Of a DNA stretch of 32,000 nt, positions 1 to 32,000 are shown piece after piece. The translations under genes and the position numbers were made by a program. The notes under the pieces were generated by a model that worked only from the letters and a program-made list of their open reading frames with translations, was not told the DNA's origin and did not search any database. Positions within the stretch are counted from its first letter, which is position 1; each line of letters opens with the position of its first letter. Where the stretch lies: the NCBI RefSeq assembly GCF_000007185.1, contig NC_003551.1:60001-92000 (forward strand), written 5' to 3'. The DNA comes from Methanopyrus kandleri AV19 (GTDB lineage Archaea; JAADCQ01; Methanopyri; Methanopyrales; Methanopyraceae).

Positions 1-720
1 GCGTCATTAGCACCGGACTTCGCCACAGCGGCCTACAACGACCGGTACTCGGACTTGAGGTACGTGGATTACCGGTGGGCCCACGATCCCACGCACGTTT
101 ACGATTACGCATCTGTGATAGTTGAGCGGACGACATCCAGGACGCTTCAGGGGGTCGACGAGAAGGTGGCCCTATGGTGTGCGGAAACGGGTATTGCCAG
201 TCATCTTCTCTTAGACCTTTACACACATGTCAAGACATCGCCGATTAAGGAATGGAGGGAACAAGCCGGCATCAGGACGGTGCTCCAGGAGTTTTACTAC
301 CCATGGCAGGAGAACGCGGTGGAGTTCGCACGTTGGGCACTGGGACGGGCTATTCGGGTGTTCGGTAACCCGGACGAGTTCTGGCGGTACGTAGACGGGG
401 CATGCGCGGTCGCGGAACAGCTCATGGGCGACTACGTCATCAGCGCTTACCTCAGGAGGCTATCGGAACGCTACTTCGGAGATCCCGACTTGCACCTGGC
501 CGACTGGTTGAGATGGTTCTATCGAAATTACGGTTGGGAAGAAAACGCCACGGACGCGTTCATTATCGATGGTGTAAGAATTCCGGCCGATCCGGTGGAA
601 CTTTTGTCGTGGATTAGTCAGTGGGATCCGCGGGTAGTCCCCATGCGGCCACCTCAGTCGGGCGGTGGTGGGTCGTTGCTCTTACCGGTGTTCCCGGTAC
701 CGCCGGTACGCCGGCGCTAG
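1..720 (+). CDS. Hypothetical protein, 5'-truncated by window edge (Trp/Tyr-rich, Gly/Pro-rich tail)
   Basis: Frame 1 is open from nt 1, with no stop before the listed ORF 55..720. Stop is TAG at 718-720. No family motif recognised. Convergent 4-nt overlap (CTAG) with the next gene. Confidence 0.45.
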   Translation, partial: ASLAPDFATAAYNDRYSDLRYVDYRWAHDPTHVYDYASVIVERTTSRTLQGVDEKVALWCAETGIASHLLLDLYTHVKTSPIKEWREQAGIRTVLQEFYYPWQENAVEFARWALGRAIRVFGNPDEFWRYVDGACAVAEQLMGDYVISAYLRRLSERYFGDPDLHLADWLRWFYRNYGWEENATDAFIIDGVRIPADPVELLSWISQWDPRVVPMRPPQSGGGGSLLLPVFPVPPVRRR

Positions 721-1100
721 CCCGGCACCCAGATGTATTTCTTACCGGCCTTGTACACCGCACCGCCGAGCTTCTTCATGTGACCGAGTTGTGCACCACC
801 GCGTTTCGCCCTAGCGACCTCCTTGAACTGCTCCACTTTGAGTCCGGAAGGGGTGCGGTAGATCTTCGTGACGGTAACCTTACCCGTGGTAGTCTTGGTG
901 ATGATAGTGGCCTCCGACGTTTTCGGACTGAGGATCTTGGTGAGACCGTAGCTGGAGGACATGGTGATGATGAACGCTAGGGCGAAAACCATCGCCGCGT
1001 CGAACAGGTTGGCGACACCGGTCAGTGGGTCGTCATCGTTGTCACCGCCGTCCAGGAACCTCCTACGACGCCGTCGTCTCAGATACCGGGGCAACGTCAT
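717..1100 (-). CDS. ExbD/TolR-like single-pass membrane protein (DUF2149-like)
   Basis: 127 aa. Arg-rich N-terminus and one TM segment (GVANLFDAAMVFALAFIITM), with an Asp (codon 1001-999) at the TM entry as in ExbD/TolR/MotB. Beta-rich C-terminal domain of about 75 aa. 4-nt overlap with the upstream ExbB-like gene. DUF2149 resemblance is from memory. Confidence 0.6.
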   Translation of the reverse strand: MTLPRYLRRRRRRRFLDGGDNDDDPLTGVANLFDAAMVFALAFIITMSSSYGLTKILSPKTSEATIITKTTTGKVTVTKIYRTPSGLKVEQFKEVARAKRGGAQLGHMKKLGGAVYKAGKKYIWVPG

Positions 1101-1705
1101 CCCCCGAACTCGCGTTGGAGTATAGTCTCAGCCAGGAATTCGAGATCCGAGACGTCCTTTCGGTACCATCTAGATCTGAACAATGTGATCACGTAACAAG
1201 CTCCAGCGGATGCCAGACCGACTACCGTGGTCGCGAACGCCGTGATCAGAGACGTCGCTAAGCCCGCGATGTTACCTTTAGCCAGCTGCTCCAATCCCGG
1301 TCCCAAGGGGATCAGCGTCCCCATCAGTCCCAACATGGGACCTAGACGCACGACAATCCTCGTCCTACTGACTTTGCTAGCCAGGAAGTTTTCGAGGTTC
1401 TCCAGCTCCTTTTCGACCTTCAAACTGGCCTCGTCCGCCGAATCGGACTTTTCGACGATCTTCTCGACTCTCCTCAGGAACTCCGAGAAGTGGGGAGGAA
1501 GTCGCTTCACGTCCGGAAACTTATCTGCGATCTGTTCGAGATCCTTCCTGGTAAACCTGGGCCGGTAGGCCACCTCACGGAGGAATATAGCCAGCTCCAT
1601 CAGAGAGTAAGCCAAGAACAGCAGCAACAGTACTATCGTCGGGTAAAACAACAGCTCCATTACCACGTACAGAGCCTGAGTTATCGCCGTCGCGATGCTA
1701 ACCAT
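1097..1705 (-). CDS. MotA/TolQ/ExbB-family proton channel protein
   Basis: 202 aa with three hydrophobic segments. The C-terminal half carries the family signature RLGPMLGLMGTLIPLGPGL ... LITAFATTVVGLASAGACYV. Long charged helical loop between TM1 and TM2. Confidence 0.75.
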   Translation of the reverse strand: MVSIATAITQALYVVMELLFYPTIVLLLLFLAYSLMELAIFLREVAYRPRFTRKDLEQIADKFPDVKRLPPHFSEFLRRVEKIVEKSDSADEASLKVEKELENLENFLASKVSRTRIVVRLGPMLGLMGTLIPLGPGLEQLAKGNIAGLATSLITAFATTVVGLASAGACYVITLFRSRWYRKDVSDLEFLAETILQREFGG

Positions 1706-2895
1706 TCGATCACCGCCCTGATGATATCGTCGATCGGGTTATCCGGTGGGTAGTTTCCTCGTGAAGCCTTGCGCACCGCCCATAGGTACCCGAACGCCAT
1801 CAAAGCCAGGAACAGTAACGCCCATGGGCCTATTTTCGAAGGGCTCGGAAGGGCCAGCTTGAGTTTAGGTGCTCGCTTCCATAACGGATAGGCCCACGCG
1901 ATAATCCCCGTGATCACGAAAAGGAGTCCTACTAAGTTCTCGAGGCCACTAAGGGCCACGGCCGGGGGAACTTTGAGGACCTCGATAACCGCATCGGCGA
2001 CGATCAAGGTGGCGTACGCCGTCGAAACGAAGCAAGTCCAGAGTACCAAGGCGGCTTGGGTGACGTTAAGGGCGCCTATCTCGGCGTACATGGCGATCGA
2101 TAGGGCCACTCCGGTCAGGCAGATCGGACACGGAACGGCCACGACGAATGCTCCTAGCTTAGAGAGATCCTTCGCTGAACCTTCTACCGCCCACTTACGG
2201 GCTATGAATATTCCCAATCCGATGAGAAACAACCCCAGCAAGGCGTGACCGAGGAGAGCGTACCTCTGCATGGCGAGCGCCGTTTTCATGAACTTGGAAA
2301 CCAGGTGACTCAGGCCTATTATCGCCGGTATTAGTATCCCGGAAAGCGCTGCGATAACCATCGCCCCACGACGTAACTGGAAGCCCGCGAACCCTATTCC
2401 TAACCCCGTCTTCAACCCCACGATGAACACGAAGAACGCTATCGCAAGCGCGTAGATCGGGTTATCGGCGAAGGCCGGAACGATCATCCACGAGGTCAGC
2501 GCGGCTACGATCACCGAAGATGTCACGGCGAGGAGGGTGACTATTTTGAAGGGTGATACGCCGAGATCACGTGAGATGCGATAAGATGGATACACCAGAG
2601 CGACGGAGGACGCCGCGATAGCCCCGGCGGTCACGTCGAGAAGGCCGACGAGGAGGGCGACTCCGGAAAGCGCTGTCCCTTCCAACACGGTGCGAATGAC
2701 CTCACGGCGCTTTTTACGGGCCCCTAACACGCGTGTCAGCATTACCCCTGTGCCGACTCCGATGGCGGCCGCGGCCATCCCGTAAACGGCCCCGTAGGTT
2801 AGGGCTTCCGACACACCGACGGAGTGGTACCTGAGCATTAGTGCCGCGCTGGCACCTAGATAGGTGGTGAAGGCCGCGATCACACCGTGGAACAC
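1681..2895 (-). CDS. Polytopic membrane protein, putative transporter (DUF2162-like) with intramembrane CPxC motif
   Basis: 404 aa with about 10-12 hydrophobic segments. VPCPIC motif (Cys codons 2130-2128 and 2121-2119). Overlaps the downstream ExbB-like gene by 25 nt. DUF2162 assignment is from memory, unverified. Confidence 0.6.
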   Translation of the reverse strand: MFHGVIAAFTTYLGASAALMLRYHSVGVSEALTYGAVYGMAAAAIGVGTGVMLTRVLGARKKRREVIRTVLEGTALSGVALLVGLLDVTAGAIAASSVALVYPSYRISRDLGVSPFKIVTLLAVTSSVIVAALTSWMIVPAFADNPIYALAIAFFVFIVGLKTGLGIGFAGFQLRRGAMVIAALSGILIPAIIGLSHLVSKFMKTALAMQRYALLGHALLGLFLIGLGIFIARKWAVEGSAKDLSKLGAFVVAVPCPICLTGVALSIAMYAEIGALNVTQAALVLWTCFVSTAYATLIVADAVIEVLKVPPAVALSGLENLVGLLFVITGIIAWAYPLWKRAPKLKLALPSPSKIGPWALLFLALMAFGYLWAVRKASRGNYPPDNPIDDIIRAVIEWLASRRR

Positions 2896-2909
2896 CCGTC
2901 ATTCCCCCG

Positions 2910-3566
2910 TCAGGGGCCGAATGCGCCGACCAGAGGGAATAGGATGTTAAACGGAGGTAAGTAAAGTAAGTTTTCTGACAACTCATAGTACTTGAACTTA
3001 GGCAGCTTCGAAGTGATCTCCTGAACCAGCCACCGCTTCCGTTCAGTGAGCGTCCGCAGTACCGGAGTTAAAGCATCGATTTCGCGCAGGTCGTCCGTGA
3101 CCCCGGGCGCACGCTTCTCAACACGGTCTTCGGCACGGTGTAGCGCTGAAAGAGCCCGCGAGACGTTCCTCTCAGCTCGATCGAGACCGGTAACACCTTT
3201 CGCCCTCGCCTTCCGGATTTTCAGCCGAGCGAGCTCGAGTTTGTGCTCAGCACTGCGGATAGCGGAAAGCAACTCCAACCGGTCTCGTCCCGGATCATTC
3301 CCAACACGGAGCGTGTTATCGTACAAGGCAGCCTTGTAGGCCAAATACGGCGATGAGGCGAGTACGGTAGCAACATCTTTAGTAGCTCCGTCGATGTCAC
3401 TAACAGCGGACTGTAGTCTCTCCATGCGGAGATACTTCTGGAATCGGTGGTCGAACGATCCATGAACGAGTGCCGGGGATATCACGAGGGTGGCCACGAG
3501 CGCTGCTGTCACCTTCCATCGCAACGCCGCTACCCCTCGTGTTACCCCGTGGCTGCCACGTAACAA
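2910..3566 (-). CDS. Secreted or membrane-anchored helical (coiled-coil-like) protein
   Basis: 218-aa ORF. Signal-peptide-like N-terminus (RWKVTAALVATLVISPALVHG/S), charged Arg/Glu/Leu-rich helical body and hydrophobic C-terminus (LLYLPPFNILFPLVGAFGP). An alternative TTG start at 3524 gives a cleaner MRWK signal peptide. 14-nt gap to the next gene. Confidence 0.5.
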   Translation of the reverse strand: MLRGSHGVTRGVAALRWKVTAALVATLVISPALVHGSFDHRFQKYLRMERLQSAVSDIDGATKDVATVLASSPYLAYKAALYDNTLRVGNDPGRDRLELLSAIRSAEHKLELARLKIRKARAKGVTGLDRAERNVSRALSALHRAEDRVEKRAPGVTDDLREIDALTPVLRTLTERKRWLVQEITSKLPKFKYYELSENLLYLPPFNILFPLVGAFGP

Positions 3567-3567
3567 G

Positions 3568-3580
3568 CTATAATCGTTTT
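3568..3580 (-). promoter_or_regulatory. Candidate BRE/TATA element (minus strand AAAACGATTATAGC)
   Basis: The only A/T-rich patch in the 25-nt gap between the small ORF and the 218-aa gene. It lies about 47 nt upstream of the alternative TTG start at 3524, with GAGGGGT (SD-like) in between. Confidence 0.3.
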
Positions 3581-3591
3581 GCGGTATCGGG

Positions 3592-3867
3592 TTATGTGTG
3601 GGCGTGGACGTAGATCCAGCTGTTGTTACCCTCGTCGGTGTGCTCAGTCACGGTGTAGCCGACGGTCCCGTAATACAGGGCCGTGAGTAACTTACCGACT
3701 TTCCGCTCGACTCGATCTCCCTCGTCTAGGATGTGCTCGTCGTCGAAAAGCACGTCAAACCACAGGAGGAGCTCGTCGTAAGCCACTGTCTGAGCGTACT
3801 CGCCCATTCCCAGGAACAACCGCCCGTCTTGGAACATTTCCGTTACTATCTCGCCTATCCTACTCAC
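3592..3867 (-). CDS. Small acidic hypothetical protein
   Basis: 91-aa ORF. Its GTG start overlaps the helicase TGA stop (GTGA). An alternative ATG lies at residue 11. No motif recognised. Confidence 0.45.
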   Translation of the reverse strand: MSRIGEIVTEMFQDGRLFLGMGEYAQTVAYDELLLWFDVLFDDEHILDEGDRVERKVGKLLTALYYGTVGYTVTEHTDEGNNSWIYVHAHT

Positions 3868-6137
3868 CCCCTGGCACGTCCGGGTGCTAAGCGGACCAGG
3901 TCTAAGTAGGAAGCCACTTCGCGCAGATTGTTCGGCTTTATCAGTGCGCCGCTTCTCTTGACGTGCTCAATGAACCTGCGGTACGTCGGATGGCTGGAAA
4001 GCGTGCCGGAATCTCCGATACAAATGAGTTTCCGCCTAGGCCTGGTGATCGCGACGTTCAGTCTCCTCATGTCCCTTAGGAACCCTACTTCACCCTTAGG
4101 ATTGCTTCGGACGAAGGACACGATCACGGCTTCCTTCTCTCGACCCTGGAACCCGTCGACTGTGTTCACCTCGACGTCGCCGAGCCCGAGTTCGTCGAGG
4201 GACTTCGAAATCAGGTCCACTTGGTCGTCGTACGGACTGATCACGGCTAGATCCTCCTGAGACAACCCCTGCCGAACCAGTTGTTCCGACAGAAAGGCGA
4301 CTATCGCGGCTTCCATCGGATTTTCACGGGATTTGGATCCGGGACGGCGTCGCTCCCTCCGCAAACGCTCGGGTAAGCGCGAGGTGTCCACGAACCCCAG
4401 CGGCTCCTTGGGGTGTAGGACGTCAGCCCAGGGTCTGCCGACTTCGGGATCGCCGACACCTAAGTCCTCGAGCGTGTGACGACGGACGCTCGAGTGGGCC
4501 TCGAGCTTCCCGTTGTAAAACTCTCGGTTCGGGAATTCCATGATGTTCTCGTGCATCCTGTACTGCACTCTCAGCATCCTGGAGAGCTTCGGGTGCTTTT
4601 CGATCAAACGCTCGAAGAGCGTGCGAGAGAGCTCCGGCTGGGCCTCTTCACTGAGGATGGTCGGGGGCAACTGCTTGTGATCCCCGGCCATGATGAACCT
4701 CTTGGCCCGAGAGATCGGAATGAGCGCTGAAGGTTCCGTGGCTTGCGATCCTTCGTCGACTACGGCGACGTCGAACTCGATATCTTCGAGGAACTCCAGC
4801 CCTGCACTGGCGTTCGTAGTGACCACGACTTCAGCCTCCTCTAGTACTTCCCGGACGGCACGCTCTTCCAGTCGCTCCGCCTCCTCGAAGAGTTTCTGGA
4901 CTTTCCTGTTGATGTGGATCCACTTAGCCATGCTCTGAATTACGCGTGGTGGGACCCCGCGGGCTCCCTTGCCTTCCCTCGCAAGGTAGAGTATGGTCTC
5001 GTCGGACATCCCCCGACGCCACCTCGGCACCGGGCGCTGGTACCGGTCACGCTTCTCGATGAGCCTGTAAGCGCGCTCCCGGAGACGCTCCGCCTTCCTG
5101 TACAGTGGGTGGTTTTCCACGATCGCGCTAAGTGTCCGCTCCTTCAGTTTCTTGGAGACACGGGCCGGATGTCCGACCCTAACGGCCTCCACACCACGCT
5201 CTACCAGATATTCCAGGATGTTGTCCGCTGCGACGTTGGACTCGGCCGTCGCGAGGACCTTGTTACCACGCCGGACCTCTTGAACGATCACCTCGGTGAT
5301 TGTCCGGGTCTTACCAGTACCCGGAGGGCCGTGAATTAGGAAGAAATCCGGCGCCCCTAGTGCGTGTTCTACGGCCTCCCGTTGGGAATAGTTGAGGTCA
5401 GTATCGACGAAGTCCACGTCTATAGGCTCCGCGTCGCTCGGATTCTTAAGTCCGATGATCGTGTTCCTGAGTTCTCGGAGTCTACCCTCAGCGTGTCTGA
5501 TCCGTTCTAGCGCCTCCATCATACGCTGGAAAGTTACATCGTTAGCGTATAGGTCGATCCTGATCCCCTTACCCACGGCCCACTTGGGTGGAGGACTGTC
5601 GAAAGCCACCGTAATCGAGCGCTTGGTCTTCTCCACGACGGTTCCCGTGAGATCGCTCTTCAGTGGATCGCCGCGACTCACGAGGACCAGATCGCCCACG
5701 GATATTTGCGTATCTATCTCTTTAGACCGGCCGTACTTCACCAGGTAGTAACCTCCGACCTCCCGACCTGCCCTCGTACCGCGCAGACCGAGTACTGCCC
5801 TCCCCTTCTTTTCACGCTCCTTGCCTGAGAGTTTCCTGATTTCCTCTTCCATCGCCTTCATCTCGGCTTCCCGCTCCAGCTGGACTAGCCTCTGGAACCT
5901 CTTGACGTAGGCGTCTACTACCTTGATCTCCTCCGATTCCTCCCTCGTAGGCTCCCTCACGTCAGCATGTCTTAGGAGACGCTGAGCCGCACGAGGCTCG
6001 ACTCGGCACAGCGCGGCTCGGTTGGCCAGCCAGATTTTACCGACTTCGTGGGGCCTCACACCGCGTGAGAATAGCGTATCCAGAACGTCTTTCGGAGAGT
6101 CCCCCGGACTAAACCCTTCGATCAACACTTCCTTCAT
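3864..6137 (-). CDS. Superfamily I DNA/RNA helicase, Upf1/IGHMBP2(Smubp-2)/Hcs1-like
   Basis: Walker A LIHGPPGTGKTRTI, motif II VVDEGSQATE, and VDGFQGREKEAVIVSFVRSN, which is typical of the Upf1-like AAA_11/AAA_12 architecture. N-terminal beta-barrel-like region as in IGHMBP2. The ORF track extends to 6227. I prefer ATG 6137, which is preceded by GAGGGTG plus a 5-nt spacer and avoids overlap with the divergent gene. Confidence 0.9.
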   Translation of the reverse strand: MKEVLIEGFSPGDSPKDVLDTLFSRGVRPHEVGKIWLANRAALCRVEPRAAQRLLRHADVREPTREESEEIKVVDAYVKRFQRLVQLEREAEMKAMEEEIRKLSGKEREKKGRAVLGLRGTRAGREVGGYYLVKYGRSKEIDTQISVGDLVLVSRGDPLKSDLTGTVVEKTKRSITVAFDSPPPKWAVGKGIRIDLYANDVTFQRMMEALERIRHAEGRLRELRNTIIGLKNPSDAEPIDVDFVDTDLNYSQREAVEHALGAPDFFLIHGPPGTGKTRTITEVIVQEVRRGNKVLATAESNVAADNILEYLVERGVEAVRVGHPARVSKKLKERTLSAIVENHPLYRKAERLRERAYRLIEKRDRYQRPVPRWRRGMSDETILYLAREGKGARGVPPRVIQSMAKWIHINRKVQKLFEEAERLEERAVREVLEEAEVVVTTNASAGLEFLEDIEFDVAVVDEGSQATEPSALIPISRAKRFIMAGDHKQLPPTILSEEAQPELSRTLFERLIEKHPKLSRMLRVQYRMHENIMEFPNREFYNGKLEAHSSVRRHTLEDLGVGDPEVGRPWADVLHPKEPLGFVDTSRLPERLRRERRRPGSKSRENPMEAAIVAFLSEQLVRQGLSQEDLAVISPYDDQVDLISKSLDELGLGDVEVNTVDGFQGREKEAVIVSFVRSNPKGEVGFLRDMRRLNVAITRPRRKLICIGDSGTLSSHPTYRRFIEHVKRSGALIKPNNLREVASYLDLVRLAPGRARG

Positions 6138-6183
6138 GGTTACACCCTCGGTGGACACTACATCCTCAGGGGGGCACCGTCCA

Positions 6184-6945
6184 GTGAGACCGTTTCTGAG
6201 CCGGCTGCGCGCCCTTATCTCGTACATAAAGAAAACGTACGATCGCGTTGCGGTAGCCTACTCCGGAGGTACTGATAGCTCGGTACTCCTGTACGCTGCT
6301 GTCAAGGCGTTAGGACGGAAAAACGTGGTCGCCTGCACGGCGTGTTTGCCGTACGTAGTGAACGTGTGTCCACCGACTCCTATGGATGTGAAGCAAATCA
6401 GGATCCGCCCCGACGTGGAGGATGTCCTCCGAGAGGGTAGAGACGAACACCCGTGTTACCTGTGCAAGCGGGCAATTTACGAAGCGATACACGAAACCAT
6501 CGGAGGTGTGGATGGAGTGCTGGACGGTACCAACGTCTCGGAATTAACCAGGGGCCGCCCTGGCCTCCGAGCGTTGTACGAACTCGACGTTGACGTCCCG
6601 ATGATCAAGTGTGGACTCGGTGATCAGACAACGTCCGTGCTCGCCGCCTACCTGAACCTCCGAGCACGCTCCGGAGCGTGCTCACTCGTACTGTCTCCGG
6701 AGTGGCCCGACGTCGAAGTGAACGACCCAGGAAAGCTGAACCGGACAGCCCGACTGCGCAAGCCACAGTCGGAAAGGTGGTCCCTTTCGGAGTGTCTGGA
6801 GTTCACGATCCATGCGCCGTTACCCGAAAGACGAAGGGAGAGATACGAGTGTGTCCGTCGAGGGGACGCGCTAGTGTTCCGAGTACTGAGTGGAAAAGTC
6901 ACCGAAGCCTTAGCTTCGTACTTCCGAGAGTGCTGGAACGTGTAA
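6184..6945 (+). CDS. PP-loop ATP pyrophosphatase, LarE-like (ATP-utilising enzyme of the PP-loop superfamily)
   Basis: VAVAYSGGTDSSVLL PP-loop (SGGxDS), HPCYLCKRAIY motif and LDGTN. The listed ORF starts at 6022 but that part is antisense to the helicase. In-frame GTG 6184 leaves a typical helix of about 24 aa before the PP-loop. Confidence 0.75.
   Translation: MRPFLSRLRALISYIKKTYDRVAVAYSGGTDSSVLLYAAVKALGRKNVVACTACLPYVVNVCPPTPMDVKQIRIRPDVEDVLREGRDEHPCYLCKRAIYEAIHETIGGVDGVLDGTNVSELTRGRPGLRALYELDVDVPMIKCGLGDQTTSVLAAYLNLRARSGACSLVLSPEWPDVEVNDPGKLNRTARLRKPQSERWSLSECLEFTIHAPLPERRRERYECVRRGDALVFRVLSGKVTEALASYFRECWNV
6223..6236 (-). promoter_or_regulatory. Candidate TATA-like element (minus strand GTTTTCTTTATGTA) upstream of the helicase
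   Basis: A/T-rich patch that contains the ATG at 6227 heading the longest helicase ORF. This suggests that ATG is promoter sequence rather than a start. The leader to ATG 6137 would be about 65 nt. Confidence 0.25.
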
Positions 6946-6956
6946 GAATTCGTACC

Positions 6957-8126
6957 TCACTCGATCGAGATGTCTATTATCAGAGGGTAAAACCGGGAAG
7001 ACTTAGCCTCGTTGAAGTCGGAGACTGGAAGAGGGGCTAGGATAGCCCGTTTCACGAACTCTACTAACACGGGTTCCACTTGAAACGTCCTGTGCACCTC
7101 GCCACCGACCATCGGGACTTGGTTCTCCAGAGTAGTGCGGAGGAGCTCACCGAGTTCTCTTGGATCTTCGGAGACTATCGGCACGATCTTGACCTTGATC
7201 TCAGACTCCAGGGTACGGACCACACGCTTGAACCGACGATCCTTGAGACAGCTTACCACGATGAGGTAATCGAGTTTCAGTTCCCGGAGGAACTTCCACT
7301 GGGTCCACTGGATAGCGTGCTTTCCACCGCGTGGGTCCCTCCATAACGGCTTCCCCTTGGTGAACTTCCAAAGATAAGAGAAGTCTAGTGCAGGAGCATC
7401 TAGCATCGACGATAGGTACACACCGTAGAGTGCGGAGATCGTGTCGGTGACTGCGACAGCGACTGGTGCTTGGTCCCAAAGCTCATCGGCAACCGCTGCC
7501 TCGACACCCCACGAGCACACGTTCGGCATTCGCTTCCAACCTCGAAGGGGTTCGGCTCCGACGTGACCGCTTTTGTATCCCATCACGGCGATCGATTCGG
7601 GTGCCAGAGACCGAAGCGCATCGGCGGAATACGGTGAGGCTACCTGATATCCCGAAGCCTTCGGGGGGAAACCCTCGAGAAGGTCGCTCGTCGGTCCCAC
7701 GGCGTTGTGAGAGGCTAAGAGGAGGGGGAGCCGGACCGCCGTGAGGTCTTCCAGTATCTTACGCGTCTTCCTGCGGAGGATTCCCGCTAGGCATAATGTC
7801 TTGCATATCTCGTACAGTGGGTACGCCACGACGGCCGCGGTGCCCTTCCTCGTAGAGTACATCTCCAGGAACGCCTCGGCGGAGACCCCGCTATGTTCCT
7901 CGGCCGATGATTCCTCATGAGATTCCCTCGACGGTTCTTCCTCCACTTCATCTTGTCTCGCCTTTTCCGAGCCCTCTTCCGTGCTGCGGGAGCTGCTCTC
8001 CATTGGTCCCCCGATAGTCTCCGCGACTGCTGTTGGATCTACTTCGGTCGCGTCGATCGTTTGCCTTATCTTCATCAGCCGGTCCCGTACGACCTTACTC
8101 TCTCGACGGAAGATCCTACCGATCAT
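6957..8126 (-). CDS. Hypothetical protein with acidic Ser/Glu-rich N-terminal region
   Basis: 389-aa ORF, 6 nt downstream of nadA on the same strand. Residues about 40-85 are low-complexity acidic (SSRSTEEGSEKARQDEVEEEPSRESHEESSAEEH). No family recognised. Confidence 0.5.
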   Translation of the reverse strand: MIGRIFRRESKVVRDRLMKIRQTIDATEVDPTAVAETIGGPMESSSRSTEEGSEKARQDEVEEEPSRESHEESSAEEHSGVSAEAFLEMYSTRKGTAAVVAYPLYEICKTLCLAGILRRKTRKILEDLTAVRLPLLLASHNAVGPTSDLLEGFPPKASGYQVASPYSADALRSLAPESIAVMGYKSGHVGAEPLRGWKRMPNVCSWGVEAAVADELWDQAPVAVAVTDTISALYGVYLSSMLDAPALDFSYLWKFTKGKPLWRDPRGGKHAIQWTQWKFLRELKLDYLIVVSCLKDRRFKRVVRTLESEIKVKIVPIVSEDPRELGELLRTTLENQVPMVGGEVHRTFQVEPVLVEFVKRAILAPLPVSDFNEAKSSRFYPLIIDISIE

Positions 8127-8132
8127 CCCGGT

Positions 8133-9011
8133 TCACCTCGTGAGCCTGAACATCTCCTCGACTACTTCTTCGACCTGAGAGATAAGGTCGGGGTCCAGCT
8201 CCACTCTGAGCGGTTCCGGGACGTGTCGGGCCTCGAGTACTCTTTCGACTTTTTCCCCCGTGTTGATTTTCATATCGGGACACACCATATGGCCGGGAAC
8301 GATGACTTCGGTGCCCGTTTCGCGACGTATCCTGAAGGCGAGACCTTCCTCGGTCCCCATTACGATTTTACTGGCGTCCTCCTTTTCACAGTATTGACGT
8401 ATTTGGGACGTGGAGCCGACGAAGTCCGCCATCGCGCATACTTCAAGAGGGCATTCCGGGTGTACCACGACGGCGGCATCCGGATGTTGAGAACACAGTT
8501 CGCGTAGGTCGGAAGGGGACAGCGAGTGATGGACGGGGCAGCAACCGTGCTCGGGGAACGGGATTACCTCCTTGTCCGGCACGTGTTTCTGCACCCAGGC
8601 CGCTAGGTTACCGTCGGGAACGAAGATGATCTTATCCTCGGGGAGTGAGGACACGACTTCGACGGCGTTAGCACTAGTGCACATCACGTCGGCCTCAGCC
8701 TTCACTTCGGCGCTCGTGTTGACGTACACGACCACGGCGGCGTCCGGATGCTCGCGGCGAAACTCTCGCAGTTCTTTCGCCCTGAGCCGCATGGCCATGC
8801 CGCACGCAGCGCGGTGATCGGGCACGACGACTTCACGGTCGGGGTTGAGTGCCTTCACAACCTCCGCCATGAAGTCCACTCCGCACATTACGATACGATC
8901 AGCGTCGATCTCCCTGGCCTCCAAGGCCAGCTCCAGCGAATCCCCGACGGAGTCCGCCATAAGCTGCACGTCGGGCCGCTGGTAATTGTGAGCCAGCACG
9001 AACGTCTCCAC
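8133..9011 (-). CDS. nadA: Quinolinate synthase
   Basis: 292 aa. N-terminal VLAHNYQRPDVQ, then GDSLELA, CGVDFMAE, ACGMA and three-fold repeat architecture with conserved Cys residues. Length is typical of NadA. Confidence 0.9.
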   Translation of the reverse strand: METFVLAHNYQRPDVQLMADSVGDSLELALEAREIDADRIVMCGVDFMAEVVKALNPDREVVVPDHRAACGMAMRLRAKELREFRREHPDAAVVVYVNTSAEVKAEADVMCTSANAVEVVSSLPEDKIIFVPDGNLAAWVQKHVPDKEVIPFPEHGCCPVHHSLSPSDLRELCSQHPDAAVVVHPECPLEVCAMADFVGSTSQIRQYCEKEDASKIVMGTEEGLAFRIRRETGTEVIVPGHMVCPDMKINTGEKVERVLEARHVPEPLRVELDPDLISQVEEVVEEMFRLTR

Positions 9012-9026
9012 GGAGCCCTACCCCCT

Positions 9027-9938
9027 CTACCCCAACGGCTCGAACTCGACCCCGAATACGCGTTCCGGAATTTCGATCATCACCTCGGACACGAGGTCTG
9101 GGTCGATGGTACGGAGGATTCTGGCCGCCTTGGGCACCGCACGGAGCGGTAGGGCGGCGTTGGGGCGCCTGGGATCGTCCAAGTAGTCGCTCTCCAGCAT
9201 GAACTCCGGACCGTGCTCCGCGGCTTCCCGCACTGATCGTCGAGATGCGGGTACTGAGGGCCATATCCCCACGTTTCGGGCCGCGGAGACGTCGGGTGTC
9301 GCCCGATGCCTCACGAACCTGTCGAAGTCGAACCCGACGTCTTTTAAGTACTCGTACAGTCGCATGTAGTGCTTCCTAGAGGCTTTGGGTCCGTGGTAAA
9401 TTACCGGTAGGTCCAGATCTTTGGCCAGCTCTAGGAACCTGACGAATACCTTGTGACACACACGCTTCACCTCGGCTGGCACGGGATAATGCGGATGACC
9501 TACTTCACCCACTGCAACTACCTCTTCGTACTCGGCGGCGAATTTCTCGATGAGATCGCACACGGTTTCCGCGACGTTCAGCACCTCCTCTTCGGGATGT
9601 TCTTCAGCCAGCGTCGCCACCTCGGCCGGATGCCAACCTAAGGCCGCATATCCCCTCAGCGGATACTCGAGCCTGCCGTACCGGACTCCTTCGAGGTGTA
9701 ACCGGTAGGCGCGCTCGAAGTCCTCTCTACCGTATCCGTGGATTCGATAGCTCCGAAGCGTTAGAACTGGAGATACGAACCCGGTACCTCCAGCCCGATG
9801 GAACTTCTCAAAGACCTTGTACCCGTCACCTTTCACCGGATTGAAGTGGAGATGTACGTCAGTAGCCACCTGCAATCGATCACCCCGGATCATCATGAAG
9901 GCTGGCTTAAATCGGATGACGTGAGGGCTCGGCGTCAT
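9027..9938 (-). CDS. TatD-family / TIM-barrel metal-dependent hydrolase
   Basis: 303 aa. DVHLHFNP metal-binding start motif, later GEVGHPHYP and VIYHGP motifs consistent with the TatD/amidohydrolase fold. GGATGATC SD-like sequence upstream of the ATG. Confidence 0.65.
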   Translation of the reverse strand: MTPSPHVIRFKPAFMMIRGDRLQVATDVHLHFNPVKGDGYKVFEKFHRAGGTGFVSPVLTLRSYRIHGYGREDFERAYRLHLEGVRYGRLEYPLRGYAALGWHPAEVATLAEEHPEEEVLNVAETVCDLIEKFAAEYEEVVAVGEVGHPHYPVPAEVKRVCHKVFVRFLELAKDLDLPVIYHGPKASRKHYMRLYEYLKDVGFDFDRFVRHRATPDVSAARNVGIWPSVPASRRSVREAAEHGPEFMLESDYLDDPRRPNAALPLRAVPKAARILRTIDPDLVSEVMIEIPERVFGVEFEPLG

Positions 9939-10016
9939 CCCGGCCGATCATCCGTCTCCCGAGTGGTGGCCTTCTTCATCGCCCGGGGGTTAGCGGAGTG
10001 TGGGTAGAATTGAGAC

Positions 10017-10024
10017 GTAAATAC
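10017..10024 (+). promoter_or_regulatory. Candidate TATA-like box (GTAAATAC)
   Basis: The only A/T-rich patch in the divergent intergenic region. It is centred about 29 nt upstream of ATG 10049, which fits a leaderless or short-leader archaeal transcript. Confidence 0.3.
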
Positions 10025-10048
10025 GGCCGGGATCGCGGTCACGCACCG

Positions 10049-10933
10049 ATGTCGGAGGAGGACGTGCTGCGGGTCAAGCCCAAGGAACGTCCCGGAGTGG
10101 TGTTCGTAACCCCGGATGGTCGAGTTCACGCGGACTTAGGACACGTGAGGATGGTGGAAGACACCGTGACGCTGCACTCCGATCCCACGGAGCCCCCGGG
10201 TCCGGACAACCCATCCGTGATCGTGCCGGAGCACGTGCTGGCGGCACTTTACGTTTCGGGATACGCCGGCGCGGTAGTCGAGATCCGTGGTGATCCGGGA
10301 CACGCGGAGCACGTGTGGAGGGCCGATTGTTACCTGAGGGAGGCCGTGGAGGAGTTGGGTGGTCCAGCCGACCCACCCGAGATGGGGGAGCCCGCGGCTA
10401 AAAGGGCGTTCATCCGCGAAGGAGAAGCCCCGTCTACGGTTAGGAACGTGGAGGGAAGGATCGAACCGGCGGAAGAGTTCGAAGTGCGTGTAGGTGGTGA
10501 GGAGGTTTCGGTTCACGATCTCATGACCGTCAGACGTGGGAACGTGAGCAACAAGACCCCCGAGCACGCGGGCCTAGACGTGGTAGCAGACGTCGCGATG
10601 TTGGCGGGGACGGCGTGTGCTAGGGTGGAGATATCACGACCCACGGAGGTAACCTCGATACATCCTACCGATCTCTACCTGGCGACGGCCGCAAAGCACG
10701 GAATTCGCGTCTGTTCGCTCAACGTGGGGAGGATGCGGGGCGCCGTAAACTTGGAGGAGGGGGAGACCGTCCGTGTCGGCACCGATCTCAGGTACGAGGT
10801 TTGCATCACCGAAGAACCGGTAGCATCTGAGATCAAGATAGGTGACGTAACGCTGGTCCGCGAGGGAGGTAAGTTCCGGGTCGTAGAGCCTGGAACGGTT
10901 CGGCTCGGAGATGAGGTGGTGGAAGTAGGTTGA
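10049..10933 (+). CDS. LpxC-fold (UDP-3-O-acyl-GlcNAc deacetylase-like) putative zinc deacetylase with extra C-terminal beta domain
   Basis: By-eye alignment to E. coli LpxC in three places. [13 protein letters not shown] matches [28 protein letters not shown] matches [26 protein letters not shown] matches SGHALNNKLLQAVLA. The ORF track starts at 9998; ATG 10049 is preferred because of TATA spacing. Confidence 0.55.
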   Translation: [294 protein letters not shown]

Positions 10934-11757
10934 TCGACATTTCGTCCCTGTCATGGGCCGTAGCGCTCGGAGTAGTTCGAGGTCTCTACGTGTTCGCGGG
11001 ATCGTTCATCGCGGCGGCCGTCTACCGGTACGTGGCGGAGGAGAGGATCCGAATGACGACCTCCGCCTTCATGGGTCTTTTAACCGCCGGGTTCGCGGCC
11101 GGCCCCAAAGAACTCACGGCACTCACGTACCAAAATCCGAACGTGGAGATGATCGCGTGGGCTATCGCCACCTTGTTCGCGATACCCGCCAGGACCTACG
11201 GGGACGCTATCGGTGAGAGGATTCTCCGGGCGAGGATACGAGCATCGATGAACCCCAGAACTAAGGTTTACAGGCTCCCCGAGAACCCCAACGAGATCAA
11301 GGATATCCCCGGAGAACCACCCGCGCCCATGGAGGTCAAAGAACGGATCGCGGGACGCGAGTACGAGTTCCCTCGAGGCACTCCTAAGGAGGAAGTTGAG
11401 CGAGTGATCAAGCGAGATTTGGAGAGCGAGACCGGGATAGGTCGCGCCGTAGTCCGCGTGCGAAACGGCGACGTCGAGGTACTCGTAGCGGGTGCGAAGC
11501 CCCCGGTCTCGCACACGCTCCCTCCGGACAAGGTCGCCGTTTCCGTGGAACCACTAGGCGGCGCCATCCACATCGGAGAGGGAGATCGTGTACGTGTGTT
11601 CGTGGACGGTCGCGAGCTGGGTGAAGCGGAGGTATGGCGGCGGGTAGATGATCGGGTAGTATTGGTGATGGAAGAACGCACTGCCGAAGAGCTGCTGAAG
11701 GAGATCACTCAAGGCAAGCAGGTGTCCCTTATGGCGGTGAGAGGGGAGGGAAGTTGA
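10930..11757 (+). CDS. Membrane protein (3 N-terminal TM segments) with soluble C-terminal domain
   Basis: 275 aa. TTG start overlaps the upstream TGA (TTGA). Hydrophobic segments are at residues about 8-32, 45-60 and 72-90. The remainder is charged and soluble. No family recognised. Confidence 0.5.
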   Translation: MIDISSLSWAVALGVVRGLYVFAGSFIAAAVYRYVAEERIRMTTSAFMGLLTAGFAAGPKELTALTYQNPNVEMIAWAIATLFAIPARTYGDAIGERILRARIRASMNPRTKVYRLPENPNEIKDIPGEPPAPMEVKERIAGREYEFPRGTPKEEVERVIKRDLESETGIGRAVVRVRNGDVEVLVAGAKPPVSHTLPPDKVAVSVEPLGGAIHIGEGDRVRVFVDGRELGEAEVWRRVDDRVVLVMEERTAEELLKEITQGKQVSLMAVRGEGS

Positions 11758-13088
11758 AGCGTGAGCGCGTTCGGATCGAGGGAGGCTCGATCAGGGTAGA
11801 CGGACCGTCCCGGGCGCGAGTAATTCGAGGTGAAGCGACCACGAACAAAGGTACCGAAGTGAGTGAAGGCGAAGAACTCGTGATCAGGCGTGGGGAGCGA
11901 CTGACGCTCACCACCGACTCGGAGCTCGAGCTGGAGCTAGTCCTGGGAACCGGTGCCGGCTACTCGGTCGAAGAGGACGGCGTCGAAATACCATCGGACT
12001 GGAAAGAGTTGGCCGAGGAGCTGGCCGATCACGGTGGAACGCCGGTTTGCATGGTGATCGGTCCTCAGGACTCCGGCAAGACGACGCTAGTTACCTTCAT
12101 CGCCAACGAGCTCGTGGAGCGCGGGCTCAAGGTAGGTATCGTCGACGCCGATGTAGGGCAGTCGGATGTCGGGCCTCCGGCGGTCGTCTCCTTAGGTATC
12201 GTCGAGGATACCGTCCACGACCTCTCCGAGGTAGAGATGAGACACGGGTACTTCGTCGGGTCGATCACCCCATCGGGTCACCTACTCCAGACCACCGTAG
12301 GGACTCGAAGGATGGTAGACCTCGCACTAGCTGAAGGGACGGATGTCGTGCTCATCGATACCTCGGGGATGGTTCACGGCGGACCTGCTAGAGCCCTTAA
12401 ACTCCACAAGGTCGATGCGATCAGACCCTCACACGTGGCGTTCCTGGACCGTGACGGTCAGGTGTCACACATCAAGCGTATGGTGAAGTCCTTGAAGTAC
12501 ATTAAGGTGCACGACCTCGCGGTGCCTGATGCCGTGAAGGACGTCGAACGGAAGGACCGTATTCGACGTAGAGAGCGCGTACTGCGCGAGTTCTTCGAGG
12601 AACGGGAGATCCTGGAGCTCGACCTGGAGGAAGTCTCCGTACAGCGGGCGTTTATAGGAACGGGTGAGCCGGTGGACTTGGAGGAGGAGAGTGAACTATC
12701 CGCACTGATCAAAGCGGTATCCGGTGTCGAACCCGAGATATTGCACGCGGAGAGAGCACCGGATGCCGTTGTTTTGGTCGTTAAAGACCAAGCCGGTCGA
12801 ATCGTGGGACGCGGCGGCCGACATGCCCGAGAGCTTAGGCGGCTGCTTAACGTCCGAGAGTTCGTCGTAGTCAACGAGGAGGAACTTCAGGGAGTGCTGG
12901 TAGGACTGTGTGACGGGGCCGGTGACCTGCTCGGTATCGGCGTGATTCGAGAGATCGACTTCGCCTCCGGAGAACTGAAAGTCGAGGGCAGGTTACTCCG
13001 CGACAGGACGATTCGCGTCGTTCAGCTGGGCTCGCTTAAAGTGGACCCGGAGACAGGGTCTCACGAGCCTATGAACGTACGAGTTTGA
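11754..13088 (+). CDS. Clp1/Grc3-type P-loop polynucleotide 5'-hydroxyl kinase homologue
   Basis: 444 aa. MVIGPQDSGKTTLVTFIANELVERGLKVGIVDADVGQSDVGPP matches the Clp1 Walker A plus DxDxGQ clasp region. N-terminal beta-sandwich-like and C-terminal domains have Clp1 proportions. TTGA overlap with the upstream gene. Confidence 0.8.
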   Translation: MKRERVRIEGGSIRVDGPSRARVIRGEATTNKGTEVSEGEELVIRRGERLTLTTDSELELELVLGTGAGYSVEEDGVEIPSDWKELAEELADHGGTPVCMVIGPQDSGKTTLVTFIANELVERGLKVGIVDADVGQSDVGPPAVVSLGIVEDTVHDLSEVEMRHGYFVGSITPSGHLLQTTVGTRRMVDLALAEGTDVVLIDTSGMVHGGPARALKLHKVDAIRPSHVAFLDRDGQVSHIKRMVKSLKYIKVHDLAVPDAVKDVERKDRIRRRERVLREFFEEREILELDLEEVSVQRAFIGTGEPVDLEEESELSALIKAVSGVEPEILHAERAPDAVVLVVKDQAGRIVGRGGRHARELRRLLNVREFVVVNEEELQGVLVGLCDGAGDLLGIGVIREIDFASGELKVEGRLLRDRTIRVVQLGSLKVDPETGSHEPMNVRV

Positions 13089-13120
13089 CTCCAGTCCTGA
13101 AGGGTTAAGCTTTCGGGGCT

Positions 13121-14119
13121 GTGACGAGAATGTACGTGGGGATCGATCACGGTACCTCGGGGATCAAAGTTGCAGCGTACGACGGTGAAGGAGACCCGGA
13201 GTTTTTAGGCAAAGCACCGAGACGGAAGGTGGCCGAGCGTGGGTTGCTCCGATCCCTCCCCGACGAAGCCCGGAGGGCAGTAGAGGAGGCCGAGTGCATC
13301 TGTCTGAACTATGGGATGGGCGACGCGCTCACGGAGTTCACGCCGCTAGAGGAAGCGGAGGATCTCGGCGTAGGATACGGACTACGTGATACCAGCGGAG
13401 CGGGGCGGGAGTTCGGCGCCGGGAGACGTATGGTCGAGGAGCTGTCAGAGCTCGGCGTTGAGGCCTATCTAGCACCGGGTATTCATCGGGACTTACCGCG
13501 GCTGGACGGGGCATTCCGAGTGTTCTCACACGTAGCGAGCGGTGAGAAGCTGGGAACAGCGAGGCTCGCACTCGAGTTATCCTCCTCGAAGGATATCGTG
13601 GTGTGTGACACAAGCTCGAACACAGTTTCCGTGGTAGTGAAGGACGGCGAAGTAATCGGCGGAATCGACGCGTGCCTCGGCGCTCCGGGCGTATTGCAGG
13701 GACCGTTGGACTTGGAGGCCATTCGCAGGATCGACGCGGGTGAACTGTCGGCCAACGGGGCGTTTTCAACCGGAGGGATCGTTAAGATCGTCAACTGCGC
13801 CGGGGAAGATCCCGAGAGCGCGGTAGAGGAATTCATCCAGAGGTGTGGCAAGGAAGAGAAGGAGTGGCTGGCACGGCTGGTCGCTTGGGAGGTGGCGGGG
13901 TTAGGCGTCGTCTACGACTGCGACGAGGCGTGGATCGGAGGTACGTTGTCGGGAGACGACGAATTCATGGGGGTGCTGGAGAGAGTCCTGAGCAAGGCTT
14001 TTAACAAGGTCGCCGGGCTACCGCCCGAGTCGGCTTCGATGGGACTAGCCCTGATCGCCGCAGACATAGCCTCCGGAGCCCGGTCGGTGTTGGGGGTGCG
14101 AATTTCTCGCCGCCCCTGA
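13121..14119 (+). CDS. ASKHA (actin-like ATPase fold) protein, methanogenesis marker 12 / UPF0285-like
   Basis: MYVGIDHGTSGIKVA phosphate-1 motif at the N-terminus, length about 330 aa. Family name is recalled from memory. The likely true start is ATG 13130 (MYVGIDHG) rather than GTG 13121. Confidence 0.65.
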   Translation: MTRMYVGIDHGTSGIKVAAYDGEGDPEFLGKAPRRKVAERGLLRSLPDEARRAVEEAECICLNYGMGDALTEFTPLEEAEDLGVGYGLRDTSGAGREFGAGRRMVEELSELGVEAYLAPGIHRDLPRLDGAFRVFSHVASGEKLGTARLALELSSSKDIVVCDTSSNTVSVVVKDGEVIGGIDACLGAPGVLQGPLDLEAIRRIDAGELSANGAFSTGGIVKIVNCAGEDPESAVEEFIQRCGKEEKEWLARLVAWEVAGLGVVYDCDEAWIGGTLSGDDEFMGVLERVLSKAFNKVAGLPPESASMGLALIAADIASGARSVLGVRISRRP

Positions 14120-14928
14120 TTTCATACCTGGGGCCGCCAGGCACGTTCACAGAGGAGGCGGCTGAGCGGTTTTCTGAGGAAGAACTTGGGGGAAACGGAA
14201 AGCTCCAGTCTGCCAGGACTATTACCGCGGTTTTCTCACGTGTAGAGCGAGGTGAGGCGGATTACGGTGTAGTTCCGTGGGAGAATTCACTGGAGGGATC
14301 CGTAGGAGAGACTTTGGATAACTTCCTGCATAGGAGCGTACGCGTGTTCGGCGAGCTGGTGTTACCGATCGTGCATGCACTGATGTCCGGATCCGAACCG
14401 GACGACCGTGAACCCGTGGTCTACTCGCACCCCCAGGCGTATGAGCAGGCGCGGGAAACGCTGCGAGAGTTACTCGGTAACCACGAGTTCGTACCCACGG
14501 CGAGCACCGCCGAAGCTGCCAAACTGGCGTCGAAGGAGGGTGCTTACGCTCTAGGTCCACCGAGGCTCGCGGAGCGGTTCGGATTGGACATAATGGAGGA
14601 GATAAGACTGGAAAATAACGAGACCAGGTTCGCGATCATCTCGAGGCGCGATAGAGCCCCGACTAAAGAGGACAAAACATCCGTGGTGTTCTCGGTAACC
14701 GATCGTCCGGGTGCTCTACGTGAGATTTTGGGTATCTTCGCGGATCGAGGTATCAACCTCACTAAGATCGAATCTCGACCCGCGAAGAGAGGGTTAGGAG
14801 ACTACGTTTTCTTCCTGGACTTTGAGGGGCACAGGATGCTCTATCCCGGGTCCGAAGCGTTGGCAGAACTCCGAGAAAGAACGCCGTTTTCCAAGGTGTT
14901 GGGGTCGTACCCCAAGGTTTTCCCGTAG
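14119..14928 (+). CDS. pheA: Prephenate dehydratase (PDT domain + ACT domain)
   Basis: ISYLGPPGTFTEEAA ... ADYGVVPWENSLEGSV (PDT) and TKIESRPAKRGLGDYVFFLDFEGH (ACT, ESRP motif). The conserved N-terminus is encoded at 14119-14313, upstream of the first canonical in-frame start (TTG 14314). The true start codon is unresolved (ATT 14119 or CTG 14116/14128). Confidence 0.85.
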   Translation: MSYLGPPGTFTEEAAERFSEEELGGNGKLQSARTITAVFSRVERGEADYGVVPWENSLEGSVGETLDNFLHRSVRVFGELVLPIVHALMSGSEPDDREPVVYSHPQAYEQARETLRELLGNHEFVPTASTAEAAKLASKEGAYALGPPRLAERFGLDIMEEIRLENNETRFAIISRRDRAPTKEDKTSVVFSVTDRPGALREILGIFADRGINLTKIESRPAKRGLGDYVFFLDFEGHRMLYPGSEALAELRERTPFSKVLGSYPKVFP

Positions 14929-14940
14929 GGGGTTAGGACC

Positions 14941-15492
14941 GTGATCGAGATCAGAATACACGGGAGAGGCGGCCAAGGAGCCGTCACCGCGGCCGAGATC
15001 CTGGCGATCGCGGCGAAGGAGGATGGGAAGTACTCCCAAGCGTTCCCGTTTTTCGGTGTGGAACGCCGTGGAGCGCCAGTGACGGCCTTCGCCCGGATCG
15101 ATGACGAGTTCATCAAGATTCGATCGCAGATATACGAGCCGGACCACGTGATAGTACTCGACTCCAGCCTGCTGGCCGTAGTAGACGTTACCGAAGGTCT
15201 ACCGGAGGACGGTCTCATCGTTATCAACGCTAGGGAGGAGGAGCTAGACAAGATCATGGAGAAGTTCGAGGATTCCGACGTCTACACTGTGGACGCGACC
15301 CAGATCGCGCTGGACGAGTTAGGTGTCCCTATCGTGAACACCGCGATGGTCGGTGCCTATCTGAAGGCTTCCGATATCCTCACTCTCGATGCCGTGAAGA
15401 AGGCCATTCATGCACGCTTCTCGGGAGAGATCGCCGAGAAAAACGTCAGAGCCGTTGAACGAGCCTACCGGGAGGTGAAGGCAGTTGGGTAA
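14941..15492 (+). CDS. porC: Pyruvate (2-oxoacid):ferredoxin oxidoreductase gamma subunit
   Basis: [25 protein letters not shown]-terminus, 183 aa, first gene of the gamma-delta-alpha-beta order. Confidence 0.9.
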
Positions 15493-15754
15493 TGAAGAAT
15501 TTACGATAGGGGCCGTAGTGCGAGAGCCGGGAAGTACCAAGAGGAATAAGACCGGCAGATGGCGCGTGTTCAGGCCCGTACTAGATCAGGAGAAGTGTAT
15601 GAACTGCGGTCTGTGCTTCATGTACTGCCCGGACGGGTGCATTAGGCCCTCGGACGATGGCTACGTTATCGACTATGATTACTGTAAAGGGTGTGGAATC
15701 TGCGAAAGCGTGTGTCCTGTAAATGCGATCGAAATGGTACTGGAGGAGGGTTGA
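15485..15754 (+). CDS. porD: Pyruvate:ferredoxin oxidoreductase delta subunit (2x[4Fe-4S])
   Basis: [10 protein letters not shown] followed by [12 protein letters not shown] and [12 protein letters not shown]. 89 aa. TTG start overlaps the porC stop by 8 nt. Confidence 0.9.
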
Positions 15755-15766
15755 GGGGAGATACCG

Positions 15767-16918
15767 ATGACTGAAGTTCATGTGATCAACGGGAATTACG
15801 CCGTAGCCGAAGCGGTTAGGATGGTGGACGTCGACGTCATTGCGGCGTACCCGATCACACCCCAAACACCCATCGTAGAATACCTTTCCGAGTTCGTATC
15901 TAACGGGGAACTGGACGCCGAGTTCATACACGTAGAGTCCGAGCACAGCGCGATCAGCGCCGTGCTCGGTGCCTCGGCGACTGGAGCCCGCGTGTTCACT
16001 GCGACGGCGTCTCAAGGTCTCGCCCTTATGCACGAGATCCTGTTCATCGCTTCAGGACTCAGGTTACCGATCGTGATGGCCGTCGCGAACCGCGCGCTCT
16101 CAGCTCCGATCAACATCTGGTGCGATCACTCCGACTCCGTGGCGCAACGGGACACGTCGTGGATCCAGCTGTACTGTGAGTCTAATCAAGAGGTATTCGA
16201 CACCGTAGTGCAAGCCTACCGGATCGCGGAACACGAAGACGTCCTCTTACCCGTGATGGTATGCCTGGACGGGTTCACGTTATCCCACACCTTGGAACCC
16301 GTCGAACTTCCGGAAGAGGAAGAGGTACGATCGTTCGTCGGTAAGTACGAGCCAACCCACTGTTACCTAGACCCCGAAGACCCGATGACGCTAGGGCCTG
16401 TAGGTGGCCCTGACAGCTACATGGAGTTCAAGAAGATGCAGCACGATGCGATGGAAAAGGCACGTGAGGTTATAGGAGAGGTCAACAGGGAGTTCTCGGA
16501 CGAGTTCGGGCGTTCCTACGGTGACGGGCTAATCGAGGAGTACAATACAGAGGACGCTGATTACGTGGTGATCGCGATGGGATCCGTCTGCGGGACCGTC
16601 AAGCACGTGATAGATGAGGAGCGCCCGGACGTGGGTCTGGTCAGGGTGAAGGCTTACCGCCCGTTCCCAGGCGACCGGATAGTGGAGGTAATCCAGGACA
16701 AGGAAGGCGTCGTGACTATCGATCGCGCACATTCGTACGGGGCGATGCCGCCGCTGTGGACGGACGTCAAAGCTCACGCACCGGACGTCGACGTATCGTC
16801 GACCATCGCGGGTCTCGGTGGCCGCGACATACGCCCACAGGACGTGCTCGAGATAATCAAGGTGGCAGAGGAAGGGAAGGGTATGGACGAACCCGTCTGG
16901 ATCAACGTGAAGGTGTGA
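15767..16918 (+). CDS. porA: Pyruvate:ferredoxin oxidoreductase alpha subunit
   Basis: 383 aa. NGNYAVAEAVRMVDVDVIAAYPITPQT and ESEHSAISAVLGASATGARVFTATASQGL are typical of the POR/VOR alpha N-terminal domain. Confidence 0.9.
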   Translation: MTEVHVINGNYAVAEAVRMVDVDVIAAYPITPQTPIVEYLSEFVSNGELDAEFIHVESEHSAISAVLGASATGARVFTATASQGLALMHEILFIASGLRLPIVMAVANRALSAPINIWCDHSDSVAQRDTSWIQLYCESNQEVFDTVVQAYRIAEHEDVLLPVMVCLDGFTLSHTLEPVELPEEEEVRSFVGKYEPTHCYLDPEDPMTLGPVGGPDSYMEFKKMQHDAMEKAREVIGEVNREFSDEFGRSYGDGLIEEYNTEDADYVVIAMGSVCGTVKHVIDEERPDVGLVRVKAYRPFPGDRIVEVIQDKEGVVTIDRAHSYGAMPPLWTDVKAHAPDVDVSSTIAGLGGRDIRPQDVLEIIKVAEEGKGMDEPVWINVKV

Positions 16919-16930
16919 GGGGGACCATCC

Positions 16931-17821
16931 GTGGGGAACAAGAGACGCGTCCCCATCCCGGAGGAGGAACTCATGGCTCCCGGCCATCGAGCGTGTGCGG
17001 GCTGCGGATCCGCCCTCTGCGCGCGCCTCTGCATGAAGGCCCTCGGTAAAGACACCGTGGTAGTCATGCCGACGGGGTGCATCGAGGTCGTCACGACGCC
17101 GTACCCGGAGACCGCTTGGGAAGTACCGTGGATCCACGTGGCGTTCGAGAACGCCGCCGCCGTCGCATCCGGTATCGAACGCGCATTGAAGGCGTTGGGG
17201 AAGGAGGACGTCACCGTTGCCGTGCTCGCGGGCGACGGTGGAACCGTGGACATAGGATTTCAGGCGCTATCGGGAATGATCGAGCGAGGTCACAATATCG
17301 TCTACATCTGTTACGACAACGAGGCTTACATGAACACAGGAGTACAGCGGAGCGGTGCGACACCGTACTTCGCCGCGACTACCACAACACCGCCGGGTAA
17401 GATCTGGAAGGGAGAGATGCGACCTAAGAAGGACATCCCGAAGATCATCGCCGCGCACGGAGCGCCGTACGTTGCGACGGCGTGCGTATCCCATCCCCAG
17501 GACCTCATCAAGAAGGTCAAGAAGGCGAAGGAAGTGGAAGGACCGGCGTACGTCCACGTACTGTGCCCGTGTCCACCGGGTTGGGGGCATGATTCGTCGG
17601 AGACTATCGAGATCGCGAAGCTGGCAGTGGAGACGGGGATGTGGGTGCTATACGAAATCGAGAACGGGGAGTTCCGCATCACCTATCGTCCGAAGGAGCG
17701 CAAGCCGGTGAAGGAGTACCTCAAGCGTCAGAAGCGGTTCCAACACCTGAGCGAGGACGACATAGAGAAGATCCAAAGGATGGTGGACGAGCAGTGGAAG
17801 GAGCTCGAAGGGAAGGAGTAA
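16931..17821 (+). CDS. porB: Pyruvate:ferredoxin oxidoreductase beta subunit (TPP-binding)
   Basis: 296 aa. [23 protein letters not shown] (TPP GDG motif) and [14 protein letters not shown]. Confidence 0.9.
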
Positions 17822-18321
17822 AGGCTTGGGTCGGTCTACCCGGCTGTATAGGTTGCGTTCTGTGCGCGGAGGCGTGTCCGATCGGCGCCATAGAGATCGT
17901 CGACGGCCGGCCGCAGAAGTGTATACACTGTGACCCGGAGCGGGCGATGTGCGCGCGGGCTTGCCCCCATCACGCGATCGTTCAGGTGTGCGAAACGCTC
18001 GTGGTGGACCGAGACCGATGTAATGGGTGCGGAAAGTGTGCCGAGGCCTGCCCAGTAGGCGGGATATTCATCCGCGAGGACGTCGCCGTGAAGTGTGACA
18101 ACTGCTTGGACCGAGACTACCCCGCGTGTGTGGAAGTATGTCCAGTGGCCGGCGCGGACGTGGCTCCCGTGAACGAGCGAGTTTTATGGAGACGATCCCG
18201 AGCTGCCCGCACACTCCGAAACTTGCCGGGGAGTGGGGGTCATGCCCGACGACTCGGATCGAGAGCTGCTCGAAAGCATAGCCGAAGCCACAGTCGAAGC
18301 GTTGCGCGTGGCCGAAACTAA
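17794..18321 (+). CDS. PorE-like polyferredoxin (16 Cys, four [4Fe-4S]-type motifs)
   Basis: Four motifs: [40 protein letters not shown] and [17 protein letters not shown]. The listed ORF (17641) begins inside porB. In-frame GTG 17794 is preceded by GGTGGA. The 3' tail (Arg/Ser-rich, about 45 aa) overlaps fumA. Confidence 0.7.
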
Positions 18322-19153
18322 GCTTCCGGATGACGTGCTGGAGAGGGTCGAACGGGCCCTGGAGGAGGAAGAAGACGACCATGCCCGGATGATGCTGGAG
18401 GCGATCCTTGAGAACGTCCGCATCGCCGAGGAGAAAGGACTACCGATGTGCCAAGACACCGGACTGATCACGGTCTTTGCGGAGATCGGCCGCGAGTTCC
18501 CGCTGAGGCTGGCCGGGACCATCCGGGACGGGATCGAGGAGGGTATCCGGCGGGCCACGGAGGAGATACCACTTCGACCTAACGTGGTCCATCCGATCAG
18601 TAGGGAGAACACAGGTGATAACACCGGAGATCGTGTACCCATCGTGCGGTTCCTTCCGACCAAAGGGGAGGAGTTGAGGCTCCACTTCCTGCCCAAAGGT
18701 TTCGGGTCCGAGAACTCCAGCGCCGTGACTCGGTTATTACCCACGGAAGGGTTGGAAGGCGTCCGCGAGTTCGTGATCAAGACCGTGCGCGAGGCCGGCG
18801 GGATGCCGTGCCCACCGATCGTGCTGGGCGTGGGAGTCGGAGGTACGATCGATGAGGCCGCGCACTTGGCCAAGCTGGCCCTGTTCCGACCACTGAACGT
18901 CAGGAATCCGGACCCGGAGATCGCGAAGCTGGAGGAAGAGCTACTGGAGGAGATCAACCGGCTGGGCGTAGGTCCAATGGGTCTCGGGGGTCGAACTACG
19001 GCACTGGCGGTCAACGTCGAGCTAGCTTACACCCACACGGCCGGGCTGCCGGTGGCAGTGAATGTACAGTGCTGGGCGGCCCGGAGGGCGACCGCGATCG
19101 TGTACCCGGACGGCTTCTTCGAGGTCACTCAACGCGAGTATCCGCGGGGGTAA
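18233..19153 (+). CDS. fumA: Class I fumarate hydratase (Fe-S hydro-lyase) alpha subunit
   Basis: LPMCQDTGLITVFAEIG signature, 306 aa, followed by the beta-subunit gene. The start could be ATG 18242 (MPDD). Confidence 0.9.
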   Translation: MGVMPDDSDRELLESIAEATVEALRVAETKLPDDVLERVERALEEEEDDHARMMLEAILENVRIAEEKGLPMCQDTGLITVFAEIGREFPLRLAGTIRDGIEEGIRRATEEIPLRPNVVHPISRENTGDNTGDRVPIVRFLPTKGEELRLHFLPKGFGSENSSAVTRLLPTEGLEGVREFVIKTVREAGGMPCPPIVLGVGVGGTIDEAAHLAKLALFRPLNVRNPDPEIAKLEEELLEEINRLGVGPMGLGGRTTALAVNVELAYTHTAGLPVAVNVQCWAARRATAIVYPDGFFEVTQREYPRG

Positions 19154-19157
19154 TCGA

Positions 19158-19691
19158 TTGACCGAACACCACCTGGAAGTCCCTCTCGAGAAGGAGGAAC
19201 GGCTCACCGAGCTGGAGGTAGGCGATGTAGTGTACCTGAGCGGAACCATAATCACGGCTCGCGACAAAGCCCACCAGCGGATTTTCGAGGAAGGTGAGGA
19301 ACCCCCCGTAGATCTCGAAGGAGCCGCCGTGTTCCACGCGGGTCCCGTGGTCAGGCGCGTCGACGACGGCTACGAGCTGGTGGTGATAGGCCCCACGACG
19401 AGCACGCGGATGGCGAAGTACCTCGAGGATATCGTGGATGCGGGCGTGAAGTTGATCGTCGGGAAGGGAGGCATGGGTCCAGACGCCCCCGAGGTGATGA
19501 AGGATCGCGCCGTATACCTCACGGCGCCGGGAGGGTGCGCCGCGCTCCTTGCCGAGCGGGTGAAAAGCATCCGAGAGGTGCACTGGTTGGACCTCGGAGT
19601 CCCCGAAGCGATATGGGTCCTGGAGGTGGAGGAGTTCGGCCCGCTAATAGTCACCGTGGACGCGCACGGTAACGAGCTGGCGGGTGAGTGA
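19158..19691 (+). CDS. fumB: Class I fumarate hydratase beta subunit
   Basis: GDVVYLSGTIITARDKAHQRI, GPTTSTRM and GKGGMG motifs. TTG 19158 lies 4 nt after the fumA stop. The listed ORF start (19062) lies inside fumA. Confidence 0.85.
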   Translation: MTEHHLEVPLEKEERLTELEVGDVVYLSGTIITARDKAHQRIFEEGEEPPVDLEGAAVFHAGPVVRRVDDGYELVVIGPTTSTRMAKYLEDIVDAGVKLIVGKGGMGPDAPEVMKDRAVYLTAPGGCAALLAERVKSIREVHWLDLGVPEAIWVLEVEEFGPLIVTVDAHGNELAGE

Positions 19692-19694
19692 ACC

Positions 19695-20291
19695 GTGTAC
19701 GTCGGCCGGTTTTTACTCGCCGGGAAGCTGGAGGACGGGACACCGATCGCCGTATACGGCGTCTGCAGTCGCAGCTTCTCGGATCGACGTATCGAGGTCC
19801 GTGAGGGTGCGGCGTTCGTGGTTCCTGAAGATCCGAGCTACATCACCGAGAACCCGTACGTGACCTACACCTGCGCCCGGATCGTCGACGAGTTCCTGGT
19901 GCTCACCAACGGCGCCCAGACAGATCCTATCGCGGACAAGCTGGAGTCGGGAGTACCACCCAGGGAGGCGCTCGTATCCGTCACCTTCGCGATGGATTAC
20001 GAACACGACGAGTACAATACACCGAGGATCTCCCTGATCACGGACGGCGAAACGTTCTGGCTAGGACGGGTCGCACCGGAGGAAGTGTACTTCAGGGTCA
20101 TGAAGCCGAAGGACGGTGAGGGGTACTTACTGTCCGTGTACGGGGAGTACGCCGAGGTCCCGTCGAAACCCAACATGACCCTCGATCGGGAGGACCCGCT
20201 GGAGTGCGATCCGGTACCGTCCTTCGAGCACTACGTTTGCTCGGTGATCGCACGGCACGATGGCGGCCGTTGGTCCCTCGAGGCCAGGTGA
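19695..20291 (+). CDS. purO: Archaeal IMP cyclohydrolase
   Basis: MYVGRFLLAGKLEDGTPIAVYGVCSRSF N-terminus and a length of about 200 aa match archaeal PurO (MJ0626 type), from memory. Confidence 0.85.
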   Translation: MYVGRFLLAGKLEDGTPIAVYGVCSRSFSDRRIEVREGAAFVVPEDPSYITENPYVTYTCARIVDEFLVLTNGAQTDPIADKLESGVPPREALVSVTFAMDYEHDEYNTPRISLITDGETFWLGRVAPEEVYFRVMKPKDGEGYLLSVYGEYAEVPSKPNMTLDREDPLECDPVPSFEHYVCSVIARHDGGRWSLEAR

Positions 20292-20292
20292 G

Positions 20293-22284
20293 TCAGCCTA
20301 CCTCCAACAGCCTCGCGTTTCCGGGCGGCATAGCCCTCATCACGTCGTCTACAGTCAGATAACGGCGTAGGTTCTCCACCTCCTTCTTGAACAGCTCGAA
20401 GAGCCTCCTGGCGACGTCGGATTTGCGCTCGTTTCCAGGCTCCAAGACGCCGTACGTCATGCAGTGTTTCTTCACGGCGGAGACTGGTCCGCCCATTACC
20501 CTGTACCCACCCTCCACCTCTTGGACACCGATTGCCACCTTCAGCTCCGTTCGACGGAACCAGTTACGTTTACCGCGGATGATAGCACCTCCGTGGGGGG
20601 CCTCGGCGGACTTGTCTACCTGATCGGCCGTCACCCAGTAAACATCAGCGGCTTTAAGGCCCCAACGCCACGCTCGGGAATACGAAGCCGCGAAGATCGC
20701 CGCCTCGCGTAGGGTCGTCTCCGGGACCTCCTCGCCCTCAGTCTTGATCACGACATGTGGAGCTCCGTGCACGTGAGCGTGGACGAGGATGTCGTGCTCC
20801 TCCAGGTAGCGCCGCAGTATGATCTCGTTGGTATGAGCGTCCGAGCCGCCTATGACTACGAAACCGTCGGAAGAGATGAACCACCTGAACCGCTCGTACC
20901 AGTCCTTCTTGCGACGCTTCGTGAGCTCGACGGTCAGTTCCTCGAGCTCCACCTCGGGTGGGCCCTCTTCGAGTAGCTTCTCGAGTTCGCGCTCCTGCTC
21001 TCGAAGAACCTCCTGAGCGCGCTCGGCCTTACGTTCTAGCTCCTTCGCACGATCGAAAAGCTTGGAAGCCGTGGAGTGAACGTCCGAGTCGATCGGTACG
21101 GGCACGGTTACCTCGCCGTTCTCACCCGGCAACCTGAGGATCACGCGACGGTTCTCAACGTCGATGTCGGCTATCCTCTCCACTTCCTCGATGCCGGAAC
21201 CCTTAGCCTCTTGGATCCTCCGCTTGATCTCGTCCAGCGAGTACCCCTTGCGTTCTGCCTTCCGGAGCTCGCTCAGGATCCCGTCGACGAGGTTGTAGTT
21301 CAGGTACAGCGCGTTGGCCCGCCCACGGAGTTTCTCCGCCTTTGTACGTAGCTGCTCGATGCTCGAGCGCTGCCTCTCGATCGTCCGCTCGAGGCGACGT
21401 TTCTCACGCTCCCATTCCTCCCGCACTTCGCGTTCCTTCTCCGCCAGGAACTTCGTCACGTAATACTCGTCTAAGGCACGCTGGAAGGTGTCCTGCTCCT
21501 CCATCTCGAGCTCATCGGAGTAGCGTTCGAGCGGCACCGGCGTGACGTCCACGTAATCTCGCTCGGTCGTCCTATAGAGTGTGGGCCGTAGATCTCCCTC
21601 GGATATCTGCTCTAGGAGGTCCCGGAGCGTTTCGTAGAGCTCCTCTAGCTCATCCTCCTCGAACTCGGATGCGTGGGACTCCCGACGCTCGTACAGCCCG
21701 GCCCTCAGGAGCACCTCTTCGGCGTAGAGGCCCCCGAGACCCACGTCTACGGCGAGCGTCCGGACGAGATCGCGGTCGGCCTCGAGTAGTAGTTCCAGGA
21801 AGGCGTCACGGTCGAGCTCGTAAGGATCGGGCGGGCCTTCGGGTGGCTCGTACACTTCACCGGGCACGACGGCCCTGTTACGGAACCGTCTGGCCGGAAA
21901 AGCCCGCTCAATGACGTTGTTCTCGTCCGTTACGGCGAGCGTACCTTTGGGGAGCAGCTCGACATGGACCCTACGGCCCGAACGCAGGTCGAAGCGTAGG
22001 ATTCTATCGAAACCTAGCTGGGTGACGCGCTCGATGCGGTCGCCGGAAAGGGTGTTTCGGAGGGCCTGGGAAACGGAGGTGGGTTGGTCGGGGCTGGGTT
22101 TTGGGCGCCAGGTTAGGTGTACACGCATCCCCGGTTCCCAGACCAGATAATGGGAGCCCACGCCCGGGACGTGAACCTTGACCTTCAGCTCGCGCTCTCC
22201 TACCTGGTATATCTTGTCTATCAAGGCCCCCTCGAGCAAGGAATCTAGTTCGCGGGCCGTGGCGCGTACGTCGAAGGATGTCAT
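20293..22284 (-). CDS. NFACT-family protein (Rqc2/RqcH/FbpA homologue; ribosome quality control)
   Basis: 663 aa. N-terminal MTSFDVRATARELDSLLEGALIDKIYQ (NFACT-N), long central coiled coil, and C-terminal WFISSDGFVVIGGSDAHTNE ... VHAHVHGAPHVVIK (NFACT-R/DUF814-like). Strong GGAGG SD before the ATG. Confidence 0.85.
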   Translation of the reverse strand: MTSFDVRATARELDSLLEGALIDKIYQVGERELKVKVHVPGVGSHYLVWEPGMRVHLTWRPKPSPDQPTSVSQALRNTLSGDRIERVTQLGFDRILRFDLRSGRRVHVELLPKGTLAVTDENNVIERAFPARRFRNRAVVPGEVYEPPEGPPDPYELDRDAFLELLLEADRDLVRTLAVDVGLGGLYAEEVLLRAGLYERRESHASEFEEDELEELYETLRDLLEQISEGDLRPTLYRTTERDYVDVTPVPLERYSDELEMEEQDTFQRALDEYYVTKFLAEKEREVREEWEREKRRLERTIERQRSSIEQLRTKAEKLRGRANALYLNYNLVDGILSELRKAERKGYSLDEIKRRIQEAKGSGIEEVERIADIDVENRRVILRLPGENGEVTVPVPIDSDVHSTASKLFDRAKELERKAERAQEVLREQERELEKLLEEGPPEVELEELTVELTKRRKKDWYERFRWFISSDGFVVIGGSDAHTNEIILRRYLEEHDILVHAHVHGAPHVVIKTEGEEVPETTLREAAIFAASYSRAWRWGLKAADVYWVTADQVDKSAEAPHGGAIIRGKRNWFRRTELKVAIGVQEVEGGYRVMGGPVSAVKKHCMTYGVLEPGNERKSDVARRLFELFKKEVENLRRYLTVDDVMRAMPPGNARLLEVG

Positions 22285-22340
22285 CGCCTCCTTGGACCAC
22301 GCCTTCAGGCCGTGTGACCCCCGGTGGGATCACCGTCGGA

Positions 22341-23570
22341 TCACGCGGTCCTTCTCTTGATCTTCGCCTTGACGGCCTCCTTCCTCCGGACTGTCTCCTC
22401 CTTCTCCTCCTCCCCGAGTACTTCACGGACCAGGTGCCGGATGGCGTTCTTGAAGGCTATAATCAGATCCCAGTCGTGGGCCTTGACCGAGATGACGTTC
22501 CGTGCGTCCTTGACGTGGATACGTACCGAGTACTTGTGTCGGTTACCCTCCTCGTGGTACCGCTTGATGTGGACCTCGACAGCCTCGATCGACGGGCGCA
22601 TCGAGGCGAGCTTCTGAACGGCCGCGGCTATCGACTTACGGAGGATCACCAGGGTGAAGTCGTCGACGTCGTCTACGCCTTTCAGCGACACGAACACACC
22701 GCGCTTCCGCATCAGCTCGGGGATCTTGCGCAGGATGTCCCGCCTCGTCACGACTCCGATGGGCTCCTCGAGCTTATTGACGATCGGCATGCCCCGGATA
22801 CCGTGCTCCACAATCTTCTCACATAGGTCAACCACGGTCTCATCGGGCTCGGCTCGCACACAAGGTGAGCTCATGATATTCTTCACCGGATGACCGAAAG
22901 CGGGCACTTTCTCGCCCTTGCGGTCCATCTTCCCGAGCCTGGTGATCGGCTTGATGACCTCACGGATGATATCCGTGGTGGTGACGATTCCTCGGAGTTT
23001 GTTCGCGTCGTTGACCACCGGGAGTCTGCTGATACCGTGATCGCGCATTATGGCTCGGGCCTTGGCGATGGTATCGTTCTCGTGAATTGTGATCACCGGA
23101 GTGCTCATCACCTCCCGAGCGTCGATCTTGGTTAACTCGTCCGACTCGCGCGCGACGTCGATGATGTCGTACTCCGTTACGAGACCCACAAACTCCCCGT
23201 CCTCCACCACGGGTAAGGCGCGGAGACCCGAATCGATCATCTCGGTGATAGCTTCGACGATGAGCGTGTCGGGGGTGACCGTTTCCGGCTTCATCATCAC
23301 GGTTTCGGGTCTCACGTTCGAGATGTCCGCCACATGAGCGTCCACCACGTCGTAATACGAGATCATCCCCACAACCTTACCATCGTCTACGATGGGTATT
23401 TCCTTCACACCGTGGCGCTCCAACTTCGAGAATATCTTCGACAACGGCTCGCCGGGTTCCGCGGTGATGACCTCCTCAGCGGGCGTCATAATCTCCTCGA
23501 CGGGGCGCTCAAAGATTTCCAACGGATCGCCCCCATAGATGTTTGACGGCACGACGATGGTTCCGATCAC
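22341..23570 (-). CDS. Four-CBS-domain protein with C-terminal HPF/RaiA (S30AE)-like domain
   Basis: Four tandem CBS repeats (IMTPAEEVITAEP.., VMMKPETVTPD.., VMSTPVITIHE.., IMSSPCVRAEP..). The C-terminal ~120 aa (22344-22697) have a beta-alpha-beta-beta-beta-alpha pattern resembling hibernation factors. Start is uncertain: the ORF extends to 23657, and candidates are GTG 23570, GTG 23552 and ATG 23489. Confidence 0.8.
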   Translation of the reverse strand: MIGTIVVPSNIYGGDPLEIFERPVEEIMTPAEEVITAEPGEPLSKIFSKLERHGVKEIPIVDDGKVVGMISYYDVVDAHVADISNVRPETVMMKPETVTPDTLIVEAITEMIDSGLRALPVVEDGEFVGLVTEYDIIDVARESDELTKIDAREVMSTPVITIHENDTIAKARAIMRDHGISRLPVVNDANKLRGIVTTTDIIREVIKPITRLGKMDRKGEKVPAFGHPVKNIMSSPCVRAEPDETVVDLCEKIVEHGIRGMPIVNKLEEPIGVVTRRDILRKIPELMRKRGVFVSLKGVDDVDDFTLVILRKSIAAAVQKLASMRPSIEAVEVHIKRYHEEGNRHKYSVRIHVKDARNVISVKAHDWDLIIAFKNAIRHLVREVLGEEEKEETVRRKEAVKAKIKRRTA

Positions 23571-23619
23571 GGCAAAAAAGAAATCGGTACCGGACCCGCG
23601 CCGGCGTCGAGATGGCGAG

Positions 23620-23895
23620 ATGAGGGTGGGTGACTTGAGTGGTGAGCCCGAATACAAGTTGGCGCTAGCGGCAGTTCACCAAGGGCTCGGGATCCTAGCC
23701 GGATACCTATGCGCTACGGGGTACTCTATCGTGCTCGTGATGGCCCTTTTGATCTTGCCGTTCGCCCTCGGTAAGGTCCTGGAGCGATTGCTGGAGCGAG
23801 AGCGTATCGGCGGCGCCAAGGGCTGGTTAGCGTACGGTCTAGGGGCGTACCTCTCGGCGTGGATACTAGTTTGGACGTACTTCATTAACCGGTAA
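23620..23895 (+). CDS. Small membrane protein (2-3 TM)
   Basis: ATG 23620 within listed ORF 23539..23895. Hydrophobic segments are GLGILAGYLCATGYSIVLVMALLILPFAL and WLAYGLGAYLSAWILVWTYFI. Lies immediately upstream of ABCE1. Confidence 0.4.
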   Translation: MRVGDLSGEPEYKLALAAVHQGLGILAGYLCATGYSIVLVMALLILPFALGKVLERLLERERIGGAKGWLAYGLGAYLSAWILVWTYFINR

Positions 23896-23901
23896 TCGGG
23901 G

Positions 23902-25701
23902 GTGGTATCGATCGGCAGGAGGGTAGCAGTCGTGGACAGGGAGCGGTGCAAAGGAGGATCCAAATGCGACTACGTCTGCCAACGTTTCTGCCCTGGGGTC
24001 AGGACAGGGCGTGAGACCATCACGATCGACGAGGACACCAACAAGCCCGTGATCTCCGAGGAACTGTGCTCCGGCTGCGGTATCTGCGCCCAGAAGTGTC
24101 CCTTCGATGCGATCAAAGTTGTACGCCTCCCCGAGGAGCTAGAGGAAGAATGCGTACACAAGTACGAGGAGGGAGGGTTCCGACTCTACAGGCTCCCCGT
24201 TCCCAAACCCGGGAAGGTCACCGGCGTGATCGGACGCAACGCGATCGGTAAGACCACCGCCGCTAAGATACTCACAGGAGAGCTCAAACCCAACCTAGGG
24301 GATCCTGAAGCGGACCCCGACTGGGACGAGGTGATCCGAGCATTTTCGGGCACGGAGCTCCAGGAACACTTCCGACGTATCGCGGACGGTGATCTCCGAC
24401 CCGTCATGAAGCCGCAGTACGTCGAGGCCCTGCCCAAGGTCGTTAAGGGCCGGGTGAAGGACGTCCTCGAGGACGTAGACGAGCTCGGGGTTGTCGACGA
24501 GCTCATCGAGCGCCTCGGACTGACCGAGGTGACCGACCGACGGATCTCCGACCTCAGCGGTGGAGAGCTGCAGCGTGTCGCTATCGCCGCGGCACTCTCT
24601 CGAGACGCGGACTTCCTGGTTTTCGACGAACCGTGTAGCTACCTCGACGTCGAACAACGACTCTCGCTGGCCCGGTCACTCCGTGAGATCGTCGAGGATC
24701 GAGGTATTCCGATGCTCGTCATCGAGCACGACTTAGCCACACTGGACTACGTCGCCGACGTGGTGCACGTCCTCTATGGAAAGCGTGGTGCGTACGGTGT
24801 GGTGTCCAAGCCGATGGGTGTAGGCAAGGGGATCAACGCGTACCTGAAGGGTTACTTGGAGGCCGAGAACGTCCGCTTCCGGGACGAGGAAGTGGTGCTC
24901 CCGGAGAAACCGGCGGAGGCCGAGGCGGGTGAGCGAGACACCCTCGTGGAGTACGGCGAGCTCGTCAAGGAATACGACGGCGACTTCAGGCTCGAAGTGG
25001 AGCCGGGCGAAATTCGTGTCGGGGAGATCATCGGAGCCCTCGGGCCTAACGCCATCGGTAAGACGACCTTCGTTAAGCTCCTGGCCGGAGTACTCGAGCC
25101 TACCGGAGGAGGAGTCGATGTCGACGTTAAGGTCTCGTACAAGCCGCAGTACCTGGAGGTGGATTCGGATGAACCCGTCGAGCAAGTGCTACGAAGGACC
25201 GCCGGTTCGGAGTGGGGATCGAGCTGGTACCGGAGCAACATCGTGGAGCCACTGGACTTAGAGTACCTGTTCGATAGACCCTTGTGTGAGCTGAGCGGCG
25301 GTGAGCTGCAGCGCGTAGCCGTGGCGGCCGCCCTATCCCGGGAAGCCGATCTGTACCTTCTAGACGAGCCTAGCGCGTATTTGGACGTTGAAGAGAGGAT
25401 CAACACCGCCCGCGTCATCAGACGGGTGATCGAAGCACGGGATGCTGCCGCCATCGTAGTCGACCACGACTTACTCCTGCTAGACTACATCAGTGACAGG
25501 ATGATGGTGTTCGAAGGCGAGCCAGGAAAGCACGGACGTGCGAATCCGCCGGAGAGTAAACGGGAAGCCATGAACAGGTTTCTGTCGAACTTAGGCGTGA
25601 CGTTCAGGCGGGACCCGGAGACACGGAGGCCGAGAGCCAACAAGCCCGGCAGTCACCGTGACCGTGAACAGAAGCGTCGTGGTGAGTACTTCTACGCGTA
25701 G
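23902..25701 (+). CDS. ABCE1: ABCE1 / RNase L inhibitor homologue (ribosome recycling ATPase)
   Basis: N-terminal diferredoxin domain (CKGGSKCDYVCQRFCP, CSGCGICAQKCP) followed by two ABC cassettes. Cassette motifs are GRNAIGKTT / LSGGELQRV / VFDEP and GPNAIGKTT / LSGGELQRV / LLDEP. 599 aa. Confidence 0.93.
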   Translation: MVSIGRRVAVVDRERCKGGSKCDYVCQRFCPGVRTGRETITIDEDTNKPVISEELCSGCGICAQKCPFDAIKVVRLPEELEEECVHKYEEGGFRLYRLPVPKPGKVTGVIGRNAIGKTTAAKILTGELKPNLGDPEADPDWDEVIRAFSGTELQEHFRRIADGDLRPVMKPQYVEALPKVVKGRVKDVLEDVDELGVVDELIERLGLTEVTDRRISDLSGGELQRVAIAAALSRDADFLVFDEPCSYLDVEQRLSLARSLREIVEDRGIPMLVIEHDLATLDYVADVVHVLYGKRGAYGVVSKPMGVGKGINAYLKGYLEAENVRFRDEEVVLPEKPAEAEAGERDTLVEYGELVKEYDGDFRLEVEPGEIRVGEIIGALGPNAIGKTTFVKLLAGVLEPTGGGVDVDVKVSYKPQYLEVDSDEPVEQVLRRTAGSEWGSSWYRSNIVEPLDLEYLFDRPLCELSGGELQRVAVAAALSREADLYLLDEPSAYLDVEERINTARVIRRVIEARDAAAIVVDHDLLLLDYISDRMMVFEGEPGKHGRANPPESKREAMNRFLSNLGVTFRRDPETRRPRANKPGSHRDREQKRRGEYFYA

Positions 25702-25826
25702 GGGACCTCCCACGGCACTAGCCGACGAAAACGCGTCGGTCTCGAGCTCCACCGATTCTCGGACAGCAACATACCCCGACAACGTCCCGGAGGCCCTTTA
25801 TGTTGAAATATGGAAACATAATTGTA

Positions 25827-25831
25827 TTTTT
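25827..25831 (+). terminator. Oligo-T run (T5), candidate archaeal terminator for ABCE1
   Basis: TATTTTTA about 125 nt downstream of the ABCE1 stop. A second T5 lies at 25987-25991. Confidence 0.3.
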
Positions 25832-25848
25832 AGGTTCATACGGTTTAT

Positions 25849-25862
25849 GCATGATCCGTGCA
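25849..25862. repeat. Direct repeat copy 1: GCATGATCCGTGCA
   Basis: 13 of 14 identical to copy 2, which starts 77 bp downstream. Both copies are preceded by TTAT. Confidence 0.7.
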
Positions 25863-25925
25863 TGGAAGTTGAATGATAGTACGTAAATAGTATGGTACCA
25901 ATGCATAGATTACATGAGCGTTATC

Positions 25926-25939
25926 GCATGGTCCGTGCA
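25926..25939. repeat. Direct repeat copy 2: GCATGGTCCGTGCA
   Basis: See copy 1. Read directly from the sequence. Confidence 0.7.
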
Positions 25940-26022
25940 AGTGTAACGTATTATCGTCGAAGAATCGTAATATTATTTACGTACAATTTTTCGACAATCA
26001 TACACAGACCGTAATATCCAAC

Positions 26023-26059
26023 ATCGAGTTAACGCCCGCGGGAAGTTCAAAAACTCGAT
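26023..26059 (-). terminator. Inverted repeat ATCGAGTT(21 nt)AACTCGAT with a T5 run on the minus strand; candidate terminator of the phosphodiesterase gene
   Basis: 8-bp perfect arms at 26023-26030 and 26052-26059. The loop contains palindrome CCCGCGGG (26035-26042). The minus-strand TTTTT (26049-26053) begins 46 nt after the stop at 26099. Confidence 0.3.
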
Positions 26060-26098
26060 TTATTTGCGGAAAAGACAGTTCGGAGCGTGGGCGGGGAG

Positions 26099-26650
26099 TC
26101 AGAGCTCCGTTTCGAACTCCTCAGTCTCCAACCGATCACCCTTGAGCATGTACAGCTTCATCCACACCTCTTTACCGTCGATGGTGCCGTACATGAACGA
26201 CGGACCCGGGCTAGGACCTCCACCCGACGGTACGCCGGTAAGGCTCCCCGGGTTTACGATCAGCACACCTCGGTGCTCCTTGAACTCCGGCCTGTGGGTG
26301 TGACCCGTGAAGATAACGTCGGCCCCCTCTTCCTCGGCTATCGCCGCGAGCTGGTCCGGGTCGCCCCTCGGATGGACCCCGCTGCCGTGATCTACCGTCA
26401 CCTTGACTTCTCCGATATCTTCGGTCACCCTGGGAGGTAGCGGGAGCCCGAAGTCGCAGTTCCCCACCACCATCAGGGCTTTTTCACCGAGTGACGCTAT
26501 CCACTCTATGGTGTCCTCGGTCGTATAGTCCCCGGGTGAAATCACCACGTCCACGGGAGCGAGCTCCTCGATCTTTCGCTTCAGAGTGTGTGGAACTTCC
26601 TGCGCACGCTCGGGAATGTGAGCGTCCCCGAGCACCAGTACCGTGATCAT
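26099..26650 (-). CDS. YfcE/MJ0936-family metallophosphoesterase (phosphodiesterase)
   Basis: 183 aa. VLGDAHIP, SPGDY, VGNCD, VDHGSG and FTGHTHRP metallophosphatase motifs in canonical order. Confidence 0.85.
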   Translation of the reverse strand: MITVLVLGDAHIPERAQEVPHTLKRKIEELAPVDVVISPGDYTTEDTIEWIASLGEKALMVVGNCDFGLPLPPRVTEDIGEVKVTVDHGSGVHPRGDPDQLAAIAEEEGADVIFTGHTHRPEFKEHRGVLIVNPGSLTGVPSGGGPSPGPSFMYGTIDGKEVWMKLYMLKGDRLETEEFETEL

Positions 26651-26681
26651 CGCTAGCCCCCTATCCGCGTATCATCGGAGA

Positions 26682-27470
26682 TCACTCTTCAACCTGATCG
26701 GGGGCCGGGTCGAGGGAGACGTACCCTTGGGAAGCACAGGCGCGGATGAGGCGCTCCCCTTCGCTTTCATCGAAGAACGGGGGCGCCCAATCCCGCGTCA
26801 CCCGACGGCGTTGGACACCGTCCTCGTTCACGGCCACCCGGTAGGCGAGTATCCCTCGACGTTGCCAGGCCGGGGTTCGTCCGAGGTTGATCCCGAACTC
26901 TCGGTAGAGCAGCTCGTGCACATCGTGCGCCTTCATTCCACGGAGCCGCTCGGCGGCTTCCTTGGGTTTCAGTCCTCGCTCACGCAGCGCCCAGTACGCA
27001 TAGGAGTTCAGGTGATTCCGCCAGGCCTCGTCCTGACGCCACTTGAAGTAGTCCACCAGGTCGTCGTCCGTGAGCACCACGCACCTGGAGTCGAAGGACA
27101 CCGTCTCGCCGGTCGGATCTATCCCGTGGCGCTGTAAGGCCCGGAAGAAGTACGTGGAGGCGCAGGACGCCGATACGGACGTCAACTTTTCGACCCGACC
27201 GGAGAAGGGGACGTTGCCCCGGGGTATGAGCGCGTTAAGCTCGTCGGAGAACGTATAGACGAGTGTGATCCCCAGACCCGCGTCTCGAATCATTCGGACC
27301 GCCGTCTCGGCCATAGCTTCTGCGAACCGTCGGTCGTAGGGCTTCTTGAGGCCTAACCGGCGGGTGAGTTTGGTGAACGCCCTTCCGTCGATCCGCAGAA
27401 CCAGGTGTGTGTTGGGGGGTACCCTAAGGTCCGCGTATACCTCGAGATCACAGGGTTCCACGGGCTTCAA
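26682..27470 (-). CDS. tRNA(His) guanylyltransferase Thg1-like protein (3'-5' nucleotidyl polymerase, TLP)
   Basis: LVLRIDGRAFTKL, KPYDRRF, YTFSDELNALI, FDSRCVVL and YFKWRQDEAWRNHLN match the Thg1 family. 262 aa. 4-nt overlap with nadX. Confidence 0.85.
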   Translation of the reverse strand: MKPVEPCDLEVYADLRVPPNTHLVLRIDGRAFTKLTRRLGLKKPYDRRFAEAMAETAVRMIRDAGLGITLVYTFSDELNALIPRGNVPFSGRVEKLTSVSASCASTYFFRALQRHGIDPTGETVSFDSRCVVLTDDDLVDYFKWRQDEAWRNHLNSYAYWALRERGLKPKEAAERLRGMKAHDVHELLYREFGINLGRTPAWQRRGILAYRVAVNEDGVQRRRVTRDWAPPFFDESEGERLIRACASQGYVSLDPAPDQVEE

Positions 27471-28255
27471 GTGCCCACTCGAATCCCCTCGGTCATCCGC
27501 TCGATCAAAGCCACGGCGGAGTACGCGGCGACGGCGCTCGTCTTTGGGTTATCCGGGAGCGCTTCGTTCCTCAGCTCGAACCGGTACGTACCTGCGCTCG
27601 ACTCAACCTCGATGACGTGCGTGTTGACTGAGACCTCGGGGTCGCAGACGATCCGAACTGTGACCAGTGAGGGGTCGCCTACGGCCAGCGACACGGCGGC
27701 CGCCACGTTGATGTTCTTGGGGAACTTGCGGACGGCATCCCGCACGGAACCTTCGTAGAGTACTGTCCGCTCGGAAACGTCCTTGTTCAGGGCTTTCGGA
27801 GGCTTGATGGTGGTGAGAGTGACCTCTCTCACCCGACCTCGCAGCGCTCGCAGCACGTCTAGACCTCCTACCGCACCGGACGGAACGTGAAGGCGATGTC
27901 CGGTGACTTCCGCGACCTCGCGACATCGACTCAGCAGGCCCTCCTCAAGCACCAGCGCTCCCACGCTCATCACGATCACATCGAACCTCTTCAGCGCGTC
28001 AGGTAAGAGGCTAGCCGCCGCTTCCACGGAGGCGGCCTCGAGCAGCACGTCGGCTTCGGCGCTCATGGCGTCATCTAGGTCGGTAGAGGTATCGCAGTCG
28101 GGGAACCACCGCTCGATGCGTTTGAGCTTCTCCGGGTGACGATCACAGACCAGAACCGGTTCCACCTTACCTTCGAGCCGTCCTTCACGGATCTCCCTCA
28201 ACACCGTCGTTCCGATGCCTCCAGCGCCTACGAGCGCTAAACTCAGCTTCTTCAT
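27467..28255 (-). CDS. nadX: L-aspartate dehydrogenase
   Basis: LVGAGGIGT Rossmann start. PSGAVGGLDVL, IKPPKAL, LYEGSV, FPKNINVAAAV and PDNPKTSAVAAYS closely parallel Thermotoga TM1643 (from memory). Confidence 0.88.
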   Translation of the reverse strand: MKKLSLALVGAGGIGTTVLREIREGRLEGKVEPVLVCDRHPEKLKRIERWFPDCDTSTDLDDAMSAEADVLLEAASVEAAASLLPDALKRFDVIVMSVGALVLEEGLLSRCREVAEVTGHRLHVPSGAVGGLDVLRALRGRVREVTLTTIKPPKALNKDVSERTVLYEGSVRDAVRKFPKNINVAAAVSLAVGDPSLVTVRIVCDPEVSVNTHVIEVESSAGTYRFELRNEALPDNPKTSAVAAYSAVALIERMTEGIRVGT

Positions 28256-28823
28256 AGTCGACGATACCCTCCTTCAGGTACTCGACCAGACCCTCCGGAA
28301 GCATCGGCTTTCCCTCGGAGGGGTAGTCGCAATCCAATCGCACCGTATGACCCGGTGCGACCTCGATCTCGGGCCTCTCCACCACTTGTATCTCCTCCAA
28401 CGGAACTCCACACTCGAGTACCGTGAGAGCCACTCTAAGGGCGCCGTCGATGCTGAAATGGTAAGGTCCTAAATGTCGAACCTCGGCGTCGGGGAACCGC
28501 GGTGTAAGCTCCTCCCGAGTACGATGTCGACGGGGGTAGTCGCCGAGGATACCTCCGACGATCACCACGTCGGGATCGTCCTCGGGAGTCAGAGGATCCT
28601 CGGCGTCCGGGTCGAGGACTATCACACGGTCGCCTCGAAGGGGGAGCTTGGACGCGGAGTACGGCAGTGCCGGATACTTGGCCTTCGCCAGCACCTCAGG
28701 GTCCGCGTTCGTGACCGTGAACTCCCACCCGTGCTTCCTCGCGGTCCGGTAGGCCTCCATGTACTCGAGGTCGAGCCAGGGAGACCACCGGTCGAGATGT
28801 TCCACTATCGCCACGGACATCAC
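28185..28823 (-). CDS. SPOUT-family SAM-dependent methyltransferase, Sfm1/DUF431-like
   Basis: IVEHLDRWSPWLDLEY, VIVLDPDAEDPLTPED, VIVGGILGDYPRRHRTREL and GKPMLPEGLVEYLKEG parallel yeast Sfm1 (IIEHMEE..W..LEY, LLDP..L.PED, VFGGILGDHPPRDRT, GKPILPEGML), from memory. The 3' end overlaps nadX by 71 nt. Confidence 0.75.
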   Translation of the reverse strand: MMSVAIVEHLDRWSPWLDLEYMEAYRTARKHGWEFTVTNADPEVLAKAKYPALPYSASKLPLRGDRVIVLDPDAEDPLTPEDDPDVVIVGGILGDYPRRHRTREELTPRFPDAEVRHLGPYHFSIDGALRVALTVLECGVPLEEIQVVERPEIEVAPGHTVRLDCDYPSEGKPMLPEGLVEYLKEGIVDYEEAEFSARRRWRHRNDGVEGDP

Positions 28824-28831
28824 GCGACACC

Positions 28832-29236
28832 TCAGATCTCCAGATCTGAAGGTTTAGCCGGTGAGCTCTCCTGCTTCTTCCTTTTCCCTTCCTCCCCGGA
28901 AGACGCCTTCTCCGGAGATTCGATGATAATTATGTCCCCGACGGCCTTCACCAGCTCCGCATCGACGGTCTCCGTGCGCCTACCTCCCCCACCGGGAAGC
29001 GGTAACAGACCGCCGCCAGAGGGTTGCTCAGTGACGATCACCAAGAACCGGACGAGATCGCCCGTCCTGGGGTCAAAAGTCACGTCTTCGACGGTACCGA
29101 CCCGACGGCCGTCTTCGGTAAAGACCTCCATTCCGAGAAGCCGTTGGAACCTCACGTACCTCTTCCTGTATTCCTCCTCGTTGCTACTCTCACCGTTCGT
29201 CACGGGGGATCCCCCGTGGAGGTCGTGGGGATTCAT
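28832..29236 (-). CDS. PRC-barrel domain protein with Lys/Glu/Ser-rich tail
   Basis: LLGMEVFTEDGRRVGTVEDVTFDPRTGDLVRFLVIV is a PRC-barrel core. Start is uncertain: ORF to 29326, ATG 29236, or GTG 29155 preceded by GGAAGAGG. Confidence 0.65.
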   Translation of the reverse strand: MNPHDLHGGSPVTNGESSNEEEYRKRYVRFQRLLGMEVFTEDGRRVGTVEDVTFDPRTGDLVRFLVIVTEQPSGGGLLPLPGGGGRRTETVDAELVKAVGDIIIIESPEKASSGEEGKRKKQESSPAKPSDLEI

Positions 29237-30763
29237 CACGGGCACGACGCGGGTGCCGCCCTGATCCGAGACGGGGAGATTGTAGCGGCAGCCAATGAAG
29301 AGCGGTTCTCCCGTAAAAAGTTCCACCGTGGGTTTCCGGAGCGATCGCTCCAGTTCGTCCTCGAGCGTAGTAATGACGTCGACGTCCTCGCGGTGGCCGG
29401 ACTGTACCGGAAACGCAAGGATTTGGAGCGAGTACGGGACATCGCCGAAGAGCTGGAGGTGCCCGTATACCTAGTCGAGCACCACGCCGCACACGCGGCC
29501 TCGGCTTATTATACCTCAGGGTTTAACCGGTGCCTGACGATCACGGTCGACGCGGCCGGTGACGGACTCTCCGCCACGGTTTGGGTCTGCGAGCGCGGAG
29601 AGATGCACCGGGTCTCGACGGAGTCATACTACGACTCCTTAGGCGATTTCTACGCGAACGTGACCGAACTACTGGGATTCGAGCCGATGAAGGATGAGGG
29701 TAAGGTCATGTGCCTCGCCGCCTACGCCGAACCGGATCTGAGATCCGTCGAGTGGATCAGACGCGAAGTCATCGACGTCGAGGAAGGGAACATCGTCAAC
29801 CGCCTCGGCGCGATCTCGGGAGAGGCCGTACGCCGCCTCAAAAGGTCGAAGCTCGCTAAAATGGGGCGAGAACGTGCCGCCGCCGTGGCTCAAGAGGCGT
29901 TGGAGGAGTTACTGCTGGAATACTTCGGGCACTACGTGAACGAGTACGGAGAGAACCGCATAGCCTACGCGGGCGGGGTGGCCGCGAACGTCGTGGCCAA
30001 CATGAGGCTGCGAGAGGAGCTCAATATTGACCTCTTCGTGCACCCGAACATGGGTGACGGCGGTCTCGCGGTCGGAGCGGCGCTGTGGGCGTGGGCGGAG
30101 GAGGAGCTCGCCCGTGGGCGGAGACCCGAACCGCGACGTTTGGAGGACGTGTACTTCGGACCTGAATACGATAGGGAAGAAGTGCGTAAGGCGCTGGAAG
30201 AGCATGACATGACGGACCGGGCGGAGTACGTGGGGAAAGACCCCGACGCCATCGTCCGCAAGCTGCTGGAGGGCAAGACCGTAGCATTGTTCCACAGCCG
30301 TATGGAGTACGGCCCCAGGGCGCTCGGAGCCAGGAGTATTCTCGCCGACCCGCGAGATCGGGGCGTGGTGGATAAGCTCAACCGTGATCTGGGTCGGGAC
30401 CCGTTTCAGCCCTTCGCGCCGACGATCCTGTCCGAGGACGCCCCGGAGTACCTCCGGAGGCCCTGTGAGTCACCGTTCATGACCCTAGCCTTCCGCGCCA
30501 CGGATACGTTCCGCAGGAAGGCTCCGGCGGTGGTTCACGTCGACGGGACCACACGTCCACAGACCCTCCGGGACGAGCTGCCGTTCTACCGAGAGGTGAT
30601 CGAGACGTTCCGAGAGGAGACCGGGTTAGGAGCCGTCCTGAATACCAGCTTCAATCCCCATGGTGAGCCCATCGTGTGCTCACCGAGAGACGCACTCGAG
30701 GCGTTCGAGCACGGTGTTGCGGACGTCCTGTGGATCGAAGGCTACATGATCGAGCGGGGGTGA
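29216..30763 (+). CDS. NodU/CmcH-family carbamoyltransferase
   Basis: VVGIHHGHDAGAALIRDGEIVAAANEERFSRKK N-terminus, HHAAHAASAYYTSGF, GGVAANV and the C-terminal HVDGTTRPQT / NTSFNPHGEPIV motifs. The listed ORF start (29024) is antisense to the PRC gene. GTG 29216 gives the family-typical N-terminus. Confidence 0.85.
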   Translation: MEVVGIHHGHDAGAALIRDGEIVAAANEERFSRKKFHRGFPERSLQFVLERSNDVDVLAVAGLYRKRKDLERVRDIAEELEVPVYLVEHHAAHAASAYYTSGFNRCLTITVDAAGDGLSATVWVCERGEMHRVSTESYYDSLGDFYANVTELLGFEPMKDEGKVMCLAAYAEPDLRSVEWIRREVIDVEEGNIVNRLGAISGEAVRRLKRSKLAKMGRERAAAVAQEALEELLLEYFGHYVNEYGENRIAYAGGVAANVVANMRLREELNIDLFVHPNMGDGGLAVGAALWAWAEEELARGRRPEPRRLEDVYFGPEYDREEVRKALEEHDMTDRAEYVGKDPDAIVRKLLEGKTVALFHSRMEYGPRALGARSILADPRDRGVVDKLNRDLGRDPFQPFAPTILSEDAPEYLRRPCESPFMTLAFRATDTFRRKAPAVVHVDGTTRPQTLRDELPFYREVIETFREETGLGAVLNTSFNPHGEPIVCSPRDALEAFEHGVADVLWIEGYMIERG

Positions 30764-30767
30764 GCTC

Positions 30768-31475
30768 GTGCCGCGGCCGAAGGTCCTGTACAACGTTGGG
30801 ATGACGGCGGACGGGAAGGTCGTGACCGCCGCCGGAGATTCCAGGATCTCGGGCGAAGAGGATCTCAAAGAGGTCCACAGGTTGAGAGCAGAACACGACG
30901 CGGTGGCCGTGGGGATCAACACGGTGCGGAAGGACGACCCCATGCTGAACGTGCGGTTGGTGGAGGGAGAAGACCCCATCCGAGTCGTGTTCGACACCGA
31001 GTGCTCCATTCCGCTCGACTGTCGCCTAGTTCGCACCGCTCGGGATATCCCCACGGTCGTGCTCTGTGCCGAGGCCGACCCGGGTCGCGTCGAGAAGCTC
31101 GAGAAAAGAGGTGTGAAGGTGGAGGAAGTCGGTGCCTGTGAGGACGGCGTCGATGTGGAGCGTGGGCTGGAGCTGCTCTACGATATGGGAGTACGAACCT
31201 TGCTACTCGAAGGTGGGCCAACGCTGGCCTGGTCCTTCTTGAAGCGCGGCCTGATCGACGAGTTCCGTGTGGCCGTGGCTCCCGTGCTCGTGGGCGGGTC
31301 CGACGCGTTGACGCCCGTAGAGGGTGAGGGGTTCCCGCGTGTCGATCTCGGAGTGGGCCTGGAATTAAAACGGGTGGAGCGAGTGGGGCGCGACGTGGTG
31401 CTCTGGTACGAGGTTTCCGGATCCGCCGCCGACCTGGCCTCCGAACACGAAGAGGCTCGGGGGAGATCGTCATGA
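30768..31475 (+). CDS. arfC: 2,5-diamino-6-ribosylamino-4(3H)-pyrimidinone 5'-phosphate reductase (RibD C-terminal type; riboflavin/F420 precursor pathway)
   Basis: NVGMTADGKV, DSRISGEEDLKEVHRLRAEHDAVAVGINTVRKDDPMLNVR and LLLEGGPTLAWSFLKRGLIDEF parallel MJ0671 (from memory). Confidence 0.88.
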   Translation: MPRPKVLYNVGMTADGKVVTAAGDSRISGEEDLKEVHRLRAEHDAVAVGINTVRKDDPMLNVRLVEGEDPIRVVFDTECSIPLDCRLVRTARDIPTVVLCAEADPGRVEKLEKRGVKVEEVGACEDGVDVERGLELLYDMGVRTLLLEGGPTLAWSFLKRGLIDEFRVAVAPVLVGGSDALTPVEGEGFPRVDLGVGLELKRVERVGRDVVLWYEVSGSAADLASEHEEARGRSS

Positions 31476-31828
31476 AGTGTCCGGAGTGCGGGACCGAGAT
31501 GCGATCGGAGCTCCGGGACGATGGGGTGGAACTCCTCAGGTGTCCCGAGTGCGGCAAGGAGATCAAGCGCGTCCCGTCGTACCGGGAGTTCGGTCTGAAG
31601 TGCCCGAACTTCTTCGAGATGACGGTACCGGAGTGGGACGAAGAAGTGCTCGGGAAGGAGGTTGTGGTGGTCGTCAAGTACCGTTCTCCGGACGGTTACC
31701 GCCGCCGCAAGATCCGGGGTAAGGCGGTGCGGATCGACAACCGAGGCAACCTCGTGATCCGTCGAGAGGACGGTTTCGAGGTCTCGTTGTACCCCCAAGT
31801 AGTCGAGAACATCAAAGTACTGGAGTGA
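31472..31828 (+). CDS. Zinc-ribbon protein with beta-rich C-terminal domain
   Basis: CPECG..(17)..CPECG four-Cys ribbon at the N-terminus. ATGA overlap with the arfC stop. 118 aa. C-terminal domain not recognised. Confidence 0.6.
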   Translation: MKCPECGTEMRSELRDDGVELLRCPECGKEIKRVPSYREFGLKCPNFFEMTVPEWDEEVLGKEVVVVVKYRSPDGYRRRKIRGKAVRIDNRGNLVIRREDGFEVSLYPQVVENIKVLE

Positions 31829-32000
31829 GTCGGCTCCCGCCGGTCCGGTCATCGGCCGTAACGGCCTCCCAGATCCCCACCGGAGATCCCATCCTCATCC
31901 CACCGGAGGGCACATGGTGCGCCACAGGTATTAAACGGATCTCGAGCCGACGGGCGGCCGAGGGTTCGACGGGGGTGAGCCGGTGCGAGCGGCGGTCACA

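Follow-up and report, generated by a model that had tools for sequence, protein, structure and literature searches.

A DUF2162/ExbB-like/DUF2149 membrane module in Methanopyrus kandleri and its possible role in proton-powered metal scavenging

What a motor pair of the MotA/TolQ/ExbB type may drive in an archaeon without an outer membrane is the question raised by a locus of Methanopyrus kandleri AV19. The locus lies in the 32-kb window analysed here, which is the whole stretch of contig NC_003551.1 from position 60,001 to 92,000 (coordinates below are those of the window). The ORF listing has four tightly packed ORFs on the minus strand at 717-3566, in the order A-B-C-D, and their coordinates confirm the spacing given by a sequence-only reading of this DNA (a 14-nt gap, then overlaps of 25 and 4 nt). 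The absence of outer-membrane, TonB and flagellar context, stated by the same reading, holds for the 32-kb window, whose ORFs were scanned with Pfam: none of those scanned matches Plug or TonB_dep_Rec, and the host is an archaeon. The ZorA/ZorB models of Zorya in PADLOC match none of the four proteins. Every Methanopyri contig has an identical six-gene order, even where DUF2162 identity falls to 47%, and this recurrence shows that the arrangement is not chance; Methanopyri synteny is kept over >20 kb, so conserved order alone is no proof of functional linkage.

Gene C (1097-1705, minus strand, 202 aa) belongs, as proposed earlier, to the MotA/TolQ/ExbB family (PF01618, E=2.3e-11, 44 bits, curated cut-off 22.9). 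Its clade profile matches solved ExbB across TM1-TM3 (E=4.5e-5) as well as MotA and TolQ, so that it is a member of the stator family over all three TMs, and hydropathy predicts TM1, a charged cytoplasmic loop, TM2 and TM3. T130 is held in the motif P-x-x-G-L-M-G-T-L-I-P-x-G and T159/T160 in A-F-x-T-T-V-x-G-L; the T130 and T160 motifs are kept in 83-85 of the 87 homologues, and both residues align with the TM2 and TM3 threonines of E. coli ExbB/TolQ. The alignment to these proteins shows no conservation of ExbB Glu176 in gene C.

Gene D (717-1100, minus strand, 127 aa, or 125 aa in public gene calls) overlaps gene C, as is often found in stator pairs, and matches the DUF2149 model (PF09919, E=1.1e-16, 61.4 bits, cut-off 27.1). 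Its layout is that of ExbD/TolR, with a poly-Arg N-terminus predicted to be cytoplasmic and then a single TM, whose invariant motif G-V-A-N-L-F-D carries Asp34 near the cytoplasmic end, the equivalent position. This Asp had been read as ExbD-like, and of that claim the TM placement and the conservation stand (the residue is present in 80/80 ORFs, which represent 74 distinct DUF2149 sequences), whereas ExbD homology does not, as no significant similarity was found. The hhalign program places Asp34 on ExbD Asp25 with a probability of only 0.7%, Pfam gives no ExbD (PF02472) match to gene D at E<=1, and a DUF2149 profile of 23 sequences matches none of the ExbD/TolR/MotB chains in the PDB. DUF2149 is thus not detectably homologous to ExbD/TolR. 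The AF2 model of gene D has a TM helix at 25-50 and, beyond it, six strands but no further helix; although this model is poor (mean pLDDT 58), it predicts a small, all-beta ectodomain, different from that of ExbD. Unlike the ExbB-ExbD, TolQ-TolR and MotA-MotB stators, then, the Methanopyrus pair combines a divergent predicted ectodomain with undetectable ExbD homology and a missing Glu176, and it has no TonB, TolA, peptidoglycan-binding domain, outer-membrane receptor or flagellum.

Gene B (1681-2895, minus strand, 404 aa) has about 9-10 TM segments predicted by hydropathy and matches DUF2162 (PF09930, E=9.6e-47, 159.7 bits, cut-off 34.4), a family annotated as 'predicted transporter', over residues 149-373 only. 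The DUF2162 core is ~225 aa long with 6-7 TMs, and the extra N-terminal membrane domain of ~148 aa that precedes it is present in Methanopyri only. The V-P-C-P-I-C motif was rightly placed in the membrane, where residues 254-259 fall midway along a TM segment predicted by hydropathy, and its conservation among orthologues is complete: P255-C256-P257-x-C259 is invariant across DUF2162 alignments, also in 15 sequences chosen without reference to the motif. K162, W235 and D243 are near-invariant in the same family, and the AF2 model, at low confidence, interrupts the helix at 254-256. The motif had also been taken for the CPx-type signature of metal translocators; C-P-x-C gives no ground to count gene B among the CPx P1B-ATPases, and the assignment was rejected, since the protein has no P-type ATPase domains and DUF2162 alone is detected. 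P1B heavy-metal ATPases and DsbD/CcdA share with DUF2162 only a short mid-helix intramembrane Cys-Pro motif, with no ATPase domains in DUF2162 and no sequence or fold relationship, and searches of sequence and fold detect no relation of DUF2162 to any known transporter.

Gene A (2910-3566, minus strand) encodes 218 aa from the start at 3566 taken in the sequence-only reading and 204 aa from TTG 3524 (2910..3524), which is the start in public gene calls. A Shine-Dalgarno-like GAGGGG (3533-3538) is just ahead of TTG 3524, and a TATA-like ATTATA (3569-3574) abuts the alternative start at 3566; by the general archaeal promoter consensus, the region that contains them (3525..3591, minus strand) is a candidate promoter. 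A riboswitch upstream of the operon had been considered, and no Rfam element was found there; neither the scanned ORFs of the window nor Rfam gave a metal regulator or riboswitch near the Methanopyrus operon. The gene A product resembles a signal segment at its N-terminus (M-RWK-VTAALVATLVISPALVHG) and has a conserved, proline-containing hydrophobic stretch at the C-terminus; its body, read earlier as a coiled coil, is charged and of a composition compatible with helix (hydropathy, alignment), and the protein is predicted to be secreted or membrane-tethered and helical. It has no family in Pfam, NCBIfam or PADLOC, and HMM and phmmer searches confine its relatives to Methanopyri, with gene calls of 203-214 aa; in their alignment, 54-86 and 178-196 stand out as conserved blocks, and neither Cys nor His is conserved anywhere. 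Protein A had been proposed as a force transducer; restricted as it is to Methanopyri, it cannot be a general component of the module. Outside Methanopyri, where these searches did not find gene A, the trio of B, C and D recurs.

This trio had been described as recurrent in methanogens, and in the Methanosarcinales/ANME scan DUF2162 is followed by the ExbB-like gene and then DUF2149 in 68/68 loci, in a census seeded on DUF2162. These clusters keep the three families in the order of Methanopyrus, at 28-39% identity and with the same invariant motifs; they differ in that the trio is followed by one to four giant surface CobN-family genes, often with a divergent ArsR upstream, whereas Methanopyrus has neither and has instead the longer DUF2162 protein and protein A upstream. 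A giant CobN-family ORF is found <=3 kb from the trio in 42/48 Methanosarcinales/ANME loci, most archaeal loci coming from one order, so that these are not 42 independent events. A signal-like N-terminus is present in 63/65 CobN-family ORFs, those that are complete have a TM and a basic tail at the C-terminus, and PKD, Ig and CarboxypepD_reg surface domains are also found in them, features that predict an extracytoplasmic, C-terminally anchored protein. This anchored CobN/HmuS-family protein, unforeseen in the sequence-only reading, is the dominant partner among co-varying genes. Beyond the Methanosarcinales scan, CobN adjoins the ExbB-like/DUF2149 genes in 5/6 contexts (L009-L012, L095), and the sixth, without it, is the Methanopyri locus: the Methanopyrus window has no ORF >787 aa and no CobN-Mg_chel match, and no Methanopyri locus has CobN within 10 kb of the operon. 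Trios without a nearby CobN are found in six other archaeal loci, and stand-alone trios in five lineages including Methanopyrus.

Metal regulators are found beside trio or pair loci, namely NikR with NicO, DtxR with FeoB, and ArsR in 16 loci plus L080. The ArsR protein of L080 is a fusion with DUF4430, a transcobalamin-like corrinoid-binding domain. Surface proteins with cohesin/dockerin and with PD40, a TolB-like repeat, lie around the ANME-1 trio.

In bacteria, the ExbB-like/DUF2149 pair adjoins CobN-like genes in hmuSTUV of Bacteroidota and in PA1922-25 of Pseudomonas, where PA1925 is the DUF2149 protein. As in Methanopyrus, the ExbB-family gene is followed at once by DUF2149 with the G-V-A-N-L-F-D motif (PMC10434189, PMC9431628); both clusters differ from Methanopyrus by a neighbouring CobN/HmuS gene and a TonB-dependent receptor. 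Protein A has no counterpart in bacteria, and Bacteroidota HmuT is unrelated to DUF2162. Expression of hmuSTUV increases 8-30x under Fe or haem starvation (PMC11681262) and that of PA1922-25 45-150x under Zn depletion (PMC4542158, PMC9431628), so both are induced by metal limitation, and the function of the pair is unassigned in either. M. marburgensis CobN1 increases about 300x under Ni limitation (PMC12350162). HmuS is membrane-anchored and requires the membrane fraction, not ATP (PMC12583661), and no experimental work is reported on HmuT/U/V or on the archaeal trios (PMC13227078). The earlier idea of metal uptake or extraction is consistent with these expression data and with the regulators at related loci. 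Genes B, C and D represent in archaea a widespread membrane module of three genes, of which HmuU/HmuV (Bacteroidota) and PA1924/PA1925 (Pseudomonas) are a known part.

Since the trio is shared with a module that adjoins CobN and is induced by metal starvation, the Methanopyrus operon is most likely a proton-powered metal scavenger that works without an outer membrane. It is established which families the proteins belong to, that their motifs are invariant, that the genes are linked and that the CobN partners are predicted to lie outside the cytoplasm. The reading built on this, to which we give a probability of roughly 0.5, is that a pmf-driven stator-like pair and a thiolate-lined permease serve an extracytoplasmic metal-extraction partner. 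The ExbB-like protein C would form a pentameric channel enclosing a DUF2149 dimer (5:2), and proton flow via the TM Asp34, facing the Thr130/Thr160 ring, would move DUF2149, whose small ectodomain may transmit the work to a partner on the outside. For most lineages this partner would be the signal-peptide-bearing, C-terminally anchored class I (de)chelatase of the CobN/HmuS family, which is presumably out of reach of the AAA+ ATPases that power its cytoplasmic relatives and would capture metal or remove it from chelates or tetrapyrroles. DUF2162, whose two thiolates within the membrane are predicted to lie at a helix break, would bring a soft metal inside, probably Ni, Co, Zn or Fe2+. In Methanopyrus, protein A is a candidate local adaptor, possibly acting with a CobN-like protein from another part of the genome. 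A further and rather doubtful proposal is that the ExbB-family 5:2-type proton motor, with DUF2149 as a non-homologous replacement of ExbD, powers extracytoplasmic class I chelatases and supplants the AAA+ proteins ChlI/ChlD and CobS/CobT.

The pair may instead drive or gate DUF2162 itself, as a self-contained importer of a bulky metal chelate (corrinoid, haem-like tetrapyrrole or nickelophore), in which CobN-like proteins, or protein A, only capture the substrate and receive no mechanical input. The pair always directly follows DUF2162, often with overlapping genes, and the trios without CobN and the ArsR-DUF4430 fusion agree with this arrangement. Reviews suggest, in the same sense, that HmuTUV carry haem or iron over the inner membrane (PMC12094164). 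It is nevertheless unlikely: several bacterial clusters consist of the pair and CobN without DUF2162 or another permease, the ~225-aa core is small for a tetrapyrrole pore, and a 5:2 stator that drives a permease in the same membrane is without known precedent.

A redox role of DUF2162 is less probable still. Here the protein would be a thiol-disulfide relay like DsbD/CcdA, not a metal permease, whose C-x-x-C sends cytoplasmic reducing equivalents to the external CobN/HmuS-type enzyme or to its metal or tetrapyrrole substrate, and the ExbB-like/DUF2149 pair would still provide conformational energy. The invariant, proline-flanked C-x-x-C in mid-membrane favours it, as does haem de-chelation by HmuS in lysates, which depended on NADH and the membrane fraction and not on ATP (PMC12583661). 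This NADH dependence was measured in Bacteroidota, in which the unrelated HmuT replaces DUF2162. Moreover, DUF2162 has no sequence or fold link to DsbD/CcdA or other families, both Cys are on one helix and not across two pseudo-symmetric halves, and the near-invariant K162 and D243 fit an ion path equally well.

Methanopyrus has a pseudomurein cell wall, and a Tol-like system, in which the pair and a secreted, charged, helix-compatible protein A similar to TolA domain II tether or remodel the pseudomurein/S-layer envelope in the manner of bacterial TolQRA, with metals uninvolved, would suit it and the surface proteins around the ANME-1 trio, but is very improbable, because it leaves the invariant DUF2162 with its thiolates, the linkage to CobN and the metal regulators without a role, protein A matches no TolA, TonB or Pal family in Pfam or NCBIfam, and TolB or Pal equivalents were not found in the 32-kb window.

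The metal-scavenging reading bears on what HmuT/U/V do in the haem system of gut and oral Bacteroidota, on how membrane-anchored extracytoplasmic enzymes of the CobN/HmuS type obtain energy without ATP, and on the purpose of the many archaeal CobN homologues. The ExbB-like/DUF2149 system is found in archaea and in Desulfotomaculales, which have no outer membranes, so its common function must be something other than the powering of TonB-dependent receptors, which is the part that HmuU/V are given at present. If the motor does power extracytoplasmic chelatases, this would be a new mechanical output for the 5:2 motor class and its first in archaea, the archaeal CobN/HmuS homologues would be explained as surface metal-extraction machines, and the lineage-specific protein A of Methanopyrus would be a new adaptor. 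Under the metal-scavenging reading, 5:2 motors would gain a new class of output and methanogens would obtain Ni, Co or Fe through a proton-driven surface machine, which would be relevant to methane production under trace-metal limitation.

The four-gene set on the minus strand of Methanopyrus kandleri is real, and the gene families stated by the sequence-only reading agree with Pfam. The DUF2162 gene (1681-2895; E=9.6e-47), the ExbB-like gene (1097-1705; MotA_ExbB, E=2.3e-11) and the DUF2149 gene (717-1100; E=1.1e-16), all on the minus strand, match their models above the curated cut-offs, which bears out the DUF2162 / ExbB-like / DUF2149 trio of that reading. The first gene, encoding protein A, was listed as an ORF at 2910-3566 of the same strand and belongs to no family. 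Going from 2910-3566 to 717-1100, the first two ORFs are 14 nt apart, and the next two junctions overlap by 25 nt and by 4 nt. In public gene calls the protein A gene begins at TTG 3524 (204 aa), and this start is preferred over 3566 because a GAGGGG motif lies 8 nt upstream of it and an ATTATA box (3569-3574), resembling the archaeal promoter consensus, abuts 3566. The upstream region of the operon holds no known RNA element, so riboswitch control was rejected; a defence-system identity was also rejected, as none of the four proteins has a PADLOC match.

Single-sequence searches of PDB sequences with the ExbB-like and DUF2149 proteins returned nothing useful, and among the PDB searches with the ExbB-like protein only a clade profile succeeded. 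This profile, built from 12 sequences, picks up solved ExbB across TM1-TM3 (E=4.5e-5), as well as MotA and TolQ. T130 and T160 of the ExbB-like protein align to the TM2 and TM3 threonines of E. coli ExbB/TolQ, and ExbB Glu176 is not conserved in the alignment to E. coli ExbB. All 80 DUF2149 homologues, from archaea to Prevotella, have a basic N-terminus, one TM segment and a G-V-A-N-[LV]-F-D motif. The structure predicted for DUF2149 of the operon, a TM helix at 25-50 plus six strands, is of poor quality (mean pLDDT 58). The ExbD label for this protein is an analogy only: neither Pfam nor PDB profile searches link DUF2149 to ExbD, TolR or MotB, and hhalign pairs DUF2149 Asp34 with ExbD Asp25 at a probability of 0.7%. 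On paper, DUF2149 would therefore do the job of an ExbD.

The 404-aa membrane protein shares 91% identity with a "DUF2162 domain-containing protein [Methanopyrus sp.]". In 15 DUF2162 sequences, which were gathered without reference to the motif and reach down to ~20% identity, P-C-P-x-C is invariant and K162, W235 and D243 are nearly so. The motif falls midway along a predicted TM segment, and the helix is broken there in a low-confidence predicted structure. The Methanopyrus protein is divergent, with only 12 matches among 1.84 billion representatives searched exhaustively, and it carries an extra N-terminal membrane domain of ~148 aa that is confined to Methanopyri and has no weak relatives across 90 loci. 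When homologues were sought by word index from the DUF2162 alignment, hydrophobic words saturated the search and only TPR fusions were gained; a fused N-terminal TPR/SNAP-like domain is present in the groundwater locus L095 and in two further DUF2162 sequences, P0018 and P0019. DUF2162 also occurs in Desulfotomaculales. Bacteroidota HmuT was tested as a cryptic DUF2162 and rejected.

A genome scan seeded on DUF2162 gave 80 loci, nearly all from Methanosarcinales or ANME because the accepted scan used a narrow pattern, and their genes were assigned by locally built HMMs. DUF2162, ExbB-like and DUF2149 follow each other in this order in 68/68 loci having room. The key neighbour, missed when the operon was read by itself, is a CobN-family ORF, which lies within 3 kb in 42 of the 48 loci whose two flanks each reach 3 kb or more. 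These ORFs often come as 2-4 tandem copies (median 1638 aa), and their products combine full CobN/Mg-chelatase with PKD, Ig and CarboxypepD_reg domains. A signal-like N-terminus is found in 63/65 of them, and the complete ones end in a C-terminal TM segment followed by basic residues, so the archaeal partners are predicted to be surface-exposed and membrane-tethered.

Giant CobN-family tandem arrays (2-4 copies, up to 2485 aa) lie downstream of the trio in L020, L021, L023, L057, L058 and other Methanosarcinales loci. CobN-family proteins are split into adjacent ORFs in L023, L046 and L048; possible causes are assembly gaps or in-frame read-through of UAG as pyrrolysine, which has been proposed for a CobN homologue in Methanosarcina (PMC1242214). 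In 16 Methanosarcinales loci (e.g. L089:1806-2444), a divergent ArsR-family (HTH_5) regulator lies ~1 kb ahead of DUF2162, and one also precedes the stand-alone trio of Methanofrustulum (L080, 9039-9569, minus strand). The latter carries a fused DUF4430 domain, a transcobalamin-like fold, and this fusion suggests that a corrinoid or tetrapyrrole may be sensed. In ANME-1 Methanophagaceae (L090), a stand-alone trio is accompanied by secreted cohesin, dockerin and PD40 (TolB-like beta-propeller repeat) proteins instead of CobN, the trio and its secreted-protein flanks occupying 6540-9630 (plus strand) and 11756-12775 (minus strand).

DUF2149-seeded look-ups gave the bacterial arrangements. Desulfobacca has receptor, DUF2162, ExbB-like, DUF2149, CobN, CbiK; Methylosinus has receptor / ExbB-like, DUF2149, CobN; Prevotella has receptor, CbiK, CobN, HmuT, ExbB-like, DUF2149, receptor; and a metagenome contig has NikR, kinase, NicO, receptor, ExbB-like, DUF2149, CobN, receptor. 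L095:1044-9474, from groundwater assembly GCA_000821205.1, has a DtxR-type repressor, a FeoB N-terminal fragment, CobN with a CLIPPER domain, TPR-DUF2162, ExbB-like and DUF2149.

Related clusters are known from the literature. The Bacteroidota hmu operon encodes HmuY, HmuR, HmuS (CobN-like), HmuT, HmuU (ExbB family) and HmuV (DUF2149), and its expression rises 8-30-fold under iron/haem starvation (PMC10434189, PMC11681262). HmuS, anchored through helices at its termini, acts as a haem de-chelatase, and its activity needs the membrane fraction and NADH and does not need ATP; its authors draw HmuU/V as the power source of the outer-membrane receptor and call the many archaeal HmuS homologues unexplained (PMC12583661). 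HmuT/U/V are still called uncharacterised in reviews and in a 2026 study (PMC12094164, PMC13227078). In P. aeruginosa, PA1922-25 (receptor, CobN-like, ExbB/D-family, DUF2149) belong to the Zur regulon and rise 45-150-fold on zinc depletion (PMC4542158, PMC9431628). Nickel limitation raises CobN1 of Methanothermobacter marburgensis ~300-fold, together with the "Predicted transporter protein" MTBMA_c10530 and its neighbours (PMC12350162). The supplementary data of that study give ~35-fold for c10530 and ~300-fold for c10580, while the uncharacterised c10540, beside c10530, goes from undetected to detected; all three adjoin the chelatase-like genes c10550-70. The label of c10530 agrees with the usual DUF2162 annotation, a match of annotation wording only.

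In Methanopyri, no CobN gene lies within 10 kb of the operon, and a scan of the window ORFs led us to reject the idea that the window has a chelatase or metal gene outside the operon. The region 8133-31475 holds housekeeping genes and no metal or tetrapyrrole genes: NadA, TatD, a CLP1-type P-loop protein, DUF1464, prephenate dehydratase, 2-oxoacid:ferredoxin oxidoreductase subunits, fumarase, IMP cyclohydrolase, NFACT, a CBS protein, an RLI/ABCE1-like protein, Thg1 and a carbamoyltransferase. Gene order does not vary among Methanopyri (helicase, 91 aa, A, DUF2162, ExbB-like, DUF2149), and the most distant pair is 38% identical in A, 47% in DUF2162 and 74% in DUF2149. The SF1 Upf1-like helicase (3864-6227, minus strand; AAA_11/AAA_12) matches the PADLOC Mokosh MkoA model (E=8e-102), and its stop codon is overlapped by 4 nt by the 91-aa acidic ORF of no family (3592-3867, minus strand). 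Because this pair is syntenic in all Methanopyri loci, it probably serves a housekeeping role and is no defence island. On the other side, a convergent ORF of no family (55-720, plus strand), which is 270 aa in public gene calls and extends past the left end of the window, shares 4 nt with the 3' end of the DUF2149 gene, a position conserved in all Methanopyri loci.

Protein A is the sole local partner candidate for the Methanopyrus trio; a putative CobN gene at another site of the genome may supply the partner in trans. It has no match in Pfam, NCBIfam or PADLOC and no weak relatives across 90 loci. It has a signal-like N-terminus, a charged body and two conserved blocks (54-86 and a C-terminal K-x-Y-E..E-N-x-L..P-P-x-N), and no Cys or His is conserved in its alignment; it resembles an adaptor more than a metal-binding protein.

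What at least six distant lineages share is an ExbB-like/DUF2149 pair that adjoins an extracytoplasmic CobN/HmuS-family protein, with metal-responsive regulation, and DUF2162 is an addition to this set in archaea and some bacteria. The operon is likened to two known kinds of system, 5:2-type stators and HmuSTUV-like clusters. Since the system is present in organisms without an outer membrane, its core job is not the energising of TonB-dependent receptors. AAA+ ATPases, on which cytoplasmic class I chelatases depend, are of no use to an enzyme outside the membrane, and for this reason a proton-driven stator-like pair is favoured. The ExbB-like/DUF2149 pair would deliver conformational work to the surface enzyme, and DUF2162 would form a thiolate-lined path for the released soft metal. 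That the trio acts as a self-contained importer of chelates, with the CobN-family neighbour only capturing substrate and receiving no mechanical input, is unlikely; that DUF2162, with its invariant cysteines, serves as a thiol redox conduit instead of a metal path is somewhat less likely still; and a Tol-like envelope role is improbable. The metal-related guess of the sequence-only reading was reasonable. All functional steps of the readings given here are inferred. The Methanopyrus trio, which stands at about the same distance from CobN-linked trios as from stand-alone ones, is an orthologue-level relative of the CobN-linked kind, and its partner is not adjacent. For this organism, a stator-like pair that would energise a surface enzyme, with DUF2162 as the metal path, is given a probability of about 0.5.

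Follow-up and report, generated by a model that had tools for sequence, protein, structure and literature searches.

A diverged LpxC homologue restricted to Methanopyri, likely a metal-dependent amidohydrolase whose substrate is not the lipid A precursor

Introduction

Among antibiotic targets LpxC is a major one, and most accounts present it as an enzyme with one function and its own fold. To our knowledge, archaea do not make lipid A. What, then, could a protein with the catalytic residues of LpxC do in Methanopyrus, an archaeon with unusual cell-wall, lipid and RNA-modification chemistry? LpxC also serves to mark bacteria that possess an outer membrane (PMC3603455).

We investigated one such locus in a window of 32,000 nt from Methanopyrus kandleri AV19 (NC_003551.1, positions 60,001-92,000, forward strand); all coordinates given here are window positions. 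The original prediction for this locus described an LpxC-fold deacetylase homologue encoded next to a membrane protein and a Clp1-type kinase, and proposed that the three act together.

Results

Three overlapping open reading frames on the forward strand were confirmed: the LpxC-like gene (9998..10933), ORF2 (10930..11757) and ORF3 (11754..13088). The start of the first one had to be moved. It had been placed at an ATG at position 10049, giving 294 aa, and was replaced by a GTG at 9998, giving 311 aa, in line with the N-termini of homologues and with the public annotation, in which the protein is a "hypothetical protein" of 311 aa (AAM01292.1, Q8TZ64). The 17 additional residues are conserved in all seven homologues and form the first beta-strand in both of our structure models. 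Invariant residues in the N-terminal region of the family are E4, R6, R7, K8, G10, R11, G14, H15, P17 and M18. Based on the conserved length and an identity of 48-68% between lineages, we conclude that the ORF is a real gene under constraint. It evolves faster than its housekeeping neighbours (48-52% versus 60-81% identity). Since no transmembrane or other hydrophobic segment was found in the protein, it should be soluble and cytoplasmic.

The family was found only in Methanopyri, with seven clusters in 5.8 billion proteins. A search of 1.84 billion representatives with the family profile returned nothing genuine beyond the family itself, and no LpxC. Within the genome collection, members were likewise confined to Methanopyri/Methanobacteriota metagenome-assembled genomes.

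The LpxC-like protein is a real yet remote, highly diverged homologue of LpxC. Comparison of the family alignment with a 27-sequence LpxC alignment (hhalign) gave a probability of 94.9% (E = 4.3e-8), placing residues 22-99 (10061..10294, forward strand) on residues 24-99 of E. coli LpxC, with the Glu-His pair of the family falling on E78/H79; the sub-alignment used alone reached 96%. These roughly 80 N-terminal residues, which span the first half of domain I with its Glu-His helix, are the only part of the protein whose sequence resembles LpxC to a statistically significant degree, and a purpose-built LpxC HMM matched the same place in 8 of 8 family members. The best local match of a sub-alignment of residues 170-235 was the region of the HxxxDxxxD motif (E = 0.03, not significant alone). 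Against the Pfam LpxC model (PF03331, gathering score 27 bits), orthologue P0007 scored above the threshold with 30.4 bits and orthologue P0005 reached 23.2 bits, both over the N-terminal 70 residues only, while the protein of the window stayed below it (13.8 bits, E = 0.04). The latter gave no match in NCBIfam or in a sequence search of the PDB. Overall identity to LpxC in a MAFFT alignment is 14-22%.

All six predicted catalytic residues lie at the codons originally assigned to them on the forward strand: E78-H79 (GAG CAC) at 10229..10234 (E 10229-31, H 10232-34), H190-x3-D194-x3-D198 at 10565..10591 (H 10565-67, D 10577-79, D 10589-91) and H222 at 10661..10663. In a plain MAFFT alignment of both families (8 LpxC-like family members and 26 LpxC sequences), these residues shared columns with E78 (general base) and H79 (zinc ligand), H238 and D242 (zinc ligands) and D246, and H265 (general acid/oxyanion stabiliser) of LpxC. 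They are among only 11 columns that are invariant over the 34 sequences. The conservation among orthologues on which the original prediction depended was thus found, and this at merely 48-50% overall identity within the family. The zinc ligands of LpxC (H79, H238, D242) are matched by invariant H79, H190 and D194, which we predict from the alignments to bind a metal, and its acid-base residues (E78, H265, D246) by invariant E78, H222 and D198. The motifs alone are weak evidence, because the bare pattern EH...HxxxDxxxD...H arises by chance: it appeared in about 0.5% of shuffles of the LpxC-like protein and in 4 other stop-free stretches among 448, a chance level of 0.5-1% of sequences. They become convincing only in combination with the profile match, the invariance and the column-for-column alignment with LpxC.

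The proposed LpxC fold was further supported by structure prediction, which recovered LpxC as the profile comparison had. An AlphaFold2 model built from the family alone was poor (pLDDT 57), and Foldseek still retrieved LpxC with it over about 280 columns. A model from a merged alignment, with the same secondary-structure elements, reached a pLDDT of 94.4 and a pTM of 0.92, and its top 50 PDB matches were all LpxC (E = 2e-7 to 1e-5, TM-score 0.44-0.56). This confident model was built with LpxC sequences in the alignment and therefore leans towards the LpxC fold, whereas the unbiased model is of low confidence. Judging from these models, the two-domain beta-alpha-alpha-beta sandwich of LpxC appears to be present.

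An extra beta-rich C-terminal domain had been predicted, and both models show an all-beta barrel at roughly residues 237-311 (10706..10930, forward strand) with no counterpart in LpxC. Conservation is lower here than anywhere else in the protein, and the pLDDT is 80-90 even in the family-only model. Pyruvate kinases led the Foldseek list for that model, with matches of about 180-200 columns (for 7ueh, 92 columns, rmsd 3.7 Å, probability 1.00), and these matches probably reflect a resemblance of the C-terminal domain to the pyruvate kinase barrel.

Several features of LpxC are lost. The distance between the first and second motifs is 111 residues (H79-H190) versus 159 in E. coli LpxC (H79-H238), about 48 fewer and close to the shortening of about 50 noted before. 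Around Insert II, the region of the acyl-chain tunnel in LpxC, about 55 residues are gone through two deletions (about 36 and 21 alignment columns), which take away most of this region and leave a short helix (residues 175-181) as its remnant; judged by the alignments, the tunnel is predicted to be absent. T191 and F192, which together with K239 are transition-state and substrate residues of LpxC, fall within a deletion. Among the UDP-binding residues F161, K239, K143 and K262, only the last is kept, as Arg214; F161 is deleted, K143 is replaced by Gly, and K239 by Ala in 8 of 8 family members. Both T191 and K239 contribute to catalysis in LpxC, and with the two missing the activity could be weak or different. 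No lpx genes were found among the scanned ORFs of the window. The view that the substrate must differ from the lipid A precursor is supported by the absence of the Insert II/acyl-tunnel region and of the UDP/GlcNAc-contact residues. Judged by the residues that are missing, UDP-3-O-acyl-GlcNAc would not be the substrate, which is probably a non-lipid.

Of the two neighbouring genes, ORF2 (10930..11757, forward strand) encodes a protein of 275 aa (Q8TZ63, "MK-33 family", DUF8167 in precomputed Pfam annotation) that is hydrophobic at its N-terminus and soluble in its C-terminal half. Its description as a three-transmembrane protein holds for one strongly hydrophobic segment (residues 8-33); the other two are weaker (44-58 and 73-88). 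ORF3 (11754..13088, forward strand, 444 aa) is a Clp1-type P-loop protein, as proposed (Pfam CLP1_P, PF16575, E = 3.6e-43, 148 bits versus a cut-off of 26.6), and its TTG start at 11754 is supported by homologue lengths of 441-445 aa. With its Walker A (GPQDSGKTT, 12060-12086), Walker B and arginine-rich lid (12549-12578) motifs intact, and a DADVGQ motif at 12144-12161, it is predicted to be a polynucleotide 5'-kinase. The best PDB match was human Clp1 (8hmy, E = 2.7e-8), and a weaker one was found to the KH domain of NusA, with a KH-like GRGG loop at 12807-12824. M. kandleri has one Clp1-family protein, classed under "Others" (PMC6777427). The suggestion of a non-RNA substrate for ORF3 finds no support in the kept Walker A/B and lid motifs or in the weak C-terminal KH-like match; these features are what one would expect of an RNA kinase. 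In the annotation of strain SNP6, Clp1 and the C-terminal part of ORF2 form one fused protein.

The TTGA overlaps that join the three genes are both present (10930-10933 and 11754-11757), each preceded by a purine-rich, Shine-Dalgarno-like stretch. A TTGA overlap elsewhere in the window joins an aspartate dehydrogenase gene to a Thg1-like one. The most distant lineage (L001/L002) lacks ORF2 between the LpxC-like and Clp1 genes, and on other Methanopyri contigs (L009-L014) ORF2 homologues follow IGPS/trpC. ORF2 is thus not a conserved partner of the LpxC-like gene. Synteny of all three genes in related genomes, a point on which the original prediction could be judged, was not found: only the order of the LpxC-like gene followed by the Clp1 gene is conserved, in every lineage seen, with either 2-5 nt or ORF2 in between. 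This pair sits in a 12-kb region that is collinear in all relatives and brings together unrelated functions (NadA, TatD, marker 12, prephenate dehydratase, POR), so that adjacency says little. Further neighbours are the TatD-type hydrolase, which is divergently transcribed, and an SF1 helicase whose 1B domain is of the SMUBP-2 type.

Discussion

We propose, with a probability of about 0.72, that the gene encodes a diverged member of the LpxC superfamily that is specific to Methanopyri, likely a metal-dependent amidohydrolase whose substrate differs from the lipid A precursor, and that its position next to ORF2 and the Clp1 gene stems from the compact and collinear make-up of the Methanopyrus genome and not from a demonstrated common pathway. 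Both amidase chemistry and metal binding are suggested by analogy with LpxC. H79, H190 and D194 would coordinate a divalent metal (zinc in LpxC) that would in turn activate water, with E78 as the putative general base. H222, oriented by D198, could act as general acid and oxyanion stabiliser. The reaction would most likely be the hydrolysis of an amide bond, by a de-N-acetylase or de-N-acylase, and the C-terminal beta-barrel may aid in substrate recognition.

Among the other readings, the functional trio of the original prediction, in which the deacetylase, the membrane protein and the kinase process a membrane-associated N-acetylated sugar (a pseudomurein precursor or a GlcNAc-bearing archaeal lipid) and the kinase may have a non-RNA substrate, appears unlikely to us. 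In its favour, the three genes overlap by TTGA in M. kandleri and the P0003/P0004 lineages, where their joint transcription and translation are probable; the UDP-sugar substrate of LpxC itself and the annotated fusion in SNP6 also speak for it. However, unrelated genes are joined by the same overlaps, ORF2 is absent from this position or lies elsewhere in relatives, the flanking 12 kb are collinear in all lineages irrespective of function, the residues contacting UDP and GlcNAc in LpxC are lost, and the Clp1 homologue carries ordinary Clp1 motifs and a weak KH-like match. Pseudomurein is also common to Methanobacteriales, yet no member of the LpxC-like family was found beyond Methanopyri. An N-deacetylase of RNA or nucleosides, taking the N-acetyl group off N4-acetylcytidine (ac4C) or N6-acetyladenosine (ac6A), for instance, alongside the adjacent Clp1-KH RNA kinase and the divergent TatD-type nuclease, is a still more doubtful proposal. 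It would fit the Clp1 gene being next in every lineage seen, the nearby TatD-type hydrolase and SF1 helicase, the strongly basic conserved N-terminus (RRKxGRxxGH) and the presence of N6-acetyladenosine, whose metabolism is unknown, in M. kandleri tRNA (PMC6313347). The argument is purely contextual, though, and the collinearity of this context extends over 12 kb that include unrelated metabolic genes; Pfam detected no RNA-binding domain in the LpxC-like protein. We know of no LpxC relative that acts on RNA. In addition, about 41% of archaea have Clp1 homologues, with no such LpxC-like partner (PMC6777427).

We give slightly less weight to a non-enzymatic protein that kept the LpxC fold for a binding or structural role. 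The missing counterparts of T191 and K239, the deletion of much of the domain II insert and the lower identity compared to housekeeping neighbours would agree with such a role; the invariance of the six metal and acid-base residues at 48-50% overall identity is not expected without catalytic constraint. Least probable of all is a chance or convergent resemblance, with a different fold or merely the general ribosomal-protein-S5-domain-2-like fold. It could draw on the sub-threshold Pfam score of the window protein, the lack of PDB sequence matches, the family profile that retrieved no LpxC among 1.84 billion representatives, and the rate at which the bare motif pattern arises. Against this stand the profile-profile match (E = 4e-8) with the catalytic Glu-His pair aligned, the orthologue P0007 above the gathering score, the other four catalytic residues in correct order in an unsupervised MAFFT alignment, and the fact that the family-only model, unbiased though of low confidence, retrieves LpxC as well.

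A second branch of the LpxC fold in an archaeon, either very old or evolving fast, with the catalytic set intact and no lipid tunnel, would show this fold serving another chemistry. For the diverged amidohydrolase we favour, this points to an uncharacterised amide-hydrolysing reaction peculiar to Methanopyrus and offers a stripped-down scaffold for studying LpxC specificity. Should the RNA or nucleoside deacetylase hold true, it would be the first LpxC-fold enzyme outside lipid A synthesis, removing marks such as ac6A or ac4C, which are abundant in, or unique to, Methanopyrus RNA; in a weaker form of that idea, a surviving "minimal" LpxC-type amidase would show the role of the fold before the acyl tunnel. 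The locus also calls for caution in annotation: P0007 and similar orthologues could be wrongly labelled by pipelines as true lipid A enzymes, and where archaeal genomes are compact, gene overlaps are no evidence that a pathway is shared.

Compared to known systems, zinc de-N-acetylases of sugars such as the PIG-L/LmbE/MshB and carbohydrate esterase 4 families use the chemistry proposed here, a metal-activated water attacking an N-acetyl amide with the aid of His and Asp/Glu. Their fold is unrelated to that of the LpxC-like protein, which had no Pfam or NCBIfam match to them. The small beta-barrel (B) domain of pyruvate kinase resembles the C-terminal domain in predicted fold only, without similarity in sequence or a kinase context. 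ORF3 shares the full CLP1_P domain, Walker A, DADVGQ and lid with the Clp1/Nol9/Grc3 kinases; its C-terminus does not match the C-terminal domain of eukaryotic Clp1 and instead gives weak KH-domain matches with a GRGG loop. The closest relative remains LpxC (PF03331; E. coli b0096, Aquifex aeolicus 1P42/1XXE), with which the first half of domain I is homologous and, in the models, the two-domain core of five strands and two helices per half appears to be common. The LpxC-like family differs in being archaeal and restricted to Methanopyri, in the C-terminal beta-barrel of about 75 aa that LpxC is without, and in insertions of 8 residues ahead of the Glu-His helix and 15 residues at the domain junction. 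The DGS motif of LpxC (residues 105-107) reads AEH, and H19 of LpxC is unaligned, with a His one position off. K262 is replaced by a still basic Arg, and the equivalents of E78, H79, H238, D242, D246 and H265 are identical.

Gene Layout and Start Codon

In this window from Methanopyrus kandleri AV19, the gene for the LpxC-like protein lies on the forward strand at 9998-10933, and its product is an exact match to AAM01292.1/Q8TZ64. It is followed on the same strand by ORF2, encoding a membrane protein (10930-11757, exact match to AAM01293.1/Q8TZ63), and ORF3, encoding a Clp1 homologue (11754-13088, matching the re-annotated Q8TZ62 locus exactly). Both TTGA overlaps noted earlier between these genes are present, with a purine-rich, Shine-Dalgarno-like stretch upstream of each. 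The codons named for the catalytic residues also translate exactly to the residues claimed.

The start codon, originally placed at ATG 10049, had to be moved to GTG 9998, which yields a protein of 311 aa, as in the public annotation. The 17 extra residues are kept in every homologue, with E4, R6, R7, K8, G10, R11, G14, H15, P17 and M18 of this region invariant in all of them, and make up the first beta-strand of both our structure models. In the 311-aa numbering the Glu-His pair becomes E78-H79, coincidentally the same numbers as in E. coli LpxC, the bacterial lipid A deacetylase.

Kinship with LpxC

The LpxC-like protein scored 13.8 bits against the Pfam LpxC model, below the gathering score of 27, and had no match in a scan against NCBIfam. 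Its most divergent orthologue (P0007) passed this threshold with 30.4 bits, and the same N-terminal segment of another homologue (P0005) scored 23.2 bits. Neither the protein itself nor the family profile retrieved any sequence from the PDB, even at E = 10. Aligning the family to E. coli LpxC alone with hhalign was only marginal (E = 0.011), so an LpxC alignment of 27 sequences was needed, comprising E. coli LpxC from the K-12 genome and 26 relatives of Aquifex LpxC. Against it, the eight-member family alignment matched with 94.9% probability (E = 4.3e-8), pairing family residues 22-99 with E. coli residues 24-99 and placing the Glu-His pair on E78-H79. When the LpxC alignment was turned into an HMM, it matched each of the eight family members at this same position. 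The homology proposed from inspection by eye is thus significant in its N-terminal part, while the second half of the protein does not reach significance by itself.

For domain II, hhalign gave no significant match, whether full-length alignment was forced or the domain II part was used alone. The best local match of this region to the LpxC profile was the HxxxDxxxD segment, which fell on RHKxLDxIGDL (E = 0.03, not significant alone). In a joint MAFFT alignment, H190, D194, D198 and H222 share columns with LpxC H238, D242, D246 and H265. With E78 and H79 added, these residues account for six of the only 11 columns that are invariant across the 34 sequences of both families. The conservation predicted for the motif residues therefore holds, as all six catalytic residues are invariant in a family with otherwise only 48-50% identity. 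Because roughly 0.5-1% of sequences contain the bare EH...HxxxDxxxD...H pattern by chance, our argument rests on the combination of N-terminal homology, motif order, shared columns and invariance.

A structure model computed from the eight family sequences only reached a pLDDT of 56.8. In a Foldseek search of the PDB, pyruvate kinases and LpxC chains were interleaved among its top matches, with LpxC covering about 280 columns (E about 2e-3). We attribute the pyruvate kinase matches to the modeled C-terminal barrel, which appears to resemble the barrel domain of these enzymes. Merging the eight family sequences with 26 LpxC sequences produced a model with a pLDDT of 94.4 and a pTM of 0.92, whose best 50 PDB matches were all LpxC (E = 2e-7 to 1e-5, TM 0.44-0.56). 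Secondary-structure elements were essentially alike in both models. Since the merged model leans toward LpxC by construction, we count it as corroboration and not as proof.

Homology, invariant catalytic residues and the loss of lipid- and UDP-specific parts support the original prediction that the protein is an LpxC homologue of the same fold, keeps the catalytic constellation intact and acts on a different substrate. We assign this reading a probability of about 0.7.

Distribution and Evolution

Among 5.8 billion proteins, we found seven family clusters at 90% identity, all from Methanopyrus or related metagenome-assembled genomes (MAGs). The genome collection held four family loci, all in Methanopyri or "Methanobacteriota" MAGs; the contig sequences of L004-L007 were almost identical to known clusters and did not deepen the alignment. 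The protein is labeled "hypothetical" in all sources, and a search of the literature for LpxC homologues in archaea or Methanopyrus yielded no relevant paper.

A HMMER search with the family profile across 1.84 billion representatives recovered the family itself and three long repeat proteins (P0008, P0009 and P0010, of the TPR, BACON and DUF6622 types). We rejected the latter as relatives, as their E-values (down to 6e-11) were summed from weak repeat matches and pairwise BLAST revealed no real similarity. Such E-values call for caution in reading the output of exhaustive profile searches.

Compared with the most distant lineage, the LpxC-like protein is 48-52% identical and its neighbors are 60-81% identical. 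It therefore evolves faster than the adjacent housekeeping genes, with its length and catalytic residues still conserved.

Neighboring Genes Do Not Form a Conserved Trio

The genes around the LpxC-like gene are collinear in all lineages: those for a helicase, two unknown proteins, NadA and TatD are followed, in divergent orientation, by those for the LpxC-like protein, Clp1, methanogenesis marker 12, prephenate dehydratase and POR subunits. This block is a mix of unrelated functions. A TTGA overlap also joins unrelated genes elsewhere in the window (27467-27470, reverse strand), namely those for aspartate dehydrogenase (27467-28255) and a Thg1-like tRNA-His guanylyltransferase (26682-27470). 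We conclude that overlap and adjacency reflect genome compactness. A PADLOC scan for defense systems gave nothing relevant.

ORF2, named "MK-33 family" in UniProt and DUF8167 in precomputed Pfam hits, encodes a strongly hydrophobic segment, two weaker ones and then a soluble half. It lies between the LpxC-like and Clp1 genes only in M. kandleri and in the lineages of the homologues P0003 and P0004. In the most distant lineage, the Clp1 gene directly follows the LpxC-like gene. In other Methanopyri contigs (L009-L014, about 4219-5825 in locus coordinates), ORF2 homologues follow the indole-3-glycerol-phosphate synthase gene with a 4-nt overlap, indicating that the gene moved between two positions. 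At each of them it is tightly packed on a different upstream gene. The synteny expected for a deacetylase, membrane protein and kinase acting together is thus not conserved, and we find no support for this trio as a functional unit at the operon level.

ORF3 is an ordinary archaeal Clp1-family protein. It scored 148 bits against CLP1_P and carries the Walker A motif GPQDSGKTT, a DADVGQ motif and an arginine-rich lid; its closest solved relative is human Clp1. The C-terminal region has a weak KH-domain match and a GRGG loop (12807-12824). In a published survey, Clp1-family proteins occur in about 41% of archaea, and M. kandleri has one (PMC6777427). With its standard Clp1 motifs and the weak KH match, nothing points to the non-RNA substrate that had been considered for this protein.

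The original AV19 annotation of ORF3 (AAM01294.1, "Predicted GTPase") has 385 aa, compared to 444 aa after re-annotation; the long form from TTG 11754 is supported by orthologues of 441-445 aa. In Methanopyrus sp. SNP6, a 643-aa protein annotated as "Clp1/GlmU family protein" (P0164) is an in-frame fusion in which ORF2, lacking its N-terminal third and starting at about residue 83, is connected to the complete Clp1 homologue by a short linker rich in Gly and Arg; another member of its cluster has 651 aa. This could represent a real frameshift fusion, pseudogenization of ORF2 or an assembly error.

Other Genes in the Window

The first canonical start of the prephenate dehydratase ORF (14101-14928, forward strand) is TTG 14314, which would give 204 aa. 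The conserved N-terminal residues, about 60 in number (ISYLGPPGTFTEE...), are found in frame upstream, back to the marker-12 stop codon, and homologues have 264-267 aa with a GTG start. Therefore, the start codon of the AV19 gene is probably a non-canonical CTG or ATT (14116-14121) overlapping the TGA of the upstream gene.

Two ORFs lack a family match. The first (6957-8126, reverse strand, 389 aa), with an acidic Ser/Glu-rich N-terminal region, is flanked by NadA and the helicase in every Methanopyri lineage and evolves faster than any other gene of the block (38-47% identity). The second (6022-6945, forward strand, 307 aa), when read from its first start codon, shares about 200 nt with the 5' end of the SF1 helicase gene (3864-6227, reverse strand). 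Its real start is probably further downstream, because its counterpart in relatives encodes only 233-255 aa. At 1097-2895 (reverse strand), a MotA/ExbB-type proton-channel gene adjoins a DUF2162 "predicted transporter" gene with a 25-nt overlap, an unusual pairing in a methanogen.

Putative Function and Comparison with Bacterial LpxC

By analogy with LpxC, H79, H190 and D194 would be the ligands of a divalent metal, and the protein would hydrolyze an amide, with E78 acting as base and H222/D198 as acid. We infer that the substrate differs from UDP-3-O-acyl-GlcNAc and is probably not a lipid. A Methanopyrus-specific modification of wall or lipid is possible. We consider a general role in making pseudomurein unlikely, since Methanobacteriales also produce it and the family was not found in them among protein clusters, the 1.84 billion representatives or the genome collection. 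Deacetylation of RNA or a nucleoside is a speculative alternative, as Clp1 is a constant neighbor, TatD and helicase genes are close by and N6-acetyladenosine occurs in M. kandleri tRNA (PMC6313347); we regard this as very improbable.

The reading as an LpxC-fold enzyme with a changed substrate agrees with what the family has kept and lost. The whole metal and acid-base set is retained (equivalents of LpxC E78, H79, H238, D242, D246 and H265), and K262 is conserved as Arg214, whereas the lipid- and UDP-specific parts of LpxC are lost. T191, F192 and F161 are deleted, K239 is Ala in all family members and K143 is Gly. The DGS motif (105-107) is AEH in the LpxC-like protein, and H19 is aligned to Ala16, with a His one position away. 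In LpxC structures, the 3-O-acyl chain is accommodated in a hydrophobic passage built by the Insert II region. Two deletions (about 36 and 21 columns) have removed most of this region from the family, leaving only a short helix (175-181) in the LpxC-like protein. The predicted shortening by about 50 residues between the motifs is borne out, H79 and H190 being separated by 111 residues compared to 159 in E. coli LpxC.

Additionally, the family has insertions of 8 residues ahead of the EH helix and 15 residues where the two domains meet, as well as an added C-terminal beta-barrel domain (237-311, about 75 residues). When the beta-rich domains of the three gene products were compared in pairs, no convincing shared barrel emerged (best E = 0.002 over 27 residues). 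The LpxC-like protein has no hydrophobic segments and is therefore probably soluble. It represents a known kind of enzyme in a form both trimmed and extended, confined to one small archaeal class.

Follow-up and report, generated by a model that had tools for sequence, protein, structure and literature searches.

Genes and features of the locus

The window analysed here is a stretch of 32,000 nucleotides from Methanopyrus kandleri AV19 (contig NC_003551.1, positions 60,001 to 92,000). It contains a gene for a protein with CBS modules and an HPF-like domain, hereafter hibA, which is followed on the same strand by rqcH and faces an EMC6-like gene and ABCE1 on the opposite strand (Table 1).

Table 1 Features of the hibA locus, in window coordinates
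Feature	Position	Strand	Basis or remark
rqcH (archaeal NFACT / Rqc2 homologue), 663 aa	20293..22284	(-)	NF041120, Pfam
hibA-rqcH spacer, 56 nt, GC-rich	22285..22340	(-)	sequence reading
hibA/AHA-type gene, 393 aa	22341..23522	(-)	proposed TTG start 23522; stop TGA 22341-22343
C-terminal HPF-like domain, residues 272-393, ~120 aa	22344..22709	(-)	DSSP topology, Foldseek, family profile
N-terminal CBS tetrad, two Bateman modules, residues about 1-271	22710..23522	(-)	Pfam, AlphaFold2, Foldseek
Long loop within CBS3, residues about 191-209, KPITRLGKMDRKGEKVPAF	22896..22952	(-)	counterpart of HibA 'PTC loop' / AHA 'loop 3'
Divergent intergenic region hibA / EMC6-like, 97 bp	23523..23619	.	sequence reading
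EMC6_arch-like small membrane protein, 91 aa	23620..23895	(+)	ATG 23620; maximal ORF from 23539
ABCE1/RLI ribosome-splitting ATPase, 599 aa	23902..25701	(+)	NF009945, Pfam

The two large neighbours are firmly assigned. RqcH scored 653.8 bits with NF041120 (RqcH_arch, cut-off 400) and has the Pfam domains NFACT_N and NFACT-R_1, and ABCE1 scored 894.5 bits with NF009945 (cut-off 469) and has Fer4_RLI and two ABC_tran domains. The small membrane protein gene that a previous sequence-only reading had placed between the CBS gene and ABCE1 is present and EMC6_arch-like. Its match to PF19094 is weak here (E 0.002), with E-values of 9e-8 and 2e-6 for its counterparts in two other loci (L001 and L002), and the three proteins share 16 invariant alignment columns.

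The maximal open reading frame of the CBS gene, 22341..23657(-) in the ORF list of the window, does encode the 438 amino acids reported in that reading. Most likely, though, translation begins at TTG 23522, giving 393 amino acids. Exact look-ups of the 438-aa sequence and of a form beginning with Met57 returned no match, and the start was taken from the orthologues. Eleven Methanopyrus orthologues (392-397 aa) begin with MEVFERPVEE or MKVFEQPVEE, matching TTG 23522, which is preceded by the Shine-Dalgarno-like GGGGGCGATCC. The 5' extension of the longer reading would also overlap the small membrane-protein ORF on the opposite strand.

As had been read from the sequence, rqcH is co-directional with hibA and begins 56 nt past its stop codon. 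The spacer carries the rqcH Shine-Dalgarno motif GGAGG (22287-22291) and a hairpin (22314-22333, its fold extending into the hibA stop codon), and no AT-rich, TATA-like box was found in it. Among Methanopyrus species it differs in length and sequence, with some 25 nt ahead of the rqcH ATG conserved, including the Shine-Dalgarno motif. We discarded the hairpin as a notable element: its folding energy of -26.2 kcal/mol was reached by 41 of 200 shuffled sequences (z -0.93), and its sequence is not conserved in Methanopyrus. Judged from this arrangement, hibA and rqcH are probably co-transcribed. A T/A-rich box at about 23574-23584 in the divergent region could be a bidirectional promoter element.

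Domain architecture and family identity

The four tandem CBS modules proposed earlier were confirmed by Pfam (four stretches, E 8.7e-58). In the AlphaFold2 model with the CBS tetrad (mean pLDDT 84), the only segment below 50 was residues 193-205. It lies within the CBS3 loop, a 19-residue insertion that aligns with residues 188-206, approximately, of Pyrococcus abyssi HibA and keeps GEK-P-F. A role for this loop has been described in the solved HibA and AHA structures (PMC13324472, PMC13728122). Foldseek matched the tetrad to SriA/B, SriD, MJ1225, AMPK-gamma and Dri (E 1e-21 to 1e-16), and we predict that it is an adenine-nucleotide-binding module docking on the 50S subunit.

The C-terminal domain was folded and searched separately, because the full-length model gave only CBS-tetrad proteins in Foldseek. 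Modelled alone (pLDDT 87.5), it bore out the proposed HPF/RaiA-like fold: the best 25 PDB matches were exclusively HPF, RaiA, pY or PSRP1 (E 4e-5 to 4e-3), with target TM scores of 0.50-0.79 and rmsd of 2.4-4.0 A over about 90-107 columns. A family profile of the domain, searched against the PDB, found HibA (4e-13), the 406-aa CBS-HPF protein 9l96 (1e-12) and Escherichia coli HPF (6.8e-8), and in the M. kandleri genome it had exactly one match. Pfam S30AE (PF02482) had none genome-wide at E <= 1, and TIGR00741 (yfiA) matched weakly (E 0.019, 15.4 bits, cut-off 40.9), so it is the archaeal family profile and the predicted fold that tie the domain to bacterial HPF. The C-terminal tail, previously described as Lys/Arg-rich, turned out to be a mixture of Glu, Lys and Arg and is not purely basic.

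End-to-end similarity to a characterised protein completes the picture. With phmmer, residues 53-427 of the 438-aa ORF aligned to residues 6-382 of the 392 in P. abyssi HibA (PDB 9SR9 chain H, E 2.2e-39). Together with structure matches to HPF, RaiA and pY only, this places the M. kandleri protein among the archaeal ribosome hibernation factors published as HibA/AHA; architecture, fold and membership are thus demonstrated. Such CBS-HPF proteins are thus already described, as HibA and AHA (PMC13324472, PMC13728122). The HPF-domain seeds of the AHA survey even include an M. kandleri protein, Q8TZ50 (PMC13728122). As the genome has a single HPF-domain match, Q8TZ50 is almost certainly the product of 22341..23522(-). 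Some hibA orthologues are already labelled by JGI 'CBS domain-containing protein/ribosome-associated translation inhibitor RaiA'.

Three other identities were considered and rejected. A Sri protein would be a stand-alone tetrad of ~260-340 aa, usually in a sri cluster; here an HPF domain is present and no CBS gene is adjacent. Dri has two consecutive tetrads in ~650 aa, where the M. kandleri protein has one tetrad and 393 aa. Membership in an HhpR/IMPDH-type family was dismissed because the NCBIfam matches are partial, far under the cut-offs and confined to the CBS part.

The same evidence bears on function. CBS modules are widespread regulators, and the protein might act on a non-ribosomal target, in transcription like HhpR or in metabolism like IMPDH or AMPK-gamma, with its HPF-like domain serving as a generic RNA- or protein-binding fold. 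The partial HhpR, CbpB and IMPDH matches point that way, as do the dsRBD folds among the weaker Foldseek matches of the C-terminal domain and the legacy name 'Dehydrogenase' still borne by PDB entry 9SR9, which we confirmed to be HibA-ATP. However, the CbpB match, too, is far under its cut-off and confined to the CBS part, HPF proteins rank above every other fold, and the protein matched collinearly over the full length has been observed on ribosomes by cryo-EM (PMC13324472). We regard a non-ribosomal role as very improbable. With high confidence, the best explanation for 22341..23522(-) is a Methanopyrus HibA/AHA whose mechanism would follow that of its homologues and whose placement looks like the local form of a wider trend.

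Predicted mode of action

Members of the family from P. abyssi, Thermococcus barophilus and Haloferax volcanii bind 70S ribosomes or 30S subunits, inhibit translation and preserve ribosomes in stationary phase (PMC13324472, PMC13728122). Going by the homologous complexes solved for P. abyssi and H. volcanii, the C-terminal domain of the Methanopyrus protein would sit in the 30S decoding/mRNA channel, overlapping the positions of A- and P-site tRNA and of mRNA. The CBS tetrad would lie on the 50S subunit, from where the long CBS3 loop could enter the peptidyl-transferase centre. With one domain on each subunit, HibA would bridge the two, so that idle 70S ribosomes may be held together, translation blocked and rRNA shielded under energy limitation. 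Ribosome binding, nucleotide sensing and regulation are, for Methanopyrus, likewise predictions from the homologues.

Binding of adenine nucleotides by the CBS module probably ties occupancy to the energy state. In P. abyssi HibA the module binds AMP more tightly than ADP and ADP more tightly than ATP (Kd by ITC), and the positions of the protein on the ribosome are scarcely altered by AMP or ATP (PMC13324472). For this reason, even the HibA/AHA family as a whole cannot yet be credited with energy-charge sensing.

Gene context in other archaea

The sequence-only reading had proposed that the locus forms a functional island of ribosome rescue and hibernation, to be judged by the conservation of its gene order. 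Of six Methanopyrus genomes, five have hibA adjacent to rqcH, as does one related MAG, and the full order, in which hibA->rqcH diverges from EMC6-like->ABCE1, is specific to Methanopyrus. All of these genomes but the MAG are from one genus, and their agreement therefore counts as a single observation. So narrow a distribution is among the outcomes that the sequence-only reading had itself named as refuting.

These results would be expected if hibA had come to lie between rqcH and the EMC6-like and ABCE1 genes by neutral rearrangement in the lineage of Methanopyrus, with independent regulation and no functional meaning. In the 73 non-Methanopyrus archaeal genomes carrying the HPF domain, no match to it came within 10 kb of RqcH or 20 kb of ABCE1, and the RqcH loci of Thermococci and Archaeoglobi have no HibA in the vicinity. 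In one Methanopyrus species (G002) rqcH lies 8 kb off on the opposite strand, which shows that hibA does not require adjoining rqcH. The unremarkable stability of the spacer hairpin fits as well. Against chance speaks that non-orthologous CBS-type hibernation factors of the Sri type are encoded by genes immediately downstream of rqcH in Korarchaeum (7/7), sampled Asgard archaea (34/57) and some Bathyarchaeia, where about 1% would be expected by chance. The recruitment of two different hibernation-factor types beside rqcH argues for selection. We consider a neutral origin a serious possibility, somewhat short of an even chance.

The Sri-like genes are dual-CBS, SriC/SriD-like or SriA/SriB-like, and some overlap rqcH by 4 bp. 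CBS-pair genes (HTH-CBS, 152-aa CBS) that some lineages have 1-2 kb away from rqcH were put aside as generic. The tight linkage of Sri-like genes to rqcH in Korarchaeia, Asgard archaea and part of the Bathyarchaeia makes it plausible that hibernation factors and RqcH are associated more generally, and lends the proposed island partial support, although the adjacency of hibA itself to rqcH and ABCE1 is limited to Methanopyrus and the close MAG. The Methanopyrus placement looks like a local version of this wider tendency. More tentatively, rqcH and CBS-type hibernation-factor genes may form a recurrent, often operonic association across archaeal phyla, usually flanked by a divergent EMC6-like gene, which would suggest a functional coupling of RQC and hibernation; we give this extended reading slightly less than even weight.

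A stronger version holds that HibA, RqcH, the EMC6-like protein and ABCE1 constitute one co-regulated rescue/hibernation island, in which an energy sensor controls both rescue and recycling. The tight order in Methanopyrus is in its favor: hibA and rqcH are 56 nt apart, the divergent region spans 97 bp, and 6 nt separate the EMC6-like gene from ABCE1. So is the fact that two further GTDB families (G012/G035 and G029) have the backbone rqcH<->EMC6-like->ABCE1 with no hibA in it, and that an EMC6-like gene is divergent from rqcH in nine families and directly upstream of ABCE1 in five. However, ABCE1 is usually distant from rqcH (within 1 kb in just 3 of the 129 non-Methanopyrus genomes having both), HibA was never near ABCE1 in the genomes sampled outside Methanopyrus, and the published ribosome binding of HibA/AHA needed no partner from these genes (PMC13324472). 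The connection to ABCE1 runs via the EMC6-like gene rather than hibA, and a single island of all four genes seems unlikely.

Significance

The protein itself is not new, its family having been published in 2025-2026, yet the Methanopyrus member is an uncharacterised one from a hyperthermophilic methanogen. An annotation as 'HibA/AHA-type ribosome hibernation factor' can now replace 'CBS domain-containing protein'. Very little work exists on archaeal RqcH, and the gene context is the more useful outcome. What may be novel is that hibernation-factor genes repeatedly adjoin rqcH in several archaeal phyla; no link between hibernation and ribosome rescue was found in the HibA, AHA, Sri or NFACT papers. 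The context yields a testable hypothesis, that the rescue of stalled ribosomes and the storage of idle ones are coordinated, and it indicates gene pairs for joint deletion in tractable archaea. If true, RQC and hibernation, perhaps also membrane-protein insertion, would be co-regulated or mechanistically coupled in archaea.

Comparison with known systems

The closest known relative is HibA of P. abyssi (Q9UYR4) and T. barophilus (PDB 9SR9-9SRF, 9T7H; Madru et al., Nat Commun 2026, PMC13324472). The P. abyssi and M. kandleri proteins are nearly equal in length (392 and 393 aa) and share the CBS tetrad, the long CBS3 loop and the C-terminal HPF/RaiA-like domain, although their sequence similarity is only distant. 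The HibA paper does not discuss a context such as that of Methanopyrus, in which hibA adjoins rqcH and EMC6-like->ABCE1. AHA of H. volcanii (HVO_2384, D4GWN2; PDB 12DM; Souza et al., EMBO J 2026, PMC13728122) is the same family under another name. Pfam S30AE detects haloarchaeal AHA, which served as a control, but not the Methanopyrus domain.

Bacterial HPF/RaiA (YfiA, pY) shares the HPF fold by Foldseek, a profile-level similarity and presumably the same 30S site. In contrast to it, the Methanopyrus domain shares its polypeptide with a 270-aa CBS tetrad, and its last helix is longer. It also remains under the curated cut-offs of PF02482 and TIGR00741 and lacks the dimerisation domain of long HPF. 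SriA-SriD of Methanosarcina acetivorans (9ZNF, 9ZNG, 9ZNI; PMC13004131) and Dri of Pyrobaculum calidifontis (9E6Q) are, like HibA, CBS-tetrad hibernation factors and the nearest structural matches to its N-terminal module, but they have no HPF domain. The Sri proteins differ from HibA also in being separate polypeptides that bind in tandem (PMC13004131).

A conserved gene context around archaeal rqcH was also the subject of Burroughs and Aravind 2014, who described NFACT with a Mut7-C RNase and AMMECR1 and did not mention CBS, EMC6 or ABCE1 (PMC4075521). In the window the gene after rqcH is a convergent ORF, and in four Asgard/Bathyarchaeia loci, where Mut7-C and AMMECR1 were sought after the CBS genes and were absent, an Amidohydro_1 gene takes their place.

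The hibA gene and its product

The sequence-only reading had described a 438-aa ORF with four CBS modules beside genes for NFACT, ABCE1 and a small membrane protein. These genes are all present in the window, which has a G+C content of about 60%, and the maximal ORF (22341..23657, minus strand) indeed spans 438 aa, in which Pfam marks four CBS stretches (E 8.7e-58). The length of the protein, however, had to be corrected. The orthologues (n = 11, 392-397 aa) begin with MEVFERPVEE or MKVFEQPVEE, which corresponds to the TTG at 23522 in the window, and GGGGGCGATCC precedes this codon. We therefore place the start of hibA there.

Genes of the hibA neighbourhood, in window coordinates
Gene	Position	Strand	Remarks
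rqcH/NFACT	20293..22284	-	NF041120, 654 bits vs cut-off 400
hibA	22341..23522	-	393 aa; start placed by orthologue N-termini
EMC6_arch-like small ORF	23620..23895	+	91 aa; between hibA and ABCE1
ABCE1/RLI	23902..25701	+	NF009945, 894 bits

A phmmer search of PDB sequences gave a collinear, full-length match to chain H of 9SR9 (392 aa; E 2.2e-39; ORF residues 53-427 vs 6-382), which Madru et al. (PMC13324472) list under data availability as HibA-ATP of Pyrococcus abyssi. The AlphaFold2 model, built from a 20-sequence family alignment, had a mean pLDDT of 84, and its C-terminal part consists of a strand (277-281), a helix (288-308), three strands (312-325, 328-339, 343-350) and a second helix (353-392). 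The sole low-confidence segment, residues 193-205, corresponds in the alignment to the P. abyssi "PTC loop" and retains a GEK-P-F motif.

Because Foldseek with the whole model retrieved only CBS tetrads (SriA/B, SriD, MJ1225, AMPK-gamma and Dri), the last 125 residues were modelled separately (pLDDT 87.5). Each of the top 25 PDB matches to this domain was an HPF, a RaiA/YfiA/pY or a plastid PSRP1 structure, with E values between 4e-5 and 4e-3 and target TM-scores reaching 0.79. The proposal of an HPF-like C-terminal domain was thus borne out by modelling and structure search, the check named for it beforehand. A domain profile of 17 members also matched HibA (4e-13), 9l96, another CBS-HPF protein (1e-12), and E. 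coli HPF (6.8e-8), and picked out a single HPF-domain gene in the genome. TIGR00741 stayed below its cut-off on the protein (E 0.019, 15.4 bits vs 40.9). Pfam Ribosomal_S30AE (PF02482) had no match in the whole genome at E <= 1, while the Haloferax and Sulfolobus control genomes were detected. Since PF02482 is silent on a genome in which an HPF-like domain is present, surveys based on Pfam would overlook this domain in Methanopyrus HibA.

Gene neighbourhood within Methanopyrus

In the window, rqcH starts 56 nt past the hibA stop codon. Five of the six Methanopyrus genomes, as well as one related MAG (L025), have the two genes side by side on one strand. In the exception, genome G002, rqcH is found on the opposite strand at a distance of 8 kb, and a CobQ-like amidotransferase gene follows hibA (locus L004, contig 58). 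This genome retains hibA facing the pair of EMC6-like gene and ABCE1, and its layout indicates a local rearrangement. The head-to-head arrangement of hibA with the small ORF and ABCE1 is present in five of the six genomes, with a contig break at the site in the sixth.

The hibA-rqcH spacer is GC-rich, lacks an AT-rich box, and carries GGAGG 3 nt ahead of the rqcH ATG. Across Methanopyrus species it measures 33-73 nt and varies in sequence, except for the approximately 25 nt preceding the rqcH ATG. Co-transcription of hibA and rqcH is plausible.

Around and just past the hibA stop (window 22326-22343), the element GTGATCC, complementary to the 16S 3' end, occurs twice, the first copy including the stop itself. 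Ahead of the hibA start, a G-run is followed by a similar element, CGATCC. The hairpin formed by these elements past the hibA stop is not statistically unusual and was dismissed as a notable element, being no stabler than shuffled sequence (z -0.93). Past the 3' end of ABCE1, the G+C content dips to 0.549 in the 1-kb bin 25001-26000, compared with about 0.60 around it.

Conservation in other archaea

The comparison covered 151 archaeal genomes in 80 GTDB families. Of these genomes, 79 contain the HPF domain, mostly in HibA-type frames of 360-460 aa. In the 73 non-Methanopyrus HPF genomes, the HPF-domain gene was never closer than 10 kb to RqcH or 20 kb to ABCE1 (nearest, 17 kb), a result to be read knowing that many drafts carry the two genes on separate contigs. 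Within the 4-kb flanks of 78 named RqcH loci, HibA adjoined RqcH only in the Methanopyrus-like MAG, and this adjacency was absent from the Thermococci and Archaeoglobi loci. In its hibA-specific form, the proposed functional island is thus limited to one genus, an outcome named beforehand as counting against it. The comparison of loci suggests that rqcH is more widely associated with genes for hibernation factors and with the EMC6-like gene.

The EMC6_arch score is weak for the small window ORF and clear for its counterparts in two compared loci (L001, 5518-5769; L002, 2691-2972). In the 151-genome set, EMC6_arch lies divergent from rqcH at a distance of at most 250 bp in 16 genomes from nine of the roughly 24 families in which a copy is detectable. 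It lies immediately upstream of ABCE1 in eight genomes (five families). The trio of rqcH, divergent EMC6-like gene and ABCE1 also occurs without hibA (G012/G035 and G029). Among the named RqcH loci, 57 of the 75 evaluable ones have a divergent EMC6-like gene (many in the range L026-L101), including Methanobacteriales, Bathyarchaeia, Hydrothermarchaeota, Ca. Pyrohabitans, Hodarchaeota and Sifarchaeum. The ABCE1 connection is weaker and runs via the EMC6-like gene; rqcH and ABCE1 are usually distant from each other in the 151 genomes. According to a prediction by Lewis and Hegde (PMC8675477), YidC is the partner of EMC6-like proteins in archaea; their paper does not mention the rqcH/ABCE1 gene context. 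Neither this context nor any paper combining EMC6 with RqcH or NFACT was found in the literature searched.

CBS genes adjoin rqcH in other lineages. In all seven Korarchaeum genomes, including K. cryptofilum OPF8 (L198), rqcH overlaps a co-directional dual-CBS gene by 4 bp, followed by two CBS tetrads. Of the 57 evaluable Asgard loci sampled, 34 have a co-directional CBS gene whose start lies no more than 500 bp past rqcH. Three Bathyarchaeia loci have the same layout, and so do two further families, though with a dual-CBS gene only.

HibA-bearing lineages of two GTDB families (L016, L017, L192 and L197 in f33; L194 in f18) encode HibA elsewhere in the genome and carry a CBS-pair gene of 180-185 aa roughly 100 bp past the end of rqcH. 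Family f33 has a gene for an HTH-CBS regulator 1.2-1.8 kb upstream of rqcH. In Odinarchaeum, Freyarchaeum, Hodarchaeota and Bathyarchaeia, the CBS genes are followed by a dihydroorotase-like Amidohydro_1 gene of about 445 aa.

A possible link between ribosome rescue and hibernation

Two non-orthologous kinds of CBS hibernation factor, the HPF-bearing HibA and the tetrads of the Sri type, thus adjoin rqcH, in positions that differ among phyla. It is unlikely that neutral accident lies behind every one of these adjacencies, and we therefore give some, though tentative, credence to the idea that ribosome quality control and hibernation are truly coupled, in function or in regulation. For Methanopyrus itself, where the pairing is kept in most genomes of a single genus, the placement of hibA could quite conceivably be fortuitous. 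The literature searched did not contain the putative association that joins rqcH to hibernation-factor genes and to the EMC6-like gene. The 2014 NFACT paper (PMC4075521) names Mut7-C and AMMECR1 as NFACT neighbours and not CBS, and the Sri preprint (PMC13004131) mentions neither RqcH, NFACT nor gene neighbours.

Comparison with known hibernation factors

The tetrads next to rqcH are full-length homologues of the Methanosarcina acetivorans Sri proteins solved on ribosomes. Those of Korarchaeum (274 aa, 2e-23) and Hodarchaeota (L099; 289 aa, 2e-42) are SriC-like (9ZNI chain 6), and those of Odinarchaeum (LCB_4, L125; 263 aa, 6e-20) and Freyarchaeum (L110; 266 aa, 9e-47) are SriD-like (9ZNG chain 7). 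A Bathyarchaeia pair (L103) is SriA/SriB-like (9ZNF chains 4 and 5; 3e-31 and 1e-63).

The CBS-HPF architecture is already published, under the name HibA (bioRxiv 2025; Nat Commun 2026, PMC13324472) and under the name AHA (EMBO J 2026, PMC13728122). [quoted passage not shown] On the 50S, three positions of the CBS module are described, in one of which the loop lies within the peptidyl-transferase centre (PMC13324472). HibA binds AMP, ADP and ATP with Kd values of 12, 65 and 113 uM, and deletion of hibA slows recovery from stationary phase (PMC13324472). AHA binds likewise, with two AMP molecules bound (PMC13728122). The HPF-domain seeds of the AHA survey include "Methanopyrus kandleri (Q8TZ50)" (PMC13728122), and since the genome has one HPF-domain gene, this seed is almost certainly the window HibA. 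By homology with the solved HibA/AHA complexes, Methanopyrus HibA would bind ribosomes and sense nucleotides in the same manner. The protein is an uncharacterised member of the known HibA/AHA family, and the interest of the locus lies not in the protein but in the association of rqcH with hibernation factors.

Follow-up and report, generated by a model that had tools for sequence, protein, structure and literature searches.

An AT-rich island between the convergent ABCE1 and phosphodiesterase genes of Methanopyrus kandleri, probably two terminator zones around a neutral palindromic relic

We analyzed a 32,000-nucleotide window of the Methanopyrus kandleri AV19 chromosome. The genome is very compact, with most spacers measuring 1–56 bp, and convergent gene pairs near the locus studied here abut or overlap. 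The genes nearby include ABCE1, a CBS-domain protein, NFACT, a phosphodiesterase, Thg1 and aspartate dehydrogenase, among others. ABCE1, on the plus strand, encodes a Fer4_RLI domain and two ABC_tran domains and ends at 25701, and the phosphodiesterase, of the Metallophos_2/YfcE type, lies on the minus strand and reaches its stop at 26099. These stop positions confirm that the intervening spacer is flanked by the 3' ends of two convergent genes, as a preliminary description of the sequence had claimed, and the coordinates, strings and counts given there for an AT-rich island all proved correct on re-checking. The spacer and its two main parts are as follows.

25702–26098, unstranded: whole spacer, 397 bp, from the ABCE1 stop (25699–25701) to the phosphodiesterase stop (26099–26101, minus strand)
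25702–25795, plus strand: ABCE1-proximal segment of ordinary G+C, a candidate 3' UTR, diverging fast and with several indels
25796–26080, unstranded: AT-rich core, 0.365 G+C, evolving at the rate of 4-fold degenerate sites

The low G+C first remarked on in 25801–26080 was reproduced exactly (103/280, or 0.368). Since other 280-bp windows of the 32 kb average 0.599 G+C (sd 0.03, minimum 0.511) and neighbouring spacers range from 0.61 to 0.83, the compositional anomaly of the spacer core is far beyond chance. It recurs in every lineage that has the island, with core G+C of 0.32–0.33 in the KOL6 group and a minimum of about 0.32 in the metagenome-assembled genome (MAG) L029. The segment next to ABCE1 has diverged by 0.20 from KOL6 and by 0.47 from L029, with 15–28 gap columns.

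Three other Methanopyrus lineages carry the island: the KOL6/SNP6 group, a 96%-identical relative whose spacer is represented by partial sequence only, and L029. The orthologous spacers of KOL6, SNP6 and MAGs L022, L023 and L029 are 397–404 bp long. In MAG L024, ABCE1 and the phosphodiesterase are both intact and their stop codons lie just 27 bp apart, which places the missing DNA on AV19 coordinates as follows.

25728–26095, unstranded: segment absent from L024, boundaries approximate to a few bases

Neither a target-site duplication nor a terminal repeat was visible at the L024 junction. Judged from these genomes the island is dispensable, one lineage being without the whole segment. Rooted with true outgroups, the site patterns speak for a basal L024 (32 sites versus 14; transversions 8 versus 1), and by distance alone L029 resembles the outgroup. 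Since the outgroup site patterns favour L024 rather than L029 as basal, we dropped the claim that L024 had undergone a deletion. In more distant Methanopyrales, the only further genomes returned by a search of genome contigs with the phosphodiesterase, a different gene follows the phosphodiesterase, and therefore the spacer sits at a synteny breakpoint.

The core has diverged at very nearly the rate of 4-fold degenerate sites, by 0.218 between AV19 and KOL6 (0.229 at 4-fold sites), 0.358 between AV19 and L029 (0.357) and 0.35 between KOL6 and L029 (0.389). The preliminary description had suggested comparing the ABCE1 3' spacer of related strains, and that comparison went against the origin and the repeat-based binding platform among the roles it had in mind: the repeats are unconserved, the core changes at a neutral rate and the island is missing in L024. 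These orthologous loci argue against a sequence-level function of the spacer. Polarised substitutions within the island are near balance (W>S versus S>W 16:8 and 11:8) and lead to an equilibrium G+C of 0.38–0.47; 4-fold sites of the same lineages lead to 0.33–0.49. The composition of the island thus matches the AT-ward substitution equilibrium of these lineages and, because it is already at that equilibrium, selection would not be needed to keep it.

These rates also bear on whether the island is a DNA element that needs AT-richness and length and makes no demand on sequence, one that might offer a nucleoid-associated protein a binding platform, mark a boundary (SMC or domain), or act as a buffer between convergent RNA polymerases. 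AT-richness and a length of 397–404 bp have persisted in three lineages at 22–36% divergence, the other spacers of the genome are short and GC-rich, and a study of Thermococcus describes SMC being stalled at AT-rich DNA by means of a nucleoid protein (PMC11840125). The cores of AV19 and the KOL6 group, moreover, align without a single indel despite differing by 22%, versus 5–6 indel events in the spacer flanks. But the G+C of the island is what the neutral substitution equilibrium predicts, and selection is not needed to account for it; L024 does without the island; and other nearby convergent pairs abut or overlap with no buffer at all. We give such an element a slim chance. A fuller version, in which the island is kept as an easily melted or protein-coated AT-rich landmark that L024 has moved or replaced, would be decidedly improbable; in this archaeon without a recognisable Orc1/Cdc6, such a landmark could act as a zone of initiation or unwinding, or else as a boundary for SMC or a chromosome domain.

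Several short repeats lie within the island, and all of those that the preliminary description reported were found where it had placed them: the direct repeat GCATG(A/G)TCCGTGCA at 25849 and 25926, GGAAGTT(G/C)AA at 25864 and 26041, the palindrome CGTAAtattatTTACG at 25966–25981, ATGCAT at 25847 and 25901, and an 8-bp inverted repeat.

25849–25862, plus strand: direct repeat copy 1, GCATGATCCGTGCA, with copy 2 at 25926–25939
26023–26059, unstranded: hairpin with an 8-bp stem (26023–26030 and 26052–26059), ATCGAGTT...AACTCGAT, enclosing CCCGCGGG

The length of the 14-nt direct repeat was matched by 7 of 300 dinucleotide shuffles, and both of its copies are altered in KOL6, SNP6 and L029. The 8-bp inverted repeat is not unusual (reached by 64 of 300 shuffles), and a deletion in L029 takes out its left arm and loop; 6-bp palindromes in the spacer are not enriched (104/500 shuffles). 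The CGTAA...TTACG palindrome and a second palindrome, TGTTGAAATATGGAAACA, are altered or deleted in KOL6/SNP6 or in L029. The repeats are specific to the lineage of AV19, which removes the support for the binding platform that had been proposed on their account. A possible compensatory stem, 25956–25961 with 25990–25995, reads GTCGAA/TTCGAC in AV19 and ATTGAA/TTCAAT in the 96%-identical relative; we rejected it because no conserved fold among the alignment folds retains the pairing.

One of these palindromes has the outline of a Xer recombination site. A dif site is an 11-6-11 imperfect inverted repeat with AT-rich flanks that is highly conserved among related species (PMC2958812), and CGTAA-TATTAT-TTACG (25966–25981) likewise consists of inverted arms separated by 6 bp of A and T, within AT-rich DNA. 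Unlike dif, its arms match over 5 bp only; a TTAAG breaks it in KOL6, and in L029 it can no longer be recognised. With no conserved 11-6-11 dyad present and the sole palindrome of 6-bp spacing unconserved, we ruled out a dif site. A link to CRISPR, raised by the resemblance of GGAAAC to the 3' tag AATGAAAC of the CRISPR repeat, was also discarded, as 39 published crRNAs match the island over no more than 7–15 nt.

The preliminary description had further proposed a replication origin or DNA-unwinding element, here one serving a lineage without canonical Orc1/Cdc6. The island is the DNA of lowest G+C in the 32 kb, hence by composition the easiest to melt, and an inverted repeat lies within it; canonical Cdc6/Orc1 has been reported missing from M. 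kandleri (PMC3914693, PMC2643942). Results of Ori-Finder for relatives are inconsistent (PMC5504354), and a search of the literature turned up no M. kandleri origin, mapped or predicted. Like an archaeal oriC, the island is an intergenic AT-rich stretch with inverted repeats, a likeness in AT-richness that is one of composition only (0.368 G+C over 280 bp versus 0.60 in the window). Unlike an archaeal oriC, it is flanked by the 3' ends of convergent genes, one lineage with the same flanking genes lacks it, it evolves at a neutral rate with no repeat conserved between strains, and it has neither ORB-like dyads nor an adjacent initiator gene. The pattern TTCCANTGGAAAC, at up to 3 mismatches, had no match in 25702–26098 (17 in the window versus 17.6 expected), so that no ORB or mini-ORB dyad was found in the spacer; TGGAAAC, once read as half of a mini-ORB core, occurs once and belongs to no ORB-like dyad at 3 mismatches. 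No initiator, MCM or polymerase gene occurs within about 25 kb to the left or 10 kb to the right, and the sign of the GC skew follows gene strand, flipping at every strand change in the window and not just at the island. The origin proposal is thereby left unsupported, and we regard it as extremely improbable.

A promoter hidden in the island might instead drive a short non-coding or antisense transcript or a micro-ORF. Two blocks are invariant across three lineages, GTACGTAAATA (25879–25889) and ATTACATG (25909–25916), at a fixed spacing of 19 nt.

25879–25916, plus strand: invariant block pair, which could be a TATA box and start site (run-length test p = 0.06, not significant)

A TATA-like hexamer lies about 26 nt upstream of the second block and a T-run about 75 nt downstream, so that TAAATA at 25884 might, for example, be the TATA box of a transcript that starts near 25912 and ends at the T5 run 25987–25991. 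An ATG at 25914 opens ORFs of 10, 18 and 10 codons in three lineages, and the AV19 sequence gives fold z-scores of -2.8 and -2.2. The corresponding KOL6 values are -0.5 and -0.8, however, and no stretch of the island is less conserved than the putative transcribed part (divergence 0.32–0.40). The element TTTATGTT at 25797 is deleted in L029, and an AU-rich fold would probably not survive growth near 100 °C. The RNAalifold covariation term is positive on both strands (+2.8 and +0.7 kcal/mol); 9 pairs of the consensus are changed on both sides versus 2.9 in shuffles, an excess that is biased in that the structure was derived from the same five sequences. We found no conserved, favoured fold with covariation of the kind expected of a structured RNA. 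Rfam returned nothing at gathering score in the window and nothing at E <= 10 in 25600–26200, ARAGORN found no tRNA or tmRNA, and a published survey of all intergenic regions for RNAs above 500 reads, under one growth condition, lists no RNA from the island (PMC3695527, Table S1). The unannotated small transcript envisaged in the preliminary description therefore finds no positive support in Rfam, tRNA, covariation or small-RNA data, and we consider it unlikely.

Nor does the island read well as a decayed protein-coding gene of foreign, AT-rich origin. In the KOL6 group a plus-strand frame stays open for 74 codons in DNA of about 32% G+C and ends at the same stop as in AV19, and some M. kandleri CRISPR spacers have 25–45% G+C, which indicates that AT-rich invaders exist. 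But substitutions in the 74-codon frame show no third-position excess (26, 28 and 19 at codon positions 1, 2 and 3), AV19 has two in-frame stops, L029 has frame-breaking indels, no Pfam or PHROG family matches at E <= 10, and no CRISPR spacer matches the island. A pseudogene is on these grounds very improbable; a protein-coding reading was rejected outright for its absent codon periodicity, its in-frame stops and its want of a conserved ORF or family match.

The two edges of the spacer present a different picture.

25827–25831, plus strand: T5 run 126 nt past the ABCE1 stop, a candidate oligo-T terminator for ABCE1
26049–26074, minus strand: phosphodiesterase terminator zone, reading CTTTTCCGCAAATAAATCGAGTTTTTG, whose T4 and T5 runs lie at +26 and +46 relative to the stop

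Termination at T-runs is the usual archaeal mode. On the ABCE1 side the position of the run is conserved (T5 at +126 in AV19, T6 at +128 in KOL6, T4 at +137 in L029), and on the phosphodiesterase side the T4 and T5 of AV19 are matched by T6 at +28 in KOL6 and T5 at +35 in L029. Each gene is accordingly followed, shortly after its stop and on its sense strand, by a conserved run of at least 4–5 T (T4–T6), as in archaeal oligo-T terminators. The block 26056–26073 beside the phosphodiesterase stop, with 17 of 18 columns invariant in three lineages (p = 0.007), is the only significantly conserved stretch of the spacer. Published M. kandleri small-RNA data include 3' UTR ends that lie at T-runs (PMC3695527, Table S1). 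From these positions we infer a terminator function for the T-runs, and the pair of terminators suggested in the preliminary description becomes one of the two options that we favour. A scan for sigma-70 promoters and hairpin terminators is uninformative for an archaeon. Logan contigs of the identical strain, from libraries that may be RNA or DNA (runs ERR9765742-49), all end at 26021, 2 nt beyond the hairpin. Unlike a plain terminator spacer, however, this one has terminators at its two edges only, leaving about 215 bp between them that termination does not explain, and neighbouring convergent pairs of the same genome have no spacer at all.

Within that interior lies a 39-nt imperfect inverted repeat that was absent from the preliminary description, complementary at 29 of 39 positions and with 76 nt between its arms.

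25855–25893, unstranded: left arm, complementary at 29/39 positions to 25970–26008
25970–26008, unstranded: right arm, complementary at 29/39 positions to 25855–25893

It beats 200 of 200 shuffles in AV19, is weaker in KOL6 (15/200) and is undetectable in L029, and it is the one strongly non-random internal structure of the spacer. Forty-one of 43 arm pairs are complementary in AV19 or in KOL6, pairs broken in one lineage being intact in the other, and none of the 43 shows a compensatory, two-sided change that preserves the pair. The arms are, to judge from this pattern, decaying independently in the two lineages; the KOL6 branch is longer than the AV19 branch.

Arms of 39 nt would serve as the terminal inverted repeats of a MITE-like element. 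The island resembles such AT-rich mobile relics in its host-unlike composition, in its arms, each about 40 nt long with 76 nt between them, in its presence in some lineages and absence from another, in its place at a synteny breakpoint and in its neutral decay. Unlike them, it showed no recognisable target-site duplication (beside the arms only a weak TATGC/TATCC resemblance is seen). The window and about 250 kb of fetched loci yielded no second copy, no transposase was found, and phage, plasmid, viral and metagenome collections gave neither a copy nor a donor element. BLAST of the spacer against phages and plasmids gave chance matches of 20–47 nt or nothing, and three exact patterns searched for in viral contigs, with one in JGI metagenomes, gave only chance matches of 18–31 nt to unrelated DNA. 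Unlike a recent insertion, the island is old, being common to lineages whose 4-fold sites have diverged by 0.36. An origin by insertion is what we infer from these likenesses. The decayed integration scar, another proposal of the preliminary description, is thus the second of the two options we favour, the non-edge spacer evolving at the rate of 4-fold sites and being absent from one lineage.

Our best explanation is that the spacer is non-essential, non-coding DNA of the Methanopyrus kandleri clade, and we think it probable that a terminator zone at each end encloses an ancient AT-rich palindromic relic that is neutral. The two edges would be its only working parts: the T tract about 126 nt past the ABCE1 stop would end the ABCE1 transcript, and the TTTTCC...TTTTT zone 26–50 nt past the phosphodiesterase stop would end the convergent phosphodiesterase transcript. 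The roughly 215 bp between them would be what is left of an old palindromic, AT-rich insertion, or a rearrangement scar, whose once near-perfect arms of 39–43 nt are now decaying separately in each lineage and whose base composition would be held without selection at the AT-ward substitution equilibrium. Some observations sit less easily with this explanation. The indel-free alignment of the AV19 and KOL6-group cores hints at a constraint on length, yet L029 has indels within the core; and it is mildly surprising that, with a genome so compact, three lineages should have kept some 370 bp that do nothing.

If the island did have a composition-dependent role, it would be one of the few ways into the study of how the chromosome is organised or how its replication starts in a lineage without a known origin. 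As an internal gauge, the island also indicates which base composition is neutral in these lineages, about 0.35–0.45 G+C; 4-fold codon sites stand at about 0.8 G+C and are at present losing G+C. For two M. kandleri genes, the conserved T-run zones supply terminator positions that can be tested. The meaning of the locus is mainly cautionary: in a GC-rich hyperthermophile, an AT-rich island with repeats can look like an origin, and comparison with five related genomes shows this one to be drifting neutrally and to be dispensable.

The AT-rich island occupies most of a 397-bp spacer that separates the 3' ends of two convergent genes, ABCE1 and a YfcE-type phosphodiesterase. When we rechecked the sequence, all coordinates, strings and counts that the preliminary description had given for this spacer proved correct.

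Features of the spacer and its flanks
Ending at 25701, plus strand: ABCE1, with Fer4_RLI and two ABC_tran domains
25702-26098: the 397-bp spacer
25801-26080: the AT-rich island as counted, 103 G+C in 280 bases (0.368)
25855-25893 and 25970-26008: arms of a 39-nt imperfect inverted repeat, 29/39 complementary, 76 nt between arms
Ending at 26099, minus strand: Metallophos_2/YfcE phosphodiesterase

The remaining 280-bp windows of the 32 kb ranged from 0.511 to ~0.68 G+C (mean 0.599, sd 0.03), and nearby spacers were 1-56 bp long, with a few at 112-213 bp, and had G+C contents of 0.61-0.83; the island thus stands out as exceptional, in length as well as in composition. Other long spacers here appear to hold GC-rich RNA genes, as exemplified by a 213-bp GC-normal spacer ~1.2 kb past the window's right end (fetched locus L007, 19255-19467), in which a minus-strand tRNA-like gene is visible by eye with the T-arm motif GGTTCAAATCC in reverse complement. 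Contig DUJS01000004.1 of GCA_013329715.1 was 100% identical to the window across the 15.9 kb compared; the window's lineage is termed AV19 below. It is ambiguous where ABCE1 starts: its longest ORF, from GTG 23902, encodes 599 aa, the recorded gene call is 596 aa from 23911, where the window has an isoleucine codon, and relatives are called at 598 aa.

We retrieved orthologous loci starting from the phosphodiesterase protein, obtaining Methanopyrus sp. KOL6, SNP6 and MAGs L022 and L023 (together the KOL6 group), MAG L029, MAG L024, and a 96%-identical relative represented only by partial contigs (L013-L015). The convergent pair and the AT-rich core were kept in KOL6, SNP6, L022, L023 and L029, with spacers of 398-404 bp and a lowest 200-bp G+C of 0.28-0.29 in the KOL6 group and ~0.32 in L029. 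In L024 both genes are complete and only 27 bp apart (GTGGCCTCTACGGCGCGTTCGACGGGT), so that ~368 bp (25728-26095) constitute a presence/absence difference. Among Methanopyrales at a greater distance (proteins 78-83% identical), the phosphodiesterase is followed directly by another gene, fibrillarin-like in some, and ABCE1 was never found near it; given ABCE1 in that place in the M. kandleri clade, the island coincides with a rearrangement breakpoint. The following gene is co-directional and 2-10 bp away in loci L008 (6552-7024), L009 (6552-7012) and L010 (6552-7178), being fibrillarin-like in the first two and without a Pfam match in L010. By distance alone L029 appears the most divergent lineage, but when true outgroups are included, L024 is supported as the basal lineage by 32 sites (8 transversions) and L029 by 14 (1 transversion). 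With L024 basal, the difference is explained as parsimoniously by acquisition in the ancestor shared by the remaining three lineages as by loss from L024.

The divergence of the core tracked that of 4-fold degenerate sites, our neutral yardstick, in flanking genes (ABCE1, phosphodiesterase, Thg1 and Asp dehydrogenase, used across the window, L020, L024 and L029).

Divergence of the AT-rich core and of 4-fold degenerate sites
AV19-KOL6: core 0.218; 4-fold sites 0.229
AV19-L029: core 0.358; 4-fold sites 0.357
KOL6-L029: core 0.35; 4-fold sites 0.389

Half of the core columns were invariant across the three lineages, and the sole significantly conserved stretch was 26056-26073 (17/18 columns, p=0.007 by permutation); for GTACGTAAATA, the longest run without variation, p was 0.06. 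Every motif of the preliminary description (each direct repeat in both copies, both palindromes, and the hairpin at 26023-26059) was altered in at least one lineage, and in L029 the left arm and loop of the hairpin are deleted. The repeat-based binding platform proposed there is thus not supported, nor is an origin or DNA unwinding element in a neutrally evolving segment that L024 lacks. The spacer held no ORB-like dyad, even at three mismatches, no initiator or replisome gene lies near the island, and GC-skew changes sign at each gene-strand change in the window, not only at the island. The literature searched offered no mapped or predicted M. kandleri origin for comparison. Because replication origins in archaea are sometimes dispensable, the island's absence from L024 is not decisive alone; taken together with the lack of a conserved repeat, it makes a replication origin very improbable.

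Selection is not needed to explain the AT-richness, because the island is at the neutral composition of its lineages. Polarised island substitutions were near balance (W>S versus S>W: AV19, 16:8; KOL6, 11:8), which implies that G+C would equilibrate at 0.38-0.47. In the flanking genes, S>W changes at 4-fold sites outnumbered W>S by 23:4 (AV19), 42:5 (KOL6) and 82:19 (L029), with an implied equilibrium of 0.33-0.49 and a present value of ~0.8; the GC-losing bias was also seen over all codon positions. These three lineages are far from compositional equilibrium at 4-fold sites, while L024, which lacks the island, is more GC-rich (0.647 over the fetched locus) and appears to be shifting the opposite way. 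Because the 4-fold sites, still GC-rich, change at least as fast as the island, the island cannot have decayed from GC-normal DNA in recent times; it was AT-rich already when AV19, KOL6 and L029 last shared an ancestor. Such ancestral AT-richness fits descent from foreign or palindromic DNA that was itself AT-rich. Some M. kandleri CRISPR spacers are 25-45% G+C, indicating that AT-rich invaders exist; searches of the window, the fetched loci and the phage/plasmid, viral and metagenome collections turned up neither a donor nor a second copy, and no target-site duplication was seen.

Among the internal features, only the 39-nt inverted repeat, absent from the preliminary description, is strongly non-random. 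In dinucleotide shuffles of the spacer, 7/300 matched the one-mismatch direct repeat of 14 nt and 64/300 the 8-bp inverted repeat enclosing CCCGCGGG, and 6-bp palindromes were not enriched. The 39-nt repeat beat 200/200 shuffles in AV19, was weaker in KOL6 (15/200; the longer branch) and was undetectable in L029. Across 25851-25893 / 25970-26012, 41/43 pairs are complementary in AV19 or KOL6. Because positions broken in one of these lineages are intact in the other, and no pair shows a two-sided change with pairing kept, the repeat is probably a once near-perfect palindrome decaying separately in each lineage rather than a structure held by selection.

Searches for a product of the island gave little. 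Rfam returned no match even at E<=10, no tRNA was found, and a small-RNA survey that checked all intergenic regions for RNAs of >500 reads tabulates none matching the island (PMC3695527). Folding was somewhat better than shuffles in AV19 (z -2.8 and -2.2) and not better in KOL6 (z -0.5 and -0.8); RNAalifold covariation terms were positive (penalising) on both strands, and an excess of two-sided changes was given no weight, the structure being derived from the same five sequences, that is, three lineages. The island has no conserved ORF and no third-position excess of substitutions. A 74-codon frame in the KOL6 group was rejected as a gene, with two stops in AV19, frame-breaking indels in L029 and no Pfam or PHROG match. 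A micro-ORF at 25914-25946 from an invariant ATG (MSVIAWSVQV in the window, MGIIILPVQI in L029, 18 codons in KOL6) varies too much, over too short a length, to be assessed. We give a small probability to a short transcript within the island or a structural role dependent on its composition. In their favour, the core has no indels between AV19 and the KOL6 group, versus five or six in the spacer's end segments, where G+C is normal (the L029 core does carry indels); two invariant blocks are spaced like a TATA box and start site; and contig ends are shared. Five Logan contigs identical to the window (runs ERR9765742-49), differing at their opposite ends, all stop exactly at 26021, two contigs of the 96% relative both stop at 25924, and a JGI contig stops at 26016. 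The end of a transcript, a fall in coverage or a variant in the sequence could each account for such reproducible assembly breaks.

From T-runs in the sequence we infer that the spacer edges serve to terminate transcription of the two converging units. The conserved block, which reads TTTTCCGCAA(A/G)TAAATCG on the minus strand, begins 26 nt past the phosphodiesterase stop, and T-runs follow that stop at +26 and +46 (AV19), +28 (KOL6) and +35 (L029); downstream of the ABCE1 stop on the plus strand, a T-run first appears at +126, +128 and +137, respectively. The published M. kandleri small-RNA table includes 3' UTR ends located at T-runs (PMC3695527 Table S1). In L029 the conserved T-run is also separated from the phosphodiesterase stop by a GC-rich hairpin with an 11-bp stem (TCCGGGCGCTT/AAGCGTCCGGA; 4556-4600, minus strand of the locus as oriented), an arrangement without counterpart in AV19 and KOL6.

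We consider it moderately probable that two oligo-T terminator zones, which would end the ABCE1 and phosphodiesterase transcripts, lie on either side of a palindromic, AT-rich relic of ancient origin that is dispensable, drifts neutrally and sits at the junction of a rearrangement. This explanation is an ordinary one, under which the island would add one more example to a kind of feature already known.
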